In this document: positions 1 to 64,000 of the stretch, in pieces
How positions within the stretch are numbered: position 1 is the stretch's first letter
Layout: the number at the start of each line of letters is the position of its first letter
IMG/VR virus record: IMGVR_UViG_3300018428_002561
Source of the DNA: an uncultured virus (IMG/VR IMGVR_UViG_3300018428_002561)
Lineage: Duplodnaviria; Heunggongvirae; Uroviricota; Caudoviricetes
Reading direction: 5' to 3' (one strand)
Length of the DNA: 64,000 nucleotides
Notes under the pieces: model-generated
Told to the model about the DNA's origin: nothing
Database searches by the model: none
Seen by the model: the letters and a program-made list of their open reading frames with translations, nothing else
Made by a program: the position numbers and the translations under genes

Positions 1-1
1 G

Positions 2-3000
2 CAATGACAGTATAAAGTACTCGCCTGAAACTCTATCAAATTTCATTTGAACATTTAGTGTTCTAACAACAGTTTCACCAATTTGTGCAGACGCAACGGC
101 TGTTGTAGAATCATCTGCACCCGAACCTGATATTGTTACAGTTGGTGCGCTTAAATATCCAGATCCTGGATTAGTTACTATAATTTTAACTACTTTTCCG
201 GCGCCTAAATACGCTCTTGCTGTAGCGCCGGTTCCGCCGCCGCCGGTAATTGTAACAGTTGGAGGAAATGTATATTTGCTACCTCCATCATAAATGTTAA
301 TACCTACAACTTTAAATCCATTATTATCTTTCCAATTTTTTGCAGGATACTCGTCAAAGAATGCATCAACACCGATAATTTCATTATCAATAACTTTAAC
401 AGGTTTTGTCTTAATTGCATTTTCACTAAAGTCATAGAATGGTGGTAAATCAAAATCTGCTGTAACTGTATTAGTATTTTCTAACTTATCATAAGAGCTT
501 ACATATTCTCTAATATTAGTTTTGTAAGGTTTAACTTCTCTAATATAATCATTGTAACTACTTAAATTATCATTTTGATAATTAATTTTTTCAGTTAAGC
601 CGCCAACATTATGTTTTGCTTTAACAAAACTAGTTTTGTAAACCCAGTCAACATTTTGCTGTTCAGATAGTACATATCTTATACTTGCAAAGAATAGTTC
701 TTGCCATTTAATTTTTAAGTCATCAACAAAAATGTCATTCTTCAAAGCTTCTAATATTTTTCTTGCTTCTGTAACAGGCTCTGTATCAAAGAATCTATTA
801 TCAAAACCTAATAAATCATAACCAACTGTATTTTCTACAACATCGTAAAGTTTGCTACTGATTTCTATAGTGCCGTTTTGTCTACCTATAGTTTCATAAT
901 CAATTGTATAATCAGCACTGTTAGTATTCTTAATACGTTTAAGTAAGAGCCAACCGCCTGTTCCGATATTTGCAATTTTAACAATTTGTCCGATTTTTGC
1001 GTTTGCCGATAAAAGCTGATAACTTTCATCAACACGATGATCAATTCTAGTAAACTGATTAGTGTTAGGTGCATACCAATCAATATATTTCCAATATGCT
1101 GTTGTATCAAAACTTGAAGACAATTTTCTGTCCCATAAGCCCGAAGTTGCATTCCAACTGTAAATAGCCCACTTATTATCAACAGTAATGTCATTTTCTA
1201 CATAGATTGATACAGGTCTAACGGTAATAACAGTGTTTTCATCGTACCCTGTGCCGCCATTAATTATGTTTACTTTGTTAATTTGTCCTAGTGGATTAAT
1301 TTCTAAATTAAAATCTAAACCAGTACCTTTACCTACAACAGTAAAACTAGGTCCGTGTCTAACTGTTGAAGTTTCTATATTATAAGTAGGATCTGCATAT
1401 CCTCTACCTGTATTGATAATTCTGATATCAGTTACTACGCCGTTATGTACTGACGGTATTAAAGTTGCTTGTGCAATTTTGTTTGTACCAATAAATTGTA
1501 CTTCGTCCAAAGTGTCTACTTTGTAATCATAAAGTCTTTCAGTAACAAATGGAGGTTGATCAACGCTATTTAATGTGTCAAAACTAAAGTCATCAACAAT
1601 AATAGTTTCTTGCAAGGCAATATTAGCTCTTTCAATTACTTGCTTAAATGCTTCTTGTCTATTTACAAACCAACTTTGTCTAGGACTATTTAAATTGCCG
1701 TATTTGTCTGCAGGACTAAGTTCAGGATCAGGTACTGTACGACCCCTATCATCATAACCAATTAAACTATCAATCCATTTTCTTTCCAAATCTGCTCTAG
1801 GAACACTTGTTTCTAAACCTTCAGTGACCAATTGATATTCTAAATGTCTATTTTGCTCTTGTGTATCTTGCGTATAATAACTTACGTGCAGAGCTACTTC
1901 TTTATCTTTTATCAAACTTTCACCGTTGTAAATAACAAATCTGTTATCACTAAGTAGAGCAACAAACTGATATCCTTGTCCTCTTGGGTCTCCAATTAGT
2001 TTTGCAACTTCTGATGCCGGTAAACTTCTATCTTCTGTTGCGGGTATTGTTAATTTATTTTTTACCCAGAAGTAATATTTTGTATTAAAAGTTTTTGTTG
2101 CTGAATTATATGAAAGTTTTTGGCTATATGCATCTACACCATACTTAGATTGTCCGCTTATGCCTTGAGCGAAACCTCTAGCTGTATCTGCTAGTGTATC
2201 CCACTCATCTGGAGGAATAGAACTTTCTACCCACTCATAGACATCAACAGAATAGTTAGGAATTAATTTGCTCCAGTAGTTTGCTTGAGTGGCTACATCT
2301 TCTTGATATGCATTAAAGAATTTTGCGGTTGATAAATCCCACCACAATTTGCCCACATACTTTTCTTCCCAGTTGTCAGTTTCACTAAAGAAGTTTGGCA
2401 AACTTGTGACATTATATCTAGCTAAATCAATATTAGATTTAAATGTTAATTCTTGTTCAGCAGGTCCTGCTATCTTACCTTGCACAGGATCGATGTAATC
2501 AATGTATGATACTAATTTATCTGTAACAGTATTGTACAAGTAAACTGACTTAATTGCATTAACGTCTACAACATTGTTTGGTGTTCTAATAGTTGTCCAG
2601 GGTTTTTGATCAGCAGCAACCTTATAATCAACCCAACTACCAGGATTGATTCCTACTTCGTCTACATTAGGATCTCCAGGTATACCAACATATATGTGGT
2701 TTTTATTTGCTAACACTTGGTCGCCAAACCTACCTGCTTGTAATACTGTAGAATCACCGCCGTAGTCTAATTCTTCTCCAAGAATATATGCGTCTTTTAT
2801 AAACTGATAAAGTCTTACACTTCCGCTGTCTATTTTCTTATCCGGGAATGTTGTAAATGTTTCATCAAAGGATGTTTCGCCGCTATCAAAGGTTGTATTG
2901 GTTATTATATCTCCGGCGCCGCTACTTACAGCAATCAAGTCATTTGTTGCGGTAACTTTAATACCAAATCTTTCAGCAGGTGTTTTCGTACCTGACAATG

Positions 3001-6000
3001 TTTGGTGTAATTCATACTGTAATCCGTCTTTAGCATAAACGTAAACTTTACCTGCATGATATGCATCTTCACTGTTTTCAGGATCTCCAATAACAATAAT
3101 GTTTCCATTTTCAGATATATCTAAACTACTACCCCAACCAGTATTAGAAACTGGTGCAACAATAGTTTGACTTAAAACATATCTGTCATCTAGTATTCTA
3201 TAAATTAAAACTTTGTTATCTTGGTCAACTGATTCATCTGTAATAATACTCGTTACAAGAATTTGTCCATTTTCGCTAACTTTAACTTGCTTTGAAAAAT
3301 CAATGACTTGCTCGTTTAAATCGTCAAACACAGGATCATTGTAAATATTAACATCATTTGGAAGTGTTGGTAGATAATTTACTTGGTTGCCTAATATTTC
3401 CCATTTTAATAAATTTGTAGGAATAACATTTTTGTTAAAAGTCAATGCACTATACAACTGATTATCATATAATACAATTTCTCCAGTTTTGTAAATTGCA
3501 TCCGGAGTGTATGGTCCTCTATAATGAGGATTTATGTCAAGAGCAAATCTATATGTTTTTCCGTATTTGTCAGTACCGTGTTTAATTACGGTAAGATTTT
3601 CTTTAGACCCTACATAGAATCTATATAAATCTCCATCTTGGCTTACAGCAACTTGTTTACCTACATTGCTACCTGTTGAACTTCCAGGAATAGTATATGT
3701 TCCTTGATTTGTCCAAACGCTTCCTACACTACTAAAGATACTATAAACACCTTGATTAGTAGGTTTGCTATCTGTTGATCCTGATGTATCTACAGGAAGA
3801 TTGTAAACAAGTCTCCAGTCACTATTAGATGTGCTAGGTATGCTTGCTTGGGCTTCTGCTCCTGCTTCTGTTAAATTTTCTTTGTATATCCAAAACTCTT
3901 TGTTTACATATGCAAAAGTATTTAGATCAGCAAACTGTTCCAATCCACCATATGATTCAGGATGTGCAGGAAACGGTGTTCCCCTTTCCATTACAGCAAT
4001 TTTTCCTGTATTTGATCCTGTTAAAGAAATTTTATTAATAGGTCCCATAATACGCAAGTTTGCTTGCGGTGGATTTCCTTCTTGTGTTTCTAATAGCAAT
4101 CTATTACCTTGTGTAAAGTTTCCTGTAACTTCTTTAAGATATACTCTACCTTGGTTAATATTACGTCTTATATAATATGCTACTCGACCTCTTGCACCGG
4201 TGATCTCATCTCTAATAAAATCACCATCAGCTCCGCCTATGTTTACAATATTTCCTAATGTGTCTGTAAATACTTTACCCTCGTATGCAGGCTCAAAGAA
4301 GTCACCAACATCAGTATCTTGGTCTGATAATATATCAATATCTGCTGTTTGGAATTTTGTAAATGTAAAGTCAATATATCCTTCCCATACATCAATAACA
4401 GTATGCAAGTTATCATTTAGATAAGATGCTTCGATGCCAAGTAATGATTCGTCAACTGGATCTGCTTGGTCGTCGATAGCAACCCTAAACTGATCACCTG
4501 GTTGGTTAATTTCTCCAGCAAGCGTAGGTGGAACTCGCATTAGCCATCTTGGATCTAAAATATTTTGAATGCCGTCAACATCTTCGTTAATGTATGCTCC
4601 GCCTCTATGAGATAATATTCCAATAAATCCAGGTTCATCTCTATCTGGGAATAACGTACCATTTACATCATTAAGAATATTTTTATAAAAATTAGGAATT
4701 GTTCTTGCATAGGAATCAGTATTTTCATCATAAACTAGTATATCTCGATACACTAAGCCATAAGCAGGAACACCATAATCTTTTGTTTCTGTAAATTCGT
4801 CTGACGTAACATATGTACCATTAGTATTGATATACCACCAGCCACCGATGCCGCCTGATGTACCATTAAAATTAGGTTGGGTATATGTACCAATTTCAGT
4901 ACCTGCAGCATTTGATATTGTGCCGTTTTCTGTAAATACACCATTAGTGTCTTTAGTATAAATTACTAATTTAAAATCTCTTGTAAATGTTTTGAAAACA
5001 GTTGCAGAGCCACTAGGTGTTGAAATAACATCACCTTCTTCAGGCGGGTCTGTATATGGTTCAAGTAGTAATACACTATCAACCTTTTCAATAATTTCAT
5101 GTTCGCCGTCTATAAAAGAGCCACCCGGTTCGTTGTATTGTGCTTGCACATTTTGCGAATTGATTCCTGTGGGGAATAGTTCTACTGAAGTATTTGGTCC
5201 TTCATTTCTATTAAAGTTTGTATAAAAATTCCAATTTAGAACAAGTTTATCTTTTACTTTAGTGCCTCTATATTGATCAAAAGGCGCAGCTATTAATAAG
5301 TGATCTGTTTCGGTATTAGGTAAGTAAGGACTTCCTTGTAAAACTAATGTAAGTAAACTACTATCACTTTGTCTTTCTAAATTTGTATAGCTATCAAATG
5401 TACTAAATGCAACACTACTACTTTCTGGAGTAATAGTTCTTATAGACTTCCAATAGTTTTCATTAAACTTAACAATATCATTTTCGCTATATGCTGAAGT
5501 TTTACTATAATCTCCTTTATAACTAGATGCAACTCCACTTGCTGTACTAGATCCTACTATAATAAACTTTCCATCGGGGCTCATTGCAACACTTGCACCA
5601 AATCTATGATCGTCATCCATTGGATACAATGCTGTATCTAAATCTAATTCAGATTCGTATAAGAAATTGCGTAAATTTGACCCTCTTTGATAGGTATAAA
5701 CTTTACCCTTATTATTATTTGCACTGTGATCTGCTATTGCTATTCTTGTATTAGCACTATTCACAGTCATTTCTGAACCAAACTCGTAAGTACTGGAAGG
5801 ATCGTAATTTGCAGGGTTATTATAGTGATCTGCATCTAAAAATGCATCAGTTCTTTCAGCAACAAGCCAATCTTTAGTAGTTCCGTCTATCCAAATCTTT
5901 TGTTGATTTGCAACTCGATCTTCCATTACATAATTTGCATTTTTAACTGTATCAAATTTGACTGATCTTAATTTACTGATATATCCGTCTACTTCTTCTA

Positions 6001-9000
6001 ATGCTTCTATGCTTTGATTTGCACTAGCAAATACATCAATTTGTGTAGGTCTAACTGTTTCTATAATGTAAAACGCATCATTTGCTGTTGAAGTGTTAGA
6101 TACTCCTATAATATCGCCAACCTTAAATGAATGTGCTTTATTAAGATAGAAAGTACCTCCAGGATTTGCAGGTAATTCTCGTGCATCAGCACTTGCACTA
6201 AATGCTTCAATTTTAGTAACTCTTATATCTGTAGTAATATGCTGTACTACATCCCAGTCTCCAGTTTTTCCTGTTATCCATATATAATCATTTGCGCCTA
6301 TTCTATCAATATTTGCTGTTAATATATCATTTCTGTCGTTAATTCTGTAAACTACATCACCTTCGTAAACATAACCAGCATCTCTTGTGTATTGATTATA
6401 AAGATCTACTACTGGAAATGGTTTATGATCGTAGTTTTGAGGCTTTTTATATATGTCACTAGGAGTTAGTTTATAAATAGTGTCGGTATCGTTAGCCGGT
6501 TTACTTAACACAAGCTCTATAGGCTGTGGATTAGTTTTTATTTCTGCTTCGTCAATTAGAAATTCTACTTCTTCAAAGTTATCTGTAGCACCATATTGTC
6601 CTAACCTAATAGCCCATTCTTCATAAAACTCTAAACTTTCTTTATCTGCGCTTGCTAAAGCATCAAACAGTTTTGTTAAACTATTTTTTGTTCCTTTATC
6701 TTGCAACATGCCTTGATAAAATTTATATTGACTTACATCATCATTAATAATATTTTCAAGATACTTACGTTTTTGATATCCTATTAAATGCTGAGCATGT
6801 TTTTGCTGTTCAATATCAAAATTATCTGTATCAAGATCATAAAAGTCAGCAAACTGATTAACTTTATATTCAAAGTTTGTTAATAGTTTAGATTCTGGTC
6901 TTTCACTTAATCTTTCCCATTGATTATCGATGAATACTTCTGTGCCACTGATATTGTTAGTTGCTACATAGTAAAATTCTTTGTACTTAATTAGTTTGCC
7001 GATACCATAATCTTTCCAAGGTTCCCAATCTCTTACTTCAGCTTCATCATAAATGAATCCTGGAATATTAAGGCCACCGCTCCAGTTGTCACTTCTATAC
7101 CCTGTAACCTTTATACGTTCTTGTCTATAGCCCGCTTCTTGATCATAAATTACATCACCAAACTCTGTTACGTTGTCTAAAAGAATTACATGTTCTCGTT
7201 GTACTAACGGCAAACGTATACTATAAATGCCATCTGCTGTATTTTTTACAGACAACCCAAAATCATTTTCACTGTCTCGTGCAATGCTACTAAACGATCT
7301 GTCTAATTTTCTGCCGTCGGCCTTTAATAAACTATAATCATAAAAATCATCAAATATATTATCAACTACATGATAGGGTTTATTAAATTTAATTTGTTGA
7401 GCACCAGGACTAATCGTAAGCACACTTCCTGCGGCCCAATTTTGTGTAGTCCAGAACATAAATTCTTTAACACTAAATGTCCAGTCCTCAACTATTTCGA
7501 TATCATTATTATAATATTCAAATATAAATCCTTGTGCTTTTAAATATGCTTCATATCCTAACAAGAAGTCTACAACCGCTTGTACACTATTAAGTTGAGT
7601 TCCATATGATATTGTTTTAACACGGTTAGTAAATTTACGTCTTAGAACACTATCTCTACCGCCTACTTGTGGCAATGCAGCAAGTTTAGACATTTTATCA
7701 TCTGCAAATGTTGTTCCACTAACATGACTTTCTTTCACTCTATAAAAGAAACTATCAAACCTAACATTTTGTCCTTTAATATATTGCTTTCCATTATCCC
7801 AATCTACAAATGATTCCGATATGCCTCCAACATTGATACTAGGATCTGATTGTGTTTCAATTGCTTCAAAATAATCAAACGAACTTTTAGCCTGATCGTA
7901 TCCTTTTATAATAAATCCGCCAGTTGCTTTTTCAATAACAACACCACTGTAGTTTGCAATAGTTACTGGAGTAGAGGTATTTAAAAATAATTTGTAGTTT
8001 TCTGGTGGAACAAATACATTGCCTTCATTTAGAGGTGTTCTACTATCTAAAATTAATTTAAATTTACTTTTATCAGTAAATCCTCCAACTTTTAATGCAA
8101 GTTTATTTTTTAGAGTAGTTAATGTATTTTGATATTCGTCATAATTTGTGTTTATATCACTTACAATATAATTGTAAATGTAGTTTACTAATCCAGAAGT
8201 TATGACACGCTGATTATCTGTATATGTATTTGGAAATACCAAATCTCTTAATCTTAAAATAGTATTTGACTCACTGTATACAATGTTGCCTACAGCATTT
8301 CTTGACATTCTTGATAAATCATAGCCTAGTCCGATTACTTTTGCTGGTTGATTTAATATCCAAGATGTAATTAACGCAAATGGATATTCACTACCACGTC
8401 TCCATGCTGTTTCAGTAGGTGTTTCGTCGCCAAATGTATATGCATCTCTAGCTCTAATAGCAACATAATTTTTTGCATAGTTGCTATCTAACGGACTTAA
8501 AAGTTTTCCGTTGGAATCTACTGGAATATGATTTAGTAAACCTGGTCTTTTGTATTTAGAATTTACTACTGTAGGTACGCCAGGTTGGCGAATTACACCA
8601 TTTTGTAAATCTTCCCATAATACAAAATTGTTGGCTGTGTAGGGTGCCGGCCCGTATACTTCTTCCCACCATTTTGGTTTAATTGTAAAGCCGAGCATTT
8701 CCCAAGGATGAGTATGAGGACGATCTGTATCATAAGCATCTTTATAAACAGCTCTCCAAAAACCTGGTAATTTTTTACCAGTAGGTGAAGACATATTTTT
8801 ATAATTGTATCTAAATGTAAAAGTGTCTTTATAAAAATCGTTATTGGTATAATTAGGATCGCCTGCGATAACAGTCCATTGTACAAAATCAGATACCATG
8901 CCTGTATCTATGTTTGCTCTTTCAAATCCTGTGTCTCTATAGTTTCCGCCTACAAAATCATGAATATTAAAAATATCAGGATTATATTCTTGCTTTAAGT

Positions 9001-12000
9001 TATTGTAAACTCTTCTTTCAAATTCTAATATTAAATCGTCTCTAAAATCGTCATATGCAAACACAATACTACCGTCGTGTCCTTGAATAACTTTTCTAGG
9101 TGTTTCATAGGTATCGTCGATAAAAATTTCTGGTTTGTACTTAGGATACAGTCCTAACTTTGTAGGAGTTGCAGGAACAAAACAACCGTCTGTTGTATCG
9201 TATTCGTATATTTCAAGCTCGTCTCCTACTTGTAAAGTTGTAAGTACTTTTACGAAACCTTCTTGTGTAAACTCGTAATCTGAGCCGTAACAAAGAGATT
9301 TACCATTTAGGTAAACCATTACGCTTCTGTTACTTAATTGGTCTAAGTCAAAGTATTCTGATAATGCAAAAAATTCGCTATCACTTGCTCTTACAATATG
9401 AGTTGTGCCTTTTGATGCACCATGTGGTATCATATCTGAAAAGTAAAATGGCATACCTTCAGTTTTTTGACTATTAATTTCTGCTATAATGTTATCAACA
9501 TGTTGTTTTATTGGACCGTCATATCCTAAATTTTCAGCAACTTGAATAAACAATCTTTTAAACTTTGCGTATTCTAATCTTGCATATTTTAATGTCTTTA
9601 TAATGTTTGCGTTTTTATCTGTAAGATGATAACTTGCAAGAGCAATTGGGCCAGTATGTTTAACAAATCTTGTTCCGTTTTTAACAATAAACCCTAAGTC
9701 TCTTAGGTTGCTTGATCCTGGAAAAATGTTTCCATTATAATCAAAGGTATTTTCTATTATTGTACCTACATGGTCATTTACTTCTGCAATAGTAAAATCT
9801 TTAATATTTTCGTTTAAAGGATTTCTTTCTAAATTATAAGCAAGTTCATAATACCCATTTTGATTAGATGGTGTCTTAGAAAAACATCTTAAAATTAAAA
9901 TATCTCCAGTTTTAAGATTATCAGTAAAAGTAATATACGCAATACCATTAATTCTGTTGATAGTATAATGTACTTCTTCTTTCCTAAAGTAACTATTAAC
10001 ATAAACTTTTACTTCTAAATCATTTAAGTCACCACTACGGTCAAATACATCTACAGCAAAATCATTAAGTTGATCTTCTACATCATATTGTTTAATTACA
10101 GCCTGTTTACTAAGTTGATTTGCTTTTTCCCAACCATTTTTACTTTTAAAGTTCGTAATATTACTGTACTGTCTCAAGTAACCCGTTTCTGTATTGACTT
10201 TAATTTTTTCGTTATCTTGTTCGTATACAAAGGCATCAGTTACTAGCGGAAAATTAAATTGTATATCACCAAAGTTTTCTATAGCTCTGTATGAAAGAGG
10301 GAATCCTAATTCACTGTCGTTAGTACCAGTTCCAATCTTGTAAGCAAAAAGTTCTGTTCCTGCAAATGTTGATGCATTATAAGTTGAAAAACTATTTCCC
10401 ATTGTATCAAATACATCGAACTTTGGTTGTTGGTTAACCTTTACTTTTTCTTGTGATGCAACCCACGATGTTCCGTCGAAGTAAAATAATTTACCTTTGT
10501 ATATGTCTCCGCTTTTAACTAGAACAGTTTCATTTTCGGTTGGTATTGCATCATCATCTTCAATTAAACTTATTTGCCTTATATTGTCAATTAAAATAAA
10601 TTTAACTTTGTAAATTTTTCCTCTAACAAGACGGTCAGTATCTGCATTAAAAATAACACGCATTCCGTCTGCAAGATTTACATTATCAATATTATAACCT
10701 GTAGAACCTTCTACTGTACTAAAAGCATCAGTAGTTTTATAATCAATTAAGTCTACATCATGTTTTGCTTGAGTACCATAATTAAATAATTTTAGTCCTG
10801 CATTAAATTCAATAATTGGCCTTGACGCCCTAGCAGATTGATCAATACTAGGAACACTATCATTATATTCTGCTGACTTTTCTATAACATCTCTATGGAA
10901 CCATTTGTTATATCTTGACCATGCATTTCTATCAGGACTAGCTCTATTAATTACAATATAATCTTTTGTTTCTGCAAAGGCACTAGCATTACCAAATGGC
11001 AATCTATCAAATCCTTCGCTGTCAAATGGTACTAATTTATTTCCGACATAACTGGCAGGAATAACTAAATCTAATTCGTTAATTAATCTAATGCTTTCGC
11101 CTACACCTTCTACAAAAAATTCTTTATCTTTGTAAAACTCAGGAGTTACATTTCCAGCAAATTTTATTTTTAGTCCATTTGATAATGCAACCTTGTTAGC
11201 ACTTGTATATTGCTTTTTACCAACAATTTCGTTAACATCTATTGATGTATTTTCAATTATATCAAATACTTTAATATACCCACTTGTGTTTATATCACTT
11301 TGGCTTACATAATATAATTGATCAGGTGCATTATACGGAACGGTGAATGTAATTTTACCTTGTTCAACATTAACTGGGTCAATTTCATTACCTTCTAAAT
11401 CAACGGCTGTAATTCCTTGAACATATAGGCTAGAAATATTTTCAGAATCTCCAGATATAACTTTATAACTTCCGTCATTTTGTTTTTCAAGTGTAAACGG
11501 AGCATCTGAAAATCTTCTGTTAGTAGAAAACGAAAATGGATGGCCTTGAGTATCAATATCAAATGTATAAGTTTGTCCTCTGTATAATGTTAAAGCAGGA
11601 TTAGGTTCAAATCCTGGAGGATCAAATTTATAAACTGTATTGTCATCTTGTACTTCAGTAGTTACTGTGTAAGTACTAGTTTCATCTTCCGACTTGCCAA
11701 AAACTGTTACAGTTTGAGGGCCATTAGGTAGCCAATAGTATTCTCTAAAGTTTGTAAATTTATCAAAACAAATATTAGGGTTCCAAGCATAGTATTCTTG
11801 GCTATTCATTAAACTATGATTAGCATTACTACCATTAAAGTTTTTAATTTGGTTTACATAGTCTGCATAATCAGCATAAAAATTTACATTACCTAAATCA
11901 TCTACAGATACTGTGGCCGGTTCTAATTGCCTATTTTGTCGTTGTACAGTTACATCTTCTATGTAAGTATCATTAAGCCTATGAGCTTTAGAATTTTTTC

Positions 12001-12181
12001 TGCCCATATAGCCATTAACTTTTTCTGCTGATCCAGGTTGTACTAACTGATCTAATGTACTAGATAGAATCTTTTTATTTGCTTGCGTTCTAAAATACTT
12101 AGGTAAGAGATCAGTGCTTTTTCTTTTCTCTTGATCGCCTGTTGGCAATGGTGATTCTGTCTGATCGTTATCGTAAGCCAT
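2..12181 (-). CDS. Giant baseplate/virion structural protein (gp7-like wedge position), >=4060 aa, 3' end runs off the window
   Basis: Not in the ORF track because it has no stop in the window. ATG at 12181-12179 overlaps the gp6 TAA (TAATG). Starts MAYDNDQTESPLPTGDQEKRKSTDLLPKYFRTQANKK and the same frame still reads LNVQMKFDRVSGEYFILSL at base 2. Contains propeller-blade-like motifs (HRFGASVAMSPDGKFIIVGS, GWGSSLDISENGNIIVIGDP) and NPGSGY..PTVTI/GGGG repeats. The gp7 label rests on position only. Confidence 0.8.
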   Translation of the reverse strand, partial: MAYDNDQTESPLPTGDQEKRKSTDLLPKYFRTQANKKILSSTLDQLVQPGSAEKVNGYMGRKNSKAHRLNDTYIEDVTVQRQNRQLEPATVSVDDLGNVNFYADYADYVNQIKNFNGSNANHSLMNSQEYYAWNPNICFDKFTNFREYYWLPNGPQTVTVFGKSEDETSTYTVTTEVQDDNTVYKFDPPGFEPNPALTLYRGQTYTFDIDTQGHPFSFSTNRRFSDAPFTLEKQNDGSYKVISGDSENISSLYVQGITAVDLEGNEIDPVNVEQGKITFTVPYNAPDQLYYVSQSDINTSGYIKVFDIIENTSIDVNEIVGKKQYTSANKVALSNGLKIKFAGNVTPEFYKDKEFFVEGVGESIRLINELDLVIPASYVGNKLVPFDSEGFDRLPFGNASAFAETKDYIVINRASPDRNAWSRYNKWFHRDVIEKSAEYNDSVPSIDQSARASRPIIEFNAGLKLFNYGTQAKHDVDLIDYKTTDAFSTVEGSTGYNIDNVNLADGMRVIFNADTDRLVRGKIYKVKFILIDNIRQISLIEDDDAIPTENETVLVKSGDIYKGKLFYFDGTSWVASQEKVKVNQQPKFDVFDTMGNSFSTYNASTFAGTELFAYKIGTGTNDSELGFPLSYRAIENFGDIQFNFPLVTDAFVYEQDNEKIKVNTETGYLRQYSNITNFKSKNGWEKANQLSKQAVIKQYDVEDQLNDFAVDVFDRSGDLNDLEVKVYVNSYFRKEEVHYTINRINGIAYITFTDNLKTGDILILRCFSKTPSNQNGYYELAYNLERNPLNENIKDFTIAEVNDHVGTIIENTFDYNGNIFPGSSNLRDLGFIVKNGTRFVKHTGPIALASYHLTDKNANIIKTLKYARLEYAKFKRLFIQVAENLGYDGPIKQHVDNIIAEINSQKTEGMPFYFSDMIPHGASKGTTHIVRASDSEFFALSEYFDLDQLSNRSVMVYLNGKSLCYGSDYEFTQEGFVKVLTTLQVGDELEIYEYDTTDGCFVPATPTKLGLYPKYKPEIFIDDTYETPRKVIQGHDGSIVFAYDDFRDDLILEFERRVYNNLKQEYNPDIFNIHDFVGGNYRDTGFERANIDTGMVSDFVQWTVIAGDPNYTNNDFYKDTFTFRYNYKNMSSPTGKKLPGFWRAVYKDAYDTDRPHTHPWEMLGFTIKPKWWEEVYGPAPYTANNFVLWEDLQNGVIRQPGVPTVVNSKYKRPGLLNHIPVDSNGKLLSPLDSNYAKNYVAIRARDAYTFGDETPTETAWRRGSEYPFALITSWILNQPAKVIGLGYDLSRMSRNAVGNIVYSESNTILRLRDLVFPNTYTDNQRVITSGLVNYIYNYIVSDINTNYDEYQNTLTTLKNKLALKVGGFTDKSKFKLILDSRTPLNEGNVFVPPENYKLFLNTSTPVTIANYSGVVIEKATGGFIIKGYDQAKSSFDYFEAIETQSDPSINVGGISESFVDWDNGKQYIKGQNVRFDSFFYRVKESHVSGTTFADDKMSKLAALPQVGGRDSVLRRKFTNRVKTISYGTQLNSVQAVVDFLLGYEAYLKAQGFIFEYYNNDIEIVEDWTFSVKEFMFWTTQNWAAGSVLTISPGAQQIKFNKPYHVVDNIFDDFYDYSLLKADGRKLDRSFSSIARDSENDFGLSVKNTADGIYSIRLPLVQREHVILLDNVTEFGDVIYDQEAGYRQERIKVTGYRSDNWSGGLNIPGFIYDEAEVRDWEPWKDYGIGKLIKYKEFYYVATNNISGTEVFIDNQWERLSERPESKLLTNFEYKVNQFADFYDLDTDNFDIEQQKHAQHLIGYQKRKYLENIINDDVSQYKFYQGMLQDKGTKNSLTKLFDALASADKESLEFYEEWAIRLGQYGATDNFEEVEFLIDEAEIKTNPQPIELVLSKPANDTDTIYKLTPSDIYKKPQNYDHKPFPVVDLYNQYTRDAGYVYEGDVVYRINDRNDILTANIDRIGANDYIWITGKTGDWDVVQHITTDIRVTKIEAFSASADARELPANPGGTFYLNKAHSFKVGDIIGVSNTSTANDAFYIIETVRPTQIDVFASANQSIEALEEVDGYISKLRSVKFDTVKNANYVMEDRVANQQKIWIDGTTKDWLVAERTDAFLDADHYNNPANYDPSSTYEFGSEMTVNSANTRIAIADHSANNNKGKVYTYQRGSNLRNFLYESELDLDTALYPMDDDHRFGASVAMSPDGKFIIVGSSTASGVASSYKGDYSKTSAYSENDIVKFNENYWKSIRTITPESSSVAFSTFDSYTNLERQSDSSLLTLVLQGSPYLPNTETDHLLIAAPFDQYRGTKVKDKLVLNWNFYTNFNRNEGPNTSVELFPTGINSQNVQAQYNEPGGSFIDGEHEIIEKVDSVLLLEPYTDPPEEGDVISTPSGSATVFKTFTRDFKLVIYTKDTNGVFTENGTISNAAGTEIGTYTQPNFNGTSGGIGGWWYINTNGTYVTSDEFTETKDYGVPAYGLVYRDILVYDENTDSYARTIPNFYKNILNDVNGTLFPDRDEPGFIGILSHRGGAYINEDVDGIQNILDPRWLMRVPPTLAGEINQPGDQFRVAIDDQADPVDESLLGIEASYLNDNLHTVIDVWEGYIDFTFTKFQTADIDILSDQDTDVGDFFEPAYEGKVFTDTLGNIVNIGGADGDFIRDEITGARGRVAYYIRRNINQGRVYLKEVTGNFTQGNRLLLETQEGNPPQANLRIMGPINKISLTGSNTGKIAVMERGTPFPAHPESYGGLEQFADLNTFAYVNKEFWIYKENLTEAGAEAQASIPSTSNSDWRLVYNLPVDTSGSTDSKPTNQGVYSIFSSVGSVWTNQGTYTIPGSSTGSNVGKQVAVSQDGDLYRFYVGSKENLTVIKHGTDKYGKTYRFALDINPHYRGPYTPDAIYKTGEIVLYDNQLYSALTFNKNVIPTNLLKWEILGNQVNYLPTLPNDVNIYNDPVFDDLNEQVIDFSKQVKVSENGQILVTSIITDESVDQDNKVLIYRILDDRYVLSQTIVAPVSNTGWGSSLDISENGNIIVIGDPENSEDAYHAGKVYVYAKDGLQYELHQTLSGTKTPAERFGIKVTATNDLIAVSSGAGDIITNTTFDSGETSFDETFTTFPDKKIDSGSVRLYQFIKDAYILGEELDYGGDSTVLQAGRFGDQVLANKNHIYVGIPGDPNVDEVGINPGSWVDYKVAADQKPWTTIRTPNNVVDVNAIKSVYLYNTVTDKLVSYIDYIDPVQGKIAGPAEQELTFKSNIDLARYNVTSLPNFFSETDNWEEKYVGKLWWDLSTAKFFNAYQEDVATQANYWSKLIPNYSVDVYEWVESSIPPDEWDTLADTARGFAQGISGQSKYGVDAYSQKLSYNSATKTFNTKYYFWVKNKLTIPATEDRSLPASEVAKLIGDPRGQGYQFVALLSDNRFVIYNGESLIKDKEVALHVSYYTQDTQEQNRHLEYQLVTEGLETSVPRADLERKWIDSLIGYDDRGRTVPDPELSPADKYGNLNSPRQSWFVNRQEAFKQVIERANIALQETIIVDDFSFDTLNSVDQPPFVTERLYDYKVDTLDEVQFIGTNKIAQATLIPSVHNGVVTDIRIINTGRGYADPTYNIETSTVRHGPSFTVVGKGTGLDFNLEINPLGQINKVNIINGGTGYDENTVITVRPVSIYVENDITVDNKWAIYSWNATSGLWDRKLSSSFDTTAYWKYIDWYAPNTNQFTRIDHRVDESYQLLSANAKIGQIVKIANIGTGGWLLLKRIKNTNSADYTIDYETIGRQNGTIEISSKLYDVVENTVGYDLLGFDNRFFDTEPVTEARKILEALKNDIFVDDLKIKWQELFFASIRYVLSEQQNVDWVYKTSFVKAKHNVGGLTEKINYQNDNLSSYNDYIREVKPYKTNIREYVSSYDKLENTNTVTADFDLPPFYDFSENAIKTKPVKVIDNEIIGVDAFFDEYPAKNWKDNNGFKVVGINIYDGGSKYTFPPTVTITGGGGTGATARAYLGAGKVVKIIVTNPGSGYLSAPTVTISGSGADDSTTAVASAQIGETVVRTLNVQMKFDRVSGEYFILSL

Positions 12182-15100
12182 TAGTAATAACTTCCTCCAC
12201 TATTTGGACTAGTTGAACTTACAAAAGAAGTAGAACTAGTTATGCCTACATTGTCTGTGTCGCTAGAAGTTACAACATTACCTGAAGCATTCAGTCTAGT
12301 TGCTGTAATTTCATCTATTAATTCTATGTTTGCTACTGTTGCACTATTGATAAAAATTTCATCCGGTTCACTTCTTATTTCAAACAAACTTCCAAATGCT
12401 TGTGTAATTTGATTTGGTACAATTACTACACTTACAAGATCAGGAGCAAGTCTGCTCATTATGTATGTTGCCAATTCTTGAAAGTAAAAAGTATCTCCAA
12501 AATCCCAATTTTCTAATGCAAAATATTGATTTATTGCTTCTATGCATCTTGTCTTAATATCGTTGTCATTTAAAACTAAGTCTTTATTTTTAACTAACTT
12601 AAATGTTGCTTGTAAATCAGTCTTTGCTGTAGAACCAAATAGTTCTTTATATTTTACAGGATGATAAATTACCTCATCACTAATAGATTTTATTTTGTTT
12701 AATTCCCTTCCATAAGTTCTAAATAATTCGTCCGAACTTGGTGGAAGCGGTTTTTGTGAAAGTTGGCCATCAATCCACAATCTATAATTTCTATCATATG
12801 TCTTAGTAAGCATAAACGTATCAATTAGATTACTTGCACTAGGATCAATTCTGTTATTGCTATCAGCTGTGTGTAAATAATGGAATTTAAGTTTATCTCT
12901 ACCTATAAATGCTTTATAATCACTAATAGTAACTAATTCATTTTGTGATTGATTATACTGTTTGAAGGTATCACTTGACTGTAAGTAAAAAATATCACCG
13001 TCAGTATATGCACTAAGAGGACCTATACTTGTTTGGTTCAAAAATATCTTAATGTTTGCACTAGTTGCATCTACGTATTTGAAGTCTTCTACTCCTGTGC
13101 CAGTAATATATTTTTCTTGCATGATTAATTTTGTAAGAGGATTTATATCTTCAGCTACGATATGATCAAATAATTCAGGATCGTCAATGATACCATCATT
13201 ATCTCTGTCAGCAAATGTAATTTCTATTTTCTTAGTATCTACATAACCTTCTTTGTCTCTATATGCTTCTAAGATATCAAAAGTAAAATCGCTTGTAAAC
13301 GGTGATGTATTATCAGGCTGGGTGTTTATATTCAGTACTGTAATTTTATCTTTTTTAGTTTTTCCTGTTTTATTATTGTACATTGTGTCAGCACTGTCAT
13401 AATAAAATTTAATTTCTTTATCGCTTTCAAATACATATTGTAAGCCACGGTAAGTAACTTTGTATGTTTCGCCATTTGTTTCAAATAATATGAGCCAACT
13501 TGCATCAAGGTTACTATTAGTTACATTACCTGAAAAGCCTGTACCAAAACTACTACGCTTATCTATATCCGATGCTTTAATTAGTCGCCAAATTCTGTTT
13601 GTTTGGTCATAACGCAAGCCAAAATCGTTGTAGGCAAATGCCTGGTCAATTATTTCAACTTTTACATCATCAGTAAGACTTTCTGCAAGTCTTGGTCTCA
13701 CTTGAACTAGTCTACATCCTGTAGGTATTTTATCACCTAGTGCAATCGCACCTTGTATCTCAGTTAATCCTGGTTGAATACCGTTGCCTGAAACAGCAAC
13801 TACTTTTGTCCATTTATACAAACTACTACCTACATGATCAGGAGTACCAGCCATTAAACTTCCATCACTCATAAAATGATATCCTTCAGGTGCTTGGAAT
13901 TTAACTGATGTTCCTGCTTCAATATATTTTAAACTGTTAGTAGTAAAAGTTCCTACGTTGTATGCTTCACCGGTGCTCGATTCAAACTGTCCTGTAAATG
14001 TATTTGTGTCTTCACTTACTACTTTCCAAAATACATTCAAATCAAACGTATTAATTTTAGGAAACTTGTCTAGATAAAAATGCTTGACACGCTTGTTATC
14101 AAGAATAGGCTCAATTTGATTTATAATAATGCCTTCGATGTCTGTTTGTGTGTCAAAGTTAAAACTTGTTTTATCAATCGTGTATTCTTTATAAACTACA
14201 CCATCATTGCCATATAAATTTGTATTACTATATTTTCCAGTTGCGTCAACTATATCAAAATATCTAGATATACCACTAGATGTTCTGTTAACACTTTTAA
14301 CTTTTACAATTTCTTGACTTACTCCTAAAGGAGCAACGTTGTAATCTTCTCCTGTAATCATTCTATTTTGTGTATAGTATGTTGCAGGCGCATTTTGTTT
14401 AATGCTTAAATTTGTTTCTGTTCTGCTACCGTTAGCTACTGTAGTTTGCAGGCTTAGTGTAATTGTTAAAGTTTGTACTCTACCTTTTTTGCTAAGATAA
14501 GGAATACTAACAGTAATGTTACTAATTGCTGCTGGTGTTATCACCATATTCCTATTTTCGCTAACTCTATAATAGGCTTTAAAGTTACCTTTTGGTAGGT
14601 TTCCAAACACACCGTCTGAGAAAATTAAGTTAATGCGATCATCGACTCTAGTTAAAACACTGTAAATGTTTCTAATTTTTTTGTTTATACTATTATAGAT
14701 TACATTGTTGCCTTCTACAGCATCTAATTTTGACCACAACTCTGACTCGTTGTTGTTACCGTCTAATTTAAATAACCACACATCAGAATCATTAATATTT
14801 TCAGCATCGATACCTACAGTCTGATTCGGTGAAGGTTGTGTAACACTAAATTGTCCGCTTTCTAATCTACCTTGTCTAAAGTGTGCAAAAAATCCTGTAT
14901 TACTACTTCCTGGACCTTGTGTATCATTCCTATAAGTAAATGCAAAGTTATTTCCAGGTACAGGTGGCTCTTCAACTAGACTGCCATCTTCTATATCCAT
15001 TGACACAACTTCAAATGGTGTGCTTTTTCCTTCTACAGGTTTTTCAAAACTAAAGACAGGAACATCTGTGTTAACACCGTTTACTCTATATTGATCAGTT

Positions 15101-15648
15101 TGAATTCCGCCTACTACTTCGCTTTTATTTGGTTTGCCAAATACGCCATTTACTGGTAATGAAGCATTAAGTACTTTAATAAACTGTTCATACCAGTTAG
15201 AGTTAGTACTGTCATTCCATTGAATTGTTTGTCCTGCTAGGTTTGTACCGTTAGAATCTATAATATCTTCTGTAGTTTTAATACCTGTAAATTTAAGTAG
15301 ACCATTCGCTGATTGATTTCTACGAGGATTGTAGTTTAATAGCCTAGCTAATCTTAAAACAGATTCACGTCTTTCTGCAAGTTCTAAGAAGTTTTCTCTA
15401 GCGTTTAAGTCTATTCTAAATGATAAGTTTTGCCCGAGGAAAGCAATTAAGTCAATTAGTGCAAGATATTCACTAGATTCAATGTAATCGTTAAAATCTT
15501 CAGGATAATTAGTCCTGAGATATTCTATCATTGTTCTTCTTAAGTTATCAAAATCGTAACTTTGAAAATCGGCATTACGGAAAGATTGGTAGACTTTCTT
15601 CCAATCTTCTGCAACTAATAATCTGTTTTGTCTATCGGTAGCTGACAT
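12181..15648 (-). CDS. gp6: Baseplate wedge subunit, T4 gp6-like
   Basis: N-terminus SYDFDNLR...YL...FNDYIESS...LIDLIAF...ENFLELAERRESVLRLARLLNY and the internal TQNRMITGEDY motif are typical of gp6/baseplate-J proteins; adjacent to gp25. Confidence 0.85.
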   Translation of the reverse strand: MSATDRQNRLLVAEDWKKVYQSFRNADFQSYDFDNLRRTMIEYLRTNYPEDFNDYIESSEYLALIDLIAFLGQNLSFRIDLNARENFLELAERRESVLRLARLLNYNPRRNQSANGLLKFTGIKTTEDIIDSNGTNLAGQTIQWNDSTNSNWYEQFIKVLNASLPVNGVFGKPNKSEVVGGIQTDQYRVNGVNTDVPVFSFEKPVEGKSTPFEVVSMDIEDGSLVEEPPVPGNNFAFTYRNDTQGPGSSNTGFFAHFRQGRLESGQFSVTQPSPNQTVGIDAENINDSDVWLFKLDGNNNESELWSKLDAVEGNNVIYNSINKKIRNIYSVLTRVDDRINLIFSDGVFGNLPKGNFKAYYRVSENRNMVITPAAISNITVSIPYLSKKGRVQTLTITLSLQTTVANGSRTETNLSIKQNAPATYYTQNRMITGEDYNVAPLGVSQEIVKVKSVNRTSSGISRYFDIVDATGKYSNTNLYGNDGVVYKEYTIDKTSFNFDTQTDIEGIIINQIEPILDNKRVKHFYLDKFPKINTFDLNVFWKVVSEDTNTFTGQFESSTGEAYNVGTFTTNSLKYIEAGTSVKFQAPEGYHFMSDGSLMAGTPDHVGSSLYKWTKVVAVSGNGIQPGLTEIQGAIALGDKIPTGCRLVQVRPRLAESLTDDVKVEIIDQAFAYNDFGLRYDQTNRIWRLIKASDIDKRSSFGTGFSGNVTNSNLDASWLILFETNGETYKVTYRGLQYVFESDKEIKFYYDSADTMYNNKTGKTKKDKITVLNINTQPDNTSPFTSDFTFDILEAYRDKEGYVDTKKIEITFADRDNDGIIDDPELFDHIVAEDINPLTKLIMQEKYITGTGVEDFKYVDATSANIKIFLNQTSIGPLSAYTDGDIFYLQSSDTFKQYNQSQNELVTISDYKAFIGRDKLKFHYLHTADSNNRIDPSASNLIDTFMLTKTYDRNYRLWIDGQLSQKPLPPSSDELFRTYGRELNKIKSISDEVIYHPVKYKELFGSTAKTDLQATFKLVKNKDLVLNDNDIKTRCIEAINQYFALENWDFGDTFYFQELATYIMSRLAPDLVSVVIVPNQITQAFGSLFEIRSEPDEIFINSATVANIELIDEITATRLNASGNVVTSSDTDNVGITSSTSFVSSTSPNSGGSYY

Positions 15649-15703
15649 CTATTTTCCTCGTATAACGTATTTATTATAATGTGTTAAGTACGTGTTTAAT
15701 TCT

Positions 15704-16150
15704 TTACGCAAGAAGCCCTGCTTCTCTATCAAACTGTAGTCTCATAGATTCAGCTATACTGTAGTTCAAGTATATTAATGTACACTCAATTTGTATTCCA
15801 CTTTCATAAGTATCAACTACTACATTGTCTACTAGAACTCTAGGATCATAGTTTATGATCTGTTCAACATTTTCTACAATAGCAGATTTTAATGCTTCTG
15901 TAAGAGGATCAAAAAGAACATCCCATATTATTGTACCGAATTCAGGATTTTCTAGTTTTTCGCCTTGACGTATATGAAAATGATTTATTACGTCTTGCTT
16001 AATAACCGCAAGATCGTATAATCTAAAACCATCATTAGCAGGGTTTACTGTGCTAATGGACCTATAAGCCGCACTACTTGCAGGTTTCTTTTGTACTTTT
16101 TGACTTGATACATTTACTCTTTTGTAAATATTTTTTTCTAACGTGCTCAT
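15704..16150 (-). CDS. gp25: Baseplate wedge subunit, T4 gp25-like
   Basis: GEKLENPEFGTIIWDVLFDP...INYDPRV motif of the GPW/gp25 family; 148 aa. Confidence 0.9.
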   Translation of the reverse strand: MSTLEKNIYKRVNVSSQKVQKKPASSAAYRSISTVNPANDGFRLYDLAVIKQDVINHFHIRQGEKLENPEFGTIIWDVLFDPLTEALKSAIVENVEQIINYDPRVLVDNVVVDTYESGIQIECTLIYLNYSIAESMRLQFDREAGLLA

Positions 16151-16165
16151 ATCTATATTTACCCC

Positions 16166-18598
16166 CTATGCAAGTCCTGATTCTCGTGCATTTCTGACCG
16201 CTGCAACTAACTCTGTAGTGCTTATTAATGACCTGTTTAATCCATCACCTGCATAATAACTTTCTCCAGGATTTACAATACGTGATGCACCTTGTGTTCT
16301 TTGTGTAACTGGTAAACTTGCCCATTCTTGTGCAATAGCTTTTAAAAATGCTGACTCTGAAAGAGATCCTGCAACGTATCTGTCAAGTCCTCTGCCTTGT
16401 AGCAATCGTCTAGCCATAGCATCTTGTGTAGTAGGATCAAATTTATCTGTTCTAGATGCAACACCTAACTGATCTACTAGGTAGACTAAGGTTCTTTTAA
16501 TAATTTGATACCTACCTGCAGCAGAGCTCGCAGAGCCTGCATCTACTGATGCTGTCTGCCAGTCGATAACTTCTTGTATAGTAAGCTGTGTTAGACTTTT
16601 TCCATAAAGTGTTTCAGGAGTAATCCTGCTTCCGCCAAATACAGTATTGTAACCTGCGCCTTCTGCTCTACTAATCATATCTAATAAATTACCGTCTGGG
16701 CCAACTGTTGAGAATGATTGTGGTGGTGTTAGAGTATCTCCGCCGGATCCTCCTTGTTCTGTAACTGGATTAACTCCACTAGTGTTAGGATCTAAGTTTG
16801 GATTAGTGCCGCCACGTGTTCCGTCTCCTGCGGCTCCTGCTGCTGTTGCTCCTGATCCTCCAGAAAAACTCTTTCTAAACGTATCTGCTGAACTTCTATA
16901 TTGTGCAACACTAAGAACAACAGGATTAGTAATATCTGTTCTTTCGCTTTTTACCATTATTGGATCTAAATTTTCATGTTGATAATATGGCTCGTGTGTC
17001 GGCATTCTTTTTACGAAAGTAGAAATATCTGAGGATATGTCTGTTCCGGGTGATGTTTTTGGAACTGTCCAATTTTTAAGATAGATAAAATCTACAGCAT
17101 CTTCTGCGTCAGTTGCCGCTGTTCCGTTTGTTGCTATATCACTATTAAGATATACATTTGCACCATCTACGTTAACATCTGCTGATGCATTTAAATCTAT
17201 TAAACCATCTGTTGCTGTTAATTTTCCTACTTTACCAACTAGGTGTAAAGTTTCATCTGTGTTAACGTGTAAATCTTCTACTGTGCGGACATGACCTTGG
17301 GCATCTGCTAACACATATAAATTTGCATTTGTGTGATGATGTATATCTCCTTCTACAAGTGTTTTTTGATATCCAGTAACTTTAGTTTCTTGATATCCTT
17401 TTACATTTACAAGCATATTTTGTTCTGAAAGCATTTTTGTATCAAACTTACTTTCAATTTGTACGTTACCGCTACCTCCGTTACTTTGAAAGCCAGTATA
17501 CCTAGCACTTGCTCTTACATTAACATTTCTGCCGCCTTCAATATTAACATCTCTATCTGCTGTTAAATTTATATCCGAGTCACTATGAATAGAAATACTG
17601 TCTAATCCGTAAACATCAATTTTACCATCACTAGTTAATTCAACCCATGCTGTTCCCCTACTGTTAGCAATATAGATAAAGTCTTCTGCATTATGCATTA
17701 ATATCTGATGACCGGTTCGAGTTCTAAATCTCATTACCTCATTATGGGGTATAGTTTTATCCCCAAATAATTCACCGCCTTCTACGTTTGCATATATAGG
17801 AGGTCCTGCTGATGCATGAGATACTCTTAGTAATTTGTCATCACCGTCGTCCATAACAAAACTAGAGCCGCCTAAGCGATTAACAAATGCCGAGTATTTT
17901 AGTCCTGCTTCACCTTGTAATCCTCTTGGTGCGCCTGAACGCTTGTCAATTGGTCCTGGGGTGCTAATACCAAAAACAGAACTCGGAGCTTCTCTTCTAG
18001 CACTAGAAGTTGTTGTTCCTCTGTTTTCATCTCTAATTAAACCTTGTATTTCTAAAGTTTGTGAAAAATCTTTATTATATGGTTTAGGATATCTTGTTGG
18101 GTCTCTGCCAGAGCCTCGTTCAACTTTTTTATTATATTCGCCTACAGGTAATTTTAATCCTTGTAGATTGTCGGGTGTTGCTGCGGTAGTTATTTCAGTT
18201 GATGCTCTTCCATCAGGAACCATGAAATTCATAAACTTATCTTGAACACATCCTATCCAAAATCCGTTTGATATATCACCTTCTGCAAAAATAACTAGAA
18301 CACGTGATCCAATATCAGGAGGAACAAACCACATACCATAACTTTTTTGAGTACTTGCATAACCGTCATTTGCCGTTGCTGTATCTAATGATGTTACTCC
18401 GTAAAACGGAGACAGATACCTAACCTCAATAGACGTTCCAATTTTTTCAGGTAAACTACCCGAAGTATTATTTTTCAAAACATCTACTTTAAGACTACCC
18501 ATATAGGTAGGGTCAAGGTTACTTACAACTATAGCCTCGTAAGGACCAGTTCCTATATCATCTAAGTTTCTATAATTTGTACGTCTACTTTGTGGCAA
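16166..18598 (-). CDS. gp5: Baseplate hub/spike gp5-like protein with C-terminal lambda-R-type lysozyme (transglycosylase) domain
   Basis: N-terminal OB-fold-type motif (DP...G.LKV...GMWFVPPDIGSRVLVIF), central beta-helix-like repeats, C-terminal AEG..GYN..FGG/AAGRYQ/F.P.TQD/QEWASLP motifs; TTG start with GAGG upstream. Confidence 0.8.
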   Translation of the reverse strand: MPQSRRTNYRNLDDIGTGPYEAIVVSNLDPTYMGSLKVDVLKNNTSGSLPEKIGTSIEVRYLSPFYGVTSLDTATANDGYASTQKSYGMWFVPPDIGSRVLVIFAEGDISNGFWIGCVQDKFMNFMVPDGRASTEITTAATPDNLQGLKLPVGEYNKKVERGSGRDPTRYPKPYNKDFSQTLEIQGLIRDENRGTTTSSARREAPSSVFGISTPGPIDKRSGAPRGLQGEAGLKYSAFVNRLGGSSFVMDDGDDKLLRVSHASAGPPIYANVEGGELFGDKTIPHNEVMRFRTRTGHQILMHNAEDFIYIANSRGTAWVELTSDGKIDVYGLDSISIHSDSDINLTADRDVNIEGGRNVNVRASARYTGFQSNGGSGNVQIESKFDTKMLSEQNMLVNVKGYQETKVTGYQKTLVEGDIHHHTNANLYVLADAQGHVRTVEDLHVNTDETLHLVGKVGKLTATDGLIDLNASADVNVDGANVYLNSDIATNGTAATDAEDAVDFIYLKNWTVPKTSPGTDISSDISTFVKRMPTHEPYYQHENLDPIMVKSERTDITNPVVLSVAQYRSSADTFRKSFSGGSGATAAGAAGDGTRGGTNPNLDPNTSGVNPVTEQGGSGGDTLTPPQSFSTVGPDGNLLDMISRAEGAGYNTVFGGSRITPETLYGKSLTQLTIQEVIDWQTASVDAGSASSAAGRYQIIKRTLVYLVDQLGVASRTDKFDPTTQDAMARRLLQGRGLDRYVAGSLSESAFLKAIAQEWASLPVTQRTQGASRIVNPGESYYAGDGLNRSLISTTELVAAVRNARESGLA

Positions 18599-18608
18599 TT
18601 TTTAACCT

Positions 18609-21600
18609 CTAGATTTCAATTTCGTCACCAAATTCATCATATGTTGAAACAGGTGTGCTACTACTTACAGCTACTTCGTCGCCGAATTCATTATACGTTA
18701 CACCACTACTAGTAGTTGTAACAGGTGTACTTACTTCTACACCCTGATTAGTATAAAAATTTGCTATAGCTCTAATTTTATTTCCTGCTTTTACATCATA
18801 TAAGTTATCTAGTGCATCTGTAGGGAAATAAGGACGCAATGTGGATTCACCAAATTGTCCTGATTGGAATTGTTGCTCTCTTAATGCAAAATCGTTAGCA
18901 ACCGAATTTACTCCGCTAACTCTAGAACCAGATGCTGCTACAAAACTTGCTTTAGGAGTTCCATCTGGGTTATGAGTTGCGGCATATCTACGATCCCAAG
19001 TTTCTTGTGCATTTTGTCCTGATGCAGGTCTTCTTCTTACTGTTTCAGATGATGGTTGAGGTTGTCTTTGTTCTGGCTCAGAAGGTGCTGTCTCTGGAGC
19101 ATCTTCCGGTACACGTTGACCACTTTCCGGTGTGCCTGGTATTAAACCATTTCTAGGCCAATCTAATTGACCGCCTTCTCGTTTTGCCGCACTAAAATGC
19201 ATCGCATCAATCGAGCTTCGCCAGTCTCCTCCCCAACCTAATCCGTATTTTTCAGCAAGTGCTTTCATTTGCGACCCTGTGCCGCCTTCTGGCATATCTG
19301 TGTATGGTTCAGGAGCATCTTCAGGTCTAGGTCTAATCATAGGGTTTTGTGTAGCGTTTATATCAATGGCCAAGCCACTTGCATGGTAACTAGGACTTGT
19401 ACTTCCTCTAGCGTTTCTTTGAACATAACCGCCGAGTGATCTAATTTCGTATCCGTAGTCATTTTCTAGTTCGTCAATAAGTCCTTGAAAATTTTCTGCA
19501 TAGATTGCCGCAACCTGTGTTGTTTTACCTGTAGAAGATCTTATAGTTGCAAGGGCTCCGTTTGAACCACTTGGTGGAACAATTTCGCTGTCTCTTACCG
19601 TTGTATTTTCTTGCGGATCAGTACCTACTTCTTCAGTTGGTTCGCCGTCTGCTGTATTAACACCCTCGCATGCAGGTAACTCTACAAGAGCTTGATCGTT
19701 ACTTATACCTTCTGTACTTTGATTTCGTCTTCTTACCAATTCAAGGGTTTGAGTAAACTTATTTCCACTTATTCTACTATTAACAGTTATGACCTGGTAT
19801 ACTCCGCTAAAACTATCTACAGCAATAGTTTGTCCTGGAAAAAACATAGTACCATTATTGTTATAGTCTATAGGAGTTCTAAAGTTTATAATAACATCTA
19901 TTTCATTTCTTTGATGATCTATAGAGCCGGTTGCTGTAATATTTTTTGAGCCTCCTCTCGGTGCTGTCCAGTTACCTACTCCGCTATCAGGTATAAAATA
20001 CGGATCACCCCAAATTTCTAATTCTGCTGTTATAAGATCTGCTTTACTATTCAACAATGCATTATGAAACATCTTAGCAACAGCTTCGCCGTATTGTTTA
20101 TTGTAACTACCGCCATTAAAATTACCGGCCCTCATTACACTCCTTGTTCTACCTTCAGGCACAGTTTGTCCTGGTGTAGGTCTACCTAGTGCAGGATCTC
20201 TTGGAGTAACAGTAATACTTTCTCTATCATTAACAACATCAGATGCTTGTAATTGGCCCATATCCATGCGTATTGCTTGGAAGAATGCTGCATTAAATTT
20301 TATTTCAAATCCTAACACATCTTCATTTTGTCCGCTGTAAATGTAATTGTATGTTTTTACACAATGCCTTGCTTTTTGTATCAATCCAGAATTTGCTTGG
20401 CTAGGAGCACTAAATCTACTTGCATCAACTTTGTAAGGTACTACATCAAATACATATATTTTTGGTGATTCACCTGTTTCTGTCTCGTGTGCTGAATCTG
20501 GTACTACATAACATTTAGCTTCAATTTTAAACCAATCTATTTCGCCCTTGTTGTCTACTCGTTGTAATGCAGATCTACCGTATTCACTAACAAGCACCAT
20601 TTCTTCTATGACTTTAGTAATTGGTGTTCCTTGTGTAAATTTAAACGTTCTGTTAGTATCGCTAATTGTCATTTCTACACCGTTACGTTTGTAGACATTA
20701 GCTTCCTCGTCATATGTATATAATCCTAAGCCAAAAGGACTATCTCCGCCTGCGGTAAATTCTGATATCATAGAACTAGCACCAATAGCATTAAGATTAG
20801 TTATACTATCTCCTTTAAGTGACTGTAGCAAAGAATTGCTGCTTGTATCTATACCAATATTTCTAAAAAATGTTGTAAGGCCGTCTTCTTCAACTTCGGC
20901 AGCTTGCTCTCCTCGTCTAGAAGATAATGCTTCAGCATCACTAATAGTAGCTCTGTTTTCTGTTGCTGTTGGACTTATATTTCCAATATCTCCTGCTCTT
21001 GTAGTTGGAAATCTAATCAAATAATAATCTGAAGCCGGTGAACAAGTGTCTTCGGCAATTTGTTTTAATTTGTCATTTATAATTGTAGACAGTCCTTGCT
21101 CTCCTGTAGACAAACATTCTACAAGATCATTTCCTGTAATACTAACAGTATCTTGAAGTGTCATTACATCATCTTGAAATGTTTGTTCATTCCATGGAAT
21201 GCAATTTACTTGATATGTACTACCGCCCGACTCTACATCAAATTCAACAGTTGTTAGTTTAAAAGGCAATTTTCTATTACTGTACGATACTGGTTTGCCG
21301 CCGTCGTCGTCCCAGCCTACAAAATCTAATTCTAACAAATACGGTGCTTGTAAATAGTTTTGAAATCCTGCATCAAAAGCCGCACTTTGTAAAGATTGTA
21401 AAAATAACCCCATAGAGTATGGCTCTTTTACACTAAAACTAAAATTAATAGCCTGTGAAGTACCTGTTCTGTTATTAGGAGATATTATAGATGTCATTTC
21501 AAAATCATCTATAAAATATTCTAAGTTACCTGCTTCCTCTCCTATAGAATCATAATAAGTTTGTATACGTTTATTATCTATACCGCCGCCACCGGATCTT

Positions 21601-22253
21601 AGTATAGTAAAATCTGCACCACGCTTAATATACGTCTCTGATGGATTATTTGCACTGTCTGCTGTTAATACACCTAAACTAAAAATACAGTTGTAACTTT
21701 GAAATTGTCTTAGCGGATTTTTTATTGTAACACCTGGTGCAGAAGGCTCTCTTTCTGGAGCACTTAGACTTCCTCTAGCAGACTCTGTAAATTTTTCTAC
21801 AAATTGTTCAACTTCTTGTTCTACAGACTGTAGTGTTAGACTATTGATTTGACTTTCTAGATCTGCAACAGCCGAGTCTATTCCATTTGCTAAACTTCCT
21901 GTTAACGGAACTACTTGATCTACTAAATTCTGTGCTTTGCTTGCTAATGAATTGCCAAAGCCGTTTGCAAACTGATTTAAACTAGGAGGAAAAATAGCAC
22001 TAGGATCGTCAATATTTGCCAAAGACGGTATGCTGTTTCCAAGACTTGCTATTCTATTTTGTAACCCAGCTGTGTCAAGACCAATGCTATCTGGAAGTTG
22101 TATGTTAATCTTAGACGATGCATCAAACACATTGCGTGAAACTAAATCAAATTGTTCAGTTAACGCTGCGGTATCGACGCTTTCAACAGCTTCGCCTAGA
22201 CTACTTGCTAATGTCTGAGCTTTGTTTGAAATAATTGCACTAGGATTAATCAT
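18609..22253 (-). CDS. Baseplate hub protein (gp27-like position) with a peptidase M15-type Zn domain
   Basis: AELEIWGDPY...FSGVYQVITVNSRISGNKFTQTLEL hub-like segment; SYHASGLAIDIN...GLGWGGDWRSSIDAMHF M15 motifs near the C-terminus. Confidence 0.7.
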   Translation of the reverse strand: MINPSAIISNKAQTLASSLGEAVESVDTAALTEQFDLVSRNVFDASSKINIQLPDSIGLDTAGLQNRIASLGNSIPSLANIDDPSAIFPPSLNQFANGFGNSLASKAQNLVDQVVPLTGSLANGIDSAVADLESQINSLTLQSVEQEVEQFVEKFTESARGSLSAPEREPSAPGVTIKNPLRQFQSYNCIFSLGVLTADSANNPSETYIKRGADFTILRSGGGGIDNKRIQTYYDSIGEEAGNLEYFIDDFEMTSIISPNNRTGTSQAINFSFSVKEPYSMGLFLQSLQSAAFDAGFQNYLQAPYLLELDFVGWDDDGGKPVSYSNRKLPFKLTTVEFDVESGGSTYQVNCIPWNEQTFQDDVMTLQDTVSITGNDLVECLSTGEQGLSTIINDKLKQIAEDTCSPASDYYLIRFPTTRAGDIGNISPTATENRATISDAEALSSRRGEQAAEVEEDGLTTFFRNIGIDTSSNSLLQSLKGDSITNLNAIGASSMISEFTAGGDSPFGLGLYTYDEEANVYKRNGVEMTISDTNRTFKFTQGTPITKVIEEMVLVSEYGRSALQRVDNKGEIDWFKIEAKCYVVPDSAHETETGESPKIYVFDVVPYKVDASRFSAPSQANSGLIQKARHCVKTYNYIYSGQNEDVLGFEIKFNAAFFQAIRMDMGQLQASDVVNDRESITVTPRDPALGRPTPGQTVPEGRTRSVMRAGNFNGGSYNKQYGEAVAKMFHNALLNSKADLITAELEIWGDPYFIPDSGVGNWTAPRGGSKNITATGSIDHQRNEIDVIINFRTPIDYNNNGTMFFPGQTIAVDSFSGVYQVITVNSRISGNKFTQTLELVRRRNQSTEGISNDQALVELPACEGVNTADGEPTEEVGTDPQENTTVRDSEIVPPSGSNGALATIRSSTGKTTQVAAIYAENFQGLIDELENDYGYEIRSLGGYVQRNARGSTSPSYHASGLAIDINATQNPMIRPRPEDAPEPYTDMPEGGTGSQMKALAEKYGLGWGGDWRSSIDAMHFSAAKREGGQLDWPRNGLIPGTPESGQRVPEDAPETAPSEPEQRQPQPSSETVRRRPASGQNAQETWDRRYAATHNPDGTPKASFVAASGSRVSGVNSVANDFALREQQFQSGQFGESTLRPYFPTDALDNLYDVKAGNKIRAIANFYTNQGVEVSTPVTTTSSGVTYNEFGDEVAVSSSTPVSTYDEFGDEIEI

Positions 22254-22556
22254 TTATATTCCTAACACTCTTTTTAAACTATCTGGTTTTGGCAGGTATA
22301 TAGTTGTTCCTGCAACCATATCAAATACAGGATCTTTTAAAATATTCATATTGCGCTGTGCAAATACCCACCATAGTTTAGGACTACCATAATAGTCATA
22401 TGCAAGTAAATCTGGTCTGTAAGTATACTGTGTTTCTATTGTATATTGTACATCATCTGAAGATGACGGAATTGGACGTATTCGTAATACATCTAATGCA
22501 CCTGTTCTTGTATAGCCTGTTTTATGCCAAGGACTAGAACTTTTATAATTAGCCAT
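22254..22556 (-). CDS. gp53: Baseplate wedge protein, gp53/LysM-like
   Basis: RPDLLAYDYYGSPKLWWVFAQRN motif. Confidence 0.75.
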   Translation of the reverse strand: MANYKSSSPWHKTGYTRTGALDVLRIRPIPSSSDDVQYTIETQYTYRPDLLAYDYYGSPKLWWVFAQRNMNILKDPVFDMVAGTTIYLPKPDSLKRVLGI

Positions 22557-23446
22557 TAAATAAAGCCCTCCCCGCCGTTAACATATCCACCGTTAACAAA
22601 CTTTTGTAAATTAAATTCACTAACACGTCTTCTTGAAAATGTAGGTTTGAGTGTTATACTTATTTGTGAGTTTGATGGCGCCCAAGTTGTTGCACCATTT
22701 TCTGCTCCTTGCAAATCAACAGCAATATAATCAACATCTGCTGGTAAGTCTACTGTAAAGTTTGAAATAACTACAGGAACATTGTTAAAAACATAATCTC
22801 CGTATCCGTTTAATCTAACAACAGGAGGAGGTGCTCCTGCGTTTTCAGAACTTTCACCATAAAACATTTTTGTAACTGTTCTTAGATAATGTATAACAGC
22901 TACCCAATATCTTCCTTCGTCTGCATTTTCTACAGGAAATTCGCCTGTAATAATAATATCGTCTGCTTGACTGTTTTCGTAAACCTGGAATGGATAGTTT
23001 GTATGCACAGGCTGTAAAGTATTGTAATTTGCACTGTGGCTTATAATAATAGTAGGCGTTAAAGGAAAACATAGCCCGCCTGTTGCAGCTAAAGGAGACA
23101 GTAGTTTAGCATCTTTTACATTTGGAGAAGTTGGCATTGATAGTTTTACACGCCAATCAGCATCTTTTGCTGTAGCAGAAAAACTTTTACTAACATTTGA
23201 TTCTACACGACCTGTCTCAGCTGACGGTAAATTTATACTTCTTATAAGTTTGTTAAATCCAGTAGCGCCAAAGGCAAACGATGCTGCATCTTTAATTGCA
23301 TTATCAATGAATCCTACACCTGTGTTGAGTTTATCTCCAATAAAGTTTTGTACTGACGCTTCTGCATCATTTTGTAGTTGAGTCAGGGCTCTATTAGCCT
23401 GTGTCCTGACCGCTCTGCCTATACTGTCAAAGGGATTAGTTGCCAT
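22556..23446 (-). CDS. Probable baseplate tail-tube cap/initiator (gp48/gp54-like)
   Basis: GAPPPVVRLNGYG...NVPVVISNFTVDLP tube-fold-like motif; first gene of the baseplate operon; AGGAG SD. Confidence 0.55.
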   Translation of the reverse strand: MATNPFDSIGRAVRTQANRALTQLQNDAEASVQNFIGDKLNTGVGFIDNAIKDAASFAFGATGFNKLIRSINLPSAETGRVESNVSKSFSATAKDADWRVKLSMPTSPNVKDAKLLSPLAATGGLCFPLTPTIIISHSANYNTLQPVHTNYPFQVYENSQADDIIITGEFPVENADEGRYWVAVIHYLRTVTKMFYGESSENAGAPPPVVRLNGYGDYVFNNVPVVISNFTVDLPADVDYIAVDLQGAENGATTWAPSNSQISITLKPTFSRRRVSEFNLQKFVNGGYVNGGEGFI

Positions 23447-23472
23447 TCAGTTCTCCTATATGTATTATTTAG

Positions 23473-23501
23473 TTGACATAATTAAGTATGTAGTTTATAA
23501 T
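23473..23501 (+). promoter_or_regulatory. Consensus sigma70-type promoter upstream of gp55
   Basis: TTGACA (23473-78), 17-nt spacer, TATAAT (23496-501). Confidence 0.8.
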
Positions 23502-23526
23502 ATGACTATTAAACTTGGAGAAACAT

Positions 23527-24387
23527 GTGCGATCTAGAAATTATTTAAACAACAAGGATATCTTATCAGAAATCCACAAATCAAAGAATACGTTTAATAG
23601 CTATATAGACCCAGAATACCATCAGTACGATATTATTCTTACAGATATAGAAAAGGTAAACAGATTAACTATTGCAGAAGCAAAAAGAAACAAAGCAAAG
23701 CGTCTAAGCAATGCAGACTACGAAACCCGCAAAATGGCCGGTGAAAAGGTAAAACAAGCAGATTGCGAAGTTGACTGGAAAAAGATTACAAAAGAAGAAC
23801 TAATCTTCCGTATTATGACATTTGATCATATTCCAGATGAACCTGGAAGAAAGAAAAATCCTAAAACTATAGCAGATCACAAGGTAAAATTAAATTTTCC
23901 TCCATTTCAACACTATAAATTTAACGAAAATGATGAACTAGTGTGTGTAGGCAAAAGTCATTGGCAAGGCGGCATGGAAAACGGACATTTTGATCATAAA
24001 CACGGTAAAGCAACTAACAAACTAGCAACTATGTGGTTAAAATTAGTTGATAGGTATGCAACTAGAGGTAACGTTAGAGGTTATACTTACAACGACGAAA
24101 TGAAGGGGCAAGCAATACTACAACTAGCACAGATAGGACTACAGTTCGATGAATCTAAAAGTAATAATCCTTTTGCTTACTATACCGCTGCTGTTACTAA
24201 TTCATTTGTTCGTGTCATTAATATAGAAAAACGTAATCAAAATATTAGAGACGATATTTTAGAGATGAACGACTTAAACCCATCATACACACGACAAGCA
24301 CAAGGTGAATGGGAAGCCGCTGTAAAAAGAAATGAAGAACTAAAAACTTCAATTTTCCAAGAAAGAAAAGTGGTTGACAAAGATTAA
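23527..24387 (+). CDS. gp55: Late-transcription sigma factor, T4 gp55-like
   Basis: NYLNNKDILSEI N-terminus and RGYTYNDEM...QFDESKSNNPFAYYT...SFVRVINIEKR motifs; lies upstream of gp47/gp46 as in T4. Start moved to GTG 23527, which has a GGAG SD; the ORF track uses TTG 23515. Confidence 0.85.
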   Translation: MRSRNYLNNKDILSEIHKSKNTFNSYIDPEYHQYDIILTDIEKVNRLTIAEAKRNKAKRLSNADYETRKMAGEKVKQADCEVDWKKITKEELIFRIMTFDHIPDEPGRKKNPKTIADHKVKLNFPPFQHYKFNENDELVCVGKSHWQGGMENGHFDHKHGKATNKLATMWLKLVDRYATRGNVRGYTYNDEMKGQAILQLAQIGLQFDESKSNNPFAYYTAAVTNSFVRVINIEKRNQNIRDDILEMNDLNPSYTRQAQGEWEAAVKRNEELKTSIFQERKVVDKD

Positions 24388-24402
24388 CTTTTGTTATATT
24401 AT
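24374..24402 (+). promoter_or_regulatory. sigma70-type promoter upstream of gp47
   Basis: TTGACA (24374-79), 17 nt, TATTAT (24397-402). Confidence 0.65.
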
Positions 24403-24430
24403 AAACTAAAAGCCTTACGGAGGACTCAGT

Positions 24431-25453
24431 TTGTTTAAAAAAGCCGCTGTGTTTACTGATATACACTTTGGTCTAAAAAGTAACAGTCGCGTTCACAATG
24501 ACGATTGCGAAGAATTTATAGATTGGTATATCAAAACAGCAAAAGAAAACGGATGTGAAACTGGTATTTTCTGTGGAGATTGGCATCACAATCGAAACAG
24601 TCTTAACCTCACGACCATGGATGCTACTATTAGAAGTATGGAAAAACTTGGTAAAGCATTTGACAAGTTTATATTCTTCGATGGCAACCATGATTTGTAC
24701 TACAAAGATAAAAGAGATGTAAACTCTACAGCGTTTGCAAAACACATACCAGGAATTACATTTATCGATGAATTAACTGTAGAAGACGATGTTGCTATTG
24801 TCCCATGGCTTGTAGCAGACGAATGGAAAAAAATACAAAAATGTAAGGCAAAATACATGTTTGGACATTTTGAACTTCCAAGTTTTTACATGAATGCTAT
24901 GGTTAAAATGCCTGATCACGGTGGTGACTTAAACAAAGAACACTTTGCTAATCAAGACTATGTCTTTAGTGGACATTTTCATAAGCGTCAAAATCAAGGC
25001 AAAATACATTATATCGGTAATGCTTTCCCTCACAACTATGCAGATGCATGGGATGACGAACGTGGTATGATGATTCTTGACAAAGAAAACAACAAAGAAC
25101 CAGAGTACATCAATTGGCCGGATTGTCCTAAGTATAGAACTGTTAAACTTTCTAAACTAATCGACGAACAAGACACACTTATAAAAAGCAAAATGTACCT
25201 GCGAGTAGAACTTGACATTGATATCAGTTATGAAGAAGCAAGTTTTATAAAAGAAACATTTATCAATCAGTATAACTGTAGAGAAATTACACTTATACCT
25301 AAATCACATATTGAAGAAATTAGCACAGACTTAGACATTAGTTCATTTGTTAGTGTTGATCAAATCGTTGCAAGTGAGATATCTGAACTAGACACAGACT
25401 CATTTGATAAGAAAAAACTTTTGGAGATATACAACGGATTAACGCATGATTAA
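24431..25453 (+). CDS. gp47: Recombination endonuclease subunit (Mre11/SbcD-like)
   Basis: Metallophosphoesterase motifs DIH, GDWHH, GNHD, GHFE, SGHFH; TTG start with GGAGG SD. Confidence 0.93.
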   Translation: MFKKAAVFTDIHFGLKSNSRVHNDDCEEFIDWYIKTAKENGCETGIFCGDWHHNRNSLNLTTMDATIRSMEKLGKAFDKFIFFDGNHDLYYKDKRDVNSTAFAKHIPGITFIDELTVEDDVAIVPWLVADEWKKIQKCKAKYMFGHFELPSFYMNAMVKMPDHGGDLNKEHFANQDYVFSGHFHKRQNQGKIHYIGNAFPHNYADAWDDERGMMILDKENNKEPEYINWPDCPKYRTVKLSKLIDEQDTLIKSKMYLRVELDIDISYEEASFIKETFINQYNCREITLIPKSHIEEISTDLDISSFVSVDQIVASEISELDTDSFDKKKLLEIYNGLTHD

Positions 25454-27218
25454 AATTAAGGACCTAACCGTTAAAAATTTTATGAGTGTTGGCAACCAAA
25501 CACAAGCGGTTGACTTTGATAAACAACAACTCACACTAGTACTAGGCGAAAACTTAGATCAAGGAGGTGACGATTCTGGCTCCCGTAATGGTACTGGTAA
25601 AACAACTATAATTAATGCGTTAAGTTATGCTCTTTACGGCAACGCTCTTACGAACATAAGAAAAAACAATTTAATTAACAAGACTAATTCTAAAGGAATG
25701 TTAGTTACACTTGCTTTTGAAAAAGACAGTGTTCAGTACCGAATTGAGAGAGGTAGATCGCCAAATGTTTTAAAGTTCTATGTCAACAACGAAGAGCAAG
25801 TTGACATAGACGAATCTCAAGGTGATAGTCGTAAAACACAGGAATCGATTGATTCTTTATTAGGTATGAGTCACGACATGTTCAAACATGTTGTAGCACT
25901 TAACACTTATACAGAACCGTTCTTAAGCATGCGAACAAACGATCAACGTGCTATTATAGAACAGTTACTCGGAATAACTATACTTTCTGAAAAAGCAGAT
26001 CTTTTAAAAGAAGAAGTACGAAAATCTAAAGACGAACTTACGCAAGAAACTATGCGTATTGATGCAATACAATCTGCTAATTCTAAAATTGACGAAACTA
26101 TAGAAGGTCTTAAAAGCAAGCAAAAAGCATGGCTTTCAAAACGCACTACAGATGTTGTAAAGCTAAAGGAATCTATCGAAGAACTTGAACACCTTGATAT
26201 TGATGCAGAACTCGAATCGCACGAAAAACTAGCAAACTGGACTGAGCTAAACAATGCTATTTTGGCTCTTAATAAAGAAAAAAGCACACTCGAGACAGCA
26301 CAGTTACGTGCCAGTAAGTCTGTTAAAAAAGTCGAAAAAGACATCTTAGAACTAGATAGTGCTACTTGTTATACATGCGGACAGTCTTTACATGCAGACA
26401 AAAAAGCAGAAATTTTAGATAAAAAATCTAAAGAATTAGTTGATGCAGACGCATATCTTACAGAAATTACAGACAAACTAAACAGTGTTGAAAAAGAGCT
26501 CGGCGATATAGGTGATATCAACGGACGTCCGAACACGTACTACGAAACGTCTAAAGAAGCATATGATCATAGAAACAATGTAGACACTTTAAAAAATGCT
26601 TACGAAAACAGAAAAGATGAAGTTGACCCGTATCAGGAACAGATTGACGATCTTGAAGCTAGTGCAAAACAAGATATTGATTGGTCAACAGTTAACGATA
26701 TAACATCTACAAAAGAGCACCAAGAATTCTTGTTAAAACTTCTAACAAACAAAGACAGTTTTATACGTAAAAAAATTATCGATCAAAATCTAGCATATCT
26801 AAACAATAGATTAACATACTATCTAGATAAACTAGGTTTGCCGCACACCGTAACATTCTTAAATGACCTTTCTGTTGAAATTACACAGTTAGGTCAAGAC
26901 TTAGACTTTGATAATCTATCACGTGGTGAACGTAATAGACTTATACTAGGACTAAGTTTTGCCTTCCGTGACGTTTGGGAAAGTTTATATCAAAATGTTA
27001 ACTTACTATTCATTGACGAACTTATAGACAGCGGTATGGATTCCAACGGTGTTGAAAACAGTCTTGCTGTACTTAAGAAAATGGGCAGAGAAAGAGAAAA
27101 AAATATCTACTTAATCAGTCATAAAGATGAACTTATTGGCAGAGTTAACAACGTTCTTAAAGTTGTAAAAGAAAATGGATTTACCAGTTACGAAAACGAT
27201 ATTGATGTAGTTGAATAA
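25446..27218 (+). CDS. gp46: Recombination ATPase subunit (Rad50/SbcC-like)
   Basis: Walker A NGTGKTT, coiled coil, CYTC zinc hook, LSRGE signature, Walker B LLFIDE, ISH. Confidence 0.93.
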   Translation: MIKIKDLTVKNFMSVGNQTQAVDFDKQQLTLVLGENLDQGGDDSGSRNGTGKTTIINALSYALYGNALTNIRKNNLINKTNSKGMLVTLAFEKDSVQYRIERGRSPNVLKFYVNNEEQVDIDESQGDSRKTQESIDSLLGMSHDMFKHVVALNTYTEPFLSMRTNDQRAIIEQLLGITILSEKADLLKEEVRKSKDELTQETMRIDAIQSANSKIDETIEGLKSKQKAWLSKRTTDVVKLKESIEELEHLDIDAELESHEKLANWTELNNAILALNKEKSTLETAQLRASKSVKKVEKDILELDSATCYTCGQSLHADKKAEILDKKSKELVDADAYLTEITDKLNSVEKELGDIGDINGRPNTYYETSKEAYDHRNNVDTLKNAYENRKDEVDPYQEQIDDLEASAKQDIDWSTVNDITSTKEHQEFLLKLLTNKDSFIRKKIIDQNLAYLNNRLTYYLDKLGLPHTVTFLNDLSVEITQLGQDLDFDNLSRGERNRLILGLSFAFRDVWESLYQNVNLLFIDELIDSGMDSNGVENSLAVLKKMGREREKNIYLISHKDELIGRVNNVLKVVKENGFTSYENDIDVVE

Positions 27219-27427
27219 TGGATGATACTCACGATAAACTTGTAAAAGCATATTTAGAATATTTTGAAGAGAACGAAAAATTTGAATCTCGTAATTCTGT
27301 GCGAACACACGGAAGTGCAAGACGTGCATTACGTAACATACGTACACTTGCAAAATTACGCATGGATGAAATACACGAAAAACACTTAAACAAGGAAAAA
27401 AGTCAAAACGAACCTAGCGACGATTAA
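27218..27427 (+). CDS. Small basic helical protein, possibly Hc1/histone-H1-like DNA-binding
   Basis: TAATG coupling to gp46; ENEKFE...SARRALRNIRTLAKLRMDEI resembles the Hc1-like pattern (recalled, not searched). Confidence 0.5.
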   Translation: MDDTHDKLVKAYLEYFEENEKFESRNSVRTHGSARRALRNIRTLAKLRMDEIHEKHLNKEKSQNEPSDD

Positions 27428-27446
27428 ATGCTAGGTAAGTACCTAC

Positions 27447-27896
27447 ATGGAGTGGACTTATAAAGGCAAAAAAATTGAAACCATACCAGAAGAATTTGAA
27501 GGCTTCGTATATCTAATAACGAATAAAAAAACAGGGCAAAAATATATAGGCAAAAAACTAGCAAAGTTTAAAACTACAAAGCCACCTCTTAAAGGCAAAA
27601 AGAATAAACGTAGAGGCTATAAAGAAAGCGACTGGAAAACCTATTGGGGTAGTTCTGATAGATTAAATGCAGACGTTAAAGCACTAGGCGAAAAAAACTT
27701 TACAAGAGAAATATTATACCTATGCAGAGGCAGGGGCGAAATGTCCTACATTGAGGCAAGAGAGCAATTTGACCGCCGTGTATTAGAGAGCGACGAGTAT
27801 TACAATGGAATTATTAATGTTAGAGTTGGCGGTTCCGATAAATTGCGCAAGGCTTTGCTAGAACACACCATTAAGGCAAAACAATCCAACACCTAA
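27447..27896 (+). CDS. Short stand-alone GIY-YIG family endonuclease
   Basis: GFVYLITN...KYIGKK, YWGSS, EARE and YYN motifs; 149 aa with no C-terminal DNA-binding extension. Confidence 0.8.
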   Translation: MEWTYKGKKIETIPEEFEGFVYLITNKKTGQKYIGKKLAKFKTTKPPLKGKKNKRRGYKESDWKTYWGSSDRLNADVKALGEKNFTREILYLCRGRGEMSYIEAREQFDRRVLESDEYYNGIINVRVGGSDKLRKALLEHTIKAKQSNT

Positions 27897-28400
27897 GGTT
27901 AGCGGGCCAGTTTAGAAATACCGCTGTGGAAAAAGCATCCGTATAGGAGCACACGTAACACGTTGAGCGGCGTTCGGTAGTAGAGCGTTTGATTGGCGTA
28001 GGTTGATTGTTGGCAATCGAAACACCGCACATTGTACATAAAAACCGTATGCACTAGGAACGAAGCAACGGGTAAAAATATAGTGTATTAGCTATAATTT
28101 AGAAATTATTGCTTATAAGCTATATTTTGATGTCGACGTAGGTTGGGAAAGGTCAGAGCCCATTGTACAGCGGATAAACACCTACTTCCAAGTCTCGGCT
28201 GGAGCGGACTCACATGAAGCACCTTGAGATTAGATGGAACCGTAACAGGTTCCGTCTGACTGAAACAATCTACATGAAACTTAAACATTATCACTACGTG
28301 ATAATGAGTTCCATATATAATTCACTTCTATCATACATAATTAAATACGAAGTAAACAGTTTGAGCGATAGCGAAAACTTGTTTCGTGAAACGAAACACA
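27897..28400 (+). ncRNA. Candidate large structured non-coding element (RNA or cis-acting DNA site)
   Basis: ~500 nt without a credible ORF and with at least 8 stems, e.g. AAAATATAG/CTATATTTT (28075-83/28120-28), TAGATGGAACC/GGTTCCGTCTG (28231-58), CATTATCAC/GTGATAATG (28286-306), TGTTTCGT/ACGAAACA (28380-98); several contain G-U pairs on the plus strand. Confidence 0.55.
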
Positions 28401-28431
28401 TAAATATATTAAGTATAATAAGGATGTTTTC

Positions 28432-29199
28432 ATGCGAGTAACTGATGTAATTTTTAAAGAAGATAAAGAAGCTGATCCAAAAATAGTGGCAAAATTTGCT
28501 GATATTAGTGATAGCCAAAGATCTTATTACATATATCAATGGGCTAAAGAAAAAGGCATTGATTCTGATGACGCAATGCAACTAGCAGGTTATAAGCGTG
28601 GTAGTTATATGGGTGCTGGTTCTTATATGTGGGACTATGATCCTCCAAATGAAAGCATTGAAGAAGCACCTGTTGGAATGATGAAAAAAGCAGGACAAGC
28701 TGTTGGTGCTAAAGTTCTTAGCAAAATTGGCATGAAAGGTAAAGCAGGTAACCTTGCTGGTAAAGCTGATTTATCTGATACCGCAAATAATCTTTATAAT
28801 GAATTTAGAAAGTTTCTTGGCACACAAGGAAAAGATGTAAAAACAGCAACTGGTGAAGAGCTTGCTGGATTTTTAAAATCTAAAGGTGCTAACGTTCCTA
28901 ATATTCCTACAGGAGTAGTTACTAAACAACAGATTAATGCCGCTATTATGCAAGCGGCTAAAGACGCTATGCTTGGTAAGGCTGGCGTACAAAAACCTGC
29001 GCCCGCATCTAGCGGTGCGCCGCAAGCGGCTGGAGGGCCTGCACCTGTTGATGCAAATAAAGATGGCAAGGATGATAAAACTGGTAAGCCTATGCCAAAA
29101 CAAGCAAAGCAGGCACAACCTAAGATTTCACCAGAATTAATGAAAAAAATTAAAGCACTTAATCCGCAACAGAAAAAAGAATTGGCAAGTATATTATGA
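28432..29199 (+). CDS. Hypothetical Lys/Ala-rich protein, probable internal head protein
   Basis: TAAATA at 28401-06 and AAGGA SD upstream; low-complexity K/A/G composition; DANKDGKDD Ca-loop-like motif. Confidence 0.6.
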   Translation: MRVTDVIFKEDKEADPKIVAKFADISDSQRSYYIYQWAKEKGIDSDDAMQLAGYKRGSYMGAGSYMWDYDPPNESIEEAPVGMMKKAGQAVGAKVLSKIGMKGKAGNLAGKADLSDTANNLYNEFRKFLGTQGKDVKTATGEELAGFLKSKGANVPNIPTGVVTKQQINAAIMQAAKDAMLGKAGVQKPAPASSGAPQAAGGPAPVDANKDGKDDKTGKPMPKQAKQAQPKISPELMKKIKALNPQQKKELASIL

Positions 29200-30971
29200 A
29201 ACTAACAGAAGTAGAATCATTTGCACCTAACACACAAAAAATATTGCTAGAAGGTTGGCAAGACTTAACTGAATCTCAAAAAATTGAATTAAATCGTTGG
29301 GAAAAAGAATTACATCCTTTGCTAGAACAGTATGTGAAAGTTTGTGAAGCAACACTTACTCCGGATCAAGTAAAAAATATTTTTAGAAGTGCAGAAGAAG
29401 TTGCTATGGCAGGTGGCAAGAATAGATGACTTGCTGGCAAAGCTGCAGACGTTGCAAAATTACCAGTTGATCTTGCAAAGAAAGTTGATCAAAAAATTAA
29501 CCAACTTGGCAAAATGGTTCAAAATGCAGGACCTGTACAAAATGCTGATGCAAAATTTGAAAAATTAAAAGCAGATATTAAATCAAAAAATAGCGACAGT
29601 AAAATTGTAAAAGGCATAGAAGCTGTTAGTAACTGGGCAAAAGAAAATCCAGGTAAAGCAACACTAGGTGTTGCTATTTTAACAACAGTAGCGGCTTTTG
29701 CAGGAGGACCTGCAGGCGGTGCCGCAGCAGGTTTAATTTTACGTTCAACAAAAGACTTACTCCAAGGTTCTAAACTTTCAAGTGCTGTTGGCAAATCTCT
29801 TAAAACAGCGGCATATGGTGCTCTTGCTGGTGCAGCCTTTAGATATATTGAAGATGCTGTTTGGGAAAACATTGCAACAGCAGGTGACGAACAGTTAGCA
29901 GGCATGGCTGATAGTTTTGATAAAGCAAATTTAGAATCAGCACAAGAAGCTATCTTTGCAGATAAAGGATTTACTCCTGATGTACTAGAAGGTTCAACTA
30001 AACTTACAATGAGTGGTAATATAAACAATTTTTATTACAACTATGATACAGTATTAACTCCAGAACAAATAAGTGATTTTGAAGGTTTTCAACTTTCATT
30101 ACAAGACGCAGGAAACTTTACTCCTGAATATTATCAAGAAGCTGCAAAGTTTCATGACTTTATGCTAGGAGTGCAAGAACAAAACAAAGAACTTACAGCT
30201 CTCTGGGAAGCACTTGGAAATATTCCAGAACAAGAATGGTCACCAGAACAAGTACAGCAATGGTCAGCTGCAAGTGACAATTTAGACAAACTTTTAAACA
30301 CAATTGAAGCATCGGGCGAAGGAGCAGCGGCTGCTGTAACTGGTGCTATGACCGCTGTTGATAGTAAAGTAACAGATGCTCAAAAAGCAAAACCAATTCC
30401 ATCAAGTGAGAAAAAACAATTAGAATTAGATCTAAAAGGCGGTAGTACAGCAACACCAGTAGATAAAAACTTTGATAAAAGTCAAAAACTAAGTGACTTT
30501 GGTCCTGTAGGAGACAAAGCAGAATCAATTGACATGGAAGAACGTTTTGCATTATTCCTTGCAGAAGCAGATCCTGCTCAAGGAGAACTTCCACTAAACA
30601 ACCCAAACACAATGGGTGCAAAATTTAAAAGAGGTATCGGCAAAGCTGCAGGTGCTGTTGGCGGCGCAATAAAACAAAAAGCCAAAGACATTGGCAATGT
30701 AGTTACAGCAAATAAATTATTTAAAAAATGGAAAGCCGCAGGCGAACCTTTAGATACAGGATCTATTATGAATATCCTACAAGATGTAGGAATGTCAAAT
30801 GATCAAATTGCACAAATTGGACAGTCTTCAAATGTAGAACTTAAACCTGAAACAGTTCCACAACAACAGCCTAAAAGTCAACAACCAATGATCGACTTAA
30901 AGGCTCTTGCAAATGAAATTAAGAAAGCAGGCGTAGCTGCGCAAGTAAAACAACTTTTATTAAAAGTTTAA
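29196..30971 (+). pseudogene. Probable single ~591-aa virion/internal protein gene interrupted by one in-frame TGA at 29427-29429 (nonsense allele, error or readthrough)
   Basis: The 77-aa and 485-aa ORFs share a frame (offset 318 nt); the 28 codons between them are open and protein-like; no SD before ATG 29514. Confidence 0.7.
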
Positions 30972-31201
30972 AAATAAGGCAATCCGCTTTTCTTAGTAGT
31001 TTCTAGATTTTCTTTTACAATATCGCTGATAATTTCTCTATCTTCAGGAGGAAGCTCCCACGCTTCATCGATGCTCATACTACCACGCATGTACCATGCT
31101 AGTTTGAACAGATTGTAACGCATTTGCTTCACTTCTTTTTCTAGGATATCAACTTCGTGAAGAATTTGCTTTAGAGGTAAGGCTAATATCCTTATACGAA
31201 A
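30968..31201 (-). CDS. Small baseplate/tail-assembly chaperone domain (gp51-like position), likely made as a -1 frameshift extension of the upstream gene
   Basis: Missed by the ORF track. Open frame FRIRILALPLKQILHEVDILEKEVKQMRYNLFKLAWYMRGSMSIDEAWELPPEDREIISDIVKENLETTKKSGLPYF*; alternative starts are GTG 31132 or ATG 31123. Confidence 0.7.
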   Translation of the reverse strand, partial: FRIRILALPLKQILHEVDILEKEVKQMRYNLFKLAWYMRGSMSIDEAWELPPEDREIISDIVKENLETTKKSGLPYF

Positions 31202-32046
31202 AAACTTGATTGATCAAAGGTTACAGGAACTTCATACGTTGCCGGAACACCTTTCTCTAGTTCTTCAGGAGTAGCATCTACTATTAAAGGCTTAACTTGG
31301 AACTTAGATCTTTCTTGTTCAACGTGATCACTAACTTTTTCAAACAACGTCTTATCAGAATTTTGTATAAATTCACGAATAAACTCTTTATCTGAAACTG
31401 TTTCGTCTTCAACTTGAATTTCTGCAATAGACTTTTCAAGTGTAAGCATAGTTAGGTCTGTTAACTTTTTAAAACTTTCATTAAAAGTAGAAAGTTTATC
31501 ACCTTCGCTAATATTACTGTCATTTAGAACTTTAAATATTCTTTGTTCTTCAAAAGTTTTACGACTTGTTTCTGTAAACTCTGCATATGATAAAGGACGT
31601 AGTAACACTTTCATGCCATTTACTTCAACTTCTCTATTGTAGTTTACATTTGAAAATTGATCTAGCATCACTCTAAGATCTAAATCAAAATCTTTTTCTT
31701 CACCAATAACTGGAACTTTAATTGACACTTCCATTTTTTCGCCATATGTTGCAATTCGTATTGCAATAAGGCAAGCATCAAGATCCATCGCTGGCATATC
31801 CCACGGATTTTTTATCGCAGGTATACAACTTTTAATAACTTCAACAGTTGCTTCACCGTTAAGCAATGCATCTGGAGTTTTAATCATAATTTCATCCCTA
31901 GCCGTCATTGGAAATACTGGATACTCGCCGCTTTCAGATACTTCAAGACTTCCCGCAGGGTAAAATTGGCCGCCACTAGGTAACGTTAGATAAATCTTAG
32001 GTTGCCTAAAATATTTCTGTAACGGATTTGTTTTTTTGTTTTCCAT
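31192..32046 (-). CDS. Baseplate hub assembly/tail chaperone protein, T4 gp26-like
   Basis: NPLQKYFRQPKIYLTLPSGG...PMTARDEI...DLDACLIAIRIATYGE motif; divergent from the tape measure gene; AGGAG SD. Confidence 0.7.
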   Translation of the reverse strand: MENKKTNPLQKYFRQPKIYLTLPSGGQFYPAGSLEVSESGEYPVFPMTARDEIMIKTPDALLNGEATVEVIKSCIPAIKNPWDMPAMDLDACLIAIRIATYGEKMEVSIKVPVIGEEKDFDLDLRVMLDQFSNVNYNREVEVNGMKVLLRPLSYAEFTETSRKTFEEQRIFKVLNDSNISEGDKLSTFNESFKKLTDLTMLTLEKSIAEIQVEDETVSDKEFIREFIQNSDKTLFEKVSDHVEQERSKFQVKPLIVDATPEELEKGVPATYEVPVTFDQSSFFV

Positions 32047-32124
32047 ATTTTCTCCTGGCTAAATACTATGTAAATGTATATACCATATTTATTTATATAC
32101 GTACTTAACTGGATCTAAAAATAA

Positions 32125-34809
32125 GTGGCTGACGAAATTAAAATTGAAAATGTAGGTGGCGAAAGCGGTGTTGCAAGTGAAGTAACACTAGCTCGACTAG
32201 TCACGGCCATGGAAAAAATGGCCAAAGCAAATGGCGGCGACGGCCAAGGCCAAGCGGCTAAAACACAAAAAGCCTACAATGACGCACAAAAAGAAGGTAT
32301 TAAAGTATCTACAAAACATAGAGATGCTGTAAAAGATAATACCGACGCTGTACAAGAAAATACCAAATATCTAAATCTAATGGGAGGCGGGTTAATGCGC
32401 CTCGCTATGAATGGTATTGGTGCAGCTGTTGGATCACTTAAAGGTTTTGCAGAAGAGCTTTTACACGGAGGAGATACACTTAGTAGTTTTGCACAGCATG
32501 TTCCTATAGTTGGAAGTGCATTGACTATGTTTACCGGAATAATTGATAACAGTTATTCTAATTTTAAAATGATGGCTGCAAGTGGTGCAGACTTTGGATA
32601 CAGTTTAGCAGATCTAAGGCAGACCGCAGCTGATGCACGTTTACCACTAGAAGAATTTTCTTCAATGGTAGCCAACAACAGCAAAATGTTAGCCGCATTT
32701 GGTGGTAATGTTACACAAGGTGCAAGACAAGTTGCACAAATGACTGACAATTTAGGTGGTGAAACACTAGTTCAACTACAAGCAATGGGCTTGTCAATGG
32801 AACAGATAAACGAACAAATGAGTTTATCTGCTTATTTAAACAGGGCAGGATCGAGAGCAGAAGTTCAAGATAGAGCCGCTCAAGCAGAAGCAGCGGCCAG
32901 TTTAACCAAAAACATGTTAACACTTTCAAAGTTAACAGGCGAAGATATTAAAACACAGCAAGATAAAATTGCACAAGCCCAAATGGACCTGGCTTTCCAA
33001 ATGGAACTTGCAAGAATGGACAAAGATGAGCGTGATAAAATGAATGCTCTTATGACAGATGCTATGGCACAAGGAGGCCAAGTTGCTGTTGATGCTCTAA
33101 AAGCTGAATTTTTAGGAATGCCGCCAATAACAAGAGATTTACAATTATATAATGCAACACAATCTGAGTCTGCGGCAATATTAAGAAATCAATTAGGACA
33201 AGCACTAGACGAAAGTGTAACTTTAGAACAGTTTAGGTCAACGCAAGGCGACAGAATAGCCGACTATTTAGAATCACAAGTAAGAAGTGCAGGAAACTTA
33301 GAAAATCTATTACAAGCTGCGGCCGCAGGTGCTGAAGGTGTACCTAGTGAAATAGCAAACTTGTTTTCTGGTAACCAAGAACTACTATCAAGGTATTTTC
33401 GAGACACAGGTGAAGGACTTATCTTTGCAAGAGATGCATTCATGGAAGATTACGAAGCTGGAAGAGTTACCCCACCTGATGACGGTGAACTAAATGCAAT
33501 GGGTGAATTCTTAACAGCGGTCGGCGAAGCTAAAAAAGCTCTCATGGAAAACTTTATTAATCCGTTAGTAAGTGTTCTTACTCCAGTATTAAACGAATTT
33601 ACTTCTTGGTTCCAAGGTTTTGTAGGAGAAGAAGGTGAAGGATCAAAATTCCAAACGGCTTTAACAACATTTAAAGAATTTTTAGTAGGAACAGACGGAT
33701 CAGGCGGTGCCGCAGGCGCTGTTAAAGACTTTCTTGAGGCATTTGCTGAAGATCCAAAGCAAGCAATAGCGGATGCATTTGCAGATATAAGTGCTGCACT
33801 AAGTCCACATCTTGAAGCACTAGGAACTACGCTAATGAACGGTGTATTCACAGCAATTAAAGATGGATTCACAGCACTGTTTTCAGATCCGCTAGTAATA
33901 GCAGGGTTAGTAGCCGCTATAACCGGACTTTTTGGCGCAAGAGCGGTAGTAAGTGCATTGGCTGCAGGTGCAACTAGTCTTGCTGGAAGACTAATGCCAG
34001 GCCGCACCCCTACTACTGGTACTGGTACCAGTGCGGCAGGAACAACAGGAAGAATGGGTGCCGCTAAAGGTATACTTAGAAGGCTTGGTCCGTTAGGTTT
34101 ATTATTAGGTGCATACGAAATTGGTAGTACTCTAACCGACGATACACTTACAAGAGAAGAAAAACAACAAAGTGTAGCAGAAACAGGCGGCGGCATGGCA
34201 GGTGCAGCGGCAGGTGCAGCGGCAGGTGCGTTAGCAGGTTCAGTAGTTCCAATAGTAGGTACAGCAATTGGTGGTTTATTAGGCGGCGCACTAGGTTGGT
34301 GGGGCGGTTCAGCAGCTGGCGGTGCAATAAACGAGTCATTGACAGCAGATGGTGCTACTCCGGAACAGGCCCAAGTTGCTGAACAATTAGGAATTTCAGA
34401 GGACGCTGTTGCGAATTTAGAGAAACTAAGTGGCATCGGTGCAGGCATGGAGAGAGTTGCAGGAGCATTTGAGAGAATCAATGCTTTAGAAAACTTCAAA
34501 GATAATATAGAAGTTTTTGAAAATGGACTTGACACAACAGCACTTTCACAGTATAATAGAAATATGCAAGAACTAGCAAGAGCTCTTGAAGACATGAATG
34601 ACGCATTAGCAGAAACTAACAGCGGCGGCTTGTTTGGTGGAGGATCTGGAGTAGCAGCGGCTGATGTAATTAAGAACATGGGTTCAGGAATGGGCGAAGA
34701 AGTAGCAAATCAGTTAAATACTAGACTAGAAACAATGAATACATTACTATCTGAAATAAGAGACATAAACAGACAGCATAGAAATCTAACAAGAGAGATG
34801 GTTGACTAA
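32125..34809 (+). CDS. Tape measure-like tail protein
   Basis: 894 aa, Ala/Gly/Met-rich and helical, with hydrophobic and glycine-zipper segments (GGMAGAAAGAAAG...VGTAIGGLLGG); next to the tail chaperone. Confidence 0.7.
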   Translation: MADEIKIENVGGESGVASEVTLARLVTAMEKMAKANGGDGQGQAAKTQKAYNDAQKEGIKVSTKHRDAVKDNTDAVQENTKYLNLMGGGLMRLAMNGIGAAVGSLKGFAEELLHGGDTLSSFAQHVPIVGSALTMFTGIIDNSYSNFKMMAASGADFGYSLADLRQTAADARLPLEEFSSMVANNSKMLAAFGGNVTQGARQVAQMTDNLGGETLVQLQAMGLSMEQINEQMSLSAYLNRAGSRAEVQDRAAQAEAAASLTKNMLTLSKLTGEDIKTQQDKIAQAQMDLAFQMELARMDKDERDKMNALMTDAMAQGGQVAVDALKAEFLGMPPITRDLQLYNATQSESAAILRNQLGQALDESVTLEQFRSTQGDRIADYLESQVRSAGNLENLLQAAAAGAEGVPSEIANLFSGNQELLSRYFRDTGEGLIFARDAFMEDYEAGRVTPPDDGELNAMGEFLTAVGEAKKALMENFINPLVSVLTPVLNEFTSWFQGFVGEEGEGSKFQTALTTFKEFLVGTDGSGGAAGAVKDFLEAFAEDPKQAIADAFADISAALSPHLEALGTTLMNGVFTAIKDGFTALFSDPLVIAGLVAAITGLFGARAVVSALAAGATSLAGRLMPGRTPTTGTGTSAAGTTGRMGAAKGILRRLGPLGLLLGAYEIGSTLTDDTLTREEKQQSVAETGGGMAGAAAGAAAGALAGSVVPIVGTAIGGLLGGALGWWGGSAAGGAINESLTADGATPEQAQVAEQLGISEDAVANLEKLSGIGAGMERVAGAFERINALENFKDNIEVFENGLDTTALSQYNRNMQELARALEDMNDALAETNSGGLFGGGSGVAAADVIKNMGSGMGEEVANQLNTRLETMNTLLSEIRDINRQHRNLTREMVD

Positions 34810-34818
34810 AGGATAACA

Positions 34819-36567
34819 ATGAGCTGGAAGAAATATTTTACACCTGTACCAACAGGAAACAATGCAGACGGAAGTTACAGTCCTTTTGCTGGTTTAAATA
34901 GCGGATTACAGCCAGGTCCGGCGGCTAGAAACTATAACTCACACTTACCTGATGTATATGTTGGTAGTCCTAATCGTGTTGAACGTTATGGTCAATACAA
35001 CACAATGGACAGTGATTCGGAAGTCAATGCTGCACTAGACATTCTCGCTGAGTTTTGTACTCAAAAGAACGATCAAAACAATACAAATTTCTCTTTTGAG
35101 TTTAAAAATAAAGCAACAAATACAGAAATAACAATTTTACAAAAATATTTACAACAATGGTGTAAACTAAACAAGTTTGAAACACGTATGTTTAGATTAA
35201 TACGTAACGCTTTCAAATACGGCGATCAAATTTTTGTTAGAGATCCAGAAACTGCCAAACTTTTCCATGTTGATGCGGCCAACTTAACAAAAATTATTGT
35301 TAATGAGTCAGAAGGTAAAACACCAGAGCAATATGTTATAAAAGACTTTAATCTAAATTTTAAAGATCTTGTAGCAACAACACCACATCAAACAAATGGC
35401 CAAGTAAACAATGGCGGAATGGGTAGTCATCAAAGTGCAAGTGCTGGTAAAGGTTACATAGGAAGCCAATCTGCAAGTCAAGCAGGTACTAGATGGAGCA
35501 GAGAAGAAGCAGAAATTGCTGTTGATGCTAAACATGTAGTTCATTTAAGTATGAGTGAAGGTTTAGACAACAATTATCCATTTGGTAATTCTTTGCTAGA
35601 AACTATTTTTAAAGTTTATAAGCAAAAAGAACTACTTGAAGATGCAATTATTATATACAGAGTACAACGTGCTCCAGAAAGGCGTGTATTTTATGTTGAT
35701 GTAGGTAACATGCCTAGTCACTTAGCAATGCAATTCGTAGAAAGAGTTAAAACCGAGATCCACCAGAGACGTATTCCAAGCCAAACAGGCGGGGGTACGA
35801 ATGTTATAGACAGTAGTTACAACCCGTTAAGCATAAATGAAGATTATTTCTTTCCGCAAACAGCAGAAGGTAGAGGATCTAAAGTAGAAACGTTGCCTGG
35901 TGGTACTAATTTAGGTGAAATTGACGATTTACGTTACTTTACTAATAAGCTCGTGCGTGGTTTACGTATTCCGTCCTCATATTTGCCCACAGGTGCTGAA
36001 GATGCAAGTAGTCAGTACAACGATGGAAGAGTAGGAACAGCGTATATACAAGAATTAAGATTCAATACATATTGCGAACGCCTGCAAAACATGCTAATCG
36101 AAGAATTTGATCAAGAATTTAAAAAATACTTGTTAGAAAAAGGTGTAAATGTTGATACTTCAATGTTTGATCTTAAATTTCAACCTCCACAGAACTTTGC
36201 AGCATACAGACAAAGCGAAGTTGACAATGCTAGAGTACCTACATACACACAAATGAGTGCAATACCATATATTTCTAATAGATTTGCACTAAAAAGGTTC
36301 TTAGGCATGACAGAAGAAGAAATTGCAGAGAATGAACGTTTATGGCGTGAAGAAAATGACGAAAATCTTGAAACTCCAGCAACAGATGCCGCAGGAGAAA
36401 TGCGTAGTGGTGGTATTTCAGGAGCAGGAATAGATGCAGATATGGGCGGAATGGAAGATGTAGACGCATCTGTCCCATCAGAAGACGGTGGAGAAGGAAC
36501 TCCTCCAGAAACTACAACAGGCCAAGAGCTAGGCGCTAGTCCGGCAACTACAGACCAAACGGTATAA
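34819..36567 (+). CDS. gp20: Portal vertex protein
   Basis: LLEDAIIIYRVQRAPERRVFYVDVGNMP, EDYFFP...GRGSKVETLPGG.NLGEIDD. Confidence 0.96.
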   Translation: MSWKKYFTPVPTGNNADGSYSPFAGLNSGLQPGPAARNYNSHLPDVYVGSPNRVERYGQYNTMDSDSEVNAALDILAEFCTQKNDQNNTNFSFEFKNKATNTEITILQKYLQQWCKLNKFETRMFRLIRNAFKYGDQIFVRDPETAKLFHVDAANLTKIIVNESEGKTPEQYVIKDFNLNFKDLVATTPHQTNGQVNNGGMGSHQSASAGKGYIGSQSASQAGTRWSREEAEIAVDAKHVVHLSMSEGLDNNYPFGNSLLETIFKVYKQKELLEDAIIIYRVQRAPERRVFYVDVGNMPSHLAMQFVERVKTEIHQRRIPSQTGGGTNVIDSSYNPLSINEDYFFPQTAEGRGSKVETLPGGTNLGEIDDLRYFTNKLVRGLRIPSSYLPTGAEDASSQYNDGRVGTAYIQELRFNTYCERLQNMLIEEFDQEFKKYLLEKGVNVDTSMFDLKFQPPQNFAAYRQSEVDNARVPTYTQMSAIPYISNRFALKRFLGMTEEEIAENERLWREENDENLETPATDAAGEMRSGGISGAGIDADMGGMEDVDASVPSEDGGEGTPPETTTGQELGASPATTDQTV

Positions 36568-36570
36568 ATA
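36563..36570 (+). promoter_or_regulatory. T4-type late promoter TATAAATA (representative of a family in this window)
   Basis: Exact T4 late consensus; also at 62739-46(+) and 32090-97(-). TAAATA core upstream of genes at 28401, 32060, 37597, 42068, 44567, 50156 (+) and 15668, 16156, 23466, 41715 (-). Confidence 0.75.
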
Positions 36571-36574
36571 CAAT

Positions 36575-36826
36575 ATGATACTTAGAGAATTATTTTATTT
36601 TGATAGAGAAACTATTGAGCCCGTAGAAGACAAGAGCTACGAGCCGCAACACGACGATTCACCTGTAAAAGCAACTGATACAAGGCAAACTAGATTAACG
36701 CTCGGTCAAATTAATAGAATTCGTAAAGCGTCTGAGTTACATCAAGAAGAAGTAGACAACGAATTAGACTTTATTAGACAGATGTACGGAATAGCAGCAC
36801 AAGCGGAGGCCGGCGGTGCTGTTTAA
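36575..36826 (+). CDS. Small head-module protein
   Basis: 83 aa directly after the portal gene and behind TATAAATA; TRQTRLTLGQINRIRK...RQMYG. Confidence 0.7.
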   Translation: MILRELFYFDRETIEPVEDKSYEPQHDDSPVKATDTRQTRLTLGQINRIRKASELHQEEVDNELDFIRQMYGIAAQAEAGGAV

Positions 36827-37539
36827 TGGCAAAAATAGATAAGACTCTTTATACAAAAGAGGAATGGCGGATTATTAAAAACCGCCGCAGACTAGAAAAA
36901 GAACTCCAAAAACAAAAACAACGTATTGCTGAAACAAAGCATTCAGCGAAAACTAGCATTGCCTTTGTCTTAGGCAACGGTGTTAGCAGAAAGTCGATAT
37001 TACCAGAGGATTTACAAAAGCATGGCCGAGTTTATGGTTGTAATGCTTTGTACAGGACCTTTTCTCCTGACTATTTAATTGCTGTAGACGTTAAAATGAT
37101 ACTAGAAATATCACGTAGTGGGTATCAAAATACAAATCAAGTATGGACAAATCATAATAAAGCATATTCAGAAATTAAAAACATTAATTATTTTCAACCA
37201 AGTAAAGGCTGGAGTAGTGGTCCAACAGCATTATGGCTAGCAGCTGAACACGAATACGAAGATATTTACATATTAGGGTTTGACTTCCAAGGATTAGATA
37301 ACGGATCTAAATTTAATAACCTATACGCCGATACAAAAAACTATAAAAAAAGCAATGAAGCCGCAACATTTTACGGTAATTGGCTACGACAAACCAAACA
37401 AGTTATAAGAGATAACAAAAAAACAAACTTTCATAGAGTTATAGCACCAGATAATTATCAGCCTATAGAACTAAATAATTTTGATAACTTTAGTACAATA
37501 GAGCTTGGAGATTTTAAAAAAATCTTCAATTTTTCCTAA
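36826..37539 (+). CDS. MptE/DUF115/Maf-like (CstII glycosyltransferase-like fold) protein
   Basis: AFVLGNGVSR, YGCNALYR..PDYLIAVD, SSGPTALWLA, IYILGFDF motif series. Confidence 0.6.
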   Translation: MAKIDKTLYTKEEWRIIKNRRRLEKELQKQKQRIAETKHSAKTSIAFVLGNGVSRKSILPEDLQKHGRVYGCNALYRTFSPDYLIAVDVKMILEISRSGYQNTNQVWTNHNKAYSEIKNINYFQPSKGWSSGPTALWLAAEHEYEDIYILGFDFQGLDNGSKFNNLYADTKNYKKSNEAATFYGNWLRQTKQVIRDNKKTNFHRVIAPDNYQPIELNNFDNFSTIELGDFKKIFNFS

Positions 37540-37648
37540 CATATGCAAAAAAGGCCTCTTTTGAGCCTATATCTACGCATATTTCCCCCATTTTGTTAAA
37601 TAATAGTGACAGCCTTACCATAGGTATAACTTTTATAGGAGAACAAAA

Positions 37649-38629
37649 ATGGCAGATAAAAACAAGTTCGAAGAAATGCTCGAGCGTCTTGTTAATGAAG
37701 ACAAAGCTGGTGCAGAAGAACTATTCCACGAAATTGTTGTAGAGAAGTCAAGAGACATCTATGCAAACTTAATTGAACAAGATTTAGAAATCGAAGAAGA
37801 AGACAAAGAAGTCGAAGAAACTACTGACGAAGAAGTAGATGAAGCTACTGACGAAGAAGTAGATGAAGCATCTGATGAAGAAGTAGATGAGTCAAGCGAC
37901 GAAGAAGTTGACGAAAACTTTGATTTAGACGAATTTGAAGTCGAAGGTGAGCCTGAAATGGGCGGAGATCCAGTAGACGACATGATGGGTGACATCGAAG
38001 CAGGCGACGACGAAGAAGGCGACGAAGAAGGTGAAGAAGATGAAGACCTTGAAGATCGCGTAGTTGACCTTGAAGATGCACTAGACGACCTAAAAGCTGA
38101 ATTTGAAAAAATGATGGGCGACGAAGGCGAAGGCGACGAAGCTGGTGAAGAAGAGCCAGAAGAAGCATTTGCATTTGAAGCAACTGACGAAGAAGTAGAC
38201 GAAGCTGCTGACGAAGAAGTAGACGAAGCATCTGATGAAGAAGTTGACGAAGCTGATGAAAAAGAAGTAGAAGAGTCTAAGTCTGCAAAATCAGAAAGAG
38301 AACAAATGCGCGAGTACGTTGACAAAGTAGCAGGCGGACACGGCGCAGAAAAGAAAAGCTCAGGCGACAATGGCGACAACACAAAGTCACCAGTAGCAGG
38401 AGCAAATGACATGGGTGGCACTTCAGCTAACATCGCTAAAGGCGGAGAAGCAGGAAGCGGCGACCATGCTGGTCTAGGTGATTTAAACGCAAAAGACCAA
38501 GATGGCGGAAACATCAATGTACCAGGCGGTAAAGCGTCTAAAGCTGGCAAAAGCGAGCCAGGACACGGTGCAGAGAAAAAAGGTAAGCCAGAAAACGCTG
38601 ATAACAAATCATCTGTAGTCGGCAAGTAA
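37649..38629 (+). CDS. Highly acidic prohead core/scaffold-like protein
   Basis: Between portal and protease; extremely E/D-rich with EATDEEVD repeats and LEDRVVDLEDALDDLKAEFE; late promoter core and AGGAG SD. Confidence 0.7.
   Translation: MADKNKFEEMLERLVNEDKAGAEELFHEIVVEKSRDIYANLIEQDLEIEEEDKEVEETTDEEVDEATDEEVDEASDEEVDESSDEEVDENFDLDEFEVEGEPEMGGDPVDDMMGDIEAGDDEEGDEEGEEDEDLEDRVVDLEDALDDLKAEFEKMMGDEGEGDEAGEEEPEEAFAFEATDEEVDEAADEEVDEASDEEVDEADEKEVEESKSAKSEREQMREYVDKVAGGHGAEKKSSGDNGDNTKSPVAGANDMGGTSANIAKGGEAGSGDHAGLGDLNAKDQDGGNINVPGGKASKAGKSEPGHGAEKKGKPENADNKSSVVGK
37817..37912 (+). repeat. 24-nt (8-aa) coding tandem repeat x4; second block x3 at 38177-38248
   Basis: GAA GCT ACT GAC GAA GAA GTA GAT-type units encoding E(A/T/S)(T/S/A)DEEVD. 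Confidence 0.85.
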
Positions 38630-38642
38630 ATAAGGAAGCTGA

Positions 38643-39269
38643 ATGGGAAACCTACTAAGAGAGCATCTGACATTCGACCAAGCACAAATGGTTGTTGAGT
38701 CTGCTAACGAAGGAAAGGATCTTTACCTAAAAGGTATTTGCATCCAGGGCGGTGTACGCAATGCAAACCAGCGTGTGTATCCTGTAGAAGAAATTGGCAG
38801 GGCTGTCAAAACTCTCAACGATCAAATTCAAGGAGGATATAGTGTTCTCGGAGAGGTAGATCATCCAGAAGGACTTAACATTAACCTGGACCGTGTATCA
38901 CACATGATAACTGAAACATGGATGGACGGACCAAATGGTTACGGTAAACTTAAAATATTACCAACCCCGATGGGGCAACTAGTTAAAACAATGCTCGAGA
39001 GCGGAGTTAAACTAGGTGTCTCGTCTAGGGGATCTGGTAACGTATCAGAAGACGGAAGCGGTCAAGTTTCCGACTTTGAAATCATAACGGTGGACGTTGT
39101 TGCACAACCCAGTGCTCCAGGTGCGTACCCTACGCCAATATACGAACACTTGATGAACACCCGCGGAGGGTACCAGGCATTTGAATTAGCACAGGCAACT
39201 AAAGAAGACCAAAAGGCACAGAAATACTTAAAAGAGAGCTTATTAAAAATAATAAGCGGGCTCCGATAA
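38643..39269 (+). CDS. gp21: Prohead protease
   Basis: NANQRVYP, LGEVDHP, VSH, GVSSRGSG, DVVAQPSAPGA motifs. Confidence 0.95.
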   Translation: MGNLLREHLTFDQAQMVVESANEGKDLYLKGICIQGGVRNANQRVYPVEEIGRAVKTLNDQIQGGYSVLGEVDHPEGLNINLDRVSHMITETWMDGPNGYGKLKILPTPMGQLVKTMLESGVKLGVSSRGSGNVSEDGSGQVSDFEIITVDVVAQPSAPGAYPTPIYEHLMNTRGGYQAFELAQATKEDQKAQKYLKESLLKIISGLR

Positions 39270-39285
39270 ATGAGGAGAAAATAAT

Positions 39286-40380
39286 ATGTTGGAAGCATTA
39301 AAATCACTCTTCGAGAGCACAGCACTTTCTGAAGAAGTAAAAGCAGAAATACAAGAAGCTTGGGAAGCGAAGATCAACGAGAATCGTCAACAAGTTACAG
39401 CTGAACTTCGTGAAGAATTCGCTAAAAAATACGAGCATGATAAATCAACTATGGTTGAAGCAATCGATGCAATGTTGTCTGAAAAGCTAATTGAAGAAAT
39501 TTCAGAGTTTGCAGATGATCGTAAACAACTAGCTGAAGCAAAAGCAAAATATGCAATAGCAATGCGCGAAAACGCAGACCTAATGAAGAATTTTGTTTTA
39601 GAGCAGCTACAAAAAGAAGTAAGCGAACTACACGAAGACAAAAAAGCAATGGCTATTAAAGCCGCTCAGTTGGAAGAATTTGTAGTTGAAGCTCTTTCTA
39701 AAGAAATTGCAGAGTTCTATGAAGATAAAAAAGATTTAGCAGAAACGAAAGTACGTTTAGTACGTGAAGCTAAAGAACACTTCAAGAAGGTTAAATCTAA
39801 CTTTATTGAAAGAAGTGCTACAGCGGTATCAGAAACAGTTGATAAAGTCCTTAAAGGAGAAATTACTCAACTTAAAGAAGATATTGAAGAAGCACGAAGA
39901 AATGATTTTGGGCGCAAAATATTTGAAGCATTCAGCAATGAGTATTCAAATAGCTACCTAAATGAAAAAAGCGAAAGTGCTAAGTTACTAAAAGTTGTTG
40001 AGTTGAAAGACAAGCAACTTGCAGAAGCAAAAGCATTTGCTGAAAAAGCAAAGAATATTGCAGAAGCTCAAAAGGCAGAAAACAATAAACTTGTAGAATC
40101 AGCAAACCGCGAAAAGATCATGCGTGGTCTAATTGCTCCATTGAGCAGAGATCAGCAAGAGATTATGACAGACTTACTGGAATCAGTACAAACAGATAGA
40201 CTTCAAAAATCATTTGACAAGTACTTACCATCAGTTATCGATGGCCAGGCTCCAGCAAAGCGTAAGGCTATATTATCAGAGGCAACAGAAGTTACAGGCA
40301 ACAGAAAAGAAAACACGACACATATCAAAGCAGACGAGTCAAAAGTACTTGATATACGCCGTCTAGCTGGAATTAAATAA
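39286..40380 (+). CDS. gp22: Prohead scaffolding/core protein
   Basis: Coiled-coil E/K-rich protein between protease and capsid genes. Confidence 0.8.
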   Translation: MLEALKSLFESTALSEEVKAEIQEAWEAKINENRQQVTAELREEFAKKYEHDKSTMVEAIDAMLSEKLIEEISEFADDRKQLAEAKAKYAIAMRENADLMKNFVLEQLQKEVSELHEDKKAMAIKAAQLEEFVVEALSKEIAEFYEDKKDLAETKVRLVREAKEHFKKVKSNFIERSATAVSETVDKVLKGEITQLKEDIEEARRNDFGRKIFEAFSNEYSNSYLNEKSESAKLLKVVELKDKQLAEAKAFAEKAKNIAEAQKAENNKLVESANREKIMRGLIAPLSRDQQEIMTDLLESVQTDRLQKSFDKYLPSVIDGQAPAKRKAILSEATEVTGNRKENTTHIKADESKVLDIRRLAGIK

Positions 40381-40387
40381 GGAGAAA

Positions 40388-41566
40388 ATGATGTCAGAAC
40401 TATTAGAAAGTCGCTGGACAGAAACCAAAGACGCTCTTCTTGAAGGCCTGGACGGTAACAAGAAGGCGGTAATGGCTGCCACACTAGAAAACACTCGTAA
40501 GTATTTGTCTGAGAGTGCAACAGCTGGAGCAACATCCGCTGGTAACGTAGCTACACTAAACCGTGTAATCCTACCAGTTATCAGACGTGTTATGCCAACT
40601 GTTATTGCTAACGAGCTAGTTGGTGTTCAACCAATGACTGGCCCAGTTGGCCAAATCCACACTCTACGTGTTCGTTACGCTGAAGCTTTTGATAGCACAA
40701 GCGGAACTGATACTGTAGCAGGTGAAGAGGCACTTAGCCCATTCAAGATTGCGGAAGGATATTCCGGTGCAGCTGACGATAAAGCCGCTACAACAGCAGC
40801 TTTAGAAGGTCAAGCTGGACGTAAATTGTCCATCCAAATCTTAAAGCAAACTGTAGAAGCTAAATCCAGAAAGCTATCAGCTCGTTGGACTTTTGAAGCT
40901 GCACAGGATGCACAATCAATGCACGGTATTGATGTTGAAGCAGAAATTATGGCTGCATTAGCACAAGAAATTACCGCTGAGATTGACCAAGAAGTTTTAG
41001 CAAGCCTAAACAGCCTAGCTGGTAATGCTGCTGAAACATATGACCAAAGTGCTGTATCAGGTACAGCAACATTCGTTGGTGACGAGCATGCTGCATTAGC
41101 TGTTCAAATCAACAGAGTTGCAAACTTGATTGCACAGCGTACACGTAGAGGCGCAGGTAACTACGCTGTTGTTAGCCCATTTGCGTTAACAATTCTACAA
41201 AGTGCTACAACTTCTGCGTTCGCAAGAACAACTGAAGGTACATTCGAAGCACCAACTAACACTAAAATGGTTGGTACATTGAATAACGCAATGAAAGTGT
41301 ACGTCAACACATACAGTGCAGACGATGCACCAGTACTTGTTGGTTATAAGGGTTCAAGTGAATCAGACGCACCAGCGTTCTATTGCCCATACATTCCACT
41401 AATGTCAAGTGGTGTTGTGCTTGATCCAGCAACATTCGAGCCAACTGTGTCATTTATGACCAGATATGGTTACGTTGAGCTATCAAACACAGCTTCATCA
41501 CTTGGTAACGCAGCAGATTACTTAGGTAAAGTTGCGATTACTAACGGAAGCGTGAGCTTTAGCTAA
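40388..41566 (+). CDS. gp23: Major capsid protein
   Basis: VIRRVMP..IANELVGVQPMTGPVGQI, AKSRKLSARWTFEAAQD, FYCPYIPL, FMTRYG; start could be 40391. Confidence 0.97.
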   Translation: MMSELLESRWTETKDALLEGLDGNKKAVMAATLENTRKYLSESATAGATSAGNVATLNRVILPVIRRVMPTVIANELVGVQPMTGPVGQIHTLRVRYAEAFDSTSGTDTVAGEEALSPFKIAEGYSGAADDKAATTAALEGQAGRKLSIQILKQTVEAKSRKLSARWTFEAAQDAQSMHGIDVEAEIMAALAQEITAEIDQEVLASLNSLAGNAAETYDQSAVSGTATFVGDEHAALAVQINRVANLIAQRTRRGAGNYAVVSPFALTILQSATTSAFARTTEGTFEAPTNTKMVGTLNNAMKVYVNTYSADDAPVLVGYKGSSESDAPAFYCPYIPLMSSGVVLDPATFEPTVSFMTRYGYVELSNTASSLGNAADYLGKVAITNGSVSFS

Positions 41567-41583
41567 GTTTTACTTAAAACGAG

Positions 41584-41612
41584 AAAATAGGGCCTTAGGG
41601 CCCTATTTTTTT
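41584..41612. terminator. Bidirectional intrinsic terminator between gp23 and pqqA
   Basis: AAAATAGGGCC-TTAG-GGCCCTATTTTTTT, with A and T tracts on the two sides. Confidence 0.9.
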
Positions 41613-41622
41613 GACTACGGTT

Positions 41623-41694
41623 TTACTTGTTCATTACATACATTGTAACTTCAAAGCCAAAACGCATTTCTGTATAGCTAGGTTTTGTCCACAT
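41623..41694 (-). CDS. pqqA: Coenzyme PQQ precursor peptide PqqA (23 aa)
   Basis: MWTKPSYTEMRFGFEVTMYVMNK*: W.KP leader and G.EVT.Y core with the E-x3-Y pair; AAGGAG SD 6 nt upstream; TAAATA at 41720-41715; terminator immediately downstream. Confidence 0.93.
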   Translation of the reverse strand: MWTKPSYTEMRFGFEVTMYVMNK

Positions 41695-41776
41695 AACAAT
41701 CTCCTTTCAATTATTATTTAAACACACTTTTTGACAAAAATCTTGCAGAAAATCATTAATTTTTCATAAAAAGTGG

Positions 41777-41804
41777 TTGACTTTTATTTTAAAGATGTTA
41801 TATT
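41777..41804 (+). promoter_or_regulatory. sigma70-type promoter pointing into a non-coding tract
   Basis: TTGACT, 16 nt, TATATT with TG extension; shares AAAAGTGGTTGAC-N13/14-TGTTATATTA with the gp47 promoter. Confidence 0.6.
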
Positions 41805-41810
41805 AATAAC

Positions 41811-42027
41811 ATAAGCAACAAAGACTTAGCTAGTCAATGTTTATAGTGCAAGGAAGAGGCGTTTACCAGAGCGTCGAACTTGACTGTTTAGGGGTGGTAC
41901 CCAGGTGTTGTACTGGAAACAGGCAATGTCACATCGCTCTACCGAGCGGAAGCAGGTTGTCGCGGAGATGAAATGGTATTTGGTCCGTGGCTTGTAGGTG
42001 TAACCGAGTCCTACCTATTTTGCTTAT
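41811..42027 (+). ncRNA. Candidate ~220-nt structured small RNA, family not recognised
   Basis: Bounded by a promoter and a terminator; 5' ATAAGCAA pairs with 3' TTGCTTAT; multiple internal stems; GC-richer than its flanks; no plus-strand ORF of credible size. Confidence 0.65.
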
Positions 42028-42031
42028 TCTT

Positions 42032-42060
42032 AAAGCCCGCCACTGTGCGGGCTTTCTTCT
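42032..42060 (+). terminator. Intrinsic terminator
   Basis: AAAGCCCGC-CACTGT-GCGGGCTTT followed by CTTCTT. Confidence 0.8.
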
Positions 42061-42168
42061 TATTTGATAAATACTTGTGTCAGATAGTGTGCCGCAAGGC
42101 GGACTTATGCTGTTACCCACAGCGTACCGGATAGAACCCGGATAGGACTACTTTATAGGAGAAAACAA

Positions 42169-42624
42169 ATGGGAAGACCACTTAATAAAAGATACTTTGG
42201 ACCTGCTACAGCAGGTGGCAATGAAATCAAAGTAGATTTCTATGATGGCACATCAGCTGTTCTAGAAGGCTACATTGTAAAACAATTAGGATCTAAAAAG
42301 TTTCGTGTTGCCGCAATTGGCACACCAGGAACTACATACGATCGTTTTTTAACTACAGGAAAATTACCTGCTGCTTTAACAGGCGAAGAAATGTGCATCA
42401 GTGTTAAAGGTGATGACGGTGAAACTTACGGCGTTAGTAAAATTTCAGGACGTAAGGCAACTATCATTGCTCACAGTGCAACAGGTTCGAATGCATTAAA
42501 CGGACAATCGATTCCATGGAACTTCACAGTAAGTGCTGTTGACGGTGCTGTACAAGTTGAAGAAGCTGGTGATGATGACGTACTACTTGGTACTGACGAC
42601 GACGACTTCACTGAAGACGCATAA
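42169..42624 (+). CDS. Virion structural protein (possibly head decoration)
   Basis: MGRPLNKRYFG...GYIVKQLGSKKFRV; late promoter core, strong SD, first gene after the capsid unit. Confidence 0.55.
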   Translation: MGRPLNKRYFGPATAGGNEIKVDFYDGTSAVLEGYIVKQLGSKKFRVAAIGTPGTTYDRFLTTGKLPAALTGEEMCISVKGDDGETYGVSKISGRKATIIAHSATGSNALNGQSIPWNFTVSAVDGAVQVEEAGDDDVLLGTDDDDFTEDA

Positions 42625-42636
42625 GGATAATAACTT

Positions 42637-43650
42637 ATGGACAAGTATTTAAGAGTAGCTGACGGCAACTACAGAGTAGTTGTTAAAGAAGGTGGTAGAA
42701 TTACACTTGATACAGGTACGGAAGTTGGAGATGTTTACATCACCGGCAACCTAGTTGTTGAAGGCACTACTACTACTCTTGATACAGTCAACACTGTTGT
42801 TGAAGACAATATCATTGAACTTAACAAAGGCGAAACCGGAAACGGCATTACTAGAGATGGCGCTTCCGGTATTCGTGTTGATAGGGGTACAATACAAGAC
42901 GCTCAATTCTTATTTGTAGAAAATGTAACTTGGACAGATACAGCTAACGGAGGCACAGTTGATAAAGGTGCTTGGTCATCGAGATACCCAGGAGGTAGAA
43001 TCGGAGGCATTGAAACTGTAAGTATTACAACACCGGGCGTAGATTTAAACTTACTTGGTAGATATACATTATCAGGTGTAAGTACAGCAAACCCCGGAGT
43101 TGTTACTGTTACAGGAACAGCAAACTATGAGCAACGAGTTACTGATGACGACCATATACCTAACAAAAAATATGTAGATGATGCTATCTTTAACTTCTTT
43201 GGTACTGTTGTACCTAACAGAGTTCAAGTAGGCGATACTAAGGTACATGTGTATGATGACAGTGTTTCGGGTCCTAGTAGAGCAGAAACTGTTGTTGACG
43301 GTAACTTAGTTCAAGATGTTAGAGCAACTTGGACTGATACACATGGAATACGTATTGAACAAACTGTTCATGGTACTGAAATTAAAACACTTGGTACAAG
43401 TCAAGAAGATTTAATATTAAGTGCAACTGGTACCGGACATGTTGTAGTTGACGACAACTTAAGATTAGGTTATACTCCACACGAAGGTGTTGACGGAATA
43501 ACCGATCCAGTAGAACCAGATGACGGAATACTGTTGTATGCTAAACCATCTCAATCAGCAGGCACAGGTATGTATTTCGTAAATGCACAAAACCAACGAG
43601 ATGAAATTATAAGTAGAAATAGAGCACTAGTTTATAGTATGCTCTTTTAA
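42637..43650 (+). CDS. Virion structural protein, beta-rich
   Basis: GNLVVEGTTTTLDTVNTVVEDNIIELNKGE, IPNKKYVDD and C-terminal EIISRNRALVYSMLF fibre-type motifs. Confidence 0.6.
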   Translation: MDKYLRVADGNYRVVVKEGGRITLDTGTEVGDVYITGNLVVEGTTTTLDTVNTVVEDNIIELNKGETGNGITRDGASGIRVDRGTIQDAQFLFVENVTWTDTANGGTVDKGAWSSRYPGGRIGGIETVSITTPGVDLNLLGRYTLSGVSTANPGVVTVTGTANYEQRVTDDDHIPNKKYVDDAIFNFFGTVVPNRVQVGDTKVHVYDDSVSGPSRAETVVDGNLVQDVRATWTDTHGIRIEQTVHGTEIKTLGTSQEDLILSATGTGHVVVDDNLRLGYTPHEGVDGITDPVEPDDGILLYAKPSQSAGTGMYFVNAQNQRDEIISRNRALVYSMLF

Positions 43651-43659
43651 GGAAATAAT

Positions 43660-44031
43660 ATGGCAATAGTTAATACAGCAATAATTGATCAAGGTGGCGG
43701 AGATTATAGACACATTATGTTAACTGTTCCTGCTAATAAGTCATATGCTATTACTAATATTTTAGTTTGCAATACTTATGACCCAAGTGCGTCTAATCCA
43801 GAAAACGAAACTTGTGAATTTGATTTACATTTTGTTCCATCAAACGGATCATACAGTGACACTATTACATCTGTAGTTAGACGCTTGTCATTACCAGCAG
43901 GCGAAACATTTACATTAGATACAGAAAAAATAGTATTAGACGCAGGCGACTCTGTTCAAATTAACGGAGGACCGTCAGCAAGCGGAACAGGAAGACTTGC
44001 TTGCACAGTTAGTTATTTGGAAATTACATAA
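43660..44031 (+). CDS. Small structural protein, paralogous to 55931-56260
   Basis: LSLPAGETFTLDTEKIVLDAGDSVQ...SYLEI versus LLPANTSLRVVATGEKLIVAPDNIVQ...SYVEI. Confidence 0.65.
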   Translation: MAIVNTAIIDQGGGDYRHIMLTVPANKSYAITNILVCNTYDPSASNPENETCEFDLHFVPSNGSYSDTITSVVRRLSLPAGETFTLDTEKIVLDAGDSVQINGGPSASGTGRLACTVSYLEIT

Positions 44032-44561
44032 TGAGATTATTGAAGGCACAAAATACAAACCGTAGAACAATTTACGGAAGAGGAGTACAGTTTGATGTAG
44101 ACGATCAAGTCTATATGGAAAGTACTAATAGTATACGTGTGCCCAAAGGTACTACAGCTCAGCGACCAGCAAATCCTGAAGAAGGACACTTTAGATATAA
44201 TACAGATGATACTAGATTTGAAGTGTATGAAAACGGAGCCTGGCGCGGTGTTAGAGCTGTAGCCCCGGTTGGCGTTGGAATAACCCAACAGAGCTTAGGT
44301 AATGGCGATGCGTCAGAAACAGTATTCGGCCCATTAGCAAGCAACGATCCTGAATATCCGGTTCCAGTAGCCGCACAAAACGTTCTAGTATTTGTTGAAA
44401 ACGTGTTTCAAATAAGCACAACAAACTATACATTAGAACAAAGCGTTAGCGGAAGTTTAACAGGCCCTAATGCTCCATACGCTGATGGTTGGTATCTTAA
44501 ATTTACATCAGCACCAGACCTTAATAAGCCAGTAACTGTACTACATAACTTCGACAAGTAA
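44031..44561 (+). CDS. Structural protein with VPKGTTAQRP...G.FRYNT fibre motif
   Basis: The same motif occurs at the C-termini of the two following giant proteins; TAATG coupling. Confidence 0.65.
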   Translation: MRLLKAQNTNRRTIYGRGVQFDVDDQVYMESTNSIRVPKGTTAQRPANPEEGHFRYNTDDTRFEVYENGAWRGVRAVAPVGVGITQQSLGNGDASETVFGPLASNDPEYPVPVAAQNVLVFVENVFQISTTNYTLEQSVSGSLTGPNAPYADGWYLKFTSAPDLNKPVTVLHNFDK

Positions 44562-44590
44562 TCCAATAAATACAAGTAGGAGAACTTTAA

Positions 44591-47500
44591 ATGTCGCAAG
44601 TAGGTAGAATCTCAGGACCACTATTATTCGCTAATCTAGAAAGAAACGGCATTGATCTGGCCTTTGAAACAGACTTACTTTACCTTGATGTTAATAATGG
44701 CAAAATAGGTATAAGAAATAATGCTCCTACTAACGATTTACATGTTTTAGATACTACTAGAACTACTACATTATACGGCGATACACAAGCAGATATTGCT
44801 AATATAAACTTTCAAAACTCAACAATACAGCCTTTTCCGGGACAATTATTTCTTGATGCTAGATATAAGATAACATCTTCAAACGCTAAAACAGGCGACA
44901 TTTTTATAGATGATAATTACATATCTACTACAAATAGCAATTCTAATTTAGAACTACGTCCTAACGGAACGGGTCGTGTAGAAGTTTACAGCGATCTACA
45001 TACAGACGGTAATATACATGCAACAGGCAATATCACTCTTGATGGTAACATTATTTTTGGCGACACCGGTGATGATTCAACAGCATTAAATGATACTGTA
45101 ACATTTCAAACTGATGTAAACAGTAATATAGATCCTACAGTCACAGAAGTATACGATTTAGGAAAGTATAACAAGCGTTGGTTAGAATTGAATACTAGGC
45201 TTGTTAATGGTGTTGCTGTTGAATCTAGTAGTTTTATATTAGGCGGAGTTGACCTTAATAATAGACCAGGTAAAACTTATTACGTATCTAAAAATGGCGA
45301 CAATGACTACACTGGTACACATGTACAACACCCATTTGAAACTATTGATTATGCTGTAACGCAAGCAACGGCAGGAGATACTATCCATGTATTTCCTGGA
45401 GAGTACGAAGAATCTACACCAATTGTTGTTCCTGCAGGTGTTACAGTAGTTGGTCACGATTTAAGAAACACAGTTATTACACCGCCAAGTAGTCAAAGCT
45501 CTACAGATATATTTCATCTTAACGGCGAAAGTACCGTAGCAAATTTTACAATTAAAGATTTCTTTTATGACAGTGTAAATGACACAGGTTATGCTTTTAG
45601 ATTTGCTCCTAATGCAACAATTACAACACGTAGTCCTTATGTTCAAAACGTTACAGTAAGCACACAAGGTAGCACAACTAGTGCAAGCGATCCTAGAGGA
45701 TATGCTAGTGGCGATGCTGGTAAAGGTGCGTTAGTAGACGGAGCAAGTGTATTAGGTACAAGCAATGAAGCAAGCATGTTGTTCCATGCTGTAACATTTA
45801 TTACACCAGGTGTAGATGCACTTACAATGACAAATGGTGTTAGGGTAGAGTGGTTAAATTCATTTACATATTTTGCAGACAGAGGTTTATATGCTGTTAA
45901 TGGTGCAACAGGACATTTAAGCACAGACGGAAGTACAATTAAGTACGGTGCAGAACTACGCTCAATTGGTTCAGCAAACGTATACGGTAACAAAGGCGCT
46001 GAAGCAGATGGCGCTGATACATTAATGTATCTTATTCAACACAACTTTGGTTATATAGGATCTGGAAAATTTGTAGACAATGATCCTAGCAGAGTTATAC
46101 AGACAAATGAAACTATTGAATTAAACTCGGGTAAAATTTATTACAGTTCTACGGACCATTTAGGAAATTTTAGAGTAGGCGATCAGTTTTTTGTTGATCT
46201 AGAAACTGGTAACAGTACACTAACTATTGACGAATCTACAGTTAATGCATTAGCAGGACTAACTGTTACAACTAACGGAAATATTGCAATTATTGATGGC
46301 AATAAAGTTCAAAATCAAAATATAAGATTTAGCGGCAACACAATTGAAAGCCTATCAGGCGAAATTAATATTGACAGTCCTGCTAGTACCTTTATAAATC
46401 TAAACGGCAATACTAACCTTGTAGGTAATTTAGACATTACAGATAACTTTACGTTTGATGGCACACTTTCATTAGCAGGCGATCAACCTACAGACACAGT
46501 AACGTTTAATACAGAATTTAGTCAAGATTTAGAACCCAATCAAGACTTAACTTTTACTTTAGGTAACGAAACAAAAAGGTGGAATTGGACTTATGTAAAT
46601 GATGCAGAAATAGACGGCGTCACTATAGAAACAAATTATATTACTTCAAACGAATCGAATGCAGACTTAGAACTTAGAGCTAGTGGAACTGGTAAAGTTA
46701 ATATTACAGATCAAGTTAATATTAATAATCAACTTACAGCATTAGGAACAAGTACTTTTCAAAATGTTTCACTACAAGTGTTAACAAGTAATGCAGACTT
46801 AGAAGCAACAAACTTTAGTATTAACGATTTTAATATCCAAGGAAATCTTGACATTCAAGGAGAAGCCCAACTAGAGAATATACTAATTGATGATAATTTT
46901 ATTACTACTACACAAAGTAATAGCGATTTAGAATTAAGAGCTGCAGGTACAGGCGAAGTTACTACACAAGAATTAGTAAGAGTTAACGGGTTATTAATTA
47001 ACGAAAGTACACTACAGACTGGAAATGTAGACATTGCTGGAACTGTGACATTTGGAACTTTAGAAACTGACGAAATAAGAATTAATAACAACACAATAGA
47101 AGCATTTAACACTAATCAAGACTTAAACTTAGATGCAAACGGTACCGGCGAAGTTCAAATTAACAGTAGTGATGTTATTATTCAAGAAGACTTAACTGTT
47201 AACGGTAACACAACACTACAAGGAACTGATATAACAGGGTCACTTGTTCATTCAGGTAACTTAACCCAAACTGGAAACTATAACATTGCTGGTGAAATTA
47301 GTAACGGCAATATTCTAATTGAAGATAACTTTATTACTACAACAAACAGTAATAGTGATTTAGAACTACGTGCTAGTGGAACCGGCGAAGTTCTTATACC
47401 TAACAATGATGTACAAGTTAATAATAATTTTACTGTAACTGGAGCAAGTGATTTTCAAGATGTAACAGTTAATGGAACATTCCTACCAGGGTTTTCATAT

Positions 47501-50131
47501 CAAACAGGTGATAGAAGTTTTAATGGTAATCTTACAATATCACAAAATTTAGATGTAACTGGATTTGCACAGTTTGAAGAAATCCTAGTTGATGATAATT
47601 TTATTACTACGACTACATCGAACACAGATTTAGAACTACGTGCTAGTGGAACTGGCAAAGTTCTTATACCTAACAACAATGTTGTTATTAATAATAATTT
47701 AACAGTAAATGACGCAAATGTTGTAAATGTTACAGTTGCTCAAGATATACTACTTAATGAAATTGTTATTCCGCCTAGTATTATAGAAATAGATGATAAT
47801 TTTATCAGCACAAAAGTTTCTAATGAAAGTTTAGATTTAAGAGCTAACGGAAGTGGCAACATATTATATGTTGACAACACAACTATTTCTAACAATTTAA
47901 ATGTTAATGGCCAAACAAATACTGAAAATATAGAAATTACAGGGACTACAAATATTGTTGGCAATACCAACTTTGCACAAGACTATAACTTAACAGGACA
48001 ATTAACAACAGACAAATTAGTTCTTACTGAAAATTATCAAGACTTTGAACGAGTAGGTATACATGGCAACAAGATTACTTCTCAAGAAACTAACACAGAC
48101 TTAGAATTACGTGCAAGTGGTACAGGCAGGGTAGTAATAGATAATGCAACTTTTGATAGAAATGTTACAGTAAATGATCTAAATGCAAATAACATTATTG
48201 CTGATCAAAGTTTTGAAGCGGCGTTAATTGATAGTGAAAACATAGAAGCGTTTGGTAATGTTGTAACAACAACTCTTAGCAATAGCGATTTAGAATTACG
48301 TGCTAATGGCACAGGGCAGGTTATTGTTGATAACGCTAGTTTAAATATATCAAATAATTTTACAGTAAATGATCAAACAGTAATAAATGATGATACTACA
48401 GTAACAGGATCGTTAAACATAAACGGTGATACTGTTCGTACAGGTAATTCTACGGTTACACTTACAAGCGATTACACAATTAATGGAGCCTTAACAGTTG
48501 ATAGAAAAACTGATTTAGGAGACTGGACTATTGACGGAAATGTTTTAGAATATACACAGACAGGTGATGTAGTGCTTGACACCGCAGGCACAGGTGATGT
48601 AGTGTTTACTGATACTGTTGTAAGTAGAGATATGTCAGCAGCAAGTGCGTCATTTGGTAGTCTAAGAATTCTAGATAGTGTTGCATTAGAAAATATGGTT
48701 AGTTCAACTGACATAGAAATATTTGATAACGTAATTACAACAACAAATAGTAATAGTAATTTAGAACTTAGAGCGGCAGGAAATGTTGAAATTGACAACA
48801 ACTTTAGTGTTACCGGAACATCTCAAATAGATGGAACTACATCTTTACAAGGTACTGAAATTAATGCTCCTATAACAGTAAATGCAAATATTATACAAAC
48901 TGGTAATAGAGATATTACAGGTGATTATTCTGCTACAAACTTAATTGTTGACAGAAGAACCGATCTCGGAAACTTTACATTCGAAGATAGCACAATACTT
49001 AATAACAATATCGGAGACATGACTATAACTGGTTCTGGAACTGGAAATGTTGTTATAGAACAAGGTAGAGCAGATAAAAATTTAACAGCTACAAGTGCAA
49101 CAAGTAACGGATTTTTTATTGAAAAAGCTGTAGCTGCTAACAAGTTTATAGTTACAGATGATATTGAAATATTTCAAAATGTTATTACAACAACAAACAG
49201 TAACAGTAATCTAGAATTACGCACAAGCGGCTCAGGAGAAATATATCTAGAAGGTATAAGGGCGTTAGACAGTACATTACAAACGTTTAGTGGAAATGAT
49301 CTAACTATAACCAGTAACGAAATATTGTTTGATAGTACTCATAGTATACAGATTCCAATAGGCGATAGCTCACAACGTATTGTAGCATCTGTAGCAACAA
49401 TAGTTCTAGATGGTGGTAACGGTGTAAATGATCCACAGCCTATCACTGTTGATGGTGGTGATGCTGTAACAGTATTTGGTCCAACGGATACGTTCTACGA
49501 CGGTGGAACTTCGCTAGAGCCTAACGGTAACGCCGGCGACATTAGATTTAATACTGATTATGGACTATTTGAAGGATTCAGTCAAGCAAACCAGTATTTT
49601 GGCGGTGTGTTTAGTGAAGACGCACAGACTAATGTTCAAGCACTCAATGACGAAGTTGAATTTAGAGTAGCAGGTACTAAAGTAGGTAGCGTAGCCTATG
49701 ACGGTGTTAATATTAGCACATCATTAAAAACAGCAAATATTACTATATCTAATAACATAGTTACATCTGAAAATAATACAGCATTGCAATTAGTTCCAAA
49801 TGGAGCGGGTACTGTTAAGATGTTTGATAATATGTCGTTTGACGACAACAAGATTAAAAATCTTGCAAACGACGATGGTTTACATATTGTAACTACTGAT
49901 AACGGATATGTAAAAATTGATACTCAAGTTAGCGGTATAGTATTACCTACCGGTGACAATTCAACTAGAGATGCAACTCCGGTTGTTGGAGAAATTAGAT
50001 ATAATACAGAAGCACCTGGTGCAGAAATATGGAACGGTACAGAATGGGTATCTGTTGCAGGTGATACTGGTGATGCAGATGCGATAGTTCTCGGCGAAGC
50101 CTTTGACGAATGGACTCTTATACTAGGGTAA
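44591..50131 (+). CDS. Large repetitive fibre/virion protein (1846 aa)
   Basis: YYVSKNGDN pectin-lyase-like entry motif, ~14 IDDNFITTT.SN.DLELRA.GTG repeats, P.G....R...G.IRYNT C-terminus. Confidence 0.8.
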   Translation: MSQVGRISGPLLFANLERNGIDLAFETDLLYLDVNNGKIGIRNNAPTNDLHVLDTTRTTTLYGDTQADIANINFQNSTIQPFPGQLFLDARYKITSSNAKTGDIFIDDNYISTTNSNSNLELRPNGTGRVEVYSDLHTDGNIHATGNITLDGNIIFGDTGDDSTALNDTVTFQTDVNSNIDPTVTEVYDLGKYNKRWLELNTRLVNGVAVESSSFILGGVDLNNRPGKTYYVSKNGDNDYTGTHVQHPFETIDYAVTQATAGDTIHVFPGEYEESTPIVVPAGVTVVGHDLRNTVITPPSSQSSTDIFHLNGESTVANFTIKDFFYDSVNDTGYAFRFAPNATITTRSPYVQNVTVSTQGSTTSASDPRGYASGDAGKGALVDGASVLGTSNEASMLFHAVTFITPGVDALTMTNGVRVEWLNSFTYFADRGLYAVNGATGHLSTDGSTIKYGAELRSIGSANVYGNKGAEADGADTLMYLIQHNFGYIGSGKFVDNDPSRVIQTNETIELNSGKIYYSSTDHLGNFRVGDQFFVDLETGNSTLTIDESTVNALAGLTVTTNGNIAIIDGNKVQNQNIRFSGNTIESLSGEINIDSPASTFINLNGNTNLVGNLDITDNFTFDGTLSLAGDQPTDTVTFNTEFSQDLEPNQDLTFTLGNETKRWNWTYVNDAEIDGVTIETNYITSNESNADLELRASGTGKVNITDQVNINNQLTALGTSTFQNVSLQVLTSNADLEATNFSINDFNIQGNLDIQGEAQLENILIDDNFITTTQSNSDLELRAAGTGEVTTQELVRVNGLLINESTLQTGNVDIAGTVTFGTLETDEIRINNNTIEAFNTNQDLNLDANGTGEVQINSSDVIIQEDLTVNGNTTLQGTDITGSLVHSGNLTQTGNYNIAGEISNGNILIEDNFITTTNSNSDLELRASGTGEVLIPNNDVQVNNNFTVTGASDFQDVTVNGTFLPGFSYQTGDRSFNGNLTISQNLDVTGFAQFEEILVDDNFITTTTSNTDLELRASGTGKVLIPNNNVVINNNLTVNDANVVNVTVAQDILLNEIVIPPSIIEIDDNFISTKVSNESLDLRANGSGNILYVDNTTISNNLNVNGQTNTENIEITGTTNIVGNTNFAQDYNLTGQLTTDKLVLTENYQDFERVGIHGNKITSQETNTDLELRASGTGRVVIDNATFDRNVTVNDLNANNIIADQSFEAALIDSENIEAFGNVVTTTLSNSDLELRANGTGQVIVDNASLNISNNFTVNDQTVINDDTTVTGSLNINGDTVRTGNSTVTLTSDYTINGALTVDRKTDLGDWTIDGNVLEYTQTGDVVLDTAGTGDVVFTDTVVSRDMSAASASFGSLRILDSVALENMVSSTDIEIFDNVITTTNSNSNLELRAAGNVEIDNNFSVTGTSQIDGTTSLQGTEINAPITVNANIIQTGNRDITGDYSATNLIVDRRTDLGNFTFEDSTILNNNIGDMTITGSGTGNVVIEQGRADKNLTATSATSNGFFIEKAVAANKFIVTDDIEIFQNVITTTNSNSNLELRTSGSGEIYLEGIRALDSTLQTFSGNDLTITSNEILFDSTHSIQIPIGDSSQRIVASVATIVLDGGNGVNDPQPITVDGGDAVTVFGPTDTFYDGGTSLEPNGNAGDIRFNTDYGLFEGFSQANQYFGGVFSEDAQTNVQALNDEVEFRVAGTKVGSVAYDGVNISTSLKTANITISNNIVTSENNTALQLVPNGAGTVKMFDNMSFDDNKIKNLANDDGLHIVTTDNGYVKIDTQVSGIVLPTGDNSTRDATPVVGEIRYNTEAPGAEIWNGTEWVSVAGDTGDADAIVLGEAFDEWTLILG

Positions 50132-50272
50132 GTCCACCCTTTTTCTCTAAAACGATAAATACTATTAATGCAGCATAGACCAATGTTGCAGGGTCAAACT
50201 GTGGTTAGCCAGCAAAGAGCGAGAGCTGAAAATTTAGGCTAGAGGGACAGGATCCCCGTGTAAGGAGAAGAG

Positions 50273-53200
50273 ATGGCTGTAGGTCGCATATCAGGTCCGC
50301 TCTTGAAGTCTAATTTGATTCGTAATGGAATCGATTTAGCTTTTGAGACAGACTTATTATATCTAGATGTTAACAATCAGCGAATTGGTGTTAAAACTAA
50401 TGCTCCATCACACGACTTACACGTTAACGGCACAACACGTACAACCAACTTAATAGTAGACAATATAGCAGAAATTGCTGATATTACTATTTCTGGTAAT
50501 ACTATTCAAAGTGCAAATACTCTTAATCTTCTTACAACTGGCGCCGATAGTGTTGTTTATCAACGTCAACTTGACATTCAAAGCATTTCAATATTTGACA
50601 ATGTAATTAATACAAACGATTCTAATGCAAATTTAGAATTACGTCCTAACGGCACAGGCCAAGTAGAAGTTTATTCAAATTTACAAGTTGAAGGTAATAT
50701 ACATGCAACGGGTAATATTAGTGCTGATGGCAATATTACACTAGGTGATGCAGATACAGATAATGTTACTTTTAACTCCGCTGTTGCAAGTGATATTATT
50801 CCAGATCAAACAGACACTTATAAATTAGGTAACAGTGTTAAAAGATGGGATGATGTCTGGCTACAAAATCTAAACGCAACAACAATTAACAGTTCAGATC
50901 TTCTTGTTGACGGTATTGACATGACTCTACGTCAAGGTAACATTTATTATGTTGCTGAAAATGGAGATGATACTAGAACAGGAACACATCCTCAAGATCC
51001 GTTTGCTACAATAGAACAAGCATTAAGTGTAGCAACAACAGGCGATACTGTTTACATTTATCCAGGCGCTTATGAAGAAGTATTTCCTTTAACTGTTCCA
51101 GTAGGAGTAACAGTTAAAGGACACTCATTAAGAAGCGTTACAATAACTCCTACAGCAGGCACGAATACAAATGATGCATTTTTACTAAATGGTGAAACTA
51201 CTGTAGAAGATATTACAATTAAAGACTTTTATAGTCCAGGATTTGCATTTAAATTTGCAAACAATATGACTGTTACAAGCAGAAGTCCTTACATTAGAAA
51301 CGTTACAGTTATTACAAAAGGTTCAACACTTACAGCAGAAGATCCAAGAGGATTTAATGCAGGAGACGCAGGTGGCGGCGCATATTTAGACGGTAGTGTT
51401 GTAAATGCAAATTCAAAAGAAGCAAGTTGTTTATTCCATGCTGTTACATTTATAACACCCGGTGTTGACACACTACAAGCAACTAACGGTGTTAGAGTAG
51501 AATGGCTTAACTCATTTACATATTTTGCTAATAGAGGCTTGTATGCGTTTGACGGCACAGCAGGAAAGTATAACGATGGTAAAACGTTTGTTAGACTAGG
51601 CGGCATAAGCGGCGGCACATTCCAAGCAGGCGATACAGTTACATTTACAAGTACAGACAGTTCAACTGTTTTAAATGTAAATGTTGAAAGTGTAGACAAC
51701 GATGTACTTGTAATTGACGGCAAAAATATTGACTTTATAGATTTTGATACAACACCGCAAAGTATTTCAAACGGTTCGGGCGTAACAGCAACAACAATAC
51801 TTAATCATGATGTAAGAGACTTTGGTGCAGAAATAAGAATGATTGGCTCTGCATCGGTTTACGGTAATTATGGATTATACGGCGACGGCCCGGGTGTAAT
51901 TGTTTATGCTATTGGACAAAATCTAGCATACATTGGTAATGGTAAAGAAGTTACTAATGACCCAGGTACTGTATTACAAGATAACGAAGTTATTGAATTA
52001 AATGATGCTAAGATTAGATATAACTCAGTAGACCATAAAGGTGATTTTAGAGTTGGTGACCTATTTTATGTTAACCAAGATGACGGTACTGTAAACTTTG
52101 TTGCAAATGCACTTAATGTAGATTTAACTTCAGGTGTAACATTTACAAGTGGCGGTAATTCAACTTTTGTAAGCGGTGATAGAATTGACACTGGTAACTT
52201 AAGAATAAGTGGAAATACTATAGAAAGTTTAAGTGGTAATATAAACATAAGTCCACTTACACAAACATTAAATTTAAACAGCGATGTTAATGTTGCAGGT
52301 AGTTTAGATGTTACTGGTAATGTAACTATTGGTGGCAACATCACAATAGGTGATCAAGCAACTGATACTATACAAATAGTTGCAGGTATTGACAGTGACC
52401 TAATACCTAATCTAGATACAACATATAATTTAGGTAATCCATCTAAGATGTGGAAATACCTTTATACTAATGGAGCAGATTTTGGCGACATTAGAATAAC
52501 AAATAACTTTATTGAAACAACTGTTTCGAATGCAGATTTAGAATTACGTGCTAGTGGAACAGGTAAGATACTAGTACCAAATTCAAATGTTGAAATTACA
52601 AATGACTTAATAGTTGGAGGAGATTCTACATTCCAAGACGTTGATATTCTTGGTAACTTGACTATTGGCGGTGATATTACACAAACTGGTAACCAAACAG
52701 TTATTGGTGATGTTGCTGTTGGCGGTAATCTATCAGTAACAGGACAAGCTCAGTTTGAAGAAATACTAATCGACGATAACTTTATTACAACTACTAGTTC
52801 AAACGCAGACTTAGAACTTAGAGCTAATGGAACTGGTGAAGTATTAATTCCTAATAACACATTTAGAATCAGTAACGATTTAATTGCTGATTCTGTGCAA
52901 GCAAATACACTAGTTGCAACTACAGTAGATGCTACTGATTTTATAAATGGTACAATTAGAATTGATAATAATCACATACAAGTAACTACAGCAGACACTG
53001 ACTTGTTTATTGATGCTGCAGGCACAGGTGATGTAAAAATCAACAGTAGTGATGTTGTTATACAGCAAAATCTAACTGTAAATGGAGCAACCAGTTTACA
53101 GAATACTCAAATTACAGGAACAATAACACATACTGGCGATACTACACAGACTGGTAATTTTAATATTGCTGGTGAAATTAGTAATGGCAATATTCTAATA

Positions 53201-55927
53201 GAAGATAATTTTATTACTACAACAAACAGTAATAGTGATTTAGAACTACGTGCTAGTGGAACCGGTGAAATATTAATTCCAGATAATAATGTACAAATTA
53301 ATAATAACCTGACTGTAAGCGGTACAACTGATCTACAAGATACTACAGTAAATGGTACATTTACACTTACAGGTGATTTAAACCAAACAGGTGATGCAAC
53401 TATTACAGGAAGTGTAACAGTTACACAAGATTTAGATGTTTCGGGTGCAGCACAGTTCGAAGAAATATTAATTGACGACAATTTCATTACTACAACAACT
53501 TCTAATACAAATTTAGAACTACGTGCTAGTGGAACTGGTATTGTTTTAATACCAAATGCAAATGTTGAAATTACAAATGATTTAGATGTACAAGGCACAC
53601 TAACAGTTAATGATATTAACAGTTCAGGAACCATAACAGCAAATAGATTTAGTACTGGTGATATTTTAATTGACGACAACTTTATTACAACGACACAGAG
53701 TAATAGCAATTTAGAATTACGTGCAAACGGCACTGGCGAAATAATTGTTCCTAATAATGATGTAACATTTCAAAATGCTGTAACTGTTGAAGGATTAACA
53801 ACATTATCTGATACAACCGTAAATGGAACATTACAAGTACAAGGAAATGTAACACATACCGGTGATATTCAAGTTATTGGTACAAGCACACTTGACAAGG
53901 TTGTTGTAAATCAAACTCTTCAATTAGAAGAAATATTAATTGATGATAATTTTATAACAACAACTAGCTCAAATGCTGATTTAGAATTAAGTGCAAACGG
54001 CACAGGACAAGTTATTGTTCCTAATAATGATGTTGTTATTACAAATGATCTTGATGTTAACGGAACATTTACTGTTAATAACATAAACAGCTCAGGTACA
54101 ATTACAGCAAATAGTTATTCAACTGGTGATATTTTAATTGACGATAATTTTATCACTACTACATTAAGTAATAGCGATTTAGAATTACGAGCTAATGGAA
54201 CTGGTGAAGTTCTTATTCCTAATAATGACGTACAAATTGATAATAATTTAAATGTTGACGGTAGTGCAACATTATCTAATACAACCATAAATGGTGCGTT
54301 TAATCATACAGGGGATACTGTTCAAGTTGGCGATTACACACAAACAGGTAATGCAAATTATACAGGTAATTTAGTTGTATCAGGTGACTCTCAATTTGAA
54401 AATATTCAAATTACAGGCAATGTTATACAAACTACACTTAGCAATAGTGATTTAGAATTTAAAACATCAGGTACTGGTAGCGTATTAATTCCAAGTGCAA
54501 ACGTAAATGTTACTGGTGATTTAACTGTTGTTGGACAACTCACAGTTGGTGATATTCAAAGCACAGGAACAATTGAAGCAAATAACTTTACTACTGGTGA
54601 TATACTAATTGATGATAATTTTATCACAACTACAACGTCTAACAGCGACCTAGAGCTTAGGGCTAATGGAACTGGCATAGTAGTAGTCCAGGACAGTTTG
54701 CAAGCAACACAAGACCTTACAGTAAGCGGAAACACTACTTTAAACAGTGATGTAACTATTAACGGAGATGTTACACATACAGGTACAACAGTACAAACTG
54801 GAAACTTTACACAAACTGGTACAACAGATGTTACAGGAAACTTAACTGTAACAGGAGATGCCGATTTTGAAGGTATTAGACTTGCAGGAAATTCAATAAT
54901 AGGCACACAATCAAATGCTGATATTGAAATTAAAACATCCGGTACTGGAGATATATTATTTCCAAACAATGACTTACAAGTAACAAATGATTTTGTTGTA
55001 GGAGGCACACTAACTGTTGGAAACTTAACAGCGACAGGTATTATCGAAGCTGACAGTTTTACAACAGGTGATATATTAATTGATGATAACTTTATTACTA
55101 CAACTTTAAGTAACAGTAATTTAGAACTACGTGCAAATGGCACTGGTGGTATTATTGCAGAAAACTTTACCATCAACGAAAGCACAATATCTACAACAAC
55201 AGATGATATGACAATTAGCCCTGCTACTGGTTATACAAAGTTTGCTGGTACTGGTGCTATAAATGTTCCAGTTGGTACAACATTACAAAGACCTTCAAGT
55301 CCACAAGTAGGACAAATTCGTTATAATCAAGATTTAAGTAGATACGAAGGATATAACGGAACTAATTGGATTATATTACAAGGTGTTGAAGATTTAGACG
55401 GTAACACAAAAGTTACAGCAGAACTTGTTGAAGGCCAAAATGATAATATTATTAGATTCTACACAGATAATACAGTTAGAGCTAATATCGATTCAAATAG
55501 ATTCTATGCAGATAGATTTGAAGTAGATGATGTACAAATAGAGCAAAACACAATCAGCACACTTACTACTGATCAAGACTTGGTGTTAAGTGCCGCAGGT
55601 ACTGGTAGAGTAGTAATAGAAAACTTTGCCTTCGAAGACAATAGGATTATAAATACAGTATCGAATAGTATTACTCTTTTTGAAAACACTAATAACGGAT
55701 ATGTTAAGTTTAGTGGAACAGGTGGACTTGTAATACCAAGTGGTACTAGTGCAGAAAGACCTGCGGTTGCTTATAGAGAAATAGGCATGGCCAGGTTTAA
55801 CACTGAAGACGACAGGGTTGAAATATTCGACGGAGTAAACTGGGCCTCTTCAGCTGGTGCAGGATCTGGTATTAATCCATCAGATGCAGCAGACTTAGCA
55901 ATTGAAACAGTTTTATACTTAGGATAA
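50273..55927 (+). CDS. Large repetitive fibre/virion protein (1884 aa), tandem paralogue of 44591-50131
   Basis: Same N-terminus (VGRISGPLL..NL.RNGIDLAFETDLLYLDVNN) and the same repeat architecture. Confidence 0.8.
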   Translation: MAVGRISGPLLKSNLIRNGIDLAFETDLLYLDVNNQRIGVKTNAPSHDLHVNGTTRTTNLIVDNIAEIADITISGNTIQSANTLNLLTTGADSVVYQRQLDIQSISIFDNVINTNDSNANLELRPNGTGQVEVYSNLQVEGNIHATGNISADGNITLGDADTDNVTFNSAVASDIIPDQTDTYKLGNSVKRWDDVWLQNLNATTINSSDLLVDGIDMTLRQGNIYYVAENGDDTRTGTHPQDPFATIEQALSVATTGDTVYIYPGAYEEVFPLTVPVGVTVKGHSLRSVTITPTAGTNTNDAFLLNGETTVEDITIKDFYSPGFAFKFANNMTVTSRSPYIRNVTVITKGSTLTAEDPRGFNAGDAGGGAYLDGSVVNANSKEASCLFHAVTFITPGVDTLQATNGVRVEWLNSFTYFANRGLYAFDGTAGKYNDGKTFVRLGGISGGTFQAGDTVTFTSTDSSTVLNVNVESVDNDVLVIDGKNIDFIDFDTTPQSISNGSGVTATTILNHDVRDFGAEIRMIGSASVYGNYGLYGDGPGVIVYAIGQNLAYIGNGKEVTNDPGTVLQDNEVIELNDAKIRYNSVDHKGDFRVGDLFYVNQDDGTVNFVANALNVDLTSGVTFTSGGNSTFVSGDRIDTGNLRISGNTIESLSGNINISPLTQTLNLNSDVNVAGSLDVTGNVTIGGNITIGDQATDTIQIVAGIDSDLIPNLDTTYNLGNPSKMWKYLYTNGADFGDIRITNNFIETTVSNADLELRASGTGKILVPNSNVEITNDLIVGGDSTFQDVDILGNLTIGGDITQTGNQTVIGDVAVGGNLSVTGQAQFEEILIDDNFITTTSSNADLELRANGTGEVLIPNNTFRISNDLIADSVQANTLVATTVDATDFINGTIRIDNNHIQVTTADTDLFIDAAGTGDVKINSSDVVIQQNLTVNGATSLQNTQITGTITHTGDTTQTGNFNIAGEISNGNILIEDNFITTTNSNSDLELRASGTGEILIPDNNVQINNNLTVSGTTDLQDTTVNGTFTLTGDLNQTGDATITGSVTVTQDLDVSGAAQFEEILIDDNFITTTTSNTNLELRASGTGIVLIPNANVEITNDLDVQGTLTVNDINSSGTITANRFSTGDILIDDNFITTTQSNSNLELRANGTGEIIVPNNDVTFQNAVTVEGLTTLSDTTVNGTLQVQGNVTHTGDIQVIGTSTLDKVVVNQTLQLEEILIDDNFITTTSSNADLELSANGTGQVIVPNNDVVITNDLDVNGTFTVNNINSSGTITANSYSTGDILIDDNFITTTLSNSDLELRANGTGEVLIPNNDVQIDNNLNVDGSATLSNTTINGAFNHTGDTVQVGDYTQTGNANYTGNLVVSGDSQFENIQITGNVIQTTLSNSDLEFKTSGTGSVLIPSANVNVTGDLTVVGQLTVGDIQSTGTIEANNFTTGDILIDDNFITTTTSNSDLELRANGTGIVVVQDSLQATQDLTVSGNTTLNSDVTINGDVTHTGTTVQTGNFTQTGTTDVTGNLTVTGDADFEGIRLAGNSIIGTQSNADIEIKTSGTGDILFPNNDLQVTNDFVVGGTLTVGNLTATGIIEADSFTTGDILIDDNFITTTLSNSNLELRANGTGGIIAENFTINESTISTTTDDMTISPATGYTKFAGTGAINVPVGTTLQRPSSPQVGQIRYNQDLSRYEGYNGTNWIILQGVEDLDGNTKVTAELVEGQNDNIIRFYTDNTVRANIDSNRFYADRFEVDDVQIEQNTISTLTTDQDLVLSAAGTGRVVIENFAFEDNRIINTVSNSITLFENTNNGYVKFSGTGGLVIPSGTSAERPAVAYREIGMARFNTEDDRVEIFDGVNWASSAGAGSGINPSDAADLAIETVLYLG

Positions 55928-55930
55928 TAA

Positions 55931-56260
55931 ATGGCAACGATATTTAAAAATAAAGTTATTAACAATGTAGGCACACAACCTATAGACATTATTGAAACTA
56001 ACTCGGCAACTAGAGCCACTGTTATCGGGTTAAGTTTAACAAATCTTACTGATAGTTTTGTTTATGTAAGTGTGTTAATGAAAGACGATACAAGTGTAAC
56101 TGGACATTATATTAAAGATACGTTGCTACCAGCAAATACTAGTTTGCGAGTTGTTGCAACAGGCGAAAAATTAATAGTTGCACCTGATAATATTGTCCAA
56201 GTAGTAGCAAGTACAGATGATGCTGTAGACGCTATAGCAAGTTATGTGGAGATAGTATAA
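55931..56260 (+). CDS. Small structural protein
   Basis: 109 aa, paralogue of 43660-44031, tightly coupled to its neighbours. Confidence 0.65.
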   Translation: MATIFKNKVINNVGTQPIDIIETNSATRATVIGLSLTNLTDSFVYVSVLMKDDTSVTGHYIKDTLLPANTSLRVVATGEKLIVAPDNIVQVVASTDDAVDAIASYVEIV

Positions 56261-56703
56261 TGAGTCATTATATAGGAAGTAATCCAACAGACGTACAAAA
56301 CGGATTTATCAAAAGATATTTTTACGGTTTACGTAGGAATGATGATGGTGAATTATTTTTAGTTAGAGTTGATCAACTTGCAGGCGGAGACTCAAACAGT
56401 GTTACAATTAACGATTTAGGTATATCAGAAGAAAACTTTTTAGATTTTGAAGAAGGTATTGATTACTTAGATGGTATTGATGAAAATAAAGATATTGTTT
56501 ATCCTAACTTGCGTTACCCTCAACTACGTTGGGACGGTAGAAGTTTAACATATTATATTGAAGCAGGCACAGGACATTTTGTACAATCAGTTAGTGAAAA
56601 AGTAACATTCGAAGATAATATTAGTTCACCAGCATACGGTGAAGGTGTAGATAATGCGGTATTGCTTCCTGGTGAAACAGGCGGACCAGGACCAGGATAC
56701 TAG
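56260..56703 (+). CDS. Hypothetical protein
   Basis: TAATG coupling; RYFYGLRRNDDGELFL. Confidence 0.65.
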   Translation: MSHYIGSNPTDVQNGFIKRYFYGLRRNDDGELFLVRVDQLAGGDSNSVTINDLGISEENFLDFEEGIDYLDGIDENKDIVYPNLRYPQLRWDGRSLTYYIEAGTGHFVQSVSEKVTFEDNISSPAYGEGVDNAVLLPGETGGPGPGY

Positions 56704-56713
56704 GGGAAAATAA

Positions 56714-59700
56714 ATGGCAGAATTTAAACTAGAACGTTTTAAGTATACATGGAAAGGTGAATGGATCGCAGCCACAGTATACAAACGTGATGACATTGTA
56801 AGAGTTGGCGGTAAAACATATGTGTGTTTAGAAGGACATACAGCTGATACTAAATTTAAAACCGACTTACTTGCTACATTGCCTGGAAGTAATCCACCAC
56901 AAGCAGCCCCTAAGTGGAGATTAATGACAGATGGTAGATCTTTTAAAGGTGCGTGGGCAACAGCGACTACATATGCAATTAGTGATATTGTATTAAAAGA
57001 CGGATCACTTTGGGTATGTCTAAACGAACATGATTCAACAGAATTTTATGTAAACAAAGACGACTGGGCCCTGCTTGCAGAGTCAGTAAAATATACTACT
57101 AATTGGGAAACAGCAACTGATTATGGTACAGGTGCATTAGTAAAATATAATGGCATCGTATACAAGTGTATAGTTCCTCATGTATCGGGATTGTTTTTAG
57201 AAGATAACTTAGTTACTACACCTTCAAATATTCAAGTTGCTGTAGTAAGAAATGCAGAAGACACAGCAAACATTTATACATTAAATGGTATTCCTCAAGC
57301 AGAATTAACGTTTGCATTTGGCAAAACATATGTATTTGATCAAAGTGCTCCTCAAGACGGTAGCGATGATACAAATTTATATTTTGGCGGCGGCTTTGAC
57401 CAGAACGGCGATCCAGTACAGAATCCACATCCATTATTATTAAGTATTACTGATGATGGGCTTTGGAATAGCGGAGTTCCTTATGCAGACGGTGTAACAT
57501 ATTTTCTTAACGGTAACGAAGTTACACAGCAAGTATATGTTTCAAATTTTGCACAAGCAACAACTAGACAGGTAAGATTTACTGTACCATATACCGCACC
57601 AGAAACACTTTATTACTATTGTAGATATCATGCAGGAATGGGTGCGTCCCTTGCTACTGAAACATCTGCAGATGTTTCATGGGAAGTTTACCACAGCGGA
57701 ATTGAATATGTAGGTGCATGGGCAAGAGACACTCTATATAGAAAAAACGATTTAGTATTATATGGCGGTAGTATATGGAGATGTACAGAAACACACCAAT
57801 CTGCTTCTCAAGGATTTTTAGATGGTGACGGCAATCTTGCAGATCAATTAGATACTACTAAATTTGCTATAGAATTACCAGGCTTTCAATATGAGTCAGA
57901 ATGGAGTGACACAGCAGAATATCAAGCAGGCGATGTTGTACGATATGGTGGTTACTTATATTTTGCAACCAAATACAATAGAGATGATCAACCCGCCCAG
58001 TCACAAGACAGTACATCAAGTTGGGTAGAACTTCAATATGGTTACAACTTTAGAGGTGAATGGGTAGACGGCGCAGAATATAATCCAGGCGACATAGTTC
58101 AACGAGGCGGCGAACTATACATGGCTCTAGTTTCTATAGGTAAAGTAGAAGTTGACGGAAGTACATCTGATTATCTGCAAACAGAAAAATGGCAATTACT
58201 TGTTCCAAGTAAAACTTGGGGCGAAGCATGGATTACAGGACGTACATATTTTGTTGGTGAAGTTGTTTACCACTTTGGTAGTGCTTATGTTTGTAACGAA
58301 GCACACGTTAGTACAAATGATAACTTTCCTGGAGATAACGGTAGCGGATACTTTTATTGGGATACATTAGTTGAAGCAGGACAACCGTCAGGTTTGTCAG
58401 CCCAAGGCGATCTACTAACTTATAATTTAAGTAGAACAAACGTTGGCGACGGTAGTACTATTGGCCCTGCAGGAGTAGCTATAGGCGAAGAAAGACAACT
58501 GTTATCAGTTAACGATGACGACACTGTATTTTGGAAAAATTATCTAAGAACAGCGCAAGAAATTTATGTTGGGCATCATGGCATGGACACAGAAGGATAT
58601 GGACGAGATCCAAATAGACCATTTAGGTCCGTGAGATATGCTTGTGAATTTGTAGAAGAAACATTTCCAGCATTAACACCTGTAAAAATTAAAGTTGATA
58701 CAGGAAGGTACACAGAAATAGGCCCAATTAGCGTACCAGCAGGTACAGCGGTAATGGGCGACGAACTTAGATCTGTAACTATTGTTGCAAATCCGAGATT
58801 AGACGAATATCAAAATGAAACAGAAGAATTTAATGCTGCATGGGATTATGTAACAAGTATTTTACTTAACTTGTTTAGCAATGTTGACGTTCCACCACTT
58901 CCTGGAAATACACTTACACAACCTAAGACTACCTTAACTTTAGGATTAAGTGAAGTTAACTTAGCAATTACTCTTATTGATGTAATTAAAGATAAAGTTG
59001 AATTTAACGCAGAAAGCGGTGCTGTTGATCCTATTATGACAGGAACAAACACCCTTACATCAAACAGTGTTAGACGTCAAACAGCTTCTAAACTAGAAAG
59101 TTTACAAAGTTATCTTTCTCAACAAGTTGAAGCATGGGTGCGTGAAAACTATCCAACTAAACAATTTAGAATGAATAGAATAGCAGAAGATTTTATACAC
59201 TTCTTTAAAGCTATCTGCTATGATTTAAGGTACGAAGGAACTTACAAATCAATACTATCAGCTGAAAGATATGCCAATGCAATTACAGGTAGTAATCTAA
59301 GTGATTTATTTAGAATGAGAGATACAACTGGCTTACGTCAATGTACTGTTGAAGGACTAGATGGAGCACTAAACCCACCAGGTGTTTACGACTTATACCA
59401 AAGACCAACATCGGGTGCCTTTACAGCACTTGATCCAGGTTGGGGAACAGCAGATGATAGAACATGGATTAAACGTAGATCACCTTACATACAAGGTGTA
59501 ACAACTATTGGTACAGCATGTACAGGTATGCGTGTAGATGGATTATTACATAACGGTGGTAACAAGTCTATGACAGCAAACGACTATACACAAGTGTTAA
59601 GTGATGGTATTGGTGCATGGATTTCAGACAATGGTAGAGCAGAGCTTGTGTCAGTGTTTACATACTATAACCAAGTTGGATATTTAGCAGAACGTGGAGG

Positions 59701-62700
59701 AGTTATTCGTGCAACAAACGGTAACAACTCATACGGAAAATACGGTAGTATTGCAGACGGCATTGATCCTAACGAAGTACCTATTACAGCATCAGTGTTC
59801 AACAGAGATAATGAAGCAACGGTAGACGGGGTGTTTGCAGGAGCGTTTGGTGATGAAATCCTAATTTATGAATATGCAAATGCAGGCGAAAATTATACCA
59901 CAGCTACAAGCACTATAACAGGTGCAGGAGCAAATGCTGAAGCATTACACGAAGATATTAGACACGGTGCATTATTCCAATCAAGAATTGTTAATCCTGC
60001 AGACAGCGGAGCAATAGGCGGAGTAGGATATACAAATATTCAAAACCAAGCAACTATTGGAGATAGTACAAGTATTACCTTAAACGTCAACGAAACAATT
60101 ACTGAAGAAGAAATTGTAGGACAAGCACTTTATATTATTTCAGGTGATGGTACAGGACAATATGGTTATGTATCTGCCTATAACGAACTTAATCAAATTG
60201 CTTCTATAAACAAAGAAAGCACAGGTCAACCAGGGTGGGATCATTTACTTCCTGGTACTACAATTGAAACAACACTGAGCTCAAATACTAGATATCAAAT
60301 TGAACCACGCATAGTATCATCGGCACCGTCATATGCAGCAAACAACTATAACATTGCAAGTGGTAGAGATATTATAGATGTTGCATTTAGTAATACAACT
60401 TTTGAATTTACAGACATTGAAGGACAACCAGGAACAGGTGACGTTATAACGCAAGATGGTCTTGCTCCTGCTAATGCAAGATTTGATATTACTAAAAACG
60501 GACTTGTCTATGAAGTAACTATTGCAGATGGTGGTTTAGGATACGCTATTGGTGATTCTATTACAATTTTAGGTAGTGTATTAGGCGGCGATGATGTTAC
60601 TAATGACTGTCATATTAAAGTGAGTGGTGTAACTGACGATAGTTCAAACTCGATTACAAGTGTAGTTGTAACAGGTACAGGACGTAGTGGTAAGTTTGTT
60701 GCTATCGCAAAACCAAATTTTGTGTTAGAAAGTGATACAGGACAAGGTTGGAATGAAGTATTATTGCCAAACTCTACAGCCATTGATTGGATCAAAGTAG
60801 CTGCAGGTGCAAATAGATTTGTTGCTATTGCTAAAGGTACTGATGAAGCTGCATATAGTTTAGATGGAGTAAATTGGAATTCTGTAACATTACCTTTTGT
60901 GGAAGATTGGATTGACATTACTTTTGGAGAAGGTAGATTTGTTGTTATTGCTGAAAACTCTACAAATGTTATTCAATCAGCAGATGGTATAACATGGACA
61001 TCTAGTAACATGCCTAACGATGCTGTTGGTGACAGTGCATCAGCAGAATGGCAAGGACTTACATACGGTAAAGGTAAGTTTGTTGCTGTAGCAGGTAACG
61101 ACGGTGTAGTAGGTCATAGTACAGATGGAACTACATGGACATTTGATACTGGGTTCCCAGCAACACCTAATTTACAGGTTGCAGGGTTAGCATACGGTAA
61201 TAATAGATATCTTGCACTACTAGAAACAGGCGAAACTTACTATAGTTTTGATGGTTCAACTTGGACACAAGGAGCAGATGCTCCAACACAGGACGGATCA
61301 ACAACTATGCGTTGGAATGATATGAAGTTTGCAGAAGGTGTGTTCTTTGCTATATGTGATGCAAACAATCAAATTGTTGGCGGCGATATAGACGGTAATA
61401 ACACAAATTTTGCGGCAACTACTGAAGACGGAATACTGTGGACAGGCAGAACTCTTGCAGCGTCTAAAACTTACTTTGGACTAGGCTTTGGTGTTGTTAA
61501 TAACGTAGGTAGTTGGATTATAGGAACTAAAAACACCGCAATAGGAGGCATTGCAAAAGTAGAAACAGGTGCAAAAGTAAAAGTCCGTGCAAAACTAGGT
61601 AGTGGCGGCTTAATACAAACAATAAAGATTCTTGATTGCGGTAGTGGATATTCTCCTCAAAACCCACCAGTATTTACAATTACAGATAATGCATACACTG
61701 TAGGCATTGGGTGGGAAAATAGAGTAGGTAATGGAGTTCTTGCACAACCAAGTTGGACTAACAGAGGTATTGGTTACAGATCAAGCACTACAAGAGTTGA
61801 TATTACAGGCGATGGCTATGCTGACTTTATACCAGAAACTAACATTATAAAAATTGCAGGTTTACCGAGAGTACCAACTATTGGTAGCCAGTTGTTGTTC
61901 CCTAATATTCCAGACGATACAACAGACAATCCAGACGATCTAAAAAGTTTTAGAGTTGCTGTTGCAACAGATTTAGGTGATGATGGCACTGGTAATGGAA
62001 CAAAACTAGTACAATTCCAAATCAGTCCTAGAATGCGTAACGAATACGATCTAGTTCATAATACAAGTGTAACAATTAACGAAAACTTTAGCCAATGTAG
62101 AATTACAGGACATGACTTCTTAGACATTGGTACTGGTAATTTCTTAGAAACAAATTACCCAGAAATATATGCAGGCGGCAACTACTTTGTTAGTGCGCCT
62201 GAAAATGAAGTATACGAAACCGGAGGCGGACGTATATTCTACGTAAGTACAGACCAAGACGGTAACTTTAGAGCTGGTGAACTATTTTCAGTACAACAGG
62301 CTACTGGTGTTGTGACAATTAGTGCCGAGTTCTTTGATCTAGATGGCCTTAGCGAACTATCACTAGGTGGTGTAAGACTAGGTGGTTCGGGCGCGGTTGT
62401 TAGAGAGTTTAGTACAGACCCAACATTTGCTGAGGATAGTAATAATGTAGTACCAACACAGAGAGCTATTGCAACATTCCTTGCAGATAGATTAAGCGTT
62501 GGCGGTTCAGATCTAGAGTTAAATGCATTCTCAGCGGGACAGATTTATGTAGGAGGACCAGACAATCAATTTGACAACATACAAGATGCACAAATATTAG
62601 TTGGTGTGCCTGTTAATATGGAAGGTACAGACGCTAACGGCAATCCTGTAGGAATAAGCGGTTCATATGTTGGACAAATGATGTTACTTCGTAATTTTGA

Positions 62701-62716
62701 TGATGGTATGAAGTAA
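56714..62716 (+). CDS. Very large virion/adhesin-like protein (2000 aa)
   Basis: N-terminal W....Y..GD.V..GG..Y.C...H.S (CBM5/12-like) repeats, a cupredoxin-like insert, a pectin-lyase-like region and BNR-type S.DG..W propeller repeats. Confidence 0.8.
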   Translation: MAEFKLERFKYTWKGEWIAATVYKRDDIVRVGGKTYVCLEGHTADTKFKTDLLATLPGSNPPQAAPKWRLMTDGRSFKGAWATATTYAISDIVLKDGSLWVCLNEHDSTEFYVNKDDWALLAESVKYTTNWETATDYGTGALVKYNGIVYKCIVPHVSGLFLEDNLVTTPSNIQVAVVRNAEDTANIYTLNGIPQAELTFAFGKTYVFDQSAPQDGSDDTNLYFGGGFDQNGDPVQNPHPLLLSITDDGLWNSGVPYADGVTYFLNGNEVTQQVYVSNFAQATTRQVRFTVPYTAPETLYYYCRYHAGMGASLATETSADVSWEVYHSGIEYVGAWARDTLYRKNDLVLYGGSIWRCTETHQSASQGFLDGDGNLADQLDTTKFAIELPGFQYESEWSDTAEYQAGDVVRYGGYLYFATKYNRDDQPAQSQDSTSSWVELQYGYNFRGEWVDGAEYNPGDIVQRGGELYMALVSIGKVEVDGSTSDYLQTEKWQLLVPSKTWGEAWITGRTYFVGEVVYHFGSAYVCNEAHVSTNDNFPGDNGSGYFYWDTLVEAGQPSGLSAQGDLLTYNLSRTNVGDGSTIGPAGVAIGEERQLLSVNDDDTVFWKNYLRTAQEIYVGHHGMDTEGYGRDPNRPFRSVRYACEFVEETFPALTPVKIKVDTGRYTEIGPISVPAGTAVMGDELRSVTIVANPRLDEYQNETEEFNAAWDYVTSILLNLFSNVDVPPLPGNTLTQPKTTLTLGLSEVNLAITLIDVIKDKVEFNAESGAVDPIMTGTNTLTSNSVRRQTASKLESLQSYLSQQVEAWVRENYPTKQFRMNRIAEDFIHFFKAICYDLRYEGTYKSILSAERYANAITGSNLSDLFRMRDTTGLRQCTVEGLDGALNPPGVYDLYQRPTSGAFTALDPGWGTADDRTWIKRRSPYIQGVTTIGTACTGMRVDGLLHNGGNKSMTANDYTQVLSDGIGAWISDNGRAELVSVFTYYNQVGYLAERGGVIRATNGNNSYGKYGSIADGIDPNEVPITASVFNRDNEATVDGVFAGAFGDEILIYEYANAGENYTTATSTITGAGANAEALHEDIRHGALFQSRIVNPADSGAIGGVGYTNIQNQATIGDSTSITLNVNETITEEEIVGQALYIISGDGTGQYGYVSAYNELNQIASINKESTGQPGWDHLLPGTTIETTLSSNTRYQIEPRIVSSAPSYAANNYNIASGRDIIDVAFSNTTFEFTDIEGQPGTGDVITQDGLAPANARFDITKNGLVYEVTIADGGLGYAIGDSITILGSVLGGDDVTNDCHIKVSGVTDDSSNSITSVVVTGTGRSGKFVAIAKPNFVLESDTGQGWNEVLLPNSTAIDWIKVAAGANRFVAIAKGTDEAAYSLDGVNWNSVTLPFVEDWIDITFGEGRFVVIAENSTNVIQSADGITWTSSNMPNDAVGDSASAEWQGLTYGKGKFVAVAGNDGVVGHSTDGTTWTFDTGFPATPNLQVAGLAYGNNRYLALLETGETYYSFDGSTWTQGADAPTQDGSTTMRWNDMKFAEGVFFAICDANNQIVGGDIDGNNTNFAATTEDGILWTGRTLAASKTYFGLGFGVVNNVGSWIIGTKNTAIGGIAKVETGAKVKVRAKLGSGGLIQTIKILDCGSGYSPQNPPVFTITDNAYTVGIGWENRVGNGVLAQPSWTNRGIGYRSSTTRVDITGDGYADFIPETNIIKIAGLPRVPTIGSQLLFPNIPDDTTDNPDDLKSFRVAVATDLGDDGTGNGTKLVQFQISPRMRNEYDLVHNTSVTINENFSQCRITGHDFLDIGTGNFLETNYPEIYAGGNYFVSAPENEVYETGGGRIFYVSTDQDGNFRAGELFSVQQATGVVTISAEFFDLDGLSELSLGGVRLGGSGAVVREFSTDPTFAEDSNNVVPTQRAIATFLADRLSVGGSDLELNAFSAGQIYVGGPDNQFDNIQDAQILVGVPVNMEGTDANGNPVGISGSYVGQMMLLRNFDDGMK

Positions 62717-62766
62717 TTTTATAGGACAGTAAAAAATGTATAAATACAATAACGGAGCATTAAAAA

Positions 62767-63999
62767 ATGGCAGAATTTAAACTAGGTAGAATAAGATTTG
62801 TGTGGAAAGACGCATGGTCTTCTGCCACTACATATTACAAAGACGATGTTGTAAGATTCGGAGGTAAGGTATACATTTGTGTGATTGGCCACACAAGTGC
62901 AACTGATTTCTTTACAGATTTTGAAATAGTACCACCTAAATGGAATCTTGTAAGTGACGGTCAAACATGGAAGGGTGAGTGGGCAACAAGCACCGGATAT
63001 GTTTACGGAGATATTGTACAATATGGTGCAAGATTATACATTTGTAAAGTTGTTCACACATCACAAGCAACAGTAGCAGCTGGCCTAGAAGCTGATATTG
63101 CTAATTGGGATGTCTATGCTGACGGTTTAGCATGGAAAGGCGACTGGACCGTAGATACAAAGTACCTAATAAATGATCTAGTAAAATACGGCGGCCAAAC
63201 TTATGTGTGTAATACATATCATACATCTGCTGCAACTGAAGCCGACGGGCTAGAAGCAGACCAGGCAAGTTGGGACGTATTTAATGCAGGTATCGAATAC
63301 AAAAGTACATGGACATCTGGAACTAGATATAAAGTTAATGACGTAGTTCAGTATGGTGCAGCTCTTTGGATTTGTACTACTGAACATACTGGCTCAACAT
63401 TGTTTAGTACAGATAGTGCAAATTGGGAACAATTTGTTAGAGGATTCCAATTTGAATCAGACTGGGAAGCACTAAGACAATATCAAAAAGGTGATATTGT
63501 TAGATACGGCGGCAACCAATATATTGCACTTACTAACCATAGCGAGAAAAATCCTGTCGTAGAAACTACAGACTGGCAACTATTCTCACAAGGTATTAGA
63601 TTTTTAGGTGACTGGCAAGATGACAGTACACTTCAAGATTATAGAGTAGGAGAAGTTGTTCGATACGGTGGCTACACATATATTTGTACAGCAGATCACC
63701 AAGATCAAACACCTACTGATACAAACTATTGGCAACGACTAAACACTGGCCTAAGATGGAGAGGTGAGTGGGTAGATGATCAAGAATATCTATTAGGTGA
63801 CGTTGTAAGATTTACAGACAACTCTTACGTTTGTGTTCAAGGACACTTTTCAGAAGGCGACGACTTTTCAACAATACAAACACAGCCCGGAGGCGGCGGT
63901 GCACAGAATTCACGTCCTGATTTAGATACAACAGGTACATACTGGCAAGTATTGTCAATTGGTAATGAAGCAAGTGTACTAACTACAAAAGGTGATTTA
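62767..63999 (+). CDS. Paralogue of the preceding adhesin-like protein, truncated by the window end
   Basis: Not in the ORF track. MAEFKLGRIRFVWKDAWSSATTYYKDDVVRFGGKVYICVIGHTS mirrors MAEFKLERFKYTWKGEW; TATAAATA at 62739 and GGAG SD. Confidence 0.85.
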   Translation, partial: MAEFKLGRIRFVWKDAWSSATTYYKDDVVRFGGKVYICVIGHTSATDFFTDFEIVPPKWNLVSDGQTWKGEWATSTGYVYGDIVQYGARLYICKVVHTSQATVAAGLEADIANWDVYADGLAWKGDWTVDTKYLINDLVKYGGQTYVCNTYHTSAATEADGLEADQASWDVFNAGIEYKSTWTSGTRYKVNDVVQYGAALWICTTEHTGSTLFSTDSANWEQFVRGFQFESDWEALRQYQKGDIVRYGGNQYIALTNHSEKNPVVETTDWQLFSQGIRFLGDWQDDSTLQDYRVGEVVRYGGYTYICTADHQDQTPTDTNYWQRLNTGLRWRGEWVDDQEYLLGDVVRFTDNSYVCVQGHFSEGDDFSTIQTQPGGGGAQNSRPDLDTTGTYWQVLSIGNEASVLTTKGDL

Positions 64000-64000
64000 G

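Follow-up and report, generated by a model that had tools for sequence, protein, structure and literature searches.

The window analysed here is a stretch of 64,000 nucleotides from G000, a linear IMG/VR virus record of 115,784 bp with 36.5% G+C and an estimated completeness of 31%. On its minus strand, convergent with the gp23-type major capsid gene (40388–41566, plus strand; PF07068, E 5e-98; phrog_138), lies a very short reading frame at 41623–41694 that runs from an ATG start through 23 codons to a TAA stop and encodes the peptide MWTKPSYTEMRFGFEVTMYVMNK. A Shine-Dalgarno sequence AAGGAG (41701–41706, minus strand) stands 6 nt before the ATG and can be aligned with the leaders of host pqqA genes; the 23-codon frame and ribosome site described in an earlier note on this DNA are thus both borne out. 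The frame is a genuine pqqA. Pfam model PF08042 (PqqA) matches the peptide along its entire 19 positions with 46 bits (E 4.5e-12, cut-off 21.1) and the NCBIfam equivalog TIGR02107 with 47 bits (E 1.5e-12, cut-off 20), and because both models score at more than twice their cut-offs the match stands above chance, which settles in its favour the identity that the earlier note had proposed to check by HMM. The cross-link residues E15 and Y19 are intact within E15-V-T-M-Y19, as fits the E-x3-Y found near the C-terminus of PqqA peptides of 20–30 residues. A single PqqA copy is present in the 115,784-bp contig.

The surroundings are those of a giant T4-like phage. Besides the capsid gene the window holds a T4-type portal (34819–36567), a gp55-like late sigma gene (23515–24387), gp20, gp21, a prohead protease, a scaffold, baseplate parts and gp46/47-like nuclease subunits, together with several fibre-like proteins of 1,846–2,000 residues. 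Phage structural genes (gp20, gp21, gp23, baseplate, fibre) flank pqqA, so that the locus belongs to a phage genome and not to host contamination. The stretch is present in twenty public runs (salt-marsh samples of 2018 and one marine sample of 2024), 8 of them metatranscriptomes; the runs were compared as contigs, so that depth cannot rank genes. One DNA-run contig spans 41254–41650 with 0 differences and possibly comes from the source sample.

A few other features of this genome deserve mention. The apparent ORF-free anomaly at 1–12180 (minus strand) was discarded, since a single 5005-codon ORF that continues past the window end (G000:C1:89624-104641) accounts for it; alongside this ORF are fibre-like proteins of 1846, 1884, 2000 and 2337 residues. 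Within the structural region, a tryptophan-halogenase-family protein (PF04820, E 1e-90) adjoins a 2OG-Fe(II) oxygenase and a methyltransferase-domain protein (G000:C1:21581-25361; L004 2581-6361), a combination that is unusual in phages. Between the gp46/47-like genes and unknown ORFs lies a gene for a segE-type GIY-YIG homing endonuclease (27447–27896, plus strand; PF19835, E 6.5e-35).

Between the stop codons of gp23 (41566) and pqqA (41623) lies a two-way intrinsic terminator hairpin (41584–41609, both strands). Its RNA folds with −22.7 kcal/mol (z −5.3) on the plus strand, where it is followed by U7, and with −16.1 kcal/mol (z −4.2) on the minus strand, where the U-rich tail UUUUCUCGUUUU follows; 0 of 200 shuffles folded as well on either strand, in keeping with the bidirectional terminator common to both genes that had been claimed before. 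The hairpin belongs to the phage backbone, and relatives that lack pqqA have it too. RNA-library contigs that match the gp23 3′ end without error break off at 41580 (X9) and 41583 (X5), and a DNA contig continues to 41650, a weak hint that the hairpin ends gp23 transcripts. In three metatranscriptome runs the pqqA CDS has very high depth, but at the ≥90% likeness used for counting this depth takes in host and other-phage pqqA and cannot be assigned to the phage gene; the zero RNA cover of the phage-specific 5′ leader bin (41693–41753) is uninformative.

The gene is carried by a cassette of ~142 bp (41618–41759, minus strand) comprising an upstream box, a promoter-like element, the Shine-Dalgarno sequence, the CDS and 6 nt; the terminator hairpin lies outside it. 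In three relatives (L400, L410 and L419) the site is empty and window position 41616/41617 abuts 41760, which therefore identifies 41618–41759 as an insert of ~142 bp. Judged from its layout, the cassette is a self-contained inserted unit with a promoter-like element that we regard as a putative promoter, consistent with the ribosome site and promoter-like region of its own that the earlier note ascribed to pqqA. Its conservation next to gp23, which that note had proposed to look for, did not materialize. Considering the closest 80 of 598 capsid relatives (82–90% identical), 62 loci extend at least ~430 nt past the capsid gene, and only 4 of these 62 have pqqA within 1.5 kb of gp23; the gene is therefore dispensable for this phage type. 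Both orientations occur, G002 and G004 being convergent with the capsid gene as in the window and G005 and L425 co-directional with it. In the relative G001 (356,312 bp, 96% complete, capsid protein 85% identical), which has one pqqA, the gene sits 74 kb from the capsid gene. In DNA run X1, positions 41624 and 41768 are break points of contigs and of loose ends, and a single contig (depth 11) joins 41623 to 41768 on opposite strands, hinting at an inverted cassette variant in that sample.

The slot as a whole (41617–41777) is variable: it is empty in the three relatives named above, occupied by pqqA in five contigs, and filled in L397, L398, L407, L408, L438, L446 and L460 by a small ORF whose leader (...gacggaagtagcataaagcgaaggaacgcac...) is conserved or by inserts of up to ~1 kb. 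Its right bound is a sigma-70-like promoter (41777–41804, plus strand; TTGACT, 16 nt, TATATT, with TG) that reads away from pqqA, and the pair GTTGAC...TATATT/TATAGT is retained in relatives with and without inserts. Directly after this promoter, and before a terminator-like hairpin (42032–42055), a full-length match to the manA RNA motif (RF01745; 41824–42024, plus strand) scores 47.4 bits, below the gathering threshold of 55.2 (E 4.8e-11). RNA run X10 contigs cover 41768–42008, and the manA-like stretch may possibly be a small phage RNA gene. Further on, the freshwater-2 RNA (RF02980; 42088–42171, plus strand) reaches 76.6 bits against a gathering threshold of 49.9, and its 3′ end includes AGGAG and the ATG of an unknown 151-residue ORF (42169–42624). 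The block 42049–42200 is common to many capsid relatives. This match places the freshwater-2 motif in a T4-like phage whose samples are salt-marsh and marine; a literature search under "freshwater-2" found nothing.

Phage morons and cyanophage auxiliary genes such as psbA offer a general parallel. The pqqA cassette resembles them in being host-derived, in having its own promoter-like element and a terminator, in being dropped between backbone genes and in encoding a component of host energy metabolism that is rapidly consumed. As expected of a moron, it is present or absent between the same backbone genes, and its promoter-like element lies inside the insert, with the terminator borrowed from gp23. 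It differs in that its product is a consumable biosynthetic substrate of 23 residues, neither an enzyme nor a structural subunit.

At the 5′ edge of the cassette stands the box TTAATGATT (41751–41759, minus strand), followed after 28 nt by the −10-like element TTTAAATAATA (41712–41722, minus strand), which contains TAAATA. The element overlaps the AATAAT of a sigma-70-like prediction (−35 TTGTCA at 41732–41737, 16 nt, AATAAT) that matches 10 of 12 consensus bases. The same layout of TTAATGATT, 28 nt and TTTAAATAATA recurs in four variants (window, G002/G004, G005, L425); TTTAAATAATA is identical in G002/G004, G005 and L425, and the 28 nt preceding it differ.

How this region is read by RNA polymerase bears on the earlier note's proposal that pqqA has been rewired to late (gp55) control. 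The T4 late-promoter consensus is TATAAATA. Throughout the contig, ATAAATA occurs at 24 sites and 16 of 75 ORFs have one within 80 nt upstream, at distances of 4–56 nt and mostly 16–26 nt before the ATG, a distribution from which ATAAATA is likely the gp55-type late motif of this phage. Before pqqA stands instead TTTAAATA (41715–41722, 20 nt before the ATG), with TTAAATA, a form that has 44 sites in the contig and precedes genes at 2 of them; TTTAAATA itself occurs 21 times, and the sole occurrence before a gene is the one at pqqA. The statement that pqqA has the same TAAATA core as the structural genes is thus literally true, but the base that discriminates is missing. It is possible, though doubtful, that gp55-bound RNA polymerase transcribes pqqA from TTTAAATA as a variant T4-type late promoter. 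The element matches 7 of 8 bases of the consensus at a distance within the 4–56 nt range, sister contigs have no conserved −35 ahead of it, a gp55-like gene is present in the window, and in G003, a more distant T4-like contig whose capsid is 37% identical, pqqA is preceded at 28 nt by a perfect TATAAATA. Against late transcription speak the counts themselves (ATAAATA before genes for 16 of its 24 sites, TTAAATA for 2 of 44), the sigma-70-like pair overlapping the element, and the same distance from the box being kept by TATAAT or CATAAT in siphovirus-type contigs without gp55. Late control of pqqA is therefore possible in some lineages, given the G003 promoter, and unsupported in the window phage, where the rewiring claim found no backing.

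Among the matches listed, the 120 nt ahead of pqqA contain TAATGATT in 30 of 118 viral loci versus 3 of 130 host loci. The methylotroph phages P19250A, MEP301 and Melnitz have TATAAT, CATAAT or GATAAT ~29 nt after the box and no good −35 between. Unrelated phages can be aligned only at the box and from about −12 onward, so that the box looks like a retained functional element and not the trace of a recent transfer. Two other origins were considered and dropped: a general phage repeat, for which the window has 3 sites of TTAATGATT versus 2.1 expected, and a common host motif, since three Methylophilaceae genomes have 2, 0 and 1 matches to TTAATGATTTTNYTG; both matches in Ca. Methylopumilus fall within called ORFs, and no ORF begins shortly after the remaining one. 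Some box copies contain an AATGA-N3-TCATT half-palindrome, which we take to resemble a Fur-type iron box. We can speculate, with little confidence, that a tiny cassette with its own promoter spreads pqqA among unrelated methylotroph phages and has a dedicated control box (~tTAATGATTTTaCTGATGg) at a fixed ~28–29 nt from a −10-like hexamer, missing from host pqqA promoters; the box would bind a host or phage factor and in this way tie precursor supply to a physiological signal.

The peptide is under selection in viruses. At least 120 IMG/VR contigs carry the FGFEVTMY pattern, and 112 of the 120 viral matches listed are exact 23-codon ORFs, which give 101 distinct sequences. Trp2, Pro5 and Arg11, none of them fixed by the search pattern, are invariant in these 101 sequences, with five codons used for Arg11 across the viral set (CGT, AGA, CGC, CGA, CGG) and four for Pro5. 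A second viral scan that fixed only W-T-x-P-x3-E-M-R-F-G-F found at least 120 loci, and all 120 listed have E-x3-Y followed by four residues and a stop. At closer range, the CDS of the sister contig G002 differs from that of the window at 1 of 72 bases, synonymously, and the flanks at 21 of 313. The positions that vary in phages (3, 4, 6–8, 20, 21 and 23) are those that vary among hosts, and the EMRFGFEVTMY core of the window peptide equals the host core.

These patterns weigh on two readings that would deny the peptide its usual job. A mere passenger, a host fragment captured not long ago that does nothing for the phage, would suit the presence of pqqA near gp23 in only 4 of 62 close capsid relatives and a slot in which many unrelated inserts are gained and lost. 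We find it highly improbable: the gene is found repeatedly in phage families that are unrelated, its copies differ by many synonymous changes and have frame, start and stop intact in 112 of the 120 loci listed, it has a phage-specific upstream box that is mostly missing from host copies, and it has been kept through relocation and in both orientations within the clade. The other reading, which the earlier note offered as a decoy or competitor, is that the phage peptide binds PqqD/PqqE without turnover and shuts host PQQ synthesis. Finding pqqA alone, without the enzymes, would agree with it, as would leader residues 6–7, which are Ser-Tyr in the window and Ala-Ala in the commonest host form among the matches listed. 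Nevertheless a decoy has no need of the cross-link residues, yet E-x3-Y is present in 120 of the 120 viral copies listed, which therefore speaks against a peptide that merely binds PqqD. The entire EMRFGFEVTMY core is moreover host-identical, phage-variable positions are the same as host-variable ones, and hosts themselves retain several orphan copies. The decoy is thus disfavoured, and we rate it very unlikely; a substrate-supplying role is the reading we retain.

Consistent with the stand-alone state of the gene, a Pfam scan of 34 window ORFs and 40 ORFs elsewhere in the contig found no pqqB-E and no PQQ-dehydrogenase gene. The absence of further pqq genes that had been noticed in the window therefore holds there and extends to the remaining ORFs of the contig, as the earlier note had suggested checking. 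G000, G001 and G002 are without pqqE above the cut-off and without a PQQ_2 dehydrogenase. A radical-SAM match in G001 was rejected as pqqE, its 22 bits being far under the 381-bit cut-off. The pqqC search of the same three genomes gave nothing above the cut-off, a weak negative since control genomes gave no signal either. With the contig 31% complete, pqq or methanol-oxidation genes could lie elsewhere in this phage. Neither in the window, nor in the contig, nor in G001 is pqqA at the head of a pqqBCDE operon, a position that is not universal for pqqA, given that hosts have 3–5 dispersed copies per genome. Among the viral matches listed, 0 of the 80 loci fetched with ±4 kb have pqqB-E beside pqqA; PqqB adjoins 45 of the 125 host pqqA loci listed, 73 of these loci having at least 1.5 kb.

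The kind of peptide points to a particular host family. Searching one-genome-per-species bacterial contigs with the FGFEVTMY pattern returned at least 125 stretches, and among the matches listed the form ending ...TEMRFGFEVTMYVMNK comes from records titled Methylotenera, Methylophilus, Ca. Methylopumilus and Methylophilaceae, with a few labelled only Burkholderiales or Pseudomonadota; Methylococcales and Methylophaga pqqA, among the same matches, have other tails. The best host matches listed are identical to the window gene at 21 of 23 residues and at 63 of its 72 bases. Homology to host and viral copies reaches 12–25 nt upstream of the ATG, and ~40 nt in a few loci; since it extends past the start codon to host copies, the ribosome site arrived together with the gene. 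Residues 6 and 7, Ala-Ala in the majority of Methylophilaceae and of phage copies among the matches listed, are Ser6-Tyr7 in the window peptide, a difference that might bear on PqqD binding, and Ser6-Tyr7 is absent from the host VMNK-type copies among the matches listed. From peptide type and G+C content, the host is most likely a member of the Methylophilaceae, methanol-eating bacteria, so that the methylotroph host which the earlier note read from the EMRFGFEVTMY core is upheld and narrowed to a family.

Methylophilaceae themselves have multiple copies of pqqA. Three of their genomes have 3, 4 and 5 dispersed pqqA copies, and the accessible part of Beck 2014 (PMC4109929) gives 3–12 pqqA copies versus a single pqqBCDEFG for chromosomes of the family; that hosts multiply pqqA alone fits precursor supply being limiting. 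The orphan host copies are of the same 23-residue type as the window peptide (up to 21 of 23 residues identical, among the matches listed), and each is a separate unit that has both a ribosome site and a terminator to itself. They differ from it in that their −10 is of the GCGCATAAT type and their leader is long, and the TTAATGATT box is mostly missing in hosts.

Viral pqqA is not new. PqqA was published in 2020 in the Lake Baikal virus population VP_266 (Coutinho et al. 2020, Microbiome 8:163, PMC7678222), an uncultured T4-like virus of ~35% G+C predicted to infect Methylophilaceae, where, according to the part of that paper available to us, it is read as an auxiliary gene boosting methanol oxidation and is accompanied by a methanol dehydrogenase gene. 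The novelty implied by the earlier note thus falls away, and the window pqqA is one more example of a published viral gene. Going by the same part of PMC7678222, the two cases agree in T4-like type, similar G+C, Methylophilaceae-type host, PQQ precursor and proposed role. They differ in origin, a lake there and salt-marsh and marine samples for the window stretch, and in the methanol dehydrogenase of VP_266, as no PQQ_2-type dehydrogenase was found in G000, G002 or G001. Cassette, empty sites, upstream box and gp23 adjacency are not described in that part of the paper. What is added here is the cassette, its empty sites, its two orientations and the upstream box.

The gene is also found in phages with known hosts. 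A tblastn search with the peptide against 50,697 GenBank phage records returned 12 records, 10 of them true phages: nine bear the name of a Methylophilales or Methylophilaceae phage (Venkman, P19250A, MEP301, MEP401, MEP402 and four Melnitz records) and the remaining one is an uncultured podovirus. "Acinetobacter phage MD-2021a" (CAKLQF020000010.1, CAKLQH020000055.1; L011) was dropped, its contigs being bacterial-chromosome-like, with fur, ppk and a complete pqqABCDE. The nine comprise siphoviruses, a Zobellviridae phage and Kyanoviridae myoviruses. Like the window phage, the cultured methylotroph phages (Venkman, P19250A, MEP301, MEP401/402 and Melnitz) have a stand-alone pqqA of 23–24 codons with the EMRFGFEVTMY core, which in P19250A, MEP301 and Melnitz is preceded at 63–89 nt by the TTAATGATT box. 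They differ in family and in neighbours, which in the small phages are those of an early or recombination region. Their pqqA is unannotated or an opposite-strand ORF is annotated in its place; for example, the "hypothetical protein" of Melnitz-1 (L010 2961-3056) and that of MW202481 (L002 3996-4124) are the opposite strand of the pqqA frame. A word search of four isolate papers of pqqA-bearing phages met with no mention of phage pqqA.

Taken as a working host-gene copy captured from Methylophilaceae, pqqA is probably an auxiliary metabolic gene, kept because it provides PQQ synthesis with its consumable substrate. A giant T4-like phage would have captured it from that family, and the ~142-bp cassette is inserted in a variable slot reaching from the capsid terminator to a conserved rightward promoter; the pqqA transcript would end at the two-way hairpin of the capsid gene. 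Once expressed, the peptide would be handed to host PqqD/PqqE/PqqB/PqqC, which would link Glu15 to Tyr19 and convert one peptide into one PQQ. PqqA is the sole part of the pathway to be consumed, so that its supply by the phage may keep PQQ-dependent (XoxF/Mxa-type) methanol oxidation, hence the energy of the cell, running during infection. The expression of the gene and its timing, the processing by host enzymes and the benefit to the phage are what this scheme would presuppose. PQQ is a stable periplasmic cofactor, which may lessen the need for new synthesis within one infection.

The substrate might also be supplied for another purpose, that is, for other quinoproteins or as an antioxidant and not for methanol oxidation. 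Such a use would sit well with a contig that has no link to methanol dehydrogenase and with the absence of PQQ_2 from G000, G001 and G002. We consider it unlikely, because every cultured host of a pqqA-bearing phage is an obligate or specialised methylotroph, to which the peptide type also points, and because the Lake Baikal virus, in the accessible part of PMC7678222, pairs PqqA with methanol dehydrogenase. Maintenance of methanol oxidation accordingly stays our preferred purpose for the gene.

As viral cargo, PqqA is unusual: not an enzyme but a 23-residue raw material for a cofactor, spent one-for-one. It is nearly always missed in annotation or called on the wrong strand, and it would make a cheap host marker for methylotroph phages, while the cassette, its empty sites and the upstream box offer handles on the movement and control of a small gene. 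The presence of pqqA in all returned Methylophilales/Methylophilaceae phage records and in at least 120 viral contigs points to the supply of the precursor as a limit on PQQ-dependent methanol oxidation in abundant aquatic methylotrophs, a limit that phages may exploit.
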